Shown: positions 1 through 64,000 of the stretch, piece by piece
Position numbering within the stretch: position 1 is the first letter of the stretch
Layout of the letters: every line of letters starts with the position of its first letter
NCBI GenBank assembly: GCA_964016885.1
Contig: OZ024764.1
Location: forward strand, 22,382,001 to 22,446,000
DNA: 64,000 bases
Reading direction: 5' to 3'
Source of the DNA: Eledone cirrhosa
Taxonomy: Eukaryota
Position numbers and translations under genes: made by a program
The notes under the pieces: model-generated
Seen by the model: the letters and a program-made list of their open reading frames with translations, nothing else
What the model was told of the DNA's origin: nothing
Databases searched by the model: none

Positions 1-2537
1 GTAACAGATTTAAAGATATTTTACTCAACGCCTACGACAGAAAAGAAGAACAGATAGAGACATTTAACGTAGAAGATAACTGGGAGTTCCTATAAAATAA
101 CTTACTAAAGGTGACGGATGAGATCTGTGGCTGGAGTAAGACCTCAAGCAGGAGGAGAGTGACTTGGTGGTGGAACAATAAGGTAGATGAAGCAGTTAAG
201 GCCAAGAGACAGGCATGGAAAGAATGGAAGAACGGGGGGAGCAGGGTACATTACATAGAGACCAAGAGGGAAGCTAGGCGACAAGTATACTTAACTAGGA
301 GGGAAGCAGAGGATAGAAAATTCAAGCATGTTTTACAACGTGGGGACCAGAAACAGGAGGTATTCAAGATTGCGAGGCAGTGTGTCAGAGATAGTTGTGA
401 TGTCATTGGAGAGAAGTGTATCCGGAATGATAAAGGTGAGCTTGCCCTCACAAGTGCTGAGAAGAAAGATGCATGGAAGAGTCATTATGATAGATTACTA
501 AATGAGGAGAATGCATGGGAAGAAGAGACCCTACCCCAAGTAGACCCTATAGAGGGACCAGCAGTACAAGTCAGCAGCAGCGTAGTAAGTAAGGCAATCA
601 AAGATATGAAGATGGGGAAGGCAACCGGTCCATCGGGTATAGCTGCCGAGATGCTGAAGGCATCTGGGTCTGTAGGTCACACTATAACCACACGTATCGT
701 TAACCAGGTAATACTAGAAGGGGCCATACCAAAAGACTGGTGCAGTAGCATCATTGTCAACTGCTACAAAGGTAAAGGCGATGCACTAGATAGAGGAAAC
801 TATAGAGGTATAAAGTTGATGGACCAGGTCATGAAAGTAACAGAAAGAGTTATAGCACAGCTGATTAGGGACCAGGTGAAAATAGACGAGATGCAATTTG
901 GGTTTGTACCAGGAAGAGGCACCACTGATGCCCTCTTCCTTGTGAGGCAATTACAGGAAAAGTACCTAGCTAAAAGTAAGCCACTCTACTTGGCATTTGT
1001 CGACCTTGAGAAAGCCTTTGACAGAGTTCCACGTGTTGTAATCTGGTGGGCTCTTAGAAAACTAGGAGTAGATGATTGGCTTGTGAAAGCGGTACAAGCC
1101 ATGTATAGGGGAGCAGTCAGCAAAGTTAGGATTAGCAATGAGTATAGCGAGGAATTTAGCGTACAGGTTGGGGTCCACCAAGGCTCTGTTCTTAGCCCTC
1201 TCCTGTTCATCATAGTCCTGCAGGCAATAACGGAGGAGTTTAAGACCGGATGCCCATGGGAACTCCTGTATGCTGATGACCTCGCACTCATAGCTGAATC
1301 TATGGTAGAACTAGAGAATAAATTCCAAACCTGGAAGCAGGGACTAGAAAGAAAGGGTCTCAAAGTCAACCTGACAAAGACTAAGGTCCTTGTAAGTAGA
1401 CGAGAAAGCAGAACCCAGATCCCCTCAGGGAAATGGCCTTGCTTAGTATGTGGGAAAGGTGTAGGTAGGAACTCCGTCCTCTACCCCAAATACAAACAAT
1501 GGGTACACAAGAGATGTAGCGGGATCTCAGGAAGCTTAATTAAGAATGTAGGATTCACATGCAGCAGCTGTGCTGAAACAGCAAGCAGCAAACAGCCACA
1601 GGAAACAAGTACCACCAATTTCTGGGAGGGCCCTGTAGAAACAGTAGACAGCTTCTGCAACCTAGGTGAGCGAATTAGCAACGGAGGTGGGTGTTCAGAA
1701 AGTACAATAACTAGGGTAAGAACGGGATGGAAGAAGTTTAGGGAACTACTACCACTGCTAGCTGCAAAAGGCTTCTCCCTCAGAATGAAAGGCAGACTGT
1801 ATGATGCGTGTATCCGAACAGCGATGTTGCATGGTAGTGAGACCTGGGCGCTGAAGGTGGAAGACTTACGTAGATTAGAGAGAAACGAAGCCTGCATGCT
1901 CCGATGGATGTGTAACAGTAATATACGTGAACGACAAAGCATAAATGAATTGAGAGAGAGACTGAGCATAAGAGGAATCAAATGCTGTGTGCAGGAGAGG
2001 CGGTTGCGCTGGTATGGACATGTGATGCGTATGAAGGATGACAGCTGCATAAAAAGGTGCAGAGCACTAGAAGTTGATGGAAACCGCGGAGTGGGGAGAC
2101 CCAAGATGACCTGGGATGAGGTGATAAAAGCCGACCTTACCCAATTACACCTCTCAAAGACAATGACACACGACCGTGACTTCTGGCGTCACGCAGTAAT
2201 ACAGAGTACCTGACCTCCCATGGGTACAAGCTGAAGCATATAGACAATATGCCCCCACACCCCCCACTATAAAGTGGTCGTGGAGGTGCCACAGCAAAAA
2301 AAGCACCCAGCCCACACTGTAAAGTGGACGTGTAGGCGCCACGAAAAAGCACCCAGCAATCACTGCAAATGAGGTTGGTGTTAGGAAGGGCATCCAGCTG
2401 TAGAAATCAAGCCAGATCAGTTCCTGTATGAGCTAGGCATGGTCAGCCGACCAGACACTGCACACAACAGGACAACCCGTCTAACCCATGCTAGCGTGGA
2501 AGAACGGACGTAAAACGGTGATGATGATGATGATGAT
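1..2537 (+). mobile_element. RTE-clade non-LTR retrotransposon (LINE), young copy; 5' part lies outside the window; 3' UTR ends in a (GAT)n tail
   Basis: RT motifs FVDLEKAFDRVPR, GVHQGSVLSP, LLYADD; RTE C-terminal RRLRWYGHVMR...GRPK; tail ggtgatgatgatgatgatgat at ~2517-2537. Sister unit (18750-18850) has only (TA)n/(CA)n at this position. Confidence 0.93.
111..2213 (+). CDS. RTE reverse transcriptase ORF (partial; in-frame TAA at 93-95 upstream) with a PHD-like Cys/His motif after the RT core
   Basis: 700-aa ORF; WPCLVCGKGVGRNSV...WVHKRCSG...FTCSSC. Confidence 0.85.
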   Translation: MTDEICGWSKTSSRRRVTWWWNNKVDEAVKAKRQAWKEWKNGGSRVHYIETKREARRQVYLTRREAEDRKFKHVLQRGDQKQEVFKIARQCVRDSCDVIGEKCIRNDKGELALTSAEKKDAWKSHYDRLLNEENAWEEETLPQVDPIEGPAVQVSSSVVSKAIKDMKMGKATGPSGIAAEMLKASGSVGHTITTRIVNQVILEGAIPKDWCSSIIVNCYKGKGDALDRGNYRGIKLMDQVMKVTERVIAQLIRDQVKIDEMQFGFVPGRGTTDALFLVRQLQEKYLAKSKPLYLAFVDLEKAFDRVPRVVIWWALRKLGVDDWLVKAVQAMYRGAVSKVRISNEYSEEFSVQVGVHQGSVLSPLLFIIVLQAITEEFKTGCPWELLYADDLALIAESMVELENKFQTWKQGLERKGLKVNLTKTKVLVSRRESRTQIPSGKWPCLVCGKGVGRNSVLYPKYKQWVHKRCSGISGSLIKNVGFTCSSCAETASSKQPQETSTTNFWEGPVETVDSFCNLGERISNGGGCSESTITRVRTGWKKFRELLPLLAAKGFSLRMKGRLYDACIRTAMLHGSETWALKVEDLRRLERNEACMLRWMCNSNIRERQSINELRERLSIRGIKCCVQERRLRWYGHVMRMKDDSCIKRCRALEVDGNRGVGRPKMTWDEVIKADLTQLHLSKTMTHDRDFWRHAVIQST

Positions 2538-2845
2538 ACACACACGTCACTTGTTATAATTTTATAAGTTTGTTCAACAGCACCACCAGCTATCTCTCTC
2601 ACACACCCATTATCTTTCTCTCTCTATTACCAGAAAAACCCCATATCTCGTGCATTGATTTACGTGAAACTTATTTTATCCCATTTGTATTCCCATTTCA
2701 GGGTCAACTTCCTTTCAAACTATTTTCCCATTATGCCCCGTTTTAGCTGTATTACATTACAGAAAAGATACAATCACAGAGTTTTAGGTTTATAATGTTA
2801 TAGTATCATGATAGGGTAATACAGTTATTTATAGACCTGTGGTAA

Positions 2846-2947
2846 ATGTTGGTTCAGTCCACCCTGAGGGGTGTTAGTGTTGGTTCAGTCCACCCTGGGG
2901 GGTGTAAGTGTTGGTTCAGTCTACCCTGAGGGGTGTCAGTATTGGTT
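2846..2947. repeat. 31-bp G-rich minisatellite (gttggttcagtccaccctggggggtgttagt), ~3 copies
   Basis: Direct tandem repeats; ~2 copies at 19160-19228 and ~8 at 35626-35880. Confidence 0.85.
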
Positions 2948-2974
2948 AATGATAACCTTTATAACTAGAGGCCT

Positions 2975-3330
2975 GTTGGTGAGGAAAAGCTGGAAGTGGT
3001 GACATCTTTCTGCTACCTGTGTGACATGTCAGCTGGAAGTGGAGCCAAGTTCACTGCCATCGTGCTGTGCCACTCCACAGGTAACAAGTTTAGGCAGCTT
3101 CTCCTAATCCTCAAGACATGCTGGCTACCATTAGACACCATGGGGCAGGTTTATAACACCTGTGGGAGAAGTGTGTTGTTTCATGCCAGCGAGACCTGGG
3201 CCATGTTATCTGACTGTCTGAATTGACTCTGAAGAAATGACAGAGCTATGATCCACTGGATGTGTAATGTGACCATTGAGGATGATGTCAGCTCGACTGA
3301 GCTCCTAAAAAAACTGCTGATCGACAACCT
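2975..3330 (+). mobile_element. Degenerate RTE fragment (C-terminal region)
   Basis: VTSFCYLCDM...YNTCGRSVLFHASETWA resembles SFCNLG...YDACIRTAMLHGSETWA of the RTE at 111-2213. Confidence 0.75.
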
Positions 3331-3374
3331 CAAGGATGTGTTTCACAGGAGACACATGCACTGGTATGGCCATG

Positions 3375-5985
3375 TTGTGCATTCTCTCTCAAGTCATCTA
3401 TGCTTGGTCGTTGATGCACATTGACATTGCACATCCAACGGAGCATACTTGCTTCATTTTTCTCCAACCATCGCATATCCTCCACAGTTGCTGTCCATGT
3501 CTCACTACCGTGCAGCATCACACATCTCACGCAGGCATCACAAGCCATTTGTTCTTAGAGAGAAACCCTTCTTTGTCAACAGAGGAAGCAGCTCCCTAAA
3601 CTTCTTCCAACCCGTCCTTATTCTAGATACTATGGCCTCTGGGCACCCTCCTCCCATGCTAATTTGATCACCTAGATACCGGAAGCTATCAACCACTTCT
3701 ATAGAACCTATCTGCATTTGAAAAATGTGTCTATCACTGCGACTTCTACTGTCAAATTTCCCTGTACATCTACTACATATGTATTTTTCCCTACCTGTTA
3801 GTTTGCCTGCTATCCCACTACATCTCTTGTGTACCCAAAATCTGCATTGTGTACATTATAGAATTTATGCCAGTTCCTTTTCTACATATTGAACAAGGCC
3901 ATTTCCCTGATGGAATGACAGTTTTGTCCTCTTTTCTACTCATCAACACTTTAGTCTTAGCTAGGTTCACTCTCAGTCCTCTTGATTCCAACTGCTGTTG
4001 CAATAGCCAGAATTTATTCTCTAGCTCCTCTACTGATTCTGCTATAAGAACCATATCGTCAGCATAGAGAACTTCCCATGGGCACCTAGTCTTAAACTCC
4101 TCTGTTATGACTTGGAGGACTATAATGAACAAGAGCGGGCTGAGGACCGAACCCTGATGTACTCCTGCATCTGTAATTCCTCACTAAACTCCATGCCTAC
4201 CCTCCCTTTACTGACAGCACCTCTGTACATAGCTTGCACTGTCCTCGCAAACTATTCCTCTACACCTAGTTTCCTTAGGGACCACCAGATGACAGATTGG
4301 GGTACTCTATCAAAGGCCTTCTCTAGGTCAACAAAAACTAAGTATAGTGGTTTTCTTCTCTAAGAACCTCTCTAGTAGTTGTCTCACTAAGAAGAGGGCA
4401 TCTGTTTGACTCTTTCTCTAAGTTGTGCTAGTATTCTTTCTGTCACTTTCATAACCTGATCCATCAGTTTTATACCCCTATAATTACTCCTCTCCAGAAC
4501 ATCCCCTTTACCTTTACCTCAATTTATGAGAATACTGCTGCACCAGTCTTTGGGGTATGACACCACCATATATAGCTTGATTAATGATACATGCAACCAG
4601 TTTAATTCCTACTTCTCTTGATGCCTTCAGCATCTCAGCAACTATCCCCAACAGTCCAGCGGACTTACCATTTTTCATTTCCTTAATTGCCTCTTGGACC
4701 CTATAGTCGTCAATCTCAATAGCTGGTCCTTCTGTCGGGTCTACTGAAGGTAGCTCCCCTCCTATTCATTCTCCACATTCATCAGTCTCTCATAATGACA
4801 TTTCCAGGCCTCCTTTTTTTTGAGAATCAGTGACACGAAGTGCACCAACATCCTGATTTACACTGACACACTGCCTTGCAATGTGGATCACCGCACATCT
4901 CTGATCTCCCCATCGCAGGACATTGGCAAACCTTCTACTCTCAGCCTCCCTGCATGTTAAGTAGACCTGACATCTAGCTTCTCTCTTTGTGGCTGTGAAT
5001 CGGTCTCTACCCCTACCATTTTCCAAGCCTTTTGTCTCTAATAGCTCTATCTACCGTGCTGTTTCACCACCAGGTCACCCTCTGTCTGTTTGGAGCTCTG
5101 CTCCAGCCACAAATTTCTTCAGTAACCTGCAGTAAGTTGTCACGTAAGAAATTCCAGTTATCGTCCATGTCATAGGATTGTAAATCATCTTCTTTTTCGC
5201 CATACACATCTTGATGGGCTTCCCTAAATTTATATTTTACTGAAAGGTCTTTTAGTTTCCAGACCTTCCTTTTTCACACCTTCTTGTATGTCTCTCTTTG
5301 TCTCTTGCTTACTGAGATGTCACTAACGACTAACCTATGTTGGGGGGTTACATTATTCCCTGGGGTATGCCTTAGTATTTGACACCATCTATCTGTTTTA
5401 CTCCCTAACTAGCAAGAAGTAACTCTGTCTCATGTGCTCACCTGATTGGTAGGTTATTAGGTGGTTGGTAGGTTTCTTAAAGTGTTGCAAATGGTTAGTT
5501 CACTTGCATCACAAAATACAAGAAGCCTCACTCCTCCTTCATTTCTTGAGCCATAACCATGACCACCATGTACCCCAGTGTATCCATCCTGGAACTGTCC
5601 AACATGACTATTCAAGTCCCCTGCTATTATAACTAGGTCTCTGTCATTGTGGTTATCTCTACTTATTCCTTTTCCACATATCGAGCAGGGCTGCTTTCCT
5701 GAAGGTGTCAGGGTCTTCTCTCCTATCCATGACCACTTTAGTTTTTGGCTAAGTATATTCTCAGAACTTACCATTTCAAATTCTATATCTATAGCTGGTC
5801 ATCTACATAGAGAAGTTTCCATAGACAGCCAGTCTTAAACCTCTCTGTTATGGCTTGGAGAACTATGATGAACAACAGTGGGCTAAGAACTAAACCATGA
5901 TGAACTCCTACCTGTACCTTCAATTCCTCACTAAACACACTTTACTGACAGCTTCTCACAAGCCATTCTTCTACACCTAATTTCT
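3375..5985 (-). mobile_element. Old, frameshifted RTE copy (endonuclease end plus RT), with an extra RT fragment at ~5650-5985
   Basis: Minus-strand fragments IIAGDLNSHVG..GYGSRNEGG, CPWEVLYADD, MLHGSETW, ASMLRWMC; many stops and frameshifts. Confidence 0.88.
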
Positions 5986-5989
5986 TTAA

Positions 5990-6194
5990 CCCTTTAGTAT
6001 ATAAACTGGCCATATCTGGCCAGAATTCTCTCACACCTTTCTGTTCAAACTGGCCGTAACTGGTCACTTATACTTATGTTAAGGTATTCTCAAATTAAGT
6101 AACATCAAAATCTCATAGATTTGATATTATGTGAGATAAAGCATTTACTGTGAAAATATAATAGTAAATATAGAGTAATGTGAATACTAAAGGG
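5990..6194. mobile_element. piggyBac-type MITE (TTAA target)
   Basis: ttaa|ccctttagtat...atactaaaggg|ttaa. Copies at 20508-20715, 38912-39119, 55362-57485 (interrupted by a LINE) and a 3' half at ~59542-59631. Confidence 0.8.
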
Positions 6195-6198
6195 TTAA

Positions 6199-6495
6199 TC
6201 TGATGTCACTCATAACTACTTTTATCAGTAAGTATAATCTAACGTCACTAATAACTACTTTTATCAGTCAGTATAATCTAATGTCACTAATAACTACTTT
6301 TATCAGTCAGTATAATCTAATGTCACTAATAATTACTTTTATCAGTCAGTATAATCTAATGTCACTAATAACTACTTTTATCAGTCAGTTTATTCTACTG
6401 TCACTAATAATTACTTTTATCAGTCAGTTTAATCTAATGTCACTAATAACTACTTTTTTCAGCGAGTATAATCTACTGCCACTAATAACTAACCT
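6199..6495. repeat. 39-bp intronic VNTR (atgtcactaataactacttttatcagtcagtttaatcta), ~7.5 copies
   Basis: Tandem repeat, visible as MSLITTFISQYNL periodicity. Confidence 0.95.
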
Positions 6496-6619
6496 ATGTT
6501 AGTCAGCACATTCTTCACCAAAGAAGGCCTTAGTATTTATTACAGTCCATTTATCAATATAGAAATATTCTATGAAATTTGTACTGATGTATTACAAGTT
6601 TCTGTGTATCTTATAATGT

Positions 6620-6636
6620 TCTTTTATTATTTCAGA
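6620..6636 (+). promoter_or_regulatory. Putative 3' splice site of the ZNF exon (tcttttattatttcag|aatacc)
   Basis: Pyrimidine tract plus TTTCAG, conserved in all five units (exon starts 6636, 21391, 39366, 57956, 60268). Confidence 0.6.
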
Positions 6637-7244
6637 ATACCAGAGGACATTGGCATTAAAGAGCACGTTACATCAGACATATCCTCAACATTAACCATTT
6701 CTAATGAAAGACACTACCCATCATTTTCAAATAATTTTGAAAACACTCAACACTTTGAAGGGATTTAGTAATATAACTAAATTTCTCAGTATTAAGCTGC
6801 TATTTGGAACATAACTTTGCACAATTTCATGAAGTTACAATGGAAAGTTTTTAGATAAATATAAAGACTGTTATGAAAAGGATAAAACACTTTTATATCA
6901 GTTGTTTCATCAACACCATTATTTAAAGACGAAAGGAAGCTGTTATACAGAACAGATACAACCTTGTTTATATAAATCTAGGGGAGAAACACTCTGAAAT
7001 ATTTCTTGTAAACTCAATAACACTTCTATTCTTTGCTGTCTGGAATATGTAGAAGATACAAAATAAAGCAGAAGAAATTTACACATGATTTTGTAAGATC
7101 TTCATATATTGACAAAGTTGATAGTTGATGGAACTACAGGAGTAGAAATATTTCCATTATTACAGGAATAACTAATCAAATAAAAACCAGAAAAATTAGA
7201 TTCTTCACTGTCTGGAATATGTACAAGATGATTTTATATGTATA

Positions 7245-8021
7245 CTAGCAGTAAAGCCCGGCGTTGCTCGGGGTCGCTCAGTAGCTGTGTTAAAGTTACA
7301 ATGTTAAGTTTCTTTCTTGGCTTAAAAACTGTAGTGTCTACTGTGCAGACTTGCATGTGGTGTTTTTGATTAATATTCCCTCAACCAACAATATGCCTTA
7401 TGAAGTTAAGAAAACATAACGATAACCTGAATGTTATAACAAAAGAGGATGCTGTGGATAGAAACTGCACTGGTTATTTATTAACAAAGATCGAAAATGT
7501 AAACACTGCAACGCAGAGAAAAACATTAGCGTAACCAAATTATCAGTTATGTCTGTCTGCACGCCTATATCACCTCTCTGCACGACTGTCTGTCTGCACG
7601 CCTAACGACGAAATATTTGCTTGTTTTACGTAGTCTTTAAATAGACTTGTTTTCAAGTAAAAATATTGTTTTAAAATGCTTTTAAATGGAAATGAAACAA
7701 AACGGAAGCTTAGTGTTCGAACTGATGAATGTGTTAATGTCATTTTAAACGCTGAGAAAGCCAGCGTAATTTTTTACGTAAGACGCTCAATGTAAACAGA
7801 ACAAAGGGAAATAACTGATCACTTACGCTCAAAAATCGATACATTATATTCGATTTCGTCACATAGGGTGGATCAATTTGAAATTTTTTTTTTCCGATGT
7901 CTTCGCTAGGGCTCAATGTACAAGTATAGCAATTTCGGTGAAATTCCGTGAGAGATTCTAAGAGGAGATGTGTGCCAAAAATCGATAGACAGACAGACAA
8001 CCACAGTTTTATATATATAGA
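7245..8021 (-). mobile_element. Non-autonomous Helitron, specific to copy 1
   Basis: Minus strand starts TCTATATATATAAAAC and ends in hairpin cccgagcaacgccggg + tttactgCTAG; inserted between A and T with no TSD. Empty site tgtata|ttaaacttg at ~60871-60885. Confidence 0.9.
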
Positions 8022-8212
8022 TTAAACTTGAAGAGATCTACAAAACAGTTTGTATCATCTTTAAATATAAAGAAAGACCAAAGTTGATAGAAATATATCT
8101 GGAGGAATATATTTTAGGAATAATATTATAAACATAAAGAAGAAAAATATCCATATATTAAGAGGAGAAAAATATTAAAACTGTGAATTATGTGAGAAAC
8201 TGAGGTCATTGA

Positions 8213-9010
<798 letters not shown>

Positions 9011-9459
9011 CTGTATCAATATCAAACTCATTACATAATACTACAACAACAACAATTGTGTAGATCCATCATCCTTGCTAAAACTGGGGTCAACCTTGTA
9101 GGTTTTACCTAGGACAGGGATCATAAAACCAGGTTTCCATTTTTGAAGCAGTGTTTGAAGATTTTGTGTAAATTAAAGTTTTTCACATTAAACTTTGATT
9201 TATTATACTTTAACAGGTAAGATATATATTTGTATTTTTAGTAAAGGTTGGGAACTTCTGTAATTTAAACCTGCCAATAAAATGAAAACTTTTGTTGTTG
9301 CTAGTCAGACATTGGTATTAATTCTATTGTCCTGTACATTGTCTCAAATATCACAGATTAAACAGATTTTAACAATATCAACAGAAATCAATAACTTGTA
9401 AGCCTAATATCTAGCTTCCATTTTAACTATTTGATATTGTTGTTCCCCTCCTGTCTCTT

Positions 9460-10200
9460 CAGGTCTTTTAGATTTCAACTTCTATCTACTGTACTATTCC
9501 ATCACCAAGGCAACATTCATCTGGCTGGCAGCTTACATCAACTACAGATCTCATCAGTGGTTCACAACAAGCTGTCTGAAAGAAACTTCCAGATATCTTC
9601 TATATCATAGCTATCAATCTCCTCCTCCTTATCATATGTACCACTCTCACAGTCCCTCTAGATCTTATATTTAACAAGGAGATCTTTTACTATCTCTACC
9701 CTTTTCTCTAGGTTGTCTTGTACCACTCTCACAGTCCCTATAGATCTTATATTTAACGGGGAGATTCTTTACTGTCTCTACCCTTTTCTCTAGGTTGTCT
9801 TGTATCTCTTTTACAGTCCCTCTAGATCTTATATTTAACAGGGAGATCTTTTACTAGCCCTACCCTTTTCTCTAGGTTTTCTTTTACCTCTCTCACAATC
9901 CCTGTAGATCTTATATTTAACAGGGAGATCTTTTACTCTCGAACCCTTCTACAGATAGTCTTGTATATGTCATTCCCTCTAGATCTTACACCTCGTATCT
10001 AGTCTATGTTGAGTGGTATGTCTTTCTCCAGTAAAGGAGTTAATATTCCCAACCATCTGTCTATCCTGTTTTCTGATGAGAATGAAGTCAATCTAGTTTA
10101 TCTCTTCACCTGATTGAAGTAACTAGATCAAGTAACTAGATGGTTTCCTGTAAGTTAGTGTTGCAGTGTTTGTGTCACCATGTAAGGTTTATATCTATTA
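9460..10200 (-). mobile_element. Ancient RTE relic (endonuclease C-terminus/linker) containing an ~81-bp tandem repeat at ~9640-9960
   Basis: Minus strand reads IDFILIRKQDR..QHRL-like; repeat unit resembles the KVWKLKDLSVKYKF segment at 5220-5275. Confidence 0.6.
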
Positions 10201-10278
10201 ATATAGAGATGTAGTAAAGTTTTCACTGTTGTATCTCTACTTTCTAAATATCTTAATAATGTTTCTCTACTATTTCAG

Positions 10279-10660
10279 AATATCACATGACCTTGACAGA
10301 AAAGAGTCCTTTAAAGACAACAGAAAGATGTTACATACAAGTGATATAAACTTGTTTAGTCTGTGGTGAATTATGGTGAAATATTTCTTCTGAATTGAGA
10401 TAAATATTTTCCTTTTTCACTGTCTGGAATATTTACAAGATGATTTTACATTCTGATTAAACTTTAGATATTTACAAAGGAGTTTTCAAAATATTTGGAT
10501 ATTGACAAAGATCACATTTGGTAAAAATTATGAACAATAGAAATATTTACATCAACATAGGAATATTTTCCAGAAGAGATGGGAAAATCATTATACCACT
10601 GTAATATTTGTGGTAAAGTATTCTCTCTTCTTTATATGTAGAACATCTAACTAAACACTT
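10279..10660 (+). pseudogene. Relic ZNF exon (acceptor, 5' UTR-like sequence and half a finger)
   Basis: tatttcag|aatatc acceptor; cactgtctggaatatttacaagatgatttta shared with the ZNF leader; ATG 10579 reads MGKSLYHCNICGKVFS..stop. Copies at 23898-24290 and 41694-42080. Confidence 0.7.
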
Positions 10661-10769
10661 TAACTAACAAACTATTGTGCTATAGAATTGACAAACTTGA
10701 GGAATGTTTAATAAATGTTACAGATTTCTCCAAACTGTCGTTTACTAACTTTAATTTGAAGCTATATTA

Positions 10770-11136
10770 TCTATATACTACTAAAACTCTGTAATTGTGT
10801 CTTGTCTGTAATTTAATACAGCTAAAACGGTGCGTAATGGGGAAATACTTTGAAAAGAATAAAACAATTTTTGTATAAATTGGAGCACAGGTTCCCAAGA
10901 TTCAAGGTTTTCTGGGTACCTTCATAAATATAGGGAGAGAAAGAGATAGTGGTTGTGAGAGTGAGGAGTCAAATGGAAGAGAGAGAGAGAGAGCTGGTGG
11001 TGTTGTTTAATAAAATGTGTGTGTGTATATATATATGTACGTATGTGTATATTTTAACTATTTAAAAATTATTTTTAAATGACTTTTAAAAAATAGTTTT
11101 AAGGGAACGTGACCCAACAGGTCCCGGGTGGTCTAG
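10770..11136 (+). mobile_element. Non-autonomous Helitron, family B
   Basis: A|TCTATATACTACTAAAAC...cgtgacccaacaggtc(c/g)cgggtggtCTAG|T. Copies at 24394-24754 and 42190-42914; 3' part at 28392-28463. Confidence 0.82.
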
Positions 11137-11540
11137 TTTGTTACTAAATACTAGATATTAGAGGGTCATGTTGTTCTAGATGTGCTGGAAGAGCCATTCC
11201 ATCTTGTGAGGTTCACACCAGCAGCTAGCCACCTCAGCACCTATGGTGGTATATTTATTATATTATTTATTCTTTACCATTAACATTAATATAAAAGATA
11301 ATTATATATTTTTAGAGAAGAACCTCTAATTTTATATAGCTTAGGGCTTCAGTAGGTAAAAGTCTGGCCCTGCTTGTCTTGTATTTTTTAGGGGAGAAGT
11401 TAGGGAATACTGTTATTGTGTGAAAGTTTTCTAAATCTTCAGCCACTAACATGGAGAAGATATTTCAGTAAGAAGGTTCACGTCCTGACATCTATAGCTG
11501 TTAACAATGAGATTGGAATTCATTATTAAACAAATGTTAT

Positions 11541-12120
11541 ATCATCATCACTGTTTAACAACAGTTTTTTCACTCTGGCATAGGTTAGACGAGTTATCCT
11601 GTTGTAAGCATTGCCAGGTCAGGTGACCATGTCTGGCTCCTACAGAACAAATTTTGGATTGGTTTCTACAGCTGGATGTCCTTCCTAGCACCAACCTTAT
11701 TTACATTGAGTACTGGGTGCATTTTACCATCTCACCATCACGACCACTTTACAGTGTGGGCTGGGTGCTTTTTGTTGTGACACCTACATGACCACTTTAA
11801 AGTTTTGACTGGGTGCTTTTTGTCGTGACACCTACATGACCACTTTATAGTGTGGACTGGGTACTTTTTGTTGTGACACCAACATGACCACTTTAAAGTT
11901 TTGGCTGGGTACTTTTTGTTGTCACCTACATGACCACTTTACAGTGTGGGCTGGGTGCTTTTTGTCGTGACACCTACGCAACCGCTTTACAGTGTGGGCT
12001 GGTTTCTTTTTGTCATATCACCTACATGACCACCTTATAATGTTGACTGTGTTCTTTGCAGTGTGGGTTGGGTGCTTTTTGTCATATCACCTACCCAACC
12101 ACTTTGCAGTGTGGGCAGTG
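11541..12120 (-). mobile_element. RTE 3' end with an expanded 48-bp minisatellite
   Basis: Reverse complement of the RTE 3' UTR (2260-2535), starting atcatcatca; unit acctacatgaccactttacagtgtgggctgggtgctttttgttgtgac. Also at 25161-25910, 28868-29330, 43319-43780. Confidence 0.85.
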
Positions 12121-12339
12121 AAATATCAGTAATGCACCAGCTCCAATATTCAGTAATCAGAAGAAGGGAGGTAGGCATAAAAGCCAAACTTGCTGTCTTC
12201 AATTAGGTTTTTGTGCCAACCCTTACCTATGGTCACATATCTTGGGTAATGACCAAAAGAATATGATTGCGAATACAAGTGGCAGATATGGGATTCATCT
12301 GAAGGGTCTTTGAAGGAATGTTTCTCAATAAAGTGCATA

Positions 12340-12640
12340 GCTCTGAGATCAGAGAGTCACTCCAGGTGGAGCTGTTACTTCTCATAATTGAGACATCACA
12401 GCTGCAATACTATGGCCATGTGGTTAGAATGTCTGAGGAAAGAATCACTGGATAGATTTTACAGGCAAAACTAACCAGCAGGAGACCCAGGGGTAGACCT
12501 GAGCAAGATGGTCACATAACATCCATGAGCTTGGCTGGTCTCTCTGGGAGATCCAGCCAGACCAGTTGGAGTGGGTTGCTTCTGACAGGACCTGTTGGAG
12601 GGAGTGTTTGAGGACTCTGCCCCCAAGACCCTCTCTGGAA
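12340..12640 (+). mobile_element. Old RTE-like LINE C-terminal fragment
   Basis: Reads IETSQLQYYGHVVRMSEER...RRPRGRP. Confidence 0.6.
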
Positions 12641-12950
12641 TGACTGAATTAATAAGAAGAGGTTGAGGTTACATCATCAACATCAGATTTCCCTGCTAGC
12701 AAGGGTTTAATGAGTCTACTTCAACCAAGTAAGTACTGAAGTGAGGCTACTGATCTCTAGACAGACCAAGGATCTGAGACTTATTTACATAAGGTCTCAT
12801 TAGCTACTGAGTGCACAGAAAAGGTTGTCATGTTTTTGTCATGATTGAAGGGTTCTCCAACACTATTGTCGGGCAAGCTTTCTATGGCTAGATGTCCTTC
12901 ACATGACCAACCACATTACAGCCTGTGTTGGGTGTGTTTATCATGTAGGT

Positions 12951-14977
12951 GAGGCATAACAAACTGAGGGTTCCCCAAGGGCCACATAGGTCACATGTGT
13001 TGTCTGAGGGTTGCACAGTGCAACTAATTATGTACACAACAACTAATTAAAGTCATTTAATAAAATTTAATATAAAAAGATTTGTTACTTAAATTTAGAA
13101 ACATACAATGTACATACAAATGTTTTAGCAGCATTCATGAATACAAAGTAATGAAGTAGTTTGATAAAAAACTAAAATTTAACATGTCAACATATACTTG
13201 CAGATTGTAACAGCAACACACACATTGTACACAAATAACAACAGTTGAAAACTGAACATTTATTTGCTACTATTCAACCATTTTTAGTGTTTTGTCCTGA
13301 GGCTTGACACTTCTTTCTGTTGACTATTTTTGGTATGTCTGGCTGAAATGTCTGTACAGTTTCAACTTTAATCAGAGATGACAAGTGTTGATCTGTCAGC
13401 CTTGTTCTCTGAGAAGTTTTTGTTAAGCTAAGTACAGACTCAGTATGGGCAGTGATTTTCAGCTCTTTGCACATAAGAAAATGAATTAAATTTTCATCTG
13501 ACAACGGAGACTTCCATAAGCTAAGTTTTCTAATGAAGAACTTGATGTCATCATACAACTGAGTGATGGGTTTGTTTTTACCTTGTAATTTCAAATTAAG
13601 GTCAGTTAATTGTGCAGTAATATCCACAAATAAAGCCAGATGTTGGAGCCAACTTTCATCTTTTATTTCATCTGTGTTTTGACTTTTCATCTCCAAAAAC
13701 ATAATTATTTCAGCACTTTGTGACATGTCAACCAGCAGACTTCTGTGTCGAATGGAACATTGGTGAACTGATTATCCATATCTTCCAACAACTGGCTGAA
13801 CTGACGGTCGTTGAGAGCATGGCCTTGATTTAGTTCACTGTCTTTGTGACCAAGCTAAGCACATGATGCAATTTTAAAATCTTTGAACATAAATTTTGCT
13901 TATGAATAATACAGTGAAAATGTGCAAATGATGAATCTAGATATGAGTTTTCTATTTTTGTTTGTAACTTGGCAGCAACACCATTATGTCTACCAACCAT
14001 ATTTGCAGCACTGTCAGTAGATAAACATTCAAGTTTACTCAGATCAAAACCATGCAGACCCTGCTTGACCTTCTCAAAGATGTCCTGGCTTGATATAGTG
14101 TCATGCATGGGGACCAGTTCAATCAGTTCTTCATAAATATTAAATTCACTGTCACAGGCCCTGATGAAGAATGCAAGCTGTACTATTTCAGTGATGTCAA
14201 CAGTCTCTTCAATAGCAATAGAAACATGTTCAAACCTTGATGATACAGCCTTTAACTGTTGTTTCAGATCACCTGACATTTCATTAATCTGTTCAGCAAC
14301 AGTGTTACTCGTTAATGAAATGTCTTTGAATAACTCTGCTTTCTCTGGACAATTTCAGCTGTTTTTACAAGACATTGCTTTACAAAATCTCCTTCACTGT
14401 AAGATTTCCCACTCATGGCAATCATTCAACTGAGTTCATAGCTTGCAGTAACAGAAGTGACATCCTCTTCCTGAATTAACATAAAACAGGTCTATTGCTG
14501 TGTCAAGTTAGACTTCAATTCCTTGAGTCTTGAAACACACATTGGGCCTTCATATTTATCGTAAGATCGAGGGTTTGTTTCATAATGTCTTTTTAAATTG
14601 TACTCTTTTGGCGTGGAGATGTAGTTGTTGCAAATTAAACAGTGTATCTTTCTGTTCACCATTGGGCAAAAATACTGTAATTCCCACTTTTCTTGAAACA
14701 CTTGCCCTTCTTCGTTCAATTTCCTTTTTCTCTTAGCTGGAGGAGCACTAACCATTTCAAAAACAAAAACTTTTGAAATTTTGAAAGAAAGTATTCTGTT
14801 AATGAGCTGCACGTGATTAATGGAAGTTAAAAGTAGTTGACAAAATTTGCACAAAAAAAACAATTGTATCGAAAAATTTTTAAATTTTATATTACGAAAA
14901 TGAAACATGCTCGCATGTAAAAACCTTTGTGTGGGCCGCAGGTTTGCTTGCCAAGGGCCGCATGTTTGACATGTCTG
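12951..14977 (-). mobile_element. hAT (Buster/SPIN-like, GTF2IRD2-related) DNA transposon, decayed
   Basis: 8-bp TSD atgtaggt (12943-12950 and 14978-14985) with central TA; termini gaggcataacaaac / gtttgacatgtctg; transposase fragments FQEKWELQYF..CLIC..KEYNLKRHYET, STDSAANMVG, HCIIHKQNLC, LNLKLQGK. Confidence 0.9.
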
Positions 14978-15099
14978 ATGTAGGTTACCAACACTAGGCA
15001 GGGCAGCATGTCCTTCAATGTCTTCTGCTACATTAACTACCAGGAGGTCACCACATGACACAAAGACATTTCAAAGAAGGGTCACAAAAGAACTAAATA

Positions 15100-15550
15100 T
15101 AAAAGTACCCACAATTCAGCAAAAAGCAAATAATTGAGCTTTGGGTCTGGGTCAAGGGGGCAGAAGTGCTGTGCCCTGTGGATAAGACTACAAATGTATC
15201 CCCCCCCCCTGGACGATGGACAGTTACACCCACTGCAACAGCCACCCCAACCTCATGGGACTCCCTCTTCAGAAGGGCCACCAACGTTCTGATCTTACAG
15301 AGGAGCTTGGCAGTACGGGGTCCAAGTACTTCTGAGGTCTCGATGGTGACCGGTGTGAAGAGACCTACAATTGATGTCATCCCAGTTATGTTGGACTGTA
15401 ATATACTGGGGTATAGAGAGGCCTTAACCTGTCTCAGCCGGGCCACCCAGGGTTGTGTCATCTAGGTACCAGACAGGGGTGACTAGACCATGTTGTCAAC
15501 TGTCAACACCAATAGGAGTGAGGCGAGTGGGTCTCCTTGCTAGACACCAT
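15100..15550 (-). mobile_element. Internally deleted CRE-clade retrotransposon relic
   Basis: Minus strand GV*QGDPLASLL, VWYLDDTTLGGP, FTPVTIETSEVLGP. Copy at ~46600-47010. Confidence 0.7.
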
Positions 15551-15795
15551 ATATAAAAACGTATTTGCTAATTACTTTAGTGAATAATTTGTTTCATACG
15601 TAATTATTACTTTTAACACAATAGGATTTTGTACACGTGTTTGTTTGAAAACATCTTTCAAAGAAGTATGAGACAGTCTTTTGTAGTGTTTATTATAATA
15701 AATTACTGTATGTTGAGCTGTTTTAACTTCTCCACCTTCCATTATTTTATATTGTTTTTGTTAAAAAACGATATCTTTTTCATATATATATATAT

Positions 15796-16010
15796 GAAGG
15801 CGTGTGGCTGAGTGGTTAGAGAATTGGATTCGGAATTGTGAGGTTGTGAGTTCGATTTTCAGACCGGGCGGTGCGTTATGTCCTTGAACAAGACATTTTA
15901 TTTCACGTTGCTCCTTCTACCTGGAGTTGCAACCGATAGATAGTATTAGCAATTGGAAAGACCAATGGAAACATTGTTTCCTCGGTCCGATTTGACGAAA
16001 AGTTGATCAT
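15796..16010 (+). mobile_element. tRNA-derived SINE
   Basis: A-box tggctgagtgg, B-box gagttcgatt, then gtccttgaacaagacattttatttcacgttgctcc; adjacent to (TA)n. Copy at 47255-47468. Confidence 0.78.
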
Positions 16011-16334
16011 AAAAAATATTTAGAGAGAAAGAGAGAGAAACACACAAACATACACTACTGTATTACATATGTAAGGGGAGATAACTCTCGTTACATCCCT
16101 CCTTCTTTTTGATATACGTACTTTAAATACTTTGTTCAATGGAATCTGCTTTATTTTGTCCTAAGTAGATTTCTGTTTAAGTATTTACGAGATTCACAAT
16201 GATTCACGTAACCAAGTTACTTACATAGAGATATATTTCACATAGAATCACAACAAATGAAAATATTAAGTCAACACTCTGTCAATCAGTCTCACATCAC
16301 ATGGGGTGCTGGAGTCTCCCTCTAATACTTTCTG

Positions 16335-16500
16335 AGACAGTCTTACCTCGAGTGATAGCAAGGCTAAGATGTTGGAACTACCAAACACCCTCATATGTAT
16401 CACCAGACACCTCGGTAAGGAGAGCTGCCAACGATAACAAGAACCTCGTTGTCAGGGACCTATCTCCTCCAAACTTCTCCAACACCACAGACTAGAATAT
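16335..16500 (-). mobile_element. CRE-clade 3' relic (endonuclease C-terminus)
   Basis: Minus strand VLEKFGGDRSLTTRFLLSLAALLTEVSGDTYEGVW*FQHLSLAITRG aligns to the CRE at 53650-53800. Copies at ~32065-32230 and ~47810-47975. Confidence 0.75.
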
Positions 16501-16585
16501 TCTACTCTTTATTCCCTATCAAATATATTTCAGTCTAGTCATTTGTCTTGTATCTTGTATATGTATTTTCAAAACTAACTGTCAC

Positions 16586-16905
16586 ATTTGTGAGACCCCC
16601 AGTTAGTGATGTTTTCGTCTCCCTCCCACATCCTACATGCTGTAGTAAAAGTGAGGGTCACTGCTTCTGTAGACGAACGAAATAAAAGTTAAACTACCAG
16701 TAATTATCGGCAAAGTATTTATTCCAGTCTGTGATGTTTGAGAAGCTGGGCTGCTGACAACGAAGTTGTTGTCACTGTTGGCGGCTGGCTTTACCGAAGT
16801 ACCCGATGCCTCTTGTGAGGGTACTTAGCTGTTTGGGTGGTTTAGCCTCCATATGACCCGATCTTACCGAGATACCCGGTAATCTCTGTCAGAGTACTTA
16901 GCTGT
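16586..16905 (+). mobile_element. CRE-clade 3' relic with a ~73-bp tandem repeat
   Basis: Collinear with 53508-53790 (gttagtga..tcccacatcct..gctgac..ggcggct..gaggg). Repeat expanded at 32520-32776, 48262-48452 and 48807-48954. Confidence 0.75.
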
Positions 16906-17004
16906 TCTATTTTAATTACATTTACTGTTTTCACCTTTATTGTTTTTTAATTACAAACTTTACATAATTTAATTCGGTAAAAATATTTTTACGTCCCAAA
17001 AAAA

Positions 17005-17133
17005 CTTGACCTTTGACATTGAAGCATGCGCAGTGGTGCAGTTGTCGACTTCCTGTCCACGTGTTAGTCTTCCTACAACATTATTTAAAAAACATTTCTG
17101 TAAATACTAAACACCTGAGACTATAATGTAAGT
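17005..17133 (+). promoter_or_regulatory. Putative promoter and non-coding exon 1 of ZNF copy 2
   Basis: TGACCTTTGAC (17007), GCATGCGCA NRF1-type (17024), ACTTCCTG ETS-type (17048), CACGTG (17058), donor aat|GTAAGT at 17128. Confidence 0.6.
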
Positions 17134-17599
17134 ATTATGTCTATTAATATTGTAGATTTAAGCTCACTTTTCACATCACAAATATATATTTTCTTGTTTG
17201 TTTCATTACTGGAAATATAAAATGTTATCGTAATTATCTATATTTTACCTACCTCTAATTAATTAAAGTGAAAACTTTTGTTGTTGCTGAAAAATAAATT
17301 AACAAAACTAAATATTTAAATATTCTAAAGGTCGTTTTTATATTATGTGATGATATAATTAATATATTTTATTACAATTGTATAAATTTACAGTAGAATA
17401 ACGTTGTAAATATGTTTTAAATATATACATAAATAACATAAGTGTGTAAATAACATTATACATTGCTGGCAATTCCTTGAGAAAGACATTACAAATATAT
17501 TGTCTAAACTGTGTATAATAATATAATTTATTGAACGATAATGATAAAGGAAAGAAAAACACAGTGGGAGATGTCAATTCACCACCAAGTGTGATAATA

Positions 17600-17883
17600 G
17601 GTCACACCTCACCCCTTAGGGGGTTAACTACACACTTTGAGGCAAGCCAACACACTGGCAGCATTACTAAGGTGTTGAAATAACCAGGTACCCTCACGGG
17701 TATCACCTGGTACTTCGGTAAGGCGAGGCTAAGGTGTTGAAATAACCAGGTACCCTCACGGGTATCACCTGACACCTCGGTAAGGTGAGTCTAAGGGGCT
17801 GAAATAACCAGGTACCCTCACGGGTATCACCTGACACCTCAGTAAGGTGAGGCTAAGGTACTGAAATAACCAGGTACCCTCAG
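17600..17883 (-). repeat. 62-bp minisatellite derived from a CRE 3' relic
   Basis: taaccagg recurs every 62 bp; minus strand encodes GDTREGTWLFQHLSL and ..NAASVLACLK. Also at 34135-34384 and 54215-54359. Confidence 0.82.
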
Positions 17884-18238
17884 GGAAACGACTAGATTTG
17901 TAAAAAAAGTAGGGTGAAAGTATACGAAGAGATGTAGTTTCACAGATCTACTCACACCACGTTGGGTGGGAAATAATTATTTTTCTTAGATTTTTTTCTA
18001 GACCCCTTTTCAATATTTTCTCTGAACCCCTTAGATACTTGCAATAGACGTTTTATTCCCCAGTATTAGGGTTAGGGTTTCCGTTTTCAGGAAGAAAAGT
18101 CGATTGCAAACATCTAAGCGGTCGAGAAAAATCATAAGGAAAGATAATTATTTCCCAGCCAACTGGAGAAGTGTGTAGCTCTTCTAAACTCTGATAATCC
18201 TGTTTCCCACTTCTTTATCTACAAATCTAGTCGTTTCC
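17884..18238. mobile_element. MITE-like palindromic element with central TTAGGG repeats
   Basis: TIRs ggaaacgactagatttgta / tacaaatctagtcgtttcc plus nested inverted repeats. Copies at 34384-34741 and 54359-54718. Confidence 0.72.
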
Positions 18239-18349
18239 TGCTACTTTGAAGACCCTATTTATTGATAACACCACTAGTAAATCTTTGTCAACTTTTCATA
18301 CGTAAATTGTGAATCAGTTATTTTTAAACAAACTATCAAAGAAGTGATC

Positions 18350-18590
18350 TCACAGTAACTGTGTTTGATTTAATCAACTTATTTCCCCAAAACATTGTCG
18401 ACCTTGTGTCTCAATCAGAAACTATTATAAGATCTTAAATCAACCTCGTAAAGATGAAGGGCAAAGCTAACCTCGGCGGGATTTCAACCCTTTGTTATGA
18501 GTTCAAATCCCACCAAAGTTAACTTTGTCTTTCATTCTAAAGGAGTGGATAAATTAAAGTTCCAGTAATCTACTGGGGTCTGAGATATTA
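18350..18590. mobile_element. Degenerate SINE fragments in both orientations
   Basis: gagttcaaatcccaccaaagttaactttgtctttcatt and its reverse complement; same family as 57565-57748. Confidence 0.55.
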
Positions 18591-18638
18591 AGGTTTGAGT
18601 AAATTCTATCTTTTTGTGTGTTTGTATTTATAATCTTA

Positions 18639-18795
18639 CTAGAACACCTGTGACCTGTTGGGTCACGTTCCCTTTAAAAATAATATTTAAATAATTAAAA
18701 TGTACACAGACATGTATATAATGTAAAATGAAATTAGTAGGCCGATGTATATATATATATATATATATATGCGTGTGTGTGTATATATATATATA

Positions 18796-18831
<36 letters not shown>

Positions 18832-18975
18832 CACACACGTCACTTGTTATAATTTTATAACTTTGTTCAACAGCACCACCAGCTATCTCTCTCACACACA
18901 CCCATTATCTTTCTCTCTCTATTTATAAAGGTGCCAGAAAAACCCCATATCTCGGGAACCTGTGCATTGATTTAC
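18639..18975 (-). mobile_element. Helitron family B, 5'-truncated, reverse orientation
   Basis: ctagaacacctgtgacctgttgggtcacg is the reverse complement of the 3' end at 11100-11136. Copies at 35144-35445 and a remnant at 2538-2665. Confidence 0.75.
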
Positions 18976-19254
18976 GTGAAACTTATTTTATCCCATCTGT
19001 ATTCCCATTTCAGGGTCAACTTCCTTTCAAACTATTTTCCCGTTATGCCCCGTTTTGGCTGTATTACATTACAGACAAGACACAATCACAGAGTTTTAGG
19101 TTTATAATGTTATAGTATCATGATAGGGTAATACAGTTATTTATAGACCTGTGGTAAATGTTGGTTCAGCCCACCCTGGGGGGTGTAAGTGTTTTATCAG
19201 TCTACCCTGAGAGGTGTCAGTGTTGGTCAATGATAACCTTTATAACTAGAGGCC

Positions 19255-20503
19255 TGTTGGTGAGGACAAGCTGGAAGTGGTGACATCTTTCTGCTACCTG
19301 TGTGACATGTTAGCTGGAAGTGGAGCCAAGTTCACTGCCATCGTGCTGTGCCACTCCACAGGTAACAAGTTTAGGCAGCTTCTCCTTGCACTGCCTTGCA
19401 ATGTGGATCACCGCACATCTCTGATCTCCCCATCGCAGGACATTGGCACACCTTCTACTCTCAGATTCCCTGCATGTTAAGTAAACCTGACATCTAGCTT
19501 CTCTCTTAGCGGCTGTGTATCGGTCTCTACCTCTACCATTTTTCCAAGCCTTTTGTCTCTAATGGCTCTATCTACCGTGCTGTTCCACCACCAGATCACC
19601 ATCTGTCTGGTTGGAGCTCTGCTCCAGCCACAAGTTTCTTCAGTAACCTGCAGTAAGTTGTCACGTAAGAAATTCCAGTTATCGTCCATGTCATAGGACT
19701 CTAAATCGTTTTCTTTTTCGCCATACACATCTTGAAGGGCTTTCCTAAATTTATATTTTAGTGAAAGGTCTTTTAGTTTCCAGACCTTCCTTTTTCACAC
19801 CTTCTTGTATGTCTCTCTTTGTCTCTTGCTTACTGAGATATCACTAACGACTAACCTATGTTGGGGGGGTACATTGTTCCCTGGGGTATGCCTTAATATT
19901 TGACACCATCTGTCTCTCTTGCTACTTAACTAGCAAGAAGTCAATCTGTCTCATGTGCTCACCTGCTTGGTAGGTTATTAGGTGGTTGGTAGGTTTCTTG
20001 AAGTGTTGCAAATGGTTAGTTCACTTGCATCACAAAATACAAGAAGCCTCACTCTTTCTTCGTTTCTTGAGCCATAACCATGACCACCATGTACCCCAGT
20101 GTATACATCCTGGAGCTGTCCAACATGACCATTGAAGTCCCCTGCTATTATAACTAGGTCTCTGTCATTGTGGTTATCTCTACTTATTCTTTTTCTACAT
20201 ATGGAGCAGGGCTACTTTCCTGAAGGGGTCAGGGTCTTCTCTCCTATCCATTAGCACTTTAGTTTTGGCTAAGTATATTCTCAGAACTTACCATTTCAAA
20301 TTCTATATCTATAGCTGGTCATCTACATAGAGAAGTTTCCATAGACAGCCAGTCTTAAACCTCTCTGTTATGGCTTGGAGAACTATGATGAACAAGTGGG
20401 CTAAGAACTAAACCATGATGAACTCCTACCTGTACCTTCAATTCCTCACTAATCACACTTTACTGACAGCTTCTCACAAGCCATTCTTCTACACCTAATT
20501 TCC
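19255..20503 (-). mobile_element. RTE relics of unit 2 (with a ~1.8-kb deletion at ~19386)
   Basis: Paralogous to 2975-3104 joined to 4870-5985. Confidence 0.8.
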
Positions 20504-20719
20504 TTAACCCTTTAGTATATAAACTGGCCATATCTGGCCAGAATTGTCTCATGTCTTTCTATTCAAACTGGCCGTAACTGGTCACTTATACTTATGTTAA
20601 GGTATTGTTCTCAAAATAAGTAACATCAAAATCTCATAGATTTGATATTATGAGTGATAAAGCATTTACTGTGAAAATATAATAGTAAATATAGAGTAAT
20701 GTGAATACTAAAGGGTTAA

Positions 20720-21250
20720 TCTGATGTCACTAATAACTACTTTTATCAGTCAGTATAATCTAATGTCACTAATAACTACTTTTATCTGTCAGTTTAATCT
20801 AATGTCACTAATAACTACTTTTATCAGTCAGTATAATCTAATGTCACTAATAACTACTTTTATCAGTCAGTTTAATCTAATGTCACTAATAACTACTTTT
20901 ATCAGTCAGTTTAATCTAATGTCACTAATAACTACTTTTATCAGTCAGTTTAATCTAATGCCACTAATAACTACTTTTATCAGTCAGTTTAATCTAATGT
21001 CACTAATAACTACTTTTATCAGTCAGTTTAATCTACTGCCACTAATAACTACTTTTATCAGTCAGTTTAATCTAATGTCACTAATAACTACTTTTATCAG
21101 TCAGTTTAATCTAATGTCACTAATAACTACTTTTATCAGTCAGTTTAATCTAATGTCACTAATAACTACTTTTATCAGTCAGTTTAATCTACTGCCACTA
21201 ATAACTACTTTTATCAGTCTGTTTAATCTACTTCCACTAATAACTAACCT
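20720..21250. repeat. 39-bp VNTR, ~13.5 copies
   Basis: Tandem repeat. Confidence 0.95.
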
Positions 21251-21583
21251 ATGTTAGTCAGCACATTCTTCACCAAAGAAGGCCTTAGTATTTATTACAG
21301 TCCATTTATCAATATAGAAATATTATATGAAATTTGTACTGATGTATTACAAGTTTCTCAGTATCTTATAATGTTCTTTTATTATTTCAGAATACCAGAG
21401 GACATTGGCATTAAAGAGCACGTTACATCAGACATATCCTCAACATTAACCATTTCTAATGAAAGACACTACCCATCATTTTCAAATAATTTTGAAAACA
21501 CACAATACTTTGAAGTGATTTAGTAATATAACTAAATTTCTCAGTATTAAGCTGTGAATTATGTGAGAAACTGAGGTGATTGA

Positions 21584-22714
<1,131 letters not shown>

Positions 22715-25700
22715 CTGTATCAATATCAAACTCATTACTACAACAACAACAACAATTGTGTAGATCCATCATCCTGGCTAAAACTGGGGATAACCTTGTA
22801 GGTTTTACCTATGACAAGGATCATAAAGACCCGGTTTCCATTTTTGAAGCAGTGTTTGAAGATTTTGTGTAAATTAAAGTTTTTCACATCAAACTTTGAT
22901 TTATTATACTTTAACAGGTAAGATATATATTTGTATTTTTAGTAAAGGTTGGGAACTTCTGTAATTTAAACCTGCCAATAAAATGAAAACTTTTGTTGTT
23001 GCTAGTCAGACATTGATATTAATTCTATTGTCCTGTACTTTGTCTCAAATATCACAGATTAAACAGATTTTAACAATAACAACAGAAATCAATAACTTGT
23101 AAGCCTAATATCTAGCTTCTATTTTAACTAATTGATATTGTTGTTCCCCTCCTGTCTCTTCAGGTCTTTTAGATTTCAACTTCTATCTACTGTACTATTC
23201 CATCACCAAGGCAACATTCATCTGGCTGGCAGCTTACATCAACTCCAGATCTCATCAGTGGTTCACAACAGGCTGTCTGAAAGAAACTTCCAGATATCTT
23301 CTATGTCATAGCTATCAATCTCCTCCTCCTTATCATATGTACCACTCTCACAGTCCCTCTAGATCTTATATTTAAGAGGGAGATCTTTTACTGTCCCTAC
23401 TCTTTTCTCTAGGTTGTCTTGTGCCTCTCTCACAGTCCCTATATATCTTATATTTAACAGGGAGATCTTTTACTATCCCTACCCTTTTCTCTAGATTTTC
23501 TTGTATCTCTTTCACAGTCCCTGTAGATCTTATATTTAACAGGGAGATCTTTTACTCTCCAACCCTTCTACAGATAGTCTTGTATATGTCATTCCCTCTA
23601 GGTCTTACACCTCGTATCTAGTCTATGTTGAGTGGTACGTCCTTCTCCAGTAAAGGAGTTAATATTCCCAACCATCTGTCTATCCTGTTTTCTGATGAGA
23701 ATGAAGTCAATCTAGTTTATCTCTTCACCTGATTGAAGTAACTAGATCAAGTAACTAGATGGTTTCCTGTAAGTTAGTGTTGCAGTGTTTGTGTCACCAT
23801 GTAAGGTTTATATCTATTAATATAGAGATGTAGTAAAGTTTTCACTGTTGTATCTCTACTTTCTAAATATCTTAATAATGTTTCTCTACTATTTCAGAAT
23901 ATCACATGACCTTGACAGAAAAGAGTCTTTTAAAGACAACAGAAAGATGTTACATACAAGTGATATAAACTTGTTTAGTCTGTGGTGAATTATGGTGAAA
24001 TATTTCTTCTGAATTGAGATAGATAACAATATTTTCCTTTTTCACTGTCTGGAATATTTACAAGATGATTTTACATTCTGATTAAACTTTGGATATTTAC
24101 AAAGGAGTTTTCAAAATATTGGATATTGACAAAGATCACATTTGATAAAAATTATGAACAATAGAAATATTTACATCAACATAGGAATATTTTCCAGAAG
24201 AGATGGGAAAATCATTATACCACTGTAATATTTGTGGTAAAGTATTCTCTATTCTTTATATGTAGAACATCTAACTAAACACTTTAATTAACAAACTATT
24301 GTGCTATAAAATTGACAAACTTGAGCAATGTTTAATAAATGTTACAGATTTCTCCAAACTGTCGTTTACTAACTTTAATTTGAAGCTATATTATCTATAT
24401 ACTACTAAAACTCTGTGATCGTGTCTTGTCTGTAATTTAATACAGCTAAAACAGTGCATAATGGGGAAATACTTTGAAAGGAATAAAACAATTTTTGTAT
24501 AAATTGGAGCACAGGTTCCCAAGATACAAGGTTTTCTGGGTACCTTGATATATATAGGGAGAGAAAGAGATAGTGGTTGTGAGAGTGAGGAGACAGATGG
24601 AAGAGAGAGAGAGCTGGTGGTGTTGTTTAATGAAATGTGTGTGTGTGTATATATATACGTATGTGTATATTTTAACTATTTAAAAACTATTTTAAAATGA
24701 CTTTTAAAAAATAGTTTTAAGGGAACGTGACCCAACAGGTCCCGGGTGGTCTAGTTTGTTACTAAATACTAGATATTAGAGGGTCATGTTGTTCTAGATG
24801 TGCTGGAAGAGCCGTTCCATCTTGTGAGGCTCACACCAGCAGCTAGCCACCTCAGCACCTATGGTGGTATATTTATTATATTATTTATTCTTTATCATTA
24901 ACATTAATTTAAAAGATAATTATATATTTTTAGAGAAGAACCTCTAATTTCATATAGCTTAGGGCTTCAGTAGGTAAAAGTCTGGCCCTGCTTGTCTTGT
25001 ATTTTTTAGGGGAGAAGTTAGGGAATACTGTTATTGTGTGAAAGTTTTCTAAATCTTCTTCAGCCACTAACATGGAGAAGATATTTCAGTAAGAAGGTTC
25101 ACATCCTGACATCTATAGCTGTTAACAAGGAGATTGGAATTCATTATTAAACAAATGTTATATCATCATCACTGTTTAACATCAGTTTTTTCACGCTGGC
25201 ATGGGTTAGACGAGTTATCCTGTTGTAAGCATTGCCAGGTCAGGTGACCACGTGTTGCTCCTACAGAACAAATTTTGGATTGGTTTCTACAGCTGGATGC
25301 CCTTCCTAGCACCAACCTTATTTACATTGAGTACTGGGTGCATTTTACCATCTCACCATCACGACCACTTTACAGTGTGGGCTGGGTGCTTTTTGTTGTG
25401 ACACCTATATAACCACTTTACAGTGTGGGCTGGGTGCTTTTTGTTGTGACACCTACATGACCACTTTAAAGTTTTGACTGGGTGCTTTTTGTCGTGACAC
25501 CTACATGACCACTTTATAGTGTGGGCTGGGTGCTTTTTGCCGTGACACCTACGCAACCGCTCTACAGTGTGGGCTGGTTTCTTTTTGTCATATCACTTAC
25601 ATAACCGCCTTATAGTGTTGGCTGTGTGTTCTTTGCAGTGTGGGCTGGTTTCTTTTTGTCATATCACCTACATGACCACCTTATAATGTTTACTGTGTGT

Positions 25701-26741
25701 TCTTTGCAGTCTAGGCTGGTTTCTTTTTGTCATATCACCTCCATGACCACCTTATAATGTTTACTGTGTGTTCTTTGCAGTGTGGGCTGGTTTCTTTTTG
25801 TCATATCACCTACATGACCACCTTATAATGTTGACTGTGTGTTCTTTACAGTGTGGGTTGGGTGCTTTTTGTCATATCACCTACCCAACCACTTTGCAGT
25901 GTGGGCAGTGAAATATCAGTAATGCACCAGCTCCAATATTCAGTAATCAGAAGAAGGGAGGTAGGCATAAAAGCCAAACTTGCTGTCTTCAATTAGGTTT
26001 TTGTGCCAACCCTTACCTATGGTCACATATCTTGGGTAATGACCAAAAGAATATGATTGGGAATACAAATGGCAGATATGGGATTTCTCTGAAGGGTCTT
26101 TGAAGGAACGTTTCTCAATAAAGTGCATAGCTCTGAGATCAGAGAGTCACTCCAGGTGGAGCTGTTACTTCTCCGAATTGAGAGATCATAGCTGCAATAC
26201 TATGGCCATGTGGTTAGAATGTCTGAAGAAAGAATCACTGGATAGATTTTACAGGCTAAACTAACCGGCAGGAGACCCAGGGGTAGACCTGAGCAAGATG
26301 GTCACATAACATCCATGAGCTTGGCTGGTCTCTCTGGGAGATCCAGCCAGATCAGTTGGAGTGGGTTGCTTCTGACAGGACCTGTTGAAGGGAGTGTTTG
26401 AGGACTCTGCCCCCAAGACCCTCTCTGGAATGACTGGATTAATAAGAAGAGGTTGAGGTTACATAATCAACATCAGATTTCCCTGCTAGCAAGGGTTTAA
26501 TGAGTCTACTTCAACCAAGTAAGTACTGAAGTGAGGCTACTGATCTCCCAGACAGACCAAGGATCTGAGACTTATTTACATAAGGTCTCATTTGCTACTG
26601 AGTGCACAGAAAAGGTTGTCATGTTTTTGTCATGATTGAAGGGTTCTCCAACACTATTGTCAGGCAAGCTTTCTATGGCTAGATGTCGTTCACATGACCA
26701 ACCACATTACAGCCTGTGTTGGGTCTGTTTATCATGTAGGT

Positions 26742-28391
26742 GAGGCATAACAAACTGAGGGTTCCCCAAGGGCCACATAGGTCACATGTGTTGTCTGAGG
26801 GTTGCACACTACAACTAATTATGCTCACGACAACTAATTAAAGTCATTTAATAAAATTTAATATAGAAAGATTTGTTACTTAAATTTAGAAACATACAAT
26901 GTACATACAAATGTTTTAGCAGCATTCATGAATACAAAGTAATGAAGTAGTTTGATAAAAAACTAAAATTTCACATGTCAACATATACTTGCAGATTGTA
27001 ACAGCAACAAATACATTGTACACAAATAACAACAGTTGAAAACTGAACATTTATTTGCTACTATTCAACCATTTTTAGTGTTTTGTCCTGAGGCTTGACA
27101 CTTCTTTCTGTTGACTATTTTTGGTATATCTGGCTGAAATGTCTGTACAGTTCCAACTTTAATCAGAAATGACAAGTGTTGATCTGTCAGCCTTGTTCTC
27201 TGAGAAGTTTTTGTTAAGCTAAGTACAGACTCAGTATGGGCAGTGATTTTCAGCTCTTTGCACATAAGAAAATGAATTAAATTTTCATCTGACAACGGAG
27301 ACTTCCATAAGCTAAGTTTTCTAATGAAGAACTTGATGTCATCATACAACTGAGTGATGGGTTTGTTTTTACCTTGTAATTTCAAATTAAGGTCAGTTAA
27401 TTGTGCAGTAATATCCACAAATAAAGCCAGATGTTGGAGCCAACTTTCATCTTTTATTTCATCTGTGTTTTGACTTTTCATCTCCAAAAACATAATTATT
27501 TCAGCACTTTGTGACATGTCAACCAGCAGACTTCTGTGTAGAATGGAACATCGGTGAACTGATTATCCATATCTTCCAACAACTGGCTGAACTGACGGTG
27601 GTTGAGAGCATGGCCTCTGATTTAGTTCACTGTCTTTGTGACCAAGCTAAGCACATGATGCAATTTTAAAATCTTTGAACATAAATTTTGCTCATGAATA
27701 ATACAGTGAAAATGTGCAAATCATGAATCTAGATATGAGTTTTCTATTTTTGTTTGTAACTTGGCAGCAACACCATTATGTCTACCAACCATATTTGCAG
27801 CACTGTCAGTAGATAAACATGCAAGTTTACTCAGATCAAAACCATGCAGACCCTGCTTGACCTTCTCAAAGATGTCCTGGCTTGTTATAATGTCATGCAT
27901 GGGGACCTGTTCAATCAGTTCTTCATAAATATTAAATTCACTGTCACAGGCCCTGATGAAGAATGCAAGCTGTACTATTCCAGTGATGTCAACAGTCTCT
28001 TCAATAGCAATAGAAACATGTTCAAACCTTGATGATACAGCCTTTAACTGTTGTTTCAGATCACCTGACATTTCATTAATCTGTTCAGCAACAGTGTTCC
28101 TGGTTAATGAAATGTCTTTGAATAACTCTGCTTTCTCCGGACAGTTTCAGCTGTCTTTACAAGACATTGCTTTACAAAATCTCCTTTACTGTAAGATTTC
28201 CCACTCATGGCAATTATTCAACTGAGTTCATAGTTTGCAGTAATGGAAGTGACATCCTCTTCCTGAATTAACATAAAACAGGTCTGTTGCTGTGTCAAGT
28301 TAGACTTCAATTCCTTGAGTCTTGAAACACACATTGGGCCTTCATATTTATCGTAAGATCGATGGTTTGTTTCATAATGTCTTTTTAAATT
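26742..28391 (-). mobile_element. hAT/Buster copy truncated by a rearrangement
   Basis: Paralog of 12951-~14600; left TSD atgtaggt at 26734-26741; other end missing. Confidence 0.88.
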
Positions 28392-29409
28392 TAAAAATTA
28401 TTTTTAAATAACTTAAAAGATAATTTTAAGGCAACGTGACCCAACAGGTCGCGGGTGGTCTAGTTTGTTACTAAATACTAGATATTAGAGGGTCATGTTC
28501 TAGATGTGCTGGAAGAGCTATTCTATCTCGTGAGGCTCACACCAGCAGCTAGCCACCTCAGCACCTATGGTGGTATATTTATTATATTAATTATTCTTTA
28601 TCATTAACATTAATATAACAGATAATTATATATTTTTAGAGAAGAACCTCTAACTTCATATAGCTCAGGGCTTCAGTAGGTAAAAGTCTGGCCCTGCTTG
28701 TCTTGTATTTTTTAGGGGAGAAGTTAGGGAATACGGTTATTGTGTGAAAGTTTTCTAAATCTTCTTCAGCCACTAACATGGAGAAGATATTTCAGTAAAA
28801 AGGTTCACATCCTGACATCTATAGCTGTTAACAATGAGATTGGAATTCATTATTAAACAAATGTTATATCATCATCACTGTTTTACATCAGTTTTTTCAC
28901 GCTGGCATGGGTTAGACGAGTTATCCTGTTGTAAGCATTGCCAGGTCAGGTGATCACGTGTTGCTCCTACAGAACAAATTTTGGTTTGGTTTCTACAGCT
29001 GGATGCCCTTCCTAGCACCAACCTTATTTACATTGAGTACTGGGTGCTTTTTACTATCTCACCAACTCGACCACTTTACAGTGAGAACTGGGTACTTTTT
29101 ATCGTGACACCTACAGTACCACTTTACAGGGTGGACTGGGTACTTTTTGCCATGACACCAATGTGACCACTTTACAGTGTGGATTGGGTACTTTTTGTCG
29201 TGACACCTACATGACCACTTTACAATGTGGAATGGGTACTTTTTGTTGTGACACCTACATGACCACTTTACAGTGTGGATTGGGTACTTTTTGTCATGAC
29301 ACCTACACAACCTCTTTACAGTGTTGGCAGTGAAATCTAATGCGCCAGCTTCAGTAATCAGAAGATACATATACACACACACAAACAGAAATATATATAT
29401 ATATATATT

Positions 29410-31472
29410 CAGTGGTACCTTGACTTACAAGTGTCCCAACTAATAAGTTTTTCGAGATACGAGCCCTCTTTCGGCTGATTTTTTGCGTTGAGTTCCAGAG
29501 TAAAATTCAGGTTACGAGTCAGCTTCAGATGCCCCGCCACTAGTTGGCATAGTGACCGCCACAGGCAATACCGTAACACCCGCCCGGCATCCCATGGCTT
29601 CGAAAGAAAGTGAGGGCGAAGGACAGTTCTGAGAAGAAGAAGCGGATGATGTGTATTGAATTAAAGAAAGAAATTATAGAAAAACATGACCAAGGTGTGT
29701 GTGTAGTGGACTTGGTGAAGCAGTACGAGCGTAGCACTTCTATGATATGTACCATACTGAAGTAGAAGGACTTGATAAAGGCTATAACCCCAGCTAAGGG
29801 TGGTAAAAGAATTTGTAAACAGCGGACATCTATCCATGAAAATATGGAAAAGCTGCTGATGGTGTGGTTGACGGAGAAGCAGCTCGCAAGAGATACCGTG
29901 ATGAAGATTATAATATGTGAGAAGGCACGAGCTATTTACGCTGATTTGCTGCAGCAGACCCCAGGTACTTCTACGGACGAGGCATCGGCAAGCCCTTTAA
30001 TGCCAGTCGGGGTTGGTTTGAGAATTTTAAAAAGAGGACCGGCATTCACTCCGTTGTCAGGCATGGTGAGGCAGCGAGCGCGGATATGAAGGCAGCTGAG
30101 GATTACCTCAAAACCTTTGTCAGAATTATAGCAGCCGAAGGATACATCCCTCAGCAAGTCTTTAACTGTGATGAAACAGGACTTTTTTGGAAGAAGATAC
30201 CAAAAAGGACTTATATAACGGCAGAGGAGAAGAGGATGCCTGGCCACAAACCCATGAAGGATAGGCTAACCCCTGCACTGTGCCTATGCGAGCGGTGACT
30301 GTAAGATTAAGTCGCTGCTCGTTTATCATTCAGAAAACTCCAGAACCTTTAAGTCACATAAGATTCTGAAAGAAAAACTGCAGGTTTTGTGGAGGGCAAA
30401 CCCGAGGTCATGGGTCACCAGGTAGTTCTTTGTGGAGTGGGTGAATTTGGTCTTTGGTCCTGACGTTAAAAAATATCTCCAGGAAAATAACCTACCCCTG
30501 AAAACCCTTCTTGTCCTACATAATGCACCTGCTCACCAACCCACCCTCGAAGAGTTCAAGTTTATAAAGGTCCTCTACCTTTCACCAAACACCACCCCTA
30601 TCCTACAGACCAAGGACCAGCAGGTACTTTCTAATTTCAAGAAGCTCTTCACCAAGCACCTGTTCAGTCGCTGCTTTGAAGTGACGGAGAGCACAAACTT
30701 CACCCTTGAGAGGTCTGGAAGGACCATTATAACATCGTGATATGCCTCAGAATTATCGATATGACATGGCAGGGTCTTACAAAGAGGACCTTGACCTCTA
30801 CATGGAAGAAGCTGAGGCCTGAAGTTGTGTCTATAACAGACTTTGAAGGACTCGAACCCGAAGCGGCAGTGGTGGAGGAGATTGTACGCCTCGGTAAGTC
30901 CATGGGCCTGGACATGGATGAAGGTGACATCAACGTATTCATCGAGGAACTGACAACGAAGGAATTAAAGGAGCTACAGACACAGCAACACACGGAGTTT
31001 TTGCAGGAAATAGGTGACACAGAGGAGGTTATCTCAACAAGTGAGATGAAACAAACCTCATTAGACAGGTTTTTATCGAAAATCCCTGCAGATAAAAGTG
31101 AGGAACGCGTTGCGAAAAGGGCAAAAATCAGCGAATAAGATTCAGTTATTCAGTTCATTCTTTCTCCTCCGTCAACATCCTCAAGTCGTCTGATCTCCAA
31201 GATAGATGCTGTACATTATACTTAATAAAACTAGTTTGTTGCAGTACATTCTATTGTATTGTTTTTTTATATACAATATTTGTTATTTATAAGTACATTT
31301 TTCTTATTTAAAAACACGTAACAAAACAAACTATGGTTTTTGTGGTCTGGAACGGATTAACGGCATTTTAATTTATTTCAGTGGGGAAAATTGATTTGAC
31401 ATACAAGTAATTTAAGTTACGAGGTCCTACACGGAACAAATTAAATTAAACTCATAAGTCAAGATACCACTG
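29410..31472 (+). mobile_element. Tigger/pogo (TIGD1-like) DNA transposon, decayed, seen only in unit 2
   Basis: TIRs cagtggtaccttgacttacaagt / actcataagtcaagataccactg within (TA)n; CENP-B-type HTH and DDE fragments MEKLLMVWL, ICEKAR, VFNCDETGLFWKK, KPMKDRLT, HNAPAH, PNTTP. Confidence 0.92.
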
Positions 31473-31496
31473 TGTGTGTATATATATATATATACG

Positions 31497-31668
31497 AAGG
31501 AACGATCGACTTTCGTCAAATCGGACTAAGGAAGCAATGTTTCCATTGGTCTTTCCAATTGCTAGTACTAACGGTCGCAACTCCAAGTAGAAGGAACAAC
31601 GTGAAATAAAGTGTCTTGCTCAAGGACATAACGCATCGCCTGGTCCAGGAAGCGAACTCACAACCTCA
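31497..31668 (-). mobile_element. 5'-truncated tRNA-SINE, reverse orientation
   Basis: Reverse complement of ~15838-16010. Confidence 0.75.
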
Positions 31669-32776
31669 AGATATATATATATATAGTTAAATATTAGACA
31701 GGAACAAAAAACAGAGGCAGTGCAAATGGTAGTTTATACCGAGAGAGAGACAGACAAACACATCTAAACCTCTACTAATGTAAAACATAAAACATATGTA
31801 AGGGGAGACAACTCTCATTACATCCCCCTCTTCTTTTTGACATACATTCTTTAGATACTTTGTACAATGGAATCTACTTTATTTTGTGTCCTAAGTAGAT
31901 TTCTGTTTAAGTATTTACGAGATTCACAATGATTCACGTAACCAAGTTACTTACATAGAGATATATTTCACATAGAATCACAACAAATGAAAATATTAAG
32001 TCAACACTCTGTCAATCAGTCTCGCATCACATGGGGTGCCGGAGTCTCCCTCTAATACTTTCTGAGACAGTCTTACCTCGAGTGATAGCAAGGCTAAGAT
32101 GTTGGAACTACCAAACACCCTCATATGTATCACCTGACACCTCGGTAAGGAGAGCTGCCAACGATAACAAGAACCTCGTTGTCAGGGACCTATCTCCTCC
32201 AAACTTCTCCAACACCACAGACTAGAATATTCTACTCTTTATTCCCTATCAAATATATTTCAGTCTAGTCATTTATCTTGTATCTTGTATATGTATTTTC
32301 AAAACTAACTGTCACATTTGTGAGACCCCAGTTAGTGATGTTTTCGTCTCCATCCTACATCCTACATGCTGTAGTAAAAGTGAGGGTCACTGCTTCTGTA
32401 GACGAACGAAATAAAAGTTAAACTACCAGTAATTATCGGCAAAGTATTTATTCCAGTCTGTGATGGTTGAGAAGCTGGGCTGCTGACAACGAAGTTGTGG
32501 TCACTGTTGGCGGCTGGCTTTACCGAAGTACCCGATGACTCTTGTGAGGGTACTTAGCTGTTCTGGCGGTTTAGCCTCCATGACATGATTTTACTGAGAT
32601 ACCCGGTGATCTCTGTCAGGGTACTTAGCTGTTCTGGCGGTTTAGCCTCCATATGACCCGATCTTACCGAGATACCCGGTGATCTCTGTCAGGGTACTTA
32701 GCTGTTCTGGCAACTTAGCCCCCATATGACCCGATTTACCGAAGTACCCGGTGATCTCTGTAAGAGTACTTAGCTG

Positions 32777-33420
32777 GGCATAGGTTAAGTTTTACGTCCT
32801 CGAAAATGAAACTAGGTTTTCTGACAAGTGAATGTGTTTTTTTTTTTTTCCAATGAAATTTACGATACACTCTTTGTTTATTTACAACAGGTCTCTATAG
32901 TGATATGGTGTTAATTAGTATTGCGTGTGTGATTATTTTCTCTTATATATATATGTGTGGGTGTGTATATGTGTGTATATATATGTGTGTCTGTATGTAT
33001 ATATATATATGTGTTTGTATATATATATGTGTTTGTGTCATCATCATCGTTTACATGTTTTTACCCAAATCCCTTATCATTCTCTGTCCTTATGACCCGG
33101 CCTTAATTTGTTTATAGTTGGTGCCAACTTTGGCAAGATATTACAAAAACATCTAAACGATGATGATGACACAAACACATATATATATACAAACACACAC
33201 ATATATATATATACATACAGACACACATATACACAGCCACACATATATATATAAGAAATAATAATCACACACGCAATACTAATTAACACCATATCACTAT
33301 AGAGACCTGTTGTAAATAAACAAAGAGTGTATCGTAAATTTCATTGGAAAAAAAAACAAACACATTCACTTGTCAGAAAACCTAGTTTCATTTTCGAGGA
33401 CGTAAAACTTAACCTATGCC
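32777..33420. mobile_element. 644-bp foldback MITE with ~285-bp inverted arms
   Basis: ggcataggttaagttttacgtcc...ggacgtaaaacttaacctatgcc flanked by direct repeat cttagctg (32769-32776, 33421-33428); empty sites at ~16897 and ~48444. Confidence 0.93.
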
Positions 33421-33525
33421 CTTAGCTGTTCTATTTTAATTACATTTACTGATTTCAACTTTCATTTTTTTATTACAAACTTTACATAATTTAATTCCGT
33501 AAAAATATTTTACGTCACAAAAAAA

Positions 33526-33654
33526 CTTGACCTTTGACATTGAAGCATGCGCAGTGGTGCAGTTGTCGACTTCCTGTCCACGTGTCAGTCTTCCTACAAC
33601 ATCATTTAGAAAACATTTCTGTAAATACTAAACACCTGAGACTATAATGTAAGT
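33526..33654 (+). promoter_or_regulatory. Putative promoter and exon 1 of ZNF copy 3
   Basis: Same motif cluster as 17005-17133; GTAAGT at 33649. Confidence 0.6.
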
Positions 33655-35625
33655 ATTATGTCTATTAATATTGTAGATTTAAGCTCACTTTTCACATCAC
33701 AAATATATATTTTCTTGTTTGTTTCATTACTGGAAATATAAAATGTTATCGTAATTATCTATATTTTACCTACCTCTAATTAATTAAAGTGAAAACTTTT
33801 GTTGTTGCTGAAAAATAAATTAACAAAACTAAATATTTAAATATTCTAAAGGTCGTTTTTATATTATGTGATGATATAATTAATATATTTTATTACAATT
33901 GTATAAATTTACAGTAGAATAACGTTGTAAATATGTCTTAAATATATACATAAATAACATAAGTGTGTAAATAACATTATAAATTGTGGGCAATTCCTTG
34001 AGAAAGACATTACAAATATATTGTCTAAACTGTGTATAATAATATAATTTATTGAACAATAATGATAAAGGTAAGAAAAACATAGTGGGAGATGGCAATT
34101 CACCACCAGGTGTGATAATAGGCCACACCTCACACCTTGAGGAAAGCCAACACACTGGCAGCATTACTAAGGTGTTGAAATAACCAGGTACCCTCACGGG
34201 TATCACCTGGTACCTCGGTAAGGTGAGGCTAAGGTGCTGAAATAACCAGGTACCCTCACGGGTATCACCTAACACCTCGGTAAGGTGAGGCTAAGGGGCT
34301 GAAATAACCAGGTACCCTCACGGGTATCACCTGACACCTTGGTAAGGTGAGTCTAAGGGGCTGAAATAACCAGGTACCCTCACGGAAACGACTAGATTTG
34401 TAGAAAAAGTAGGGTGAAAGTATACGAAGAGATATAGTTTCACAGATCTACTCACACCTCAAGTTGGGTGGGAAATAATTATTTTTCTTAGATTTTTTTC
34501 TAGACCCCTTTTCAATATTTTCTCAGGACCCCTTAGATACTTGCAGGAGACGTTTTATTCCTCAGTATTAGGGTTAGGGTTTCCGTTTTCAGGAAGAAAA
34601 GTCGATTGCAAACATCTAAGAGGTCGAGAAATAAAAATAAGGAAAGATAATTATTTCCCAGCCAACTGGAGAAGTGTGTAGCTCTTCTAAACTCCGATAA
34701 TCCTGTCTCCCACTTCTTTATCTACAAATCTAGTCGTTTCCTGCTACTTTGAAGGCCCTATTTATTGATAACACCACTTGTAAATCTTTGTCAACTTTTC
34801 ATACGTAAATTGTGAATCAGTTATTTTTAAACAAACTATCAAAGAAGTGATCTCACAGTAACTGTGTTTGATTTAATCAACTTATTCCCCCCAAACATTG
34901 TCGACCTTGTGTCTAAATCTGAAACTATTATTAGATCTTAAATCAACCCCGTAAAGATGAAGGGCAAAGCTAACCTCGGCGGGATTTCAACCCTTTATGT
35001 TATGAGTTCAAATCCCACCAAAGTTAGCTCTGTCTTTCATTCTAACGGAGTGGATAAATTAAAGTTCCAGTAATCTACTGGGGTCCGAGATATTAACGTT
35101 TGAGTAGATTCTATCTTTTTGTGTGTTTGTATTTATAATGTTACTAGAACACCTGTGACCTGTTGGGTCACGTTCCCTTTAAAAATAATTTTTAAATAAT
35201 TAAAATATACAGACATGTCTATAACTTAAAATGAAATTAGTAGTTAGGCCCATGTATATATATATATATATGCGTGTGTGTATGTATATGTGTGTATGTG
35301 TGTGTGTATATATATGTCACAGACACACACACACAACTCGTTATACTTTTAAAATTTCGTTCAACAACACCACCAGCTCTCTCTCTATTTATGAAGGTAC
35401 CAGAAAAAACTCATATCTCGGGAACCTGTGCTCTGATTTACATGAAACTTGTTTTATCCCATTTGTATTCCCATTTCAGGGTCAACTTCCTTTCAAACTA
35501 TTTTCCCATTATGCCCCGTTTTGGCTGTATTACATTACAGACAAGACACAATCACAGAATTTTAGGTTTATAATGTTATAGTATCATGATAGGGTAATAC
35601 AGTTATTTAGAGACCTGTGGTAAAT

Positions 35626-35880
35626 GTTGGTTCAGTCTACCCTGGGGGGTGTTAGTGTTGGTTCAGTCCACCATGGGGGGTGTTAGTGTTGGTTCAGTCC
35701 ACCCTGGGGGGTGTTAGTGTTGGTTCAGTCCACCCTGGGGAGTGTTAGTGTTGGTTCAGTCCACCCTGGGGGGTGTTAGTGTTGGTTCAGTCCACCCTGG
35801 GGAGTGCTAGTGTTGGTTCAGTCCACCCTGTGGGGTGTTAGTGTTGGTTCAGTCCACTCTGGGGGGTGTTAGTGTTGGTC
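35626..35880. repeat. 31-bp G-rich minisatellite, ~8 copies
   Basis: Tandem repeat. Confidence 0.92.
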
Positions 35881-35907
35881 AATGATAACCTTTATAACTA
35901 GAGGCCT

Positions 35908-38907
35908 GTTGGTGAGGACAAGCAGGAAGTGGTGACATCTTTCTGCTACCTGTGTGACATGTCAGCTGGAAGTGGAGCCAAGTTCACTGCCATCGTGCTG
36001 TGCCACTCCACAGGTAACAAGTTTAGGCAGCTTCTCCTAATCCTCAAGACACGCTGGCTACCATTAGACACCATGGGGCAGATTTATAACACCTGTGGGA
36101 GAAGTGTGTTGTTTCATGCCAGCGAGACCTGGGCCATGTTATCTGACTGTCTGAATTGACTCTGAAGAAATGACAGAGCTATGATCCACTGGATGTGTAG
36201 TGTGACCATTGAGGATGATGTCAGCTCAACTGAGCTCTTAAAAAAACTGCTCAGCGACAACCTTAAGGATGTGTTTCACAGGAGACACATGCACTGGTAT
36301 GGCCATGTTGTGCATTCTCTCTCAACTCATCTATGCTTGGTCGTTGATGCACATTGACATTGCACATCCAACGGAGCATACTTGCTTCATTTCTCTCCAG
36401 CCATCGCATATCCTCCACAGTTGCTGTGCATGTCTCACTACCGTGCAGCATCACACATCTCACGCAGGCATCACAAGCCATTCGTTCTTAGAGAGAAACC
36501 CTTCTTTGTCAACAGAGGAAGCAGCTCCCTAAACTTCTTCCAACCCGTCCTTATTCTAGATACTATGGCCTCTGAGCACCCTCCTCCCATGCTAATTTGA
36601 TCACCTAGATACCGGAAGCTATCAACCACTTCTATAGAACCTATCTGCATTTGAAAAATGTGTCTATCACTGCGACTTCTACTGTCAAATTTCCCTGTAC
36701 ATCTACTGCATATGTATTTTTCCCTACCTGTTAGTTTGCCTGCTATCCCACTACATTTCTTGTGTACCCAAAATCTGCATTGTGTACATTATAGAATTTA
36801 TGCCAGTTCCTTTTCTACATATCGAACAAGGCCATTTCCCTGATGGAATGACAGTTTTGTCCTCTTTTCTACTCATCAACACTTTAGTCTTAGCTAGGTT
36901 CACTCTCAGTCCTCTTGATTCCAACTGCTGTTGCAATAGCCAGAATTTATTCTCTAGCTCCTCTACTGATTCTGCTATAAGAACCATATCGTCAGCATAG
37001 AGAACTTCCCATGGCCACCTAGTCTTAAACTCCTCTGTTATGACATGGAGGACTATAATGAACAAGAGCGTGCTGAGGACCGAAACCTGATGTACTCCTA
37101 CTTGTATCTGGAATTCCTCACTAAACTCCATGCCTACCCTCACTTTACTGACAGCACCTCTGTACATAGCTTGCACTGTCCTCACAAACTATTCCTCTAC
37201 ACCTAGTTTCCTTAGGGACCACCAGATGACAGATTGGGGTACTCTATCAAAGGCCTTCTCTAGGTCAACAAAAACTAAGTATAGTGGTTTTTTTCTCTAA
37301 GAACCTCTCTTGTAGTTGTCTCACTAAGAAGAGGGCATCTGTTTGACTCTTTCTCTAAGTTGTGCTAGTATTCTTTCTGTCACTTTCATAACCTGATCCA
37401 TCAGTTTTATACCCCTATAATTACTCCCCTCCAGAACATCCCCTTTACCTTTACCTCAATTTATGAGAATACTGCTGCACCAGTCTTTGGGTATGACACC
37501 ACCATATATAGCTTGATTAATGATGCATTCAACCAGTTTAATTCCTACTTCTCTTGATGCCTTCAGCATCTCAGCAACTATCCCCAACAGTCCAGCGGAC
37601 TTACCATTTTTCATTTCCTTAATTGGACCCTATAGTCATCAATCTCAATAGCTGGTCCTTCTGTCGGGTCTACTGAAGGTAGCTCCCCTCCTATTCATTC
37701 TCCACATTCATCAGTCTCTCATAATGACATTTCCAGGCCTCCTTTTTTTTATAGAATCAGTGACACTAAGTGCACCAACACCCTGATTTACACTGACACA
37801 CTGCCTTGCAATGTGGATCACCGCACATCTCTGATCTCCCCATCGCAGGACATTGGCAAACCTTCTACTCTCAGCCTCCCTGCATGTTAAGTAGGCCTGA
37901 CATCTAGCTTCTCTCTTAGCGGCTGTGAATCGGTCTCTACCCCTACCATTTTTCCAAGCCTTTTGTCTCTAATGGCTCTATCTACCGTGCTGTTCCACCA
38001 CCAGGTCACCCTCTGTCTGGTTGGAACTCTGCTCCAGCCACAAGTTTCTTCAGTAACCTGCAGTAAGTTGTCACGTACGAAATTCCAGTTATCGTCCATG
38101 TCATAGGACTCTAAATCGTCTTCTTTTTCGTCATACACATCTTGAAGGGCTTTCCTAAATTTATATTTTAGTGAAAGGTCTTTTAGTTTCCAGACCTTCC
38201 TTTTTCACACCTTCTTGTATGTCTCTCCTTGTCTCTTGCTTACTGAGATGTCACTAACGACTAACCTATGTTGGTGGGGTTACATTGTTCCCTGGGGTAT
38301 GCCTTAGTATTTGACACCATCTGTCTCTCTTGCTACTTAACTAGCAAGAAGTCAATCTGTCTCATGTGCTCACCTGCTTGGTAGGTTATTAGGTGGTTGG
38401 TAGGTTTCTTGAAATGTTGCAAATGCTTAGTTCACTTGCATCACAAAATACAAGAAGCCTCACTCTTTCTTCGTTTCTTGAGCCATAACCATGACCACCA
38501 TGTACCCCAGTATATCCATCCTGGAACTGTCCAACATGACCATTGAAGTCCCCTGCTATTATAACTAGGTCTCTGTCATTGTGGTTATCTCTACTTATTC
38601 CTTTTCTACATATGGAGCAGGGCCACTTTCCTGAAGGTGTCAGGGTCTTCTCTCCTATCCATTAGCACTTTAGTTTTGGCTAAGTATATTCTCAGAACTT
38701 ACCATTTCAAATTCTATATCTATAGTTGGTCATCTACATAGAGAAGTTTCCATAGACAGCCAGTCTTAAACCTCTCTGTTATGGCTTGGAGAACTATGAT
38801 GAACAACAGTGGGCTAAGAACTAAACCATGATGAACTCCTACCTGTACCTTCAATTCCTCACTAAACACACCGCTTCTCACAAGCCATTCTTCTACACCT
38901 AATTTCT
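35908..38907 (-). mobile_element. RTE relics of unit 3
   Basis: Paralog of 2975-5985. Confidence 0.85.
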
Positions 38908-39576
38908 TTAACCCTTTAGTATATAAACTGGCCATATCTGGCCAGAATTGTCTCGTGTCTTTCTGTTCAAACTGGCCGTAACTGGTCATTTATACTTACG
39001 TTAAGGTATTGTTCTCCAAATAAGTAACATCAAAATCTCATAGATTTGATATTATGAGAGATAAAGCATTTACTGTGAAAATATAATAGTAAATATAGAG
39101 TAATGTGAATACTAAAGGGTTAATCTGATGTCACTAATAACTACTTTTATCTGTCAGTTTAATCTAATGTCACTAATAACTACTTTTATCAGTCAGTCTA
39201 ATCTAATGTCACTAATAACTAACCTATGTTAGTCAGCACATTCTTCACCAAGGAAGGCCTTAGTATTTATTACAGTCCATTTATCAATATAGAAATATTA
39301 CATGAAATTTGAACTGATGTATTACAAGTTTCTGAGTATCTTATAATGTTCTTTTATTGTTTCAGAATACCAGAGGACATTGGCATTAAAGAGCAGGTTA
39401 CATCAGACATATCCTCAATATTAACCATTTCTAATGAAAGACACTAACCATCATTTTCAAATAATTTTGAAAACACTCAACACTTTGAAGTGATTTAGTA
39501 ATATAACTAAATTTCTCAGTATTAAGCTGTGAATAATGTGAGAAACTGAGGTGATTGATATCTTTTAGTAGGAGAT

Positions 39577-40272
<696 letters not shown>

Positions 40273-40914
40273 CTGTATCAATATCAAACTCATTACATCA
40301 TACTACAACAACCAATGTGTAGATCCATCATCCTGGCTTAAACCGGGGTTAACCTTGTAGGTTTTATCTATGACAGGGACCATAAAACCAGGTTTCCATT
40401 TTTGAAGTAGTGTTTGAAGATTTTGTGTAAAATGAAGTTTTTCACATTAAACTTTGATTTATTATACTTTAACAGGTAAGATATATATTTGTATTTTTAG
40501 TAAAGGTTGGGAACTTCTGTAATTTAAACATGCCAATAAAAGGAAAACTTTTGTTGTTGCTAGTCTGACATTGATATTAATTCTATTGTCCTGTACATTG
40601 TCTCAAATATCACAGATTAAACAGATTTTAACAATAACAACAGAAATCAATAACTTGTAAGCCTAATATCTAGCTTCCATTTTAACCATTTGATATTGTT
40701 GTTCCCCTCCTGTCTCTTTAGGTCTTTTAGATTTCAACTTCTATCTACTGTACTATTCCATCACCAAGGCAACATTCATCTGGCTGGCAGCTTACATCAG
40801 CTACAGATCTCATCAGTGGTTCACAACAGGCTGTCTGAAAGAAACTTCCAGATATCTTCTATGTCATAGCTATCAATCTCCTCCTCCTTATCATATGTAT
40901 CATGTAGAACATCT

Positions 40915-41365
40915 CTGAATTTATATTTAACAAGGAGATCTTTTACTATCCCTAACCTTGTCTCTAGGTTGTCTTGTACCTCTCTCACAGTCCCTCTAGA
41001 TCTTATATTTAACAGGGAGATCTTTTACTGTCTCTACCCTTATCTCTAGGTTGTCTTGAGCCTCTCACAGTCCCTCTAGATTTTATATTTAACAGGGAGA
41101 TCTTTTACTATCCCTACCCTTTATTTAGGTTGTCTTGTACCTCTCTCACAGTCCTTCTAGATCTTATATTTAACAGGAAGATCTTTTACTATCTCTACCC
41201 TTTTCTCTAGGTTGTCTTGTACCTCTCTCACAGTCCCTCTAGATCTTATATTTAACAGGGAGATGTTTTACTGTCCCTACCCTTTTCTCTAGGTCGTCTT
41301 GTACCTCTCACAGTCCCTGTAGATCTTATATTTAACAGGGAGATCTTTTACTCTCCAGCCCTTCT
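40915..41365. repeat. ~81-bp minisatellite, ~5-6 copies
   Basis: ctctcacagtccctctagatcttatatttaacagggagatcttttact... repeated; also at 9640-9960, 23340-23570, 63735-64000. Confidence 0.9.
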
Positions 41366-42504
41366 ACAGATAGTCTTGTATATGTCATTCCCTCTAGATC
41401 TTACACCTAGTATCTAGTCTATGTTGAGTGGTACGTCCTTCTCCAGTAAAGGAGTTAATATTCCCAACCATCTGTCTATCCTGTTTTCTGATGAGAATGA
41501 AGTCAATCTAGTTTATCTCTTCACCTGATTGAAGTAACTAGATCAAGTAACTAGATGGTTTCCTGTAAGTTAGTGTTGCAGTGTTTGAGTCACCATGTAA
41601 GGTTTATATCTATTAATATAGAGATGTAGTAAAGTTTTCACTGTTGTATCTCTATTTTCTAAATATCTTAATAATGTTTCTCTCCTATTTCAGAATATCA
41701 CATGACCTTGACAGAAAAGAGTCTTTTAAAGACAACAGAAAGATGTTACATTCAAGTGATATAAACTTGTTTAGTCTGTGGTGAATTATGGTGAAATATT
41801 TCTTCTGAATTGAGATAAATAACAACATTTTCCTTTTTCACTGTCTGGAATATTTACAAGATGATTTTACATTCTGATTAAACTTTGGATATTTCCAAAG
41901 GAGTTTTCAAAATATTTGGATATTGACAAAGATCACATTTGATAAAATTATGAACAATAGAAATATTTACATCAACATAGGAATATTTTCCAGAAGAGAT
42001 GGGAAAATCATTATACCACTGTAATATTTGTAGCAAAGTATTCTCTCTTCTTTATATGTAGAACAGCTAACTAAACACTTTAACTAACAAACTATTGTGC
42101 TATAGAATTGACAAACTTGAGGAATGTTTAATAAATGTTACAGATTTCTCCAAACTGTCGTTTACTAACTTTAATTTGAAGCTATATTATCTATATACTA
42201 CTAAAACTCTGTGATTGTGTCTTGTCCGTAATTTAATACAGCTAAAACAGTGCATAATGGGGAAATAATTTGAAAGGAATAAAACAAGTTTTTTATAAAT
42301 TGGAGCACAGGTTCCCAAGATACGGGGTTTTCTGGGTACCTTCATAAATATAGGGAGAGAAAGAGATAGTGGTTGTGAGAGAGTGGGAGCTGGTGGTGTT
42401 AAATAGAATGTATGTGTGTATATATATATATATATATAGATAGATACACGTATCTATATATATATACGTATGTGCATATATATGTATCTATATATATATA
42501 CGGA

Positions 42505-42807
42505 TGAAGCATATAGACAATATGCCCCCACACCCTCCCACTGCAAGGTGGTCGTGGTGGTGCCACAGCAAAAAAGCACCGAGCCCACACTGTAAAGTGG
42601 ACATGTAGGTGCCACGAAAAAGCACCCAGCACTCACTGTAAATGAGGTTGGTGTTAGGAAGGGCATCCAGCTGTAGAAATCGAGCCAAATCAGTTGCTGT
42701 ATGAGCAAGGCATGGTCAGCCGAGCAGACGCTGCCCACAACAGGTCAATTCGTCTAACCCATGCTAGCGTGGAAGAACGGACATAAAACGGTGATGATGA
42801 TGATGAT
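42505..42807 (+). mobile_element. 5'-truncated RTE (3' UTR only) inserted in the (TA)n of Helitron B
   Basis: Close match to 2232-2537 including the gatgatgat tail; absent at ~11030 and ~24650. Confidence 0.92.
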
Positions 42808-44415
42808 ATATATATATACGTATGTGTATATTTTAACTGTTTAAAAATTATTTTAAATGACTTTTAAAAAGTAGTGATAAAGGAACGTGACCCAACAGGT
42901 CGCGGGTGGTCTAGTTTGTTACTAAATACTAGATATTAGAGGGTCATGTTGTTCTAGATGTGCTGGAAGAGCTATTCCATCTTGTGAGGTTCACACCAGC
43001 AGCTAGCCACCTCAGCACCTGTGGTGGTATATTTATTATATTATTTATTCTTTATCATTAACATTAATATAAAAGATAATTATATATTTTTAGAGAAGAA
43101 CCTCTAACTTCATATAGCTTAGGGCTTCAGTAGGTAAAAGTCTGGCCCTGCTTGTCTTGTATTTTTTAGGGGAGAAGTTAGGGAATACTGTTATTGTGTG
43201 AAAGTTTTCTAAATCTTCAGCCACTAACATGGAGAAGATATTTCAGTAAGAAGGTTCACATCCTGACATCTATAGCTGTTAACAATGAGATTGGAATTCA
43301 TTATTAAACAAATGTTATATCATCATCACTGTTTAACATCAGTTTTTTCACGCTGGCATGGGTTAGACGAGTTATCCTGTTGTAAGCAATGCCAGGTCAG
43401 GTGATCACGTGTTGCTTCTACAGAACAAATTTTGGATTGGTTTCTACAGCTGGATGCACCAACCTTATTTACATTAAGTACTGGGTGCATTTTACCATCT
43501 CACCATCACTACCACTTTACAGTGTGGGCTGGGTGCTTTTTGTTGTGACAGCTACATGACCACTTTACAGTGTGCGTTGGGTACATTTTGTTGTGACACC
43601 AACATGACCATTTTAAAGTTTTGGCTGGGTACTTTTTGTTGTCACCTACATGACCGCTTTACAGTGTGGGCTGGTTTCTTTATGTCATATCACCTACATG
43701 ACCACCTTATAGTGTTGGCTGTGTGGGTTGGGTGCTTTTTGTCATATCTCCTACCCAACCACTTTGCAGTGTGGGCAGTGAAATATCAGTAATGCACCAG
43801 CTCCAATATTCAGTAATCAGAAGAAGGGAGGTAGGCATAAAAGCCAAACTTGCTGTCTTCAATTAGGTTTTTGTACCAACCCTTACCTATGGTCACATAT
43901 CTTGGGTACTGACCAAAAGAATATGATTGGGAATAAAAATGACAGGTATGGAATTCTTCTGAAGGGTCTTTGAGTGAACTTTTCTCAATAAAGCTTGGCT
44001 GGTCTCTCTGGGAGATCCAGCCAGATCAGTTGGAGTGGGTTGCTTCTGACAGGACCTGTTGGAGGGAGTGTTTGAGGACTCTGCCCCCAAGACCCTCTCA
44101 GGAATGACTGGATTAATAAGAAGAGGTTGAGGTTACATCATCAACATCAGATTTCCCTGCTAGCAAGGGTTTAATGAGTCTACTTCAACCAAGTAAGTAC
44201 TGAAGTGAGGCTACTGATCTCCCAGACGGACCAAGGATCTGAGACTTATTTACATAAGGTCTCATTTGCTACTGAGTGCACAGAAAAGGTTGTCATGTCT
44301 TTGTCATGATTGAAGGGTTCTCCGACACTATTGTCGGGCAAGCTTTCTATGGCTAGATGTCCTTCACATGACCAACCACATTACAGCCTGTGTTGGGTGT
44401 GTTTATCATGTAGGT

Positions 44416-46445
44416 GAGACATAACAAACTGAGGGTTCTCCAAGGTCCACATAGGTCACATGTGTTGTCTGAGGGTTGCACACTACAACTAATTATGTAC
44501 ACGACAACTAAGTAAAGTCATTTACTAAAATATATTGCAGAAAGATTTGTTACTTAAATTTAGAAACATACAATGTACATACAAATGTTTTAGCAGCATT
44601 CATGAATACAAAGTAATGAAGTAGTTTGACAAAAAACTAAAATTTCACATGTCAACATATACTTGCAGATTGTAACAGCAACAAATACATTGTACACAAA
44701 TAACAACAGTTGAAAACTGAACATTTATTTGCTACTATTCAACCATTTTTAGTGTTTTGTCCTGAGGCTTGACACTTCTTTCTGTTGACAATGTTTGGTA
44801 TATCTGGCTGAAATGTCTGTACAGTTCCAACTTTAATCAGAAATGACAAGTGTTGATCTTTCAGCCTTGTTCTCTGAGAAGTTTTTGTTAAGCTAAGTAC
44901 AGACTCAGTATGGGCAGTGATTTTCAGCTCTTTGCACATAAGAAAATGAATTAAATTTTTATCTGACAACGGAGACTTCCATAAGCTAAGTTTTCTAATG
45001 AAGAACTTGATGTCATCATACAACTGAGTGATGGGTTTGTTTTTACCTTGTAATTTCAAATTAAGATCAGTTAATTGTGCAGTAATATCCACAAATAAAG
45101 CCAGATGTTGGAGCCAACTTTCATCTTTTATCTCATCTGTGTTTTGACCTTTCATCTCCAAAATCATAATTATTTCAACAAATAGCATCTTTTCAGCACT
45201 TTGTGACATGTCAACCAGCAGACTTCTGTGTAGAATGGAACATCGGTGAACTGATTATCCATATCTTCCAACAACTGGCTGAACTGACGGTGGTTGAGAG
45301 CACGGCCTCTGATTTAGTTCACTGTCTTTGTGACCAAGCTAAGCACATGATGCAATTTTAAAATCTTTGAACATAAATTTTGCTGATGAATAATAGTGAA
45401 AATGTGCAAATGATGAATCTAGATATGAGTTTTCTATTTTTGTTTGTAACTTGGCAGCAACACCATTATGTCTACCAACCATATTTGCAGCACTGTCAGT
45501 AGATAAACATGCAAGTTTACTCAGATCAAAACCATGCAGACCCTGCTTGACCTTCTCAAAGATGTCCTGGCTTGTTATAATGTCATGCATGGGGACCAGT
45601 TCAATCAGTTCTTCATAAATGTTAAATTCACAGTCACAGGCCCTGATGAAGAATGCAAGCTGTACTATTCCAGTGATGTCAACAGTCTCATCAATAGCAA
45701 TAGAAACATGTTCAAACCTTGATGATACAGCCTTTAACTGTTGTTTCAGATCACCTGACATTTCATTAATCTATTCAGCAACAGTGTTCCTGGTTAATGA
45801 AATGTCTTTGAATAACTGTGCTTTCTCTGGACAATTTCAGCTGTTTTTACAAAATCTCCTTCACTCTAAGATTTCCCACTCATGGCAATCATTTGACTGA
45901 GTTCATAGCTTGCAGTAACGGAAGTGACATTCTCTTCCTGAATTAACATAAAACAGGTCTGTTGCTGTGTCAAGTTAGACTTCAATTCCTTCAGTCTTGA
46001 AATACACATTGGGGCTTCATATTTATCGTAAGATCGACGGTTTGTTTCATAATGTCTTTTTGAATTGTACTCTTTTGGCCTGGCGATGTAGTTGTTGCAA
46101 ATTAAACAGTGTATCTTTCTGTTCAGCGTTGAGCAAAAGTACTGGAATTCCCACTTTTCTTGAAACACTTGCCCTTCTTCGTTCAATTTCTTTTTTCTCT
46201 TAGCTGGAGGAGCACTAACCATTTCAAAAACAAAATCTTTTGAAATTTTGAAAGAAAGTTTTCTGTTAATGAGCTGCACGTGATTAATGGCAGTTAAAAG
46301 TAGTTGACAAAATTTGCACAAAAAAATTAATTGTATCGAAAATGTTTTAAATTTTATATTACGAAAATGAAACATGCTCGCATTGTAAAAACCTTTGTGT
46401 GGGCCGCAGGTTTGCTTGCCAAGGGCCGCATGTTTGACAGGTCTG
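44416..46445 (-). mobile_element. hAT/Buster transposon, unit 3 copy
   Basis: TSD atgtaggt at 44408-44415 and 46446-46453; transposase fragments. Confidence 0.9.
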
Positions 46446-48551
46446 ATGTAGGTTACCAACACTAGGGAGGGCAGCATGTCCTTCAGTGTGTTCTGCTACA
46501 TTAACTACCAGGAGGTCACCACATGAGACAAAGAATACATTTCAAAGAAGGGTCATAAAAGAACTAAATACGAAAGTACCCACAGCAAAAAGGAAATAAT
46601 TGAGCTTTGGGTCTAGGTCAAGGGGCAGAAGTGCTGTGCCCTGTTAATAAGACTGAAAAAGTATTCGCCCCGGACTATGGACAGTTACACCCACTGCAAC
46701 AGCCACCCCAACCTCATGGGGCTCCCTCTTCAGAAGAGCCACCAACGTTCTGATCTTACAGAGGAGCTTGGTAGTACGGGGTCCAAGTACTTTTGAGGTC
46801 TCGATGGTGACCGGTGTGAAGAGACCTACAATTGATGTCATCCCAGTTATGTTGGACTGCAATATACTGGGGTATAGAGAGGCCTTAACATGTCACAGCC
46901 GAGCCACCCAGGGTTGTGTCATCTAGGTACCAGACAGGGGTAACTAGACCATGTTGTCAACTGTCAGCACCAATAGGAGTGAGGCGAGTGGTCCCCTTGC
47001 TAGACACCATATATAAAACGTATTTGCTAATTACTTTAATGAATAATTTGTTTCATACGTAATTATTACTTTTAACACGATAGGATTTTGTACACGTGTT
47101 TGTTTGAAAACATCTTTCAAAGAAGTATGAGCCAGTCTTTTGTAGTGATTATTATAATAAATTACCGTATGTTGAGCTGTTTTAACTTCTCCACCTTCTA
47201 TTAATTCATATTGTTTTTGTAAAAAAACGATATCTTCTTCATATATATACATATGAATGCCTGTGGCTGAGTGGTTAGAGAATTGGATTCGGAATTGTGA
47301 GGTTGTGAGTTCGATTCTCAGACTAGGCGATGCGTTATGTCCTTGAGCAAGACATTTTGTTTCACGTTGCTCCTTCTACCTGGAGTTGCGACCGATAGAT
47401 AGTATTAGCAATTGGAAAGACCAATGGAAACATTGTTTCCTCGGTCAGATTTGACTAAAAGTCGATCATTAAAAAAATATATATTTATATATATATAGAG
47501 AGAGATAGAGAAACACACAAGCGTACACTACTGTAAAACATATGTAAGGGTAGACAACTCTCGTTACATCCCCCTCTTCTTTTTATATACGTCCTTTAAA
47601 TACTTTGTTCAATGGAACCTGCTTTATTTTGTGTCCTAAGTAGATTTCTGTTTAAGTATTTACGAGATTCACAATGATTCACGTAACCAAGTTACTTACA
47701 TAGAGATATATTTCACATAGAATCACAACAAATGAAAATATTAAGTCAACACTCTGTCAATCAGTCTCACATCACATGGGGTGCCGGAGTCTCCTTCTAA
47801 TACTTTCTGAGACAGTCTTACCTCGAGTGATAGCAAGGCTAAGATGTTGGAACTACCAAACACCCTCATATGTATCATCTGACACCTCGGTAAGGAGAGC
47901 TGCCAACGATAACAAGAACCTCGTTGTCAGGGACCTATCTCCTCCAAACTTCTCCAACACCACAGACTAGAATATTCTACTCTTTATTCCCTATCAAATA
48001 TATTTCAGTCTAGTCATTTATCTTGTATGTTGTATATATATTTTCAAAACTAACTGTCACATTTGTGAGACCCCAGTTAGTGATGTTTTCATCTCCCTCC
48101 CACATCCTACATGCTGTAGTAAAAGTGAGGGTCACTGCTTCCGTAGACGAACGAAATAAAAGTTAAACTACCAGTAATTATCGGCAAAGTATTTATTCCA
48201 GTCTGTGATGTTTGAGAAGCTGGGCTGCTGACAACGAAGTTGTTGTCACTGTTGGCGGCTGGCTTTACCGAAGTACCCGATGACTCTTGTGAGGGTACTT
48301 AGCTGTTCTGGCAACTTAGCCCCCATATGACCCGATCTTACCGAGATACCCGGCGATCTCTGTCAGGGTACTTAGCTGTTCTAGCAACTTAGCCCCCATA
48401 TGACCCGATCTTACCGAAGTACCCGGTGATCTCTGTAAGAGTACTTAGCTGTTCTATTTTAATTACATTTACTGTTTTCAACTTTATTTTTTTTTATTAC
48501 AAACTTTACATAATTTAATTCGGTAAAAATATTTTTCACGTCACAAAAAAA

Positions 48552-48680
48552 CTTGACCTTTGACATTGAAGCATGCGCAGTGGTGGAGCTGTCGACTTCC
48601 TGTCCACGTGTTAGTCTTCCTACAACATAATTTAGAAAACATTTCTGCAAATACTAAACACCTGAGACTATAATGTAAGT
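48552..48680 (+). promoter_or_regulatory. Putative promoter/exon 1 (4a)
   Basis: Motif cluster; GTAAGT at 48675. Confidence 0.55.
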
Positions 48681-49320
48681 ATTACGTCTATTAATATTGT
48701 AGATTTAAGCTCACTTTTCACATCACAAATATATATTTTCTTGTTTGTTTCATTACTGGAAATATAAAATGTTATCGTAATTATCTATATTTTACCTATA
48801 GCTTTTACTTAGCTGTTCTGGCAACTTAGCCTCCATATGACCCGATCTTACCGAGATACCCGGTGATCTCTGCCAGGGTACTTAGCTGTTCTGGCAACTT
48901 AGCCTCCATATGACCCGATCTTACCGAGATACCCGGTGATCTCTGCCAGGGTACTCGATTGATCCAGCACCCTACTATATCTACCAACAGGTTATATCGA
49001 GGTATCAAGTGATAATCTTTTCTAGTCAAGACCTCCTCTGCTGTCCTCTGTCTTCCAACTGCCCTGTTATTCTACAGACTCACGAAAGTGGACACCACCT
49101 GAAGGAGAGAGTGGTTGGTGTAGTGGTCATCGCTGGCTATTGTCCGAGTGACACAGGTAAAATAGACTACCTAGACTGAGGTGAAATGTCTACCGTCCAT
49201 TCCTCACCACCAACATCTTACTTTCTCTATTTTAATTACATTTACTGTTTTCAACTTCATTTTTTTATTACAAACTTTACATAATTTAATTCCGTAAAAA
49301 TATTTTACGTCACAAAAAAA

Positions 49321-49437
49321 CATTGAAGCATGCGCAGTGGTGCAGTTGTCGACTTCCTGTCCACGTGTCAGTCTTCCTACAACAACATTTAGACAACATT
49401 TCTGTAAATACTAAACACCTGAGACTATAATGTAAGT
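49321..49437 (+). promoter_or_regulatory. Duplicated putative promoter/exon 1 (4b), lacking TGACCTTTGAC
   Basis: Motif cluster; GTAAGT at 49432. Confidence 0.55.
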
Positions 49438-49892
49438 ATTATGTCTATTAATATTCTAGATTTAAGCTCACTTTTCACATCACAAATATATATTTTCTTG
49501 TTTGTTTCATTACTGGAAATATAAAATGTTATCGTAATTATCTATATTTTACCTACCTCTAATTAATTAAAGTGAAAACTTTTGTTGTTGCTGAAAAATA
49601 AATTAACAAAACTAAATATTTAAATATTCTAAAGGTCGTTTTTATATTATGTGATGATATAATTAATATATTTTATTACAATTGTATAAATTTACAGTAG
49701 AATAACGTTGTAAATATGTTTTAAATATATACATAAATAACATAAGTGTGTAAATAACATTATAAATTGCTGGCAATTCCTTGAGAAAGACATTACAAAT
49801 ATATTGTCTAAACTGTGTATAATAATATAATTTATTGAACAATAATGATAAAGGAAAGAAAAACACAGTGGGAGATGGCAATTGACCACCAA

Positions 49893-52800
49893 ACGAGGTA
49901 AACATTTTCAACTTTCCCCTTTTTTTGCTTTGTCCGAGACAACTCAAAATATTCTTCAAGGAACTGGATTTTCCATTCGGTTGGATCGAACGGATTTTAC
50001 CATTTATAATCTACGGAGAGGAATAACAGATGTTCGGAGGAAAAAAGAATTGTTTGTGGCAACAACGTAGGGAACCAACCTGGAGCAATTGTATCACACA
50101 ATTATACTTTCCTCCTTAACATATACACTTACAATTTTTCAAAATCAAACCCCCCAAATATAAAATATAAATAATTATAAATGGCGAGGAACCATCCCAT
50201 CTCCCTCTTGAAATAACCTGAATCTATTTATAGTCAGGTGTGACTGAAAGGTCAATCCATACTTCCATTCTATTTCACAGAATTAGAAGCTTTGACCACT
50301 TGATAGAATTCAGGTCCAGTAATGTAATCACTCCGTAATTGTAAACATCTTGTATCACTATCATTCAGGTTTTGATTTTACTTAAGTCTTGCCCATGTTT
50401 TTTTTTTTTTCTTTTTTACACCAACTCACAATTTCGGTTTTTACTGCGGATTTACCCATGCGAACTATTACACAAACTCACAGCCTTAGATTTTGTATTT
50501 CTAGCGTTTTTATTTTCCTTCTCTTTGCATGTTCAGTGCTCTTTCTCTCCCACTGTATTTATCTGCCTCTCACATGACCACACTCCTCTCCACGCACTCA
50601 TCATCTTCTCACTCCTTCTCCACCTTCCATCCCTCCCCTTGCTCAACCCTTACTTCCTCCTCGCGCACAGCCCACCTAGGTATTCGTTCAACCCGCCGGT
50701 GGCCCGATGTTTCGACCGAACTATCACCGGCGATTGCCGATTGCTAAAGTTGCCACCACTTTAACCTAGTCCACTCTAGGTGGCGGTGGCATGCGTCGAA
50801 CGACCAAGAGACCTGCTTGGTGTAACGACTAATGTGACAACCGGTCAGCCTCCGACCTCTCATTCTACACCAACTGCAGCACGCACGAGAGGAGCTAACT
50901 TGACCCCACCTACCCCTCCTCTCCTTCAAGGCAGATTCCGAACGAATCCATCCCGGCCAACCACACCACCCCTACAACTGTTAGCTCACTACCCAACCCC
51001 CGCTTTAGTCCCACCGTTAGAACCACTGTTGTCTCCTTTACTGACTCCCTTCAGCGAATTCCAACGCTGGCCCTCTACTGCCGGCTGTTGCCAGCCCGCC
51101 ACCTGATTGCGCCCTCTGTGCCCGCACTAACCAGTACTTAAAGACAATTAAAAGTCACCTATGCCACGCAAGCTACCACAGAAGCTGTGTCAGCATCACC
51201 AAAGCTCAAGCCGAAAGGCTTCAACACTGGACCTGTCATCGGTGCCACTTCAGCTCCGACTATTCCGTGGGGATGACCAACACTCTAACGACGACTTTCC
51301 ACAGCCCCCCAGGGCTTCTCCAAATCAAAGCTCGTTAACCGGACCCTTAAGGGAGCTCGGAACAGCTTTGCAGGTGCCCTCTCTAATTTACTGAAAAACG
51401 TTTGCTCGTCCAACAATAGACTGGCAGAAATTGTTTATGTTTCCCCTCATCTCTCTTCACGTGCACAATGCGAACTCGGGTTCCCTCAAGTCCTCTCTCA
51501 AGCGGCAGTTCCAGCTTTTTGAGTCCACCCCAACCACGTCTCATCTCAGTTCGTCTCCGAGCTCGGTGTCCACCAACAGACAACCGGTAGACCTCAAGCG
51601 AGCCGTCAATGCCAAATTCAGCGAATTTGACATTAAAGGGGCTGTCCTCCCTTGCTCCATGCAACTCTGACTCTCGTGAGCGTCTGAAAGAGAAGCACCC
51701 CCAGATGATCAGCAACACTGGCCCGAACCACCAGAATACTTGAGACCAGTTTACACCACCAATATCATCAGAAAGGCGATTTCATCCTTCCCCGCTGGGT
51801 CAGGCGCAGGAATTGACGTCCTTCGTCCTCAACACCTCAAGGATGGTATCTCCTTATCGGCCGGTGATGCCGGACTCGAGCTCTTGGAGAGTCTGACTCA
51901 GTTTGTGAATCAGTGAATGTTCTCCCGTTCATCCGCCCACTGTTCTTCGGTGCGAAGCTATTTGGTCTCACCAAGCCCAACGGGGACCTGCGCCGCATTG
52001 CGGTTGGCTGCACACCTCGCCGCCTCACTGCAAAAGCGTGATTGCTGTTGGTCTCCAACCCACTGGCGGAGGAATTATCCCCCATCCAGCTGTGGGTGGG
52101 TACCAGGTTGGGATGTGTGGCTGCCGTCCACGCTGCCAGAGCATTTGCCAACTTGCCCTCCTCATCCCCCAAGGTCATCCTCAAACTTGACCCCAGGAAT
52201 GCCTTCAACTCCGTCAGCCGTAACATCGTCCTCGGCTCAGTAAGAGAGAGGGTCCCACAACTCTACCACTTTGCTTGGCAGGCTTATCGGGAGCCCTCCT
52301 ACCTCTCTTTCAGTAACCAGATCATCACCTCTGCCTCAGGAGTCCAACAGGGTGACCCACTCTGGGACACCCCCCCCCCCCGCACTGGACATTGATGACG
52401 TCACCATGATGGGGGCTGAGTTGGACCTCAATGTCTGGTAGCTCGACGACGCCTGTTTCGGGGGAACTCCGGATATGGTTCTCGCCACTGCCAACAGGAT
52501 GGTGGAGGAGCTTGGCGCCGGGGTCTCCAGATCAATAGCTCCAAATGTGAGCTCTGGATCCTCAACCACCCGGCTTCTTAACACCAACAGCTGATCGACC
52601 TGTTCGCAGAGTCCTTCCCTTTCATCACGGTCCCTCCCCCGTCGGCTTGGTGCTCCTTAGGAGCCCCAATTACAGACCTGGCCTTCGGGTCAACCATCCA
52701 ATCGAAGATGGTTGGCCTTGAGCAGCTGCTGAGGAATATTGAAGATATCGAACGCCATCAAGGTTTCTTCTTACTCAGGAACTACCTGTCTATTCCTAAG

Positions 52801-54170
52801 CTTCTGTATCTGCTCAGGGTCAGCCCCTCTCACAGATTTCCATCCTGCCTCCAACGCTTCGACGACCTAATCTTCGAGAGACTCGAGTGTCTGGTCAATG
52901 TTAGTAAGTGTTCGTCCCTCTCTCTCCCCTGCTTCCTTTCCTCCACCCAAGCTTGCAGCATCCTCTCCTCTCCAACATGGACTAGTTCCAACAGGGAGTT
53001 GTGTGAAGCTCTCCAGCAATGGAGTGAGTTGGGCTTGTCTCTTCCTGAGAAGGTGGAGGACAGTCGAAGTCAGAGAACTTGGGACAGGATACGTTGGAAT
53101 GCCACCTTCGACTCCCTCTTCGTCCTCTCAGATCAGTTTACAAGGTGCCGCTTACCAACTGCCAGCGCCAAATACTCCGGTGACTGGGTCGATGCCTTAC
53201 CCGTGGCCAACGTTGGAGGCCTACTCAGCCTGGATGAAGTTCGTGTCTCCATCACCCTCAGAGTGGGAGCTGACGTCTGCATGGGTTTGAGATGTGGCTA
53301 ACTCCTCGACTCCACAGGCCCCCACGGTCTTTCTTGCCGCCTGAATGCCGGCCTCTTCGCCCGTCACACGGAGCTAAACTTTATTCTGAAGAGAGCTTTG
53401 GCCCGGGCAAACATCCCCTCAGTCTTGGAACCATCTTGGTTGTCCAGAAGTGACGGCAAAAGACCTGACGGCCTTACCCTGTGCCCCTGGTCGAGAGGCA
53501 GGTGCTTAATCTGGGACGTCACTGTTAGTGACTCCTTTGCTCTTTCCCACATCCTTGATGCTGCGGTAAGGACGAGAGCCACAGCTTCGGCAGACAAGCG
53601 GAGTAAGACCCTCAAATACTCTGATCTGTCGGCCAGCTACATTTTTCAGCCTGTGGCTTTCGAGACGTTTGGGGGAGTCGGGCCGCTGACTGCGAGGTTC
53701 CTTTCCTCACTGGCGGCTCGCCTTATAGAGGTAACTGGCGAAATCGCGAGGGCGCTTGGCTGTTCCAGCACCTCAACCTCGCCATCACCCGAGGTAACAC
53801 TGCCAGTGTGCTGGCTTGCCTCAAAACTCATTAGAGAGGTTTCCCAGTACCCCTCGTTGCTGTCTTTTGCTCTGGTGTTGGCTCCGTTGTCCACCCCTTC
53901 CTTTACATTTTCTTTAATATTGCAACATTGAAGGAATATATCTTTCATTGTATCATCCTTTATAGTGTTACCGAGGCATTTGTAATGTTATTTATATATT
54001 TAAAACATATTTGTTATGTTATGCTACTGTAAATTTATTTATATGCTCTGTTTATATTTTCATTCTGAAGGAACTTATCCACTTGTGTTGATATAAGTGA
54101 TGCTATGACTTTCCTCTAAGCATTGTGTCATTATATATGTTATTATAAACGTGAATAAATTGAATTTATA
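49893..54170 (+). mobile_element. CRE-clade non-LTR retrotransposon (RT plus restriction-like endonuclease), frameshifted, copy-specific
   Basis: FPAGSGAGID.LRPQHLKD, LRRIAVG.T.RRL.AK, KLDPRNAFNSVSR, GVQQGDPL, W*LDD, RHTELN, KRPDG..WDVTVSD..KY..FQPVAFETFG; empty site caccaa|gtgtgataat at ~17589 and ~34109. Confidence 0.88.
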
Positions 54171-54728
54171 GTGTGATAATAGGCCACACCTCACACCCTA
54201 GGGGTTAACTACACACTTTGAGGCAAGCCAACACACTGGCAGCATTACAACGGGTGATGGTGAGGCTAAAATTCTGAAATAACCAGGTACCCTCACGGGT
54301 ATCACCTGACACCTCAGTAAGGTGAGGCTACGGTGCTGAAATAACCAGGTACCCTCACGGAAATGACTAGATTTGTAGAAAAAGTAGGGTGAAATTATTC
54401 AGAGAGATGTAGTTTCACAGATCTACTCACACCTCACGTTGGGTGAGAATAATTATTTTTCTTAGAATTCTTGCTATACCCCTTTTCCAGTATTTTTTCT
54501 CTGGACCTCTTAGATACTTGCGATAGACGTTTTATTTCCCAGTATTAGGATTAGGGTTTCCGTTTTCAGAAAGAAAAGTCGATTGCAAACATCTAAGAGG
54601 TCGAGAAATAAAATTAAGGAAAGATAATTATTTCCCAGCCAACTGGAGAAGTGTGTAACTCTTCTAAACTCCGATAATCCTATCTCCCACTTCTTTATCT
54701 ACAAATCTAGTCATTTCCTGCTACTTTG

Positions 54729-55357
54729 TTCCCTGGGGTATGCCTTAGTATTTGACACCATCTATCTGTCTTACTCCCTAACTAGCAAGAAGTCAATCTG
54801 TCTCATGTGCTCACCTGATTGGTAGGTTATTAGGTGGTTGGTAGGTTTCTTGAAGTGTTGCAAATGGTTAGTTCACTTGCATCACAAAATACAAGAAGCC
54901 TCACTCCTTCTTCATTTCTTGAGCCATAACCATGACCACCATGTACCCCAGTGTATCCATCCTGGAGCTGTCCAACATGACCATTGAATTCCCCTGCTAT
55001 TATAACTAGGTCTCTGTCATTGTGGTTGTCTCTACTTATTCCTTTTCTACATATGGAGCAGGGCCACTTTCCTGAAGGTGTCAGGGTCTTCTCTCCTATC
55101 CATTACCACTTTAGTTTTGGTTAAGTATATTCTCAGAACTTACCATTTCAAATTCTATATCTATAGTTGGTCATCTACATAGAGAAGTTTCCATAGACTG
55201 CCAGTCTTAAACCTCTCTGTTATGGCTTGGAGAACTATGATGAACAACAGTGGGCTAAGAACTAAACCATGATGAACTCCTACCTGTACCTTCAATTCTT
55301 CACTAGACACACTTTACTGACAGCTTCTCACAAGCCATTCTTCTACACCTAATTTCC
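54729..55357 (-). mobile_element. RTE relics of unit 4, after a ~3.5-kb deletion
   Basis: ctactttg|ttccctgggg junction; paralog of 5355-5985. Confidence 0.8.
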
Positions 55358-55433
55358 TTAACCCTTTAGTATATAAACTGGCCATATCTGGTCAGAATTC
55401 TCCCACATCTTTCTGTTCAAACTGGCCGTAATT

Positions 55434-57346
55434 AAATAATAATAATAATAATGAAATTATTGTGTACAGTGCTCAGGTGCACTACAACTCATCAAAGGTG
55501 CATGTATAGTACATAGAATAATGTACAAATGTCAGGAAAATGAACAGTGTATGAGTCATGATATAATAACAATAATGAAATATTGTGTATAGTGCCCAGG
55601 TGCACCACAACTCATCAAAAAAGTGCATGTACAGTACATAGGGCAATGCACAAACATCAGTAAAATGAACAGTGCACGAGTCATGATACACACGTGTGCA
55701 TGTGTATGGAAGGGGTACATCAGGTGTAGTTTTGGCGTATTTCGGGAAGCATGAGTGTCTTAAAGGATGCAGTGTCTCGGCAGCTAACAACTGACGCAGG
55801 CAGTTTGTTCCCTACTTCAGCAACTCTGAGCGTGAAAAAATGTCTACGAAAGTCATGGGAGCTGTGCTGTTTTTTGATCTTGTAGGCATGTCCACGTGTG
55901 TTAGACACATGGAGATCAAAGAGGCGCTCAGAGTTGCAATTGGCGAGATGGTTAAAAACTTTGTGGGCATTCACCAAGTCCATTGCCAGACGTCGGAGCT
56001 TCAATGAATTCATGCCCAGGGAAGCAAGGCGTTCAGAGTATGGTAGGTGTCTGATGGAGGGTATGTGCTTGGTTGCACGTCTCTGAACAGTTTCCAGGAG
56101 GTCAATGTTCTGAGCAAGATAGGGGTTCCAGACTGATGATGCGAATTCCAAGTGTGGTCGTACCATAGCTGTATACAGTTTTAAATAGATGGCTGGAGAG
56201 CGGCTAACAAAGGTCTTGCTGAGTGATGCCAAGACACCCTCGGCCTTCTTGACAATCTTAGAGACATGCTTTGTCCAACGCAAGTCGTTGCTGACAGTAA
56301 TGCCCAGGTCACGTTCACAAGAGGAATTTTTGATATCAGTGTTGTGGAGGGAGTATGTGGACGCTGGATTTTTCCTTCCAAAATGCATGGTGGTAAACTT
56401 GTCCACAGCCAGCTTCAGTTGCCAGTCTGTGATCCATTGCTGCATTGTGTCCAGGTCTGATTGTAGGAAAGAGTTGTAAATTTCAGGATCAGTCCTTTTG
56501 ATTTCAAGGTACAGCTTGATGTCATCTGCATATTTCAGTACCGTGGCATTCTGTAAGTTGGCATCTATGTCATTAATATATGCCACAAACAAAAGAGGAC
56601 CAAGAACAGATCCCTGTGGTACACCAGATGACATCTCATATGGTGAAGAATGCTGTCCTAGAACCGTGACTACTTCCTTTCGGCTGAGAATGAAGGATTT
56701 CAGCCAGTCGAAAAGATCATCCCTCACACCCATTGCAGAGAGTTTTGCCATAAGTCTTTTGAGTGGCACAGAATTAAAAGCCTTAGCGAAGTCAAAGTAA
56801 ACAACATCCACCCATGAGCCGCTGTCAGTGATCTGGGTGATGTCCTCAAGGAACTCGATAAGCTGATCACAGCAGCTGGAGTTAGGGATAAATCCAAACT
56901 GTGAGGGCCGGATGAGGCTGTGAGAGCTCCAGAAGTTCCAAAGTGTTTCTCTGACACAGGATTCCATCAGTTTCGCCATACAGCTAGTAAGACTGACTGG
57001 ACGATAGTTGACAGGTGACATGCGGTTGCCCTTTTTGAACAGGGGAATGACACTGGCAGTTTTCCACTGCTCCGGAGTAGCACCATTGTTGAAACAGTAT
57101 TGAAAGAAGAAAGAAAGCTGGCGCAAAAGGAAATACCCGCCACGTTTGAGAAGCAGGTATGTCACACCATCAAGACCAGGGGAGGCATAGTTGCGCTTAT
57201 TCTTAAGGTGACGTCGCAACATTGCAGGTGTAAATTCCATAGTTGTTATAGAATTTGATGTTAGAGATGGTGGAGATGGTACATTCTGGTTTTCAACAGT
57301 AAAAATACTTGCATAGCACTCAACAATGAGTTCTGCGCATTCCTTG
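55434..57346 (-). mobile_element. 5'-truncated CR1/Jockey-group LINE with a (TTA)n tail, inserted in the piggyBac-type MITE
   Basis: NYRPVSLTS, YFDFAKAFNSV, GVPQGSVLGPLLF, YADD, VRPHLEFASSVWNP, LETVQRRATK, TRGH; possible 3-bp TSD att; empty site ccgtaactggtcac in other units. Confidence 0.92.
55720..57240 (-). CDS. LINE ORF2 reverse transcriptase (partial, open to the truncation point)
   Basis: 506-aa uninterrupted ORF, also open upstream to ~57345. Confidence 0.88.
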   Translation of the reverse strand: MEFTPAMLRRHLKNKRNYASPGLDGVTYLLLKRGGYFLLRQLSFFFQYCFNNGATPEQWKTASVIPLFKKGNRMSPVNYRPVSLTSCMAKLMESCVRETLWNFWSSHSLIRPSQFGFIPNSSCCDQLIEFLEDITQITDSGSWVDVVYFDFAKAFNSVPLKRLMAKLSAMGVRDDLFDWLKSFILSRKEVVTVLGQHSSPYEMSSGVPQGSVLGPLLFVAYINDIDANLQNATVLKYADDIKLYLEIKRTDPEIYNSFLQSDLDTMQQWITDWQLKLAVDKFTTMHFGRKNPASTYSLHNTDIKNSSCERDLGITVSNDLRWTKHVSKIVKKAEGVLASLSKTFVSRSPAIYLKLYTAMVRPHLEFASSVWNPYLAQNIDLLETVQRRATKHIPSIRHLPYSERLASLGMNSLKLRRLAMDLVNAHKVFNHLANCNSERLFDLHVSNTRGHAYKIKKQHSSHDFRRHFFTLRVAEVGNKLPASVVSCRDTASFKTLMLPEIRQNYT

Positions 57347-57564
57347 ATTGGTCACTTATACTTATGTTAAGGTATTGTTCTCAAAATAAATAACATGAAA
57401 ATCTCATAGATTTGATATTATGAGAGATAAAGCATTTACTGTGAAAATATAATAGTAAATATAGAGTAATGTGAATACTAAAGGGTTAATCTAATGCCAC
57501 TAATAACTACTTTTATCAGTCAGTTTAATCTAATGTCACTAATAACTACTTTTATCTGTCAGTC

Positions 57565-57748
57565 GGTGGATTGGCAGTATCGGTAGAGGGTCGGACGCCA
57601 TGCTTTCAAGCATAGTTACGTCCCTTTACGATCTGAGTTCAAATCCCGCCGAGGTTGACTTTGCCTTTCATCCTTACGGGGTCGATAAAATAATGTACCA
57701 GTAATGCACTGGGTAATTGCTGGCCTTGTGCCTAAAGTATAAACAAGT
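57565..57748 (+). mobile_element. tRNA-derived SINE inserted in the 39-bp VNTR
   Basis: tggcagtatcgg A-box-like, gagttcaaatcc B-box, gcctttcatccttacggggtcgataaa central domain; interrupts VNTR 57490-57815. Confidence 0.8.
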
Positions 57749-58148
57749 ATAATCTAATGTCACTAATAACTACTTTTATCAGTCAGTTTAATCTACTGCC
57801 ACTAATAACTAACCTATGTTAGGCAGCACATTCTTCACCAAGGAAGGCCTTAGTATTTATTACAGTCCATTTATCAATATAGAAATATTCTATGAAATTT
57901 GTACTGATGTATTACAAGTTTCTGAGTATCTTATAATGTTCTTTTATTATTTCAGAATACCAGAGGACATTGGCATTAAAGAGCACGTTACATCAGACAT
58001 ATCCTCAACATTAACCATTTCTAATGAAAGACACTACCCATCATTTTCAAATAATATTGAAAACACTCAACACTTTGAAGGGATTTAGTAATATAACTAA
58101 ATTTCTCAGTATTAAGCTGTGAATTATGTGAAAAACTGACGTGATTGA

Positions 58149-59198
<1,050 letters not shown>

Positions 59199-59635
59199 CT
59201 GTATCAATATCAAACTCATTACATCATACTACAACAACAACAATTGTGTAGATCCATCATCCTTGCTAAAACTGGGGTTAACCTTGTAGGTTTTACCTAT
59301 GACAGGGATCATAAACACCAGGTTTCCATTTTTGAAGCAGTGTCTCAAGATTTTGTGTAAATTGAAGTTTTTCACATTAAACTTTCATTTATTATACTTT
59401 AACAGGTAAGATATATATTTGTATTTTTAGTAAAGGTTGGTAACTTCTGTAATTTAAACCTGCCAATAAAATGAAAACGTTTGTTGTTGCTAGTCTGACA
59501 TTGATATTAATTCTATTGTCCTGTACATTGTCTCAAATATCAAAAAATCTCATCGATTTGATATTATGTGAGATAAAGCATTTACTGTGAAAATATAATA
59601 GTAAATATAGAGTAATGTGAATACTAAAGGGTTAA

Positions 59636-60127
59636 TCTAATGTCACTAATAACTACTTTTATCAGTCAGTTTAATCTAATGTCACTAATAACTACTTTTA
59701 TCTGTCAGTATAATCTAATGTCACTAATAACTACTTTTATCAGTCAGTTTAATCTAATGTCACTAATAACTACTTTTATCAGTCAGCATAATCTAATGTC
59801 ACTAATAACTACTTTTATCAGTCAGTATAATCTAATGTCACTAATAACTACTTTTATCAGTCAGTATAATCTAATCTCACTAATAACTACTTTTATCTGT
59901 CAGTTTAATATAATGTCACTAATAACTACTTTTATCAGTCAGTATAATCTAATCTCACTAATAACTACTTTTATTAGTCAGTTTAATATAATGTCACTAA
60001 TAACTACTTTTATCAGTCAGTTTAATCTAATCTCACTAATAACTACTTTTATCAGTCAGTTTAATCTAATGTCACTAATAACTACTTTTATCAGTCAGTT
60101 TAATCTAATGTCACTAATAACTAACCT
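59636..60127. repeat. 39-bp VNTR, ~12.5 copies
   Basis: Tandem repeat. Confidence 0.95.
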
Positions 60128-61066
60128 ATGTTAGTCAGCACATTCTTCACCTAAGAAGGCCTTAGTATTTATTACAGTCCATTTATCAATATAGAAATAT
60201 TATATGAAATTTGTACTGATGTATTACAAGTTTCTAAGTATCTTATAATGTTCTTTTATTATTTCAGAATACCAGAGGACATTGGCATTAAAGAGCACGT
60301 TACATCAGACATATCCTCAACATTAACCATTTCTAATGAAAGACACTACCCATCATTTTCAAATAATTTTGAAAACACTCAACACTTTGAAGGGATTTAG
60401 TAATATAACTAAATTTCTCAGTATTAAGCTGCTATTTGGAACATAACTTTGCACAATCTCATGAAGTTACAATGGAAAGTTTTTAGATAAATATAAAGAC
60501 TGGTATGAAAAGGATAAAACACTTTTATATCAGTTGTTTCATCAACACTATTATTTAAAGACTAAAGGAAGCTGTTATACAGAACAGATACAACCTTGTT
60601 TATATAAATCTATGGGAGAAATACTGTGAAATATTTCTTGTAAACTCAATAACCCTTCTATTCTTTGCTGTCTGGAATATGTAGAAGATACAAAATAAAG
60701 CTGAAGAAATTTACACATGATTTTGTAAGATCTTCATATATTGACAAAGTTGATAGTTGATGGAACTACAGGAGTAGAAATATTTCCATTTTTACAGGAA
60801 TAACTAATCAAATGAAAACTAGAAAAATTAGATTCTTCACTGTCTGGAATATCTACAAGATGATTTTATATGTATATTAAACTTGAAGACATCAACAAAA
60901 CAGTTTGTATCATCTTTAAATATAAAGAAAGACCAAGTTGATGGAAATATATCTGGAGGAATATGTTTTAGGAATAATATTATAAACATAAAGAAGAAAA
61001 ATATCCATATATTGCGAGGAGAAAAATATTAAAACTGTGAATTATGTGAGAAACTGGGGTGATTGA

Positions 61067-63087
<2,021 letters not shown>

Positions 63088-64000
63088 CTGTATCAATATC
63101 AAACTCATTACATCATACTACAACAACAACAACAATTGTGTAGATCCATCATCCTTGCTAAAACTGGGGATAACCTTGTAGGTTTTACCTATGACAGGGA
63201 TCATAAACACCAGGTTTCCATTTTTGAAGCAGTGTTTGAAGATTTTGTGTAAATTAAAGTTTTTCACATTAAAATTTCATTTATTATACTTTAACAGGTA
63301 AGATATATATTTGTATTTTTAGTAAAGTTGGGAACTTCTGTAATTTAAACCTGCCAATAAAATGAAAACGTTTGTTGTTGCTAGTCTGACATTGATATTA
63401 ATTCTATTGTCCTGTACATTGTCTCAAATATCACAGATTAAACAGATTTTAACAATAACAACAGAAATCAATAACTTGTAAGCCTAATATCTAGCTTCCA
63501 TTTTAACCATTTGATATTGTTGTTCCCCTCCTGTCTCTTCAGGTCTTTTAGATTTCAACTTCTATCTACTGTACTATTCCATCACCAAGGCAACATTCAT
63601 CTGGCTGGCAGCTTACATCAACTACAAATCTCATCAGTGGTTCACAACAGGCTGTCTGAAAGAAACTTCCAGATATCTTCTATGTCAGAGCCATCAATCT
63701 CCTCCTCCTTATCATATGTATCATGTAGAACATCTCTGAATTTATATTTAACAGGGAGATCTTTTACTGTCCCTACCCTTTTCTCTAGGTTGTCTTGTAC
63801 CTCTCTCACAGTCCCTCTAGATCTTATATTTAACAGGGAGATCTTTTACTATCCCTACCCTTTTCTCTAGGTTGTCTTGTACCAGTCTCACAGTCCCTCT
63901 AGATCTTATATTTAACAGGGAGATCTTTTACTGTCCCTACCCTTTTCTTTAGGTTGTCTTGTACCAGTCTCACAGTCCCTCTAGATCTTATATTTAACAG

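What the first reader, a model, noticed from the sequence alone, without database searches (positions are those of the whole stretch)
15100..17883. CRE-clade retrotransposon 3' ends cluster around the putative ZNF promoter
Seen: within ~2.8 kb around the putative promoter/exon 1 there are four separate, mutually diverged relics of the same CRE endonuclease C-terminus (consensus about ETFG..GP.T..FL..LAA.L.EV.GD.REG.WLFQHL.LAITRGN.ASVL). They lie at 15100-15550(-), 16335-16500(-), 16586-16905(+) and 17600-17883(-). A fifth, much more complete CRE (49893-54170) sits in the same zone of another copy. I saw no CRE sequence elsewhere in the unit. Known: CRE-clade elements with restriction-like endonucleases are often site-specific (CRE/SLACS in spliced-leader arrays, Cnl1 at telomeres). 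Inference: this family may target ZNF promoter regions or its own old copies, or the relics may be retained as regulatory DNA.
Basis: partly seen in the sequence, partly recalled or inferred. Interest (0 to 1): 0.75.

Follow-up and report, generated by a model that had tools for sequence, protein, structure and literature searches.

The report
Octopus retrotransposons crowd near gene starts
Four old fragments and one larger dead copy of a jumping gene landed separately beside one octopus zinc-finger gene start, and samples from the same genome show this jumping-gene group about five times denser upstream of ordinary genes too, likely because it prefers open promoter regions rather than zinc-finger genes.

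Summary
The cluster is real, but it is not ZNF-specific. All four relics are 3' ends of CRE-like restriction-endonuclease retrotransposons. They belong to four lineages (one clade rejected, AU p=0.0002), so local duplication is excluded. The 4.3-kb element is one dead insertion amplified with the ZNF unit (27 of 30 best copies share its junction).

The family is dispersed, with no shared target sequence. Sampled density of elements:
- random DNA: 4 in 400 kb
- 8 kb upstream of DnaJ/Ras first coding exons: 17 in 320 kb (14/40 vs 3/40 windows, p=0.005)
- gene bodies: 1 in 213 kb
- upstream of other ZNF exons: 7 in 200 kb

Other repeats did not show this upstream-only excess. The family-A protein carries a PHD finger where one relative has a C2H2-type finger, but it lacks the H3K4me3-cage tryptophan.

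Best reading: a non-site-specific CRE-like group that likely prefers promoter-proximal chromatin. True start sites were not available (no RNA run), samples are small, and the 3'-end control could not be fetched. The scan's earlier notes show nothing similar.

The parts
11177..11251 (-).
   Evidence: 62 bits with the off-window family-B profile; 90% over 74 bp to dispersed copies
15100..15550 (-). R1: family-C relic, internally deleted (RT QGDPL/WYLDD motifs next to the endonuclease tail)
   Evidence: groups with L038 and L058 at 96/95 support
16170..16500 (-). R2: family-A relic (coding 16338-16500 plus 3' UTR)
   Evidence: 101 bits; its UTR type also at L032
16598..16905 (+). R3: family-A relic; its end is tandemly amplified as a 73-bp unit in paralogs
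   Evidence: 124 bits; TRF
17001..17127 (+). Putative core promoter and non-coding exon 1: GCATGCGCA at 17024, ACTTCCTG at 17048 (read as NRF1- and ETS-type from recall), splice donor GT at 17128
   Evidence: conserved in 4 of 4 window copies; inferred, no RNA
17380..17883 (-). R4: family-A relic in putative intron 1, with a 62-bp x 3.5 tandem repeat (17667-17882) and its 3' UTR
   Evidence: 79% over 314 bp to L048
17588..17589 (.). Empty site at which the 4.3-kb element sits in other units, inside the R4 3' UTR, antisense to R4, with no target-site duplication
   Evidence: blastn of both flanks; sequence
21602..22714 (+). C2H2 zinc-finger coding exon of this unit
   Evidence: Pfam zf-H2C2_2 357 bits; ATG position
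32068..34352 (.). Paralogous R2, R3, promoter and R4 of the next unit (R1 absent there)
47813..49892 (.). Paralogous R2 and R3, with a locally duplicated promoter/exon 1 (motif at 48571 and 49328)
49893..54170 (+). CRE5: near-full-length, dead family-A element (PHD 51102-51245, RT from about 51910, CCHC plus endonuclease about 53290-53830, no poly-A); one insertion copied with the unit
   Evidence: 57 of 150 best peptide hits lie in C25:19.1-23.8 Mb
54171..54370 (-). Remainder of R4 downstream of CRE5

Best explanation
The four relics and the 4.3-kb element are five separate insertions of a dispersed group of CRE-like retrotransposons that was about five times denser upstream of sampled gene starts than in random DNA, likely because the element prefers open, promoter-proximal chromatin when it inserts. 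Shown: separate origins; no shared target sequence; a 5'-side excess at unrelated genes; a PHD finger at the N-terminus of the family-A protein; and copying of one insertion across a 4.7-Mb tandem ZNF array. Inferred: the endonuclease nicks AT-rich accessible DNA with little sequence preference, and reverse transcription is often primed inside the 3' UTR by microhomology (3' ends vary). Most copies are 5'-truncated, so only endonuclease tails remain. Strongly active promoters become hot spots, where new copies also land in old ones. In a tandem array, an insertion into any unit can then spread to many units. Speculative: the PHD finger provides the bias by binding nucleosomes or DNA. It would not be a classic H3K4me3 reader, because the cage tryptophan is missing.
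For: The first 2 kb after the domain start holds 0 in 80 kb, and kinase or internal DnaJ exon loci 1 in 133 kb (p=0.0013). Reversed sequence gave 0 hits in 800 kb. RTE, CR1 and two SINEs were 0.55-1.7x upstream, and one repeat at 2.4x was equally high in gene bodies. Among 20 motif-chosen loci, the two clear gene starts carry family-A relics 0.5-2.2 kb upstream: a DUF1751 gene and a weak RPC5 match. Six relics lie upstream of a WD40 gene (L032). Five of 6 CRE insertions in the unit lie within 2 kb of the putative start (p about 0.01, post hoc). PHD: Pfam 31.2 bits against a cut-off of 24, all eight zinc ligands invariant, and present in 4 of the 11 best longer relatives.
Against: No true start sites were available; first coding exons are a proxy. 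The fall-off with distance is weak (12 of 17 within 4 kb, p=0.07). The random baseline rests on 4 elements. The 3'-end control and a third random set were not obtained. Of 20 young family-A copies, only 1 had a host gene found by Pfam among 150 of 177 flank ORFs, against 2 of 40 random windows (150 of 351 ORFs). One more (L045, CD225, below cut-off) was found by eye. Promoter motifs were not clearly enriched in those flanks. Thirty ETS+YY1 motif loci (mostly on the largest chromosomes) had no family-A hit, but many were not promoters. Family B is also enriched, and I did not check whether it has a PHD. With the family-C profile added, one relic appears just downstream of a first exon and one more in random DNA. 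The PHD lacks the cage Trp in 12 of 12 genome copies shown. Gene classes, profiles and thresholds were chosen during the analysis.
Confidence: 0.55

Rival explanations
1. Insertion is unbiased, and old relics simply survive near gene starts because sequence there is less often deleted or diluted by newer repeats.
For: The relics are old (68-81% to nearest relatives). Random windows look more repeat-filled than gene windows (per-window values). Few young copies had a detectable neighbouring gene.
Against: RTE, CR1 and SINE families are not upstream-enriched, and gene-body loci hold 1 CRE in 213 kb. Young, 499-507-bit copies also occur upstream (L240, L255). In Drosophila, germline LINE and LTR insertions are depleted at promoters (PMC10018349, abstract).
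Confidence: 0.2
2. The element homes to its own old copies, especially their AT-rich 3' UTRs, so clusters nucleate wherever a first copy lands.
For: CRE5 sits in the R4 UTR. Ten of 20 dispersed copies have another relic within the 10-kb window (14 in 161 kb; p=2e-5; four of these fed the profiles or their query). Three of 20 abut CRE sequence directly (L034, L035, L037), while CRE is about 0.14% of random DNA.
Against: Position and orientation within the old copy differ. Seventeen of 20 junctions are in unrelated DNA. L034 and L037 may be single complex events, since both parts are young. Family-B copies have 1 further relic in 29 loci of +-1.5 kb. It does not explain the 5'-side excess.
Confidence: 0.13
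3. The relics are kept because they serve as regulatory DNA for the ZNF genes.
For: R2 is 98.8-99.4% identical between paralogs, against 88-97% for most neighbouring segments. The R2-R3-promoter block is whole in 40 of 40 scored copies.
Against: Only two comparisons of 163 bp. A non-CRE AT-rich intron piece is 99-100% identical as well, so patchy gene conversion would do the same. R1, R3 and R4 are 94-96%, like dead transposons beside them. R1 is absent from one unit.
Confidence: 0.06
4. The family specifically targets ZNF promoters.
For: Four relics plus one insertion at one promoter exceed even the general upstream density (p=7e-4 for three or more). Family-C relics occur in 5 of 20 ZNF-upstream windows.
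Against: ZNF-upstream density is not above that of other genes (p=0.41). Three of those five family-C windows share flanks, i.e. one ancestral insertion. 93 of 150 best hits are dispersed over most chromosomes.
Confidence: 0.04
5. The cluster is chance, or arose by local inverted duplication.
For: R2 and R3 lie head to head and group weakly (91/81) in the tree.
Against: One clade is rejected (p-AU 0.0002). R2 and R3 have branches of 0.2-0.27, against 0.004-0.03 between paralogs, and a dispersed copy falls between them. Chance p is about 4e-6.
Confidence: 0.02

Closest known systems
CRE-clade non-LTR retrotransposons (CRE1/2, SLACS, CZAR, Cnl1, MoTeR, FoTeR)
   Same: One ORF with an N-terminal finger, RT, CCHC knuckle and C-terminal restriction-like endonuclease (motif layout from PMC12857005, passages read). 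CRE types are reported in cephalopod genomes (PMC10294476, one passage read).
   Different: The named elements are site-specific or telomere-associated, and FoTeRs have N-terminal C2H2 fingers (PMC12857005 passages). The clade is called mostly target-specific (PMC4640811 passages). Here copies are dispersed (16,864 first-look candidates), have no shared target and no poly-A, and carry a PHD finger.
HERO clade and weakly specific Utopia families
   Same: Endonuclease elements of the same broad type that have lost or weakened sequence specificity (PMC4640811 passages).
   Different: No gene-start bias is mentioned in the passages read.
Tf1/Tf2 of fission yeast; P element of Drosophila
   Same: Works like these: insertion concentrated at RNA polymerase II promoters without a fixed sequence (PMC5371812 passages; PMC10018349 abstract).
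   Different: Those are an LTR element and a DNA transposon. The bias here is moderate (about 5x), spread over kilobases, and inferred from fixed copies.
Chromatin-reader domains in retrotransposons (chromodomain, MBD, PHD of CR1-like elements)
   Same: Captured reader domains proposed to steer integration; PHD fingers are called widespread in retrotransposons (PMC6673714 passages).
   Different: No insertion bias tied to a PHD was found in my searches. Here the PHD sits at the N-terminus of a single-ORF endonuclease element and lacks the methyl-lysine cage Trp.

Membership tests
RLE-type non-LTR retrotransposon | RT domain followed by CCHC knuckle and PD-(D/E)xK endonuclease in one ORF | tested here: met
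   RVT_1 36 bits; CRCG..H..C..RH..E..KRPD..D seen in L040/L035; collinear with the 971-aa relative P0121
CRE clade | Endonuclease motif spacing as published for SLACS/CRE | tested here: inconclusive
   Same residues and order, but spacing differs by one at several places and RHT replaces RHD/N (vs PMC12857005 passage)
CRE clade | Placement with named CRE elements on an RT tree | not tested
   No named CRE protein among the 240 listed homologs; the label CRE-like rests on the motif and on recall
CRE clade | Sequence-specific target (usual in the clade, not universal) | tested here: not met
   20 of 20 dispersed copies have unrelated flanks; no tRNA gene in them
CRE clade | Fixed 3' end with poly-A tail and target-site duplication (feature recalled) | tested here: not met
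   3' ends fall at many UTR positions with no long A tail; candidate duplications of 6-13 bp in 9 of 20, several likely chance; at least two short ends are later insertions (L031, L044)
PHD finger | Cys4-His-Cys3 zinc ligands and PHD fold | tested here: met
   PF00628 31.2 bits > 24; 8 ligands invariant in 7 rows; model pLDDT 84-91 over residues 81-120; best Foldseek rows are PHD chains, rmsd 0.9 A over 42 columns, E 4e-3, none at E<=1e-3
H3K4me3-reading PHD (BPTF/ING type) | Cage tryptophan two residues before the zinc-binding His (role recalled) | tested here: not met
   Ser aligns to Trp of EBS and CXXC1; no Trp in 12 of 12 genome copies shown; Trp in 1 of 7 relatives
Promoter-targeting mobile elements (Tf1-like behaviour) | De novo insertions peak at RNA-defined start sites | not testable with these tools
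   Only fixed copies and first coding exons were available; no RNA run listed
Promoter-targeting mobile elements (Tf1-like behaviour) | Excess of copies 5' of genes over random DNA and gene bodies | tested here: met
   17 in 320 kb vs 4 in 400 kb vs 1 in 213 kb

The most novel reading that the evidence does not exclude
An animal lineage of CRE-like retrotransposons swapped sequence-specific targeting for chromatin-guided targeting: a PHD finger replaced the DNA-reading zinc finger and steers insertion to active polymerase II promoters. That would make it a non-LTR counterpart of Tf1 that has seeded thousands of octopus promoters, with tandem ZNF arrays multiplying each hit.
Probability: 0.2. 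Interest if true: 0.8.

Novelty: new variant of a known kind. Interest (0 to 1): 0.5.

Why it matters
Endonuclease elements of this type are known for homing to fixed repeats. A dispersed one biased to gene starts would show how site specificity is lost and what replaces it. Extrapolating the samples (about 1 copy per 100 kb overall, about 5 per 100 kb upstream of genes), a sizeable share of octopus promoters carry such relics, which bears on regulatory turnover in cephalopods. The window also shows how one dead insertion spreads to at least 57 places in a ZNF array, a usable marker of array history.

Tried and rejected
1. RNA evidence for the promoter: no RNA holder listed, which says nothing either way.
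2. NRF1-type palindrome as a promoter proxy: 1329 hits vs 15 control, but 9 of 15 fetched loci were one repeat family. Dropped; it had 0 CRE hits in 45 kb.
3. ETS+YY1 pattern: 58 hits vs 17 control. The first 30 loci were mostly not gene starts and held 0 family-A hits and 3 family-B hits of >=20 bits in 91 kb, so they are uninformative.
4. tRNA-gene targeting: 0 genes in 20 flanks and in the window.
5. 3'-UTR profiles found no element beyond those already counted.
6. Orientation bias upstream of genes: none (7 sense, 10 antisense).
7. Rows dropped: two antisense shadow hits (L257-, L268+) were removed from 19 to give 17; one in the ETS set was removed from 5 to give 4.
8. The 3'-end control and a third random set were not obtained, so 5' versus 3' gene flank remains untested.
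9. Earlier-findings look-ups gave nothing relevant.
10. Literature: ten searches listed no paper on promoter bias of CRE elements or on PHD-bearing CRE elements. Repbase entries and subscription papers were not searchable, so the architecture may already be catalogued there.

Full report
Setting. The window is G000:C25:22.38-22.45 Mb in a 3.0-Gb genome. The best named homolog of the element is an Octopus vulgaris protein at 73%, so I infer an octopod; the species was not determined. The window is a tandem array of C2H2 zinc-finger gene units, 92-96% alike. ZNF exons start at 8231, 21602, 39577, 58167 and 61085. A putative promoter and non-coding first exon lie at about 17001-17127 and are conserved in four window copies. 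No RNA run was listed, so the start site is inferred.

Observation. R2, R3 and R4 match the endonuclease tail of the full element far above shuffles, and a profile trained on off-window copies finds them. R1 fails that test but matches another lineage, here family C, and keeps RT-like motifs. In a tree of 33 rows the relics and CRE5 need five label changes, and holding R2, R3 and R4 together is rejected (p-AU 0.0002). They are separate old insertions that predate the 3-5% divergence of the units.

The fifth element. It interrupts the 3' UTR of R4, antisense, with no duplication, and it has stops and frameshifts. A peptide search returned 16,864 first-look candidates. Of the 150 scored, 57 lie in C25:19.1-23.8 Mb and 93 elsewhere. 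Twenty-seven of the 30 best copies share the same 3' junction; three lack the end. So it is one insertion copied with the unit. The R2-R3-promoter block was likewise found only on C25 in 40 of 40 scored candidates, out of 1530.

No sequence target. Twenty dispersed young copies have unrelated, mostly AT-rich flanks, variable 3' ends, no poly-A and at most short duplications, some overlapping the element's end. No tRNA genes are nearby.

Where the copies lie. I scanned samples with two off-window profiles at >=20 bits; reversed sequence gave 0 hits in 800 kb. Forty random 10-kb windows, of 60 drawn, held 4 elements. The 8 kb upstream of 40 first coding exons held 17 elements in 14 windows. These were 18 DnaJ and 22 Ras-family starts, chosen before looking. 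Tests: Fisher p=0.005, binomial p=0.0007, stratified p=0.015. The next 2 kb held 0 in 80 kb, and kinase plus internal DnaJ exon loci 1 in 133 kb. Twenty windows upstream of ZNF exons on other chromosomes held 7, not different from other genes (p=0.41). RTE, CR1 and two SINE families showed no upstream-only excess. Individual hot spots exist away from ZNF genes: six relics upstream of a WD40 gene, two before a DUF1751 gene, and one before a probable RPC5 gene. A family-C profile added 8 hits: 5 ZNF-upstream, 1 gene-upstream, 1 just downstream and 1 random, the last being a training sequence. Four of the five ZNF hits, in three windows, share flanks and count as one event.

Limits. The baseline is four elements. 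First coding exons are a proxy for starts, and the decay with distance is weak (p=0.07). The reverse test was weak: Pfam found a host gene beside 1 of 20 young copies and in 2 of 40 random windows, with only 150 of 177 and 150 of 351 ORFs scanned. The 3'-end control was not obtained. The bias is therefore moderate, and most copies are probably not at promoters.

Protein. Family A encodes PHD, RT, CCHC and endonuclease domains. The PHD passes Pfam's cut-off, and its model matches PHD chains. Four of the 11 best longer relatives also have it. Another relative, P0130, shows a C2H2-like finger at the same place (read by eye). The cage Trp is absent in all 12 genome copies shown, and present in 1 of 7 relatives. 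The domain is rich in Lys and Arg, so classic H3K4me3 reading is unlikely; nucleosome or DNA binding is untested.

Mechanism and rivals. I commit to an insertion bias for promoter-proximal open chromatin with little sequence preference (0.55), amplified here by array duplication. Survival bias (0.2), homing to old copies (0.13), regulatory retention (0.06), ZNF-specific targeting (0.04) and chance or duplication (0.02) follow. Nested insertions (CRE5 in R4; L035; perhaps L034 and L037) are expected at hot spots but keep self-homing open.

Literature seen. I read passages of PMC4640811 (CRE mostly target-specific; HERO non-specific), PMC12857005 (endonuclease motif, FoTeR layout), PMC10294476 (CRE types almost only in cephalopods among molluscs), PMC6673714 (reader domains in retrotransposons) and PMC5371812 (Tf1). 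Passages of PMC12988792, PMC12513265 and PMC9977147 held nothing on this point. For PMC10018349 I saw the abstract and outline only. No supplements were read. The names NRF1, ETS, YY1 and the role of the PHD cage Trp are recalled. Ten searches listed no report of a CRE-like element biased to polymerase II gene starts; Repbase could not be searched.

Verdict. The feature is real. It is a new variant of a known kind; interest 0.5.

Noticed in passing
window 17667-17882, 48265-48955, 32519-32776; L046:1074-2080; L178:2891-4250; L248: The same endonuclease-tail segment has become a minisatellite several times independently (62, 73, about 79 and about 104 bp units) in three families; in R4 the unit begins and ends at an internal microhomology.
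   Followed up: partly
L031-L050: Young family-A copies end at many different points of the 3' UTR without poly-A; some ends overlap the target duplication (L036), suggesting microhomology priming inside the UTR.
   Followed up: partly
P0127, P0134, P0135, P0138, P0143, P0148, P0156: Close relatives of this retrotransposon protein carry a ubiquitin C-terminal hydrolase domain (PF00443).
   Followed up: no
L190, L192, L198: ZNF genes on C18, C9 and C24 share one family-C relic with common flanks, a marker of a dispersed ZNF lineage.
   Followed up: partly
window 48430-49890: The putative promoter and exon 1 are locally duplicated in the unit that carries the full element; the second copy lacks 12 bp upstream of the motif.
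   Followed up: no
G000:C20:26.8-27.2 Mb (L304): Ten identical-scoring copies of a PHD-bearing element, mostly about 40 kb apart: another insertion amplified within a tandem array.
   Followed up: no
window 16171-16500: R2 and its UTR are 98.8-99.4% identical between units, while most neighbours are 88-97%: constraint or gene conversion.
   Followed up: partly
L093-L104: An abundant repeat family carries a perfect TGCGCATGCGCA palindrome and likely accounts for much of the 1329 genomic matches.
   Followed up: no
window 2232-2534: A repeat that is 2-3 times denser in and around genes than in random DNA.
   Followed up: no
window 20712-21257, 59628-60134, 6195-6514: An AT-rich 39-bp-type intronic minisatellite of variable length in each ZNF unit, open in one frame.
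   Followed up: no
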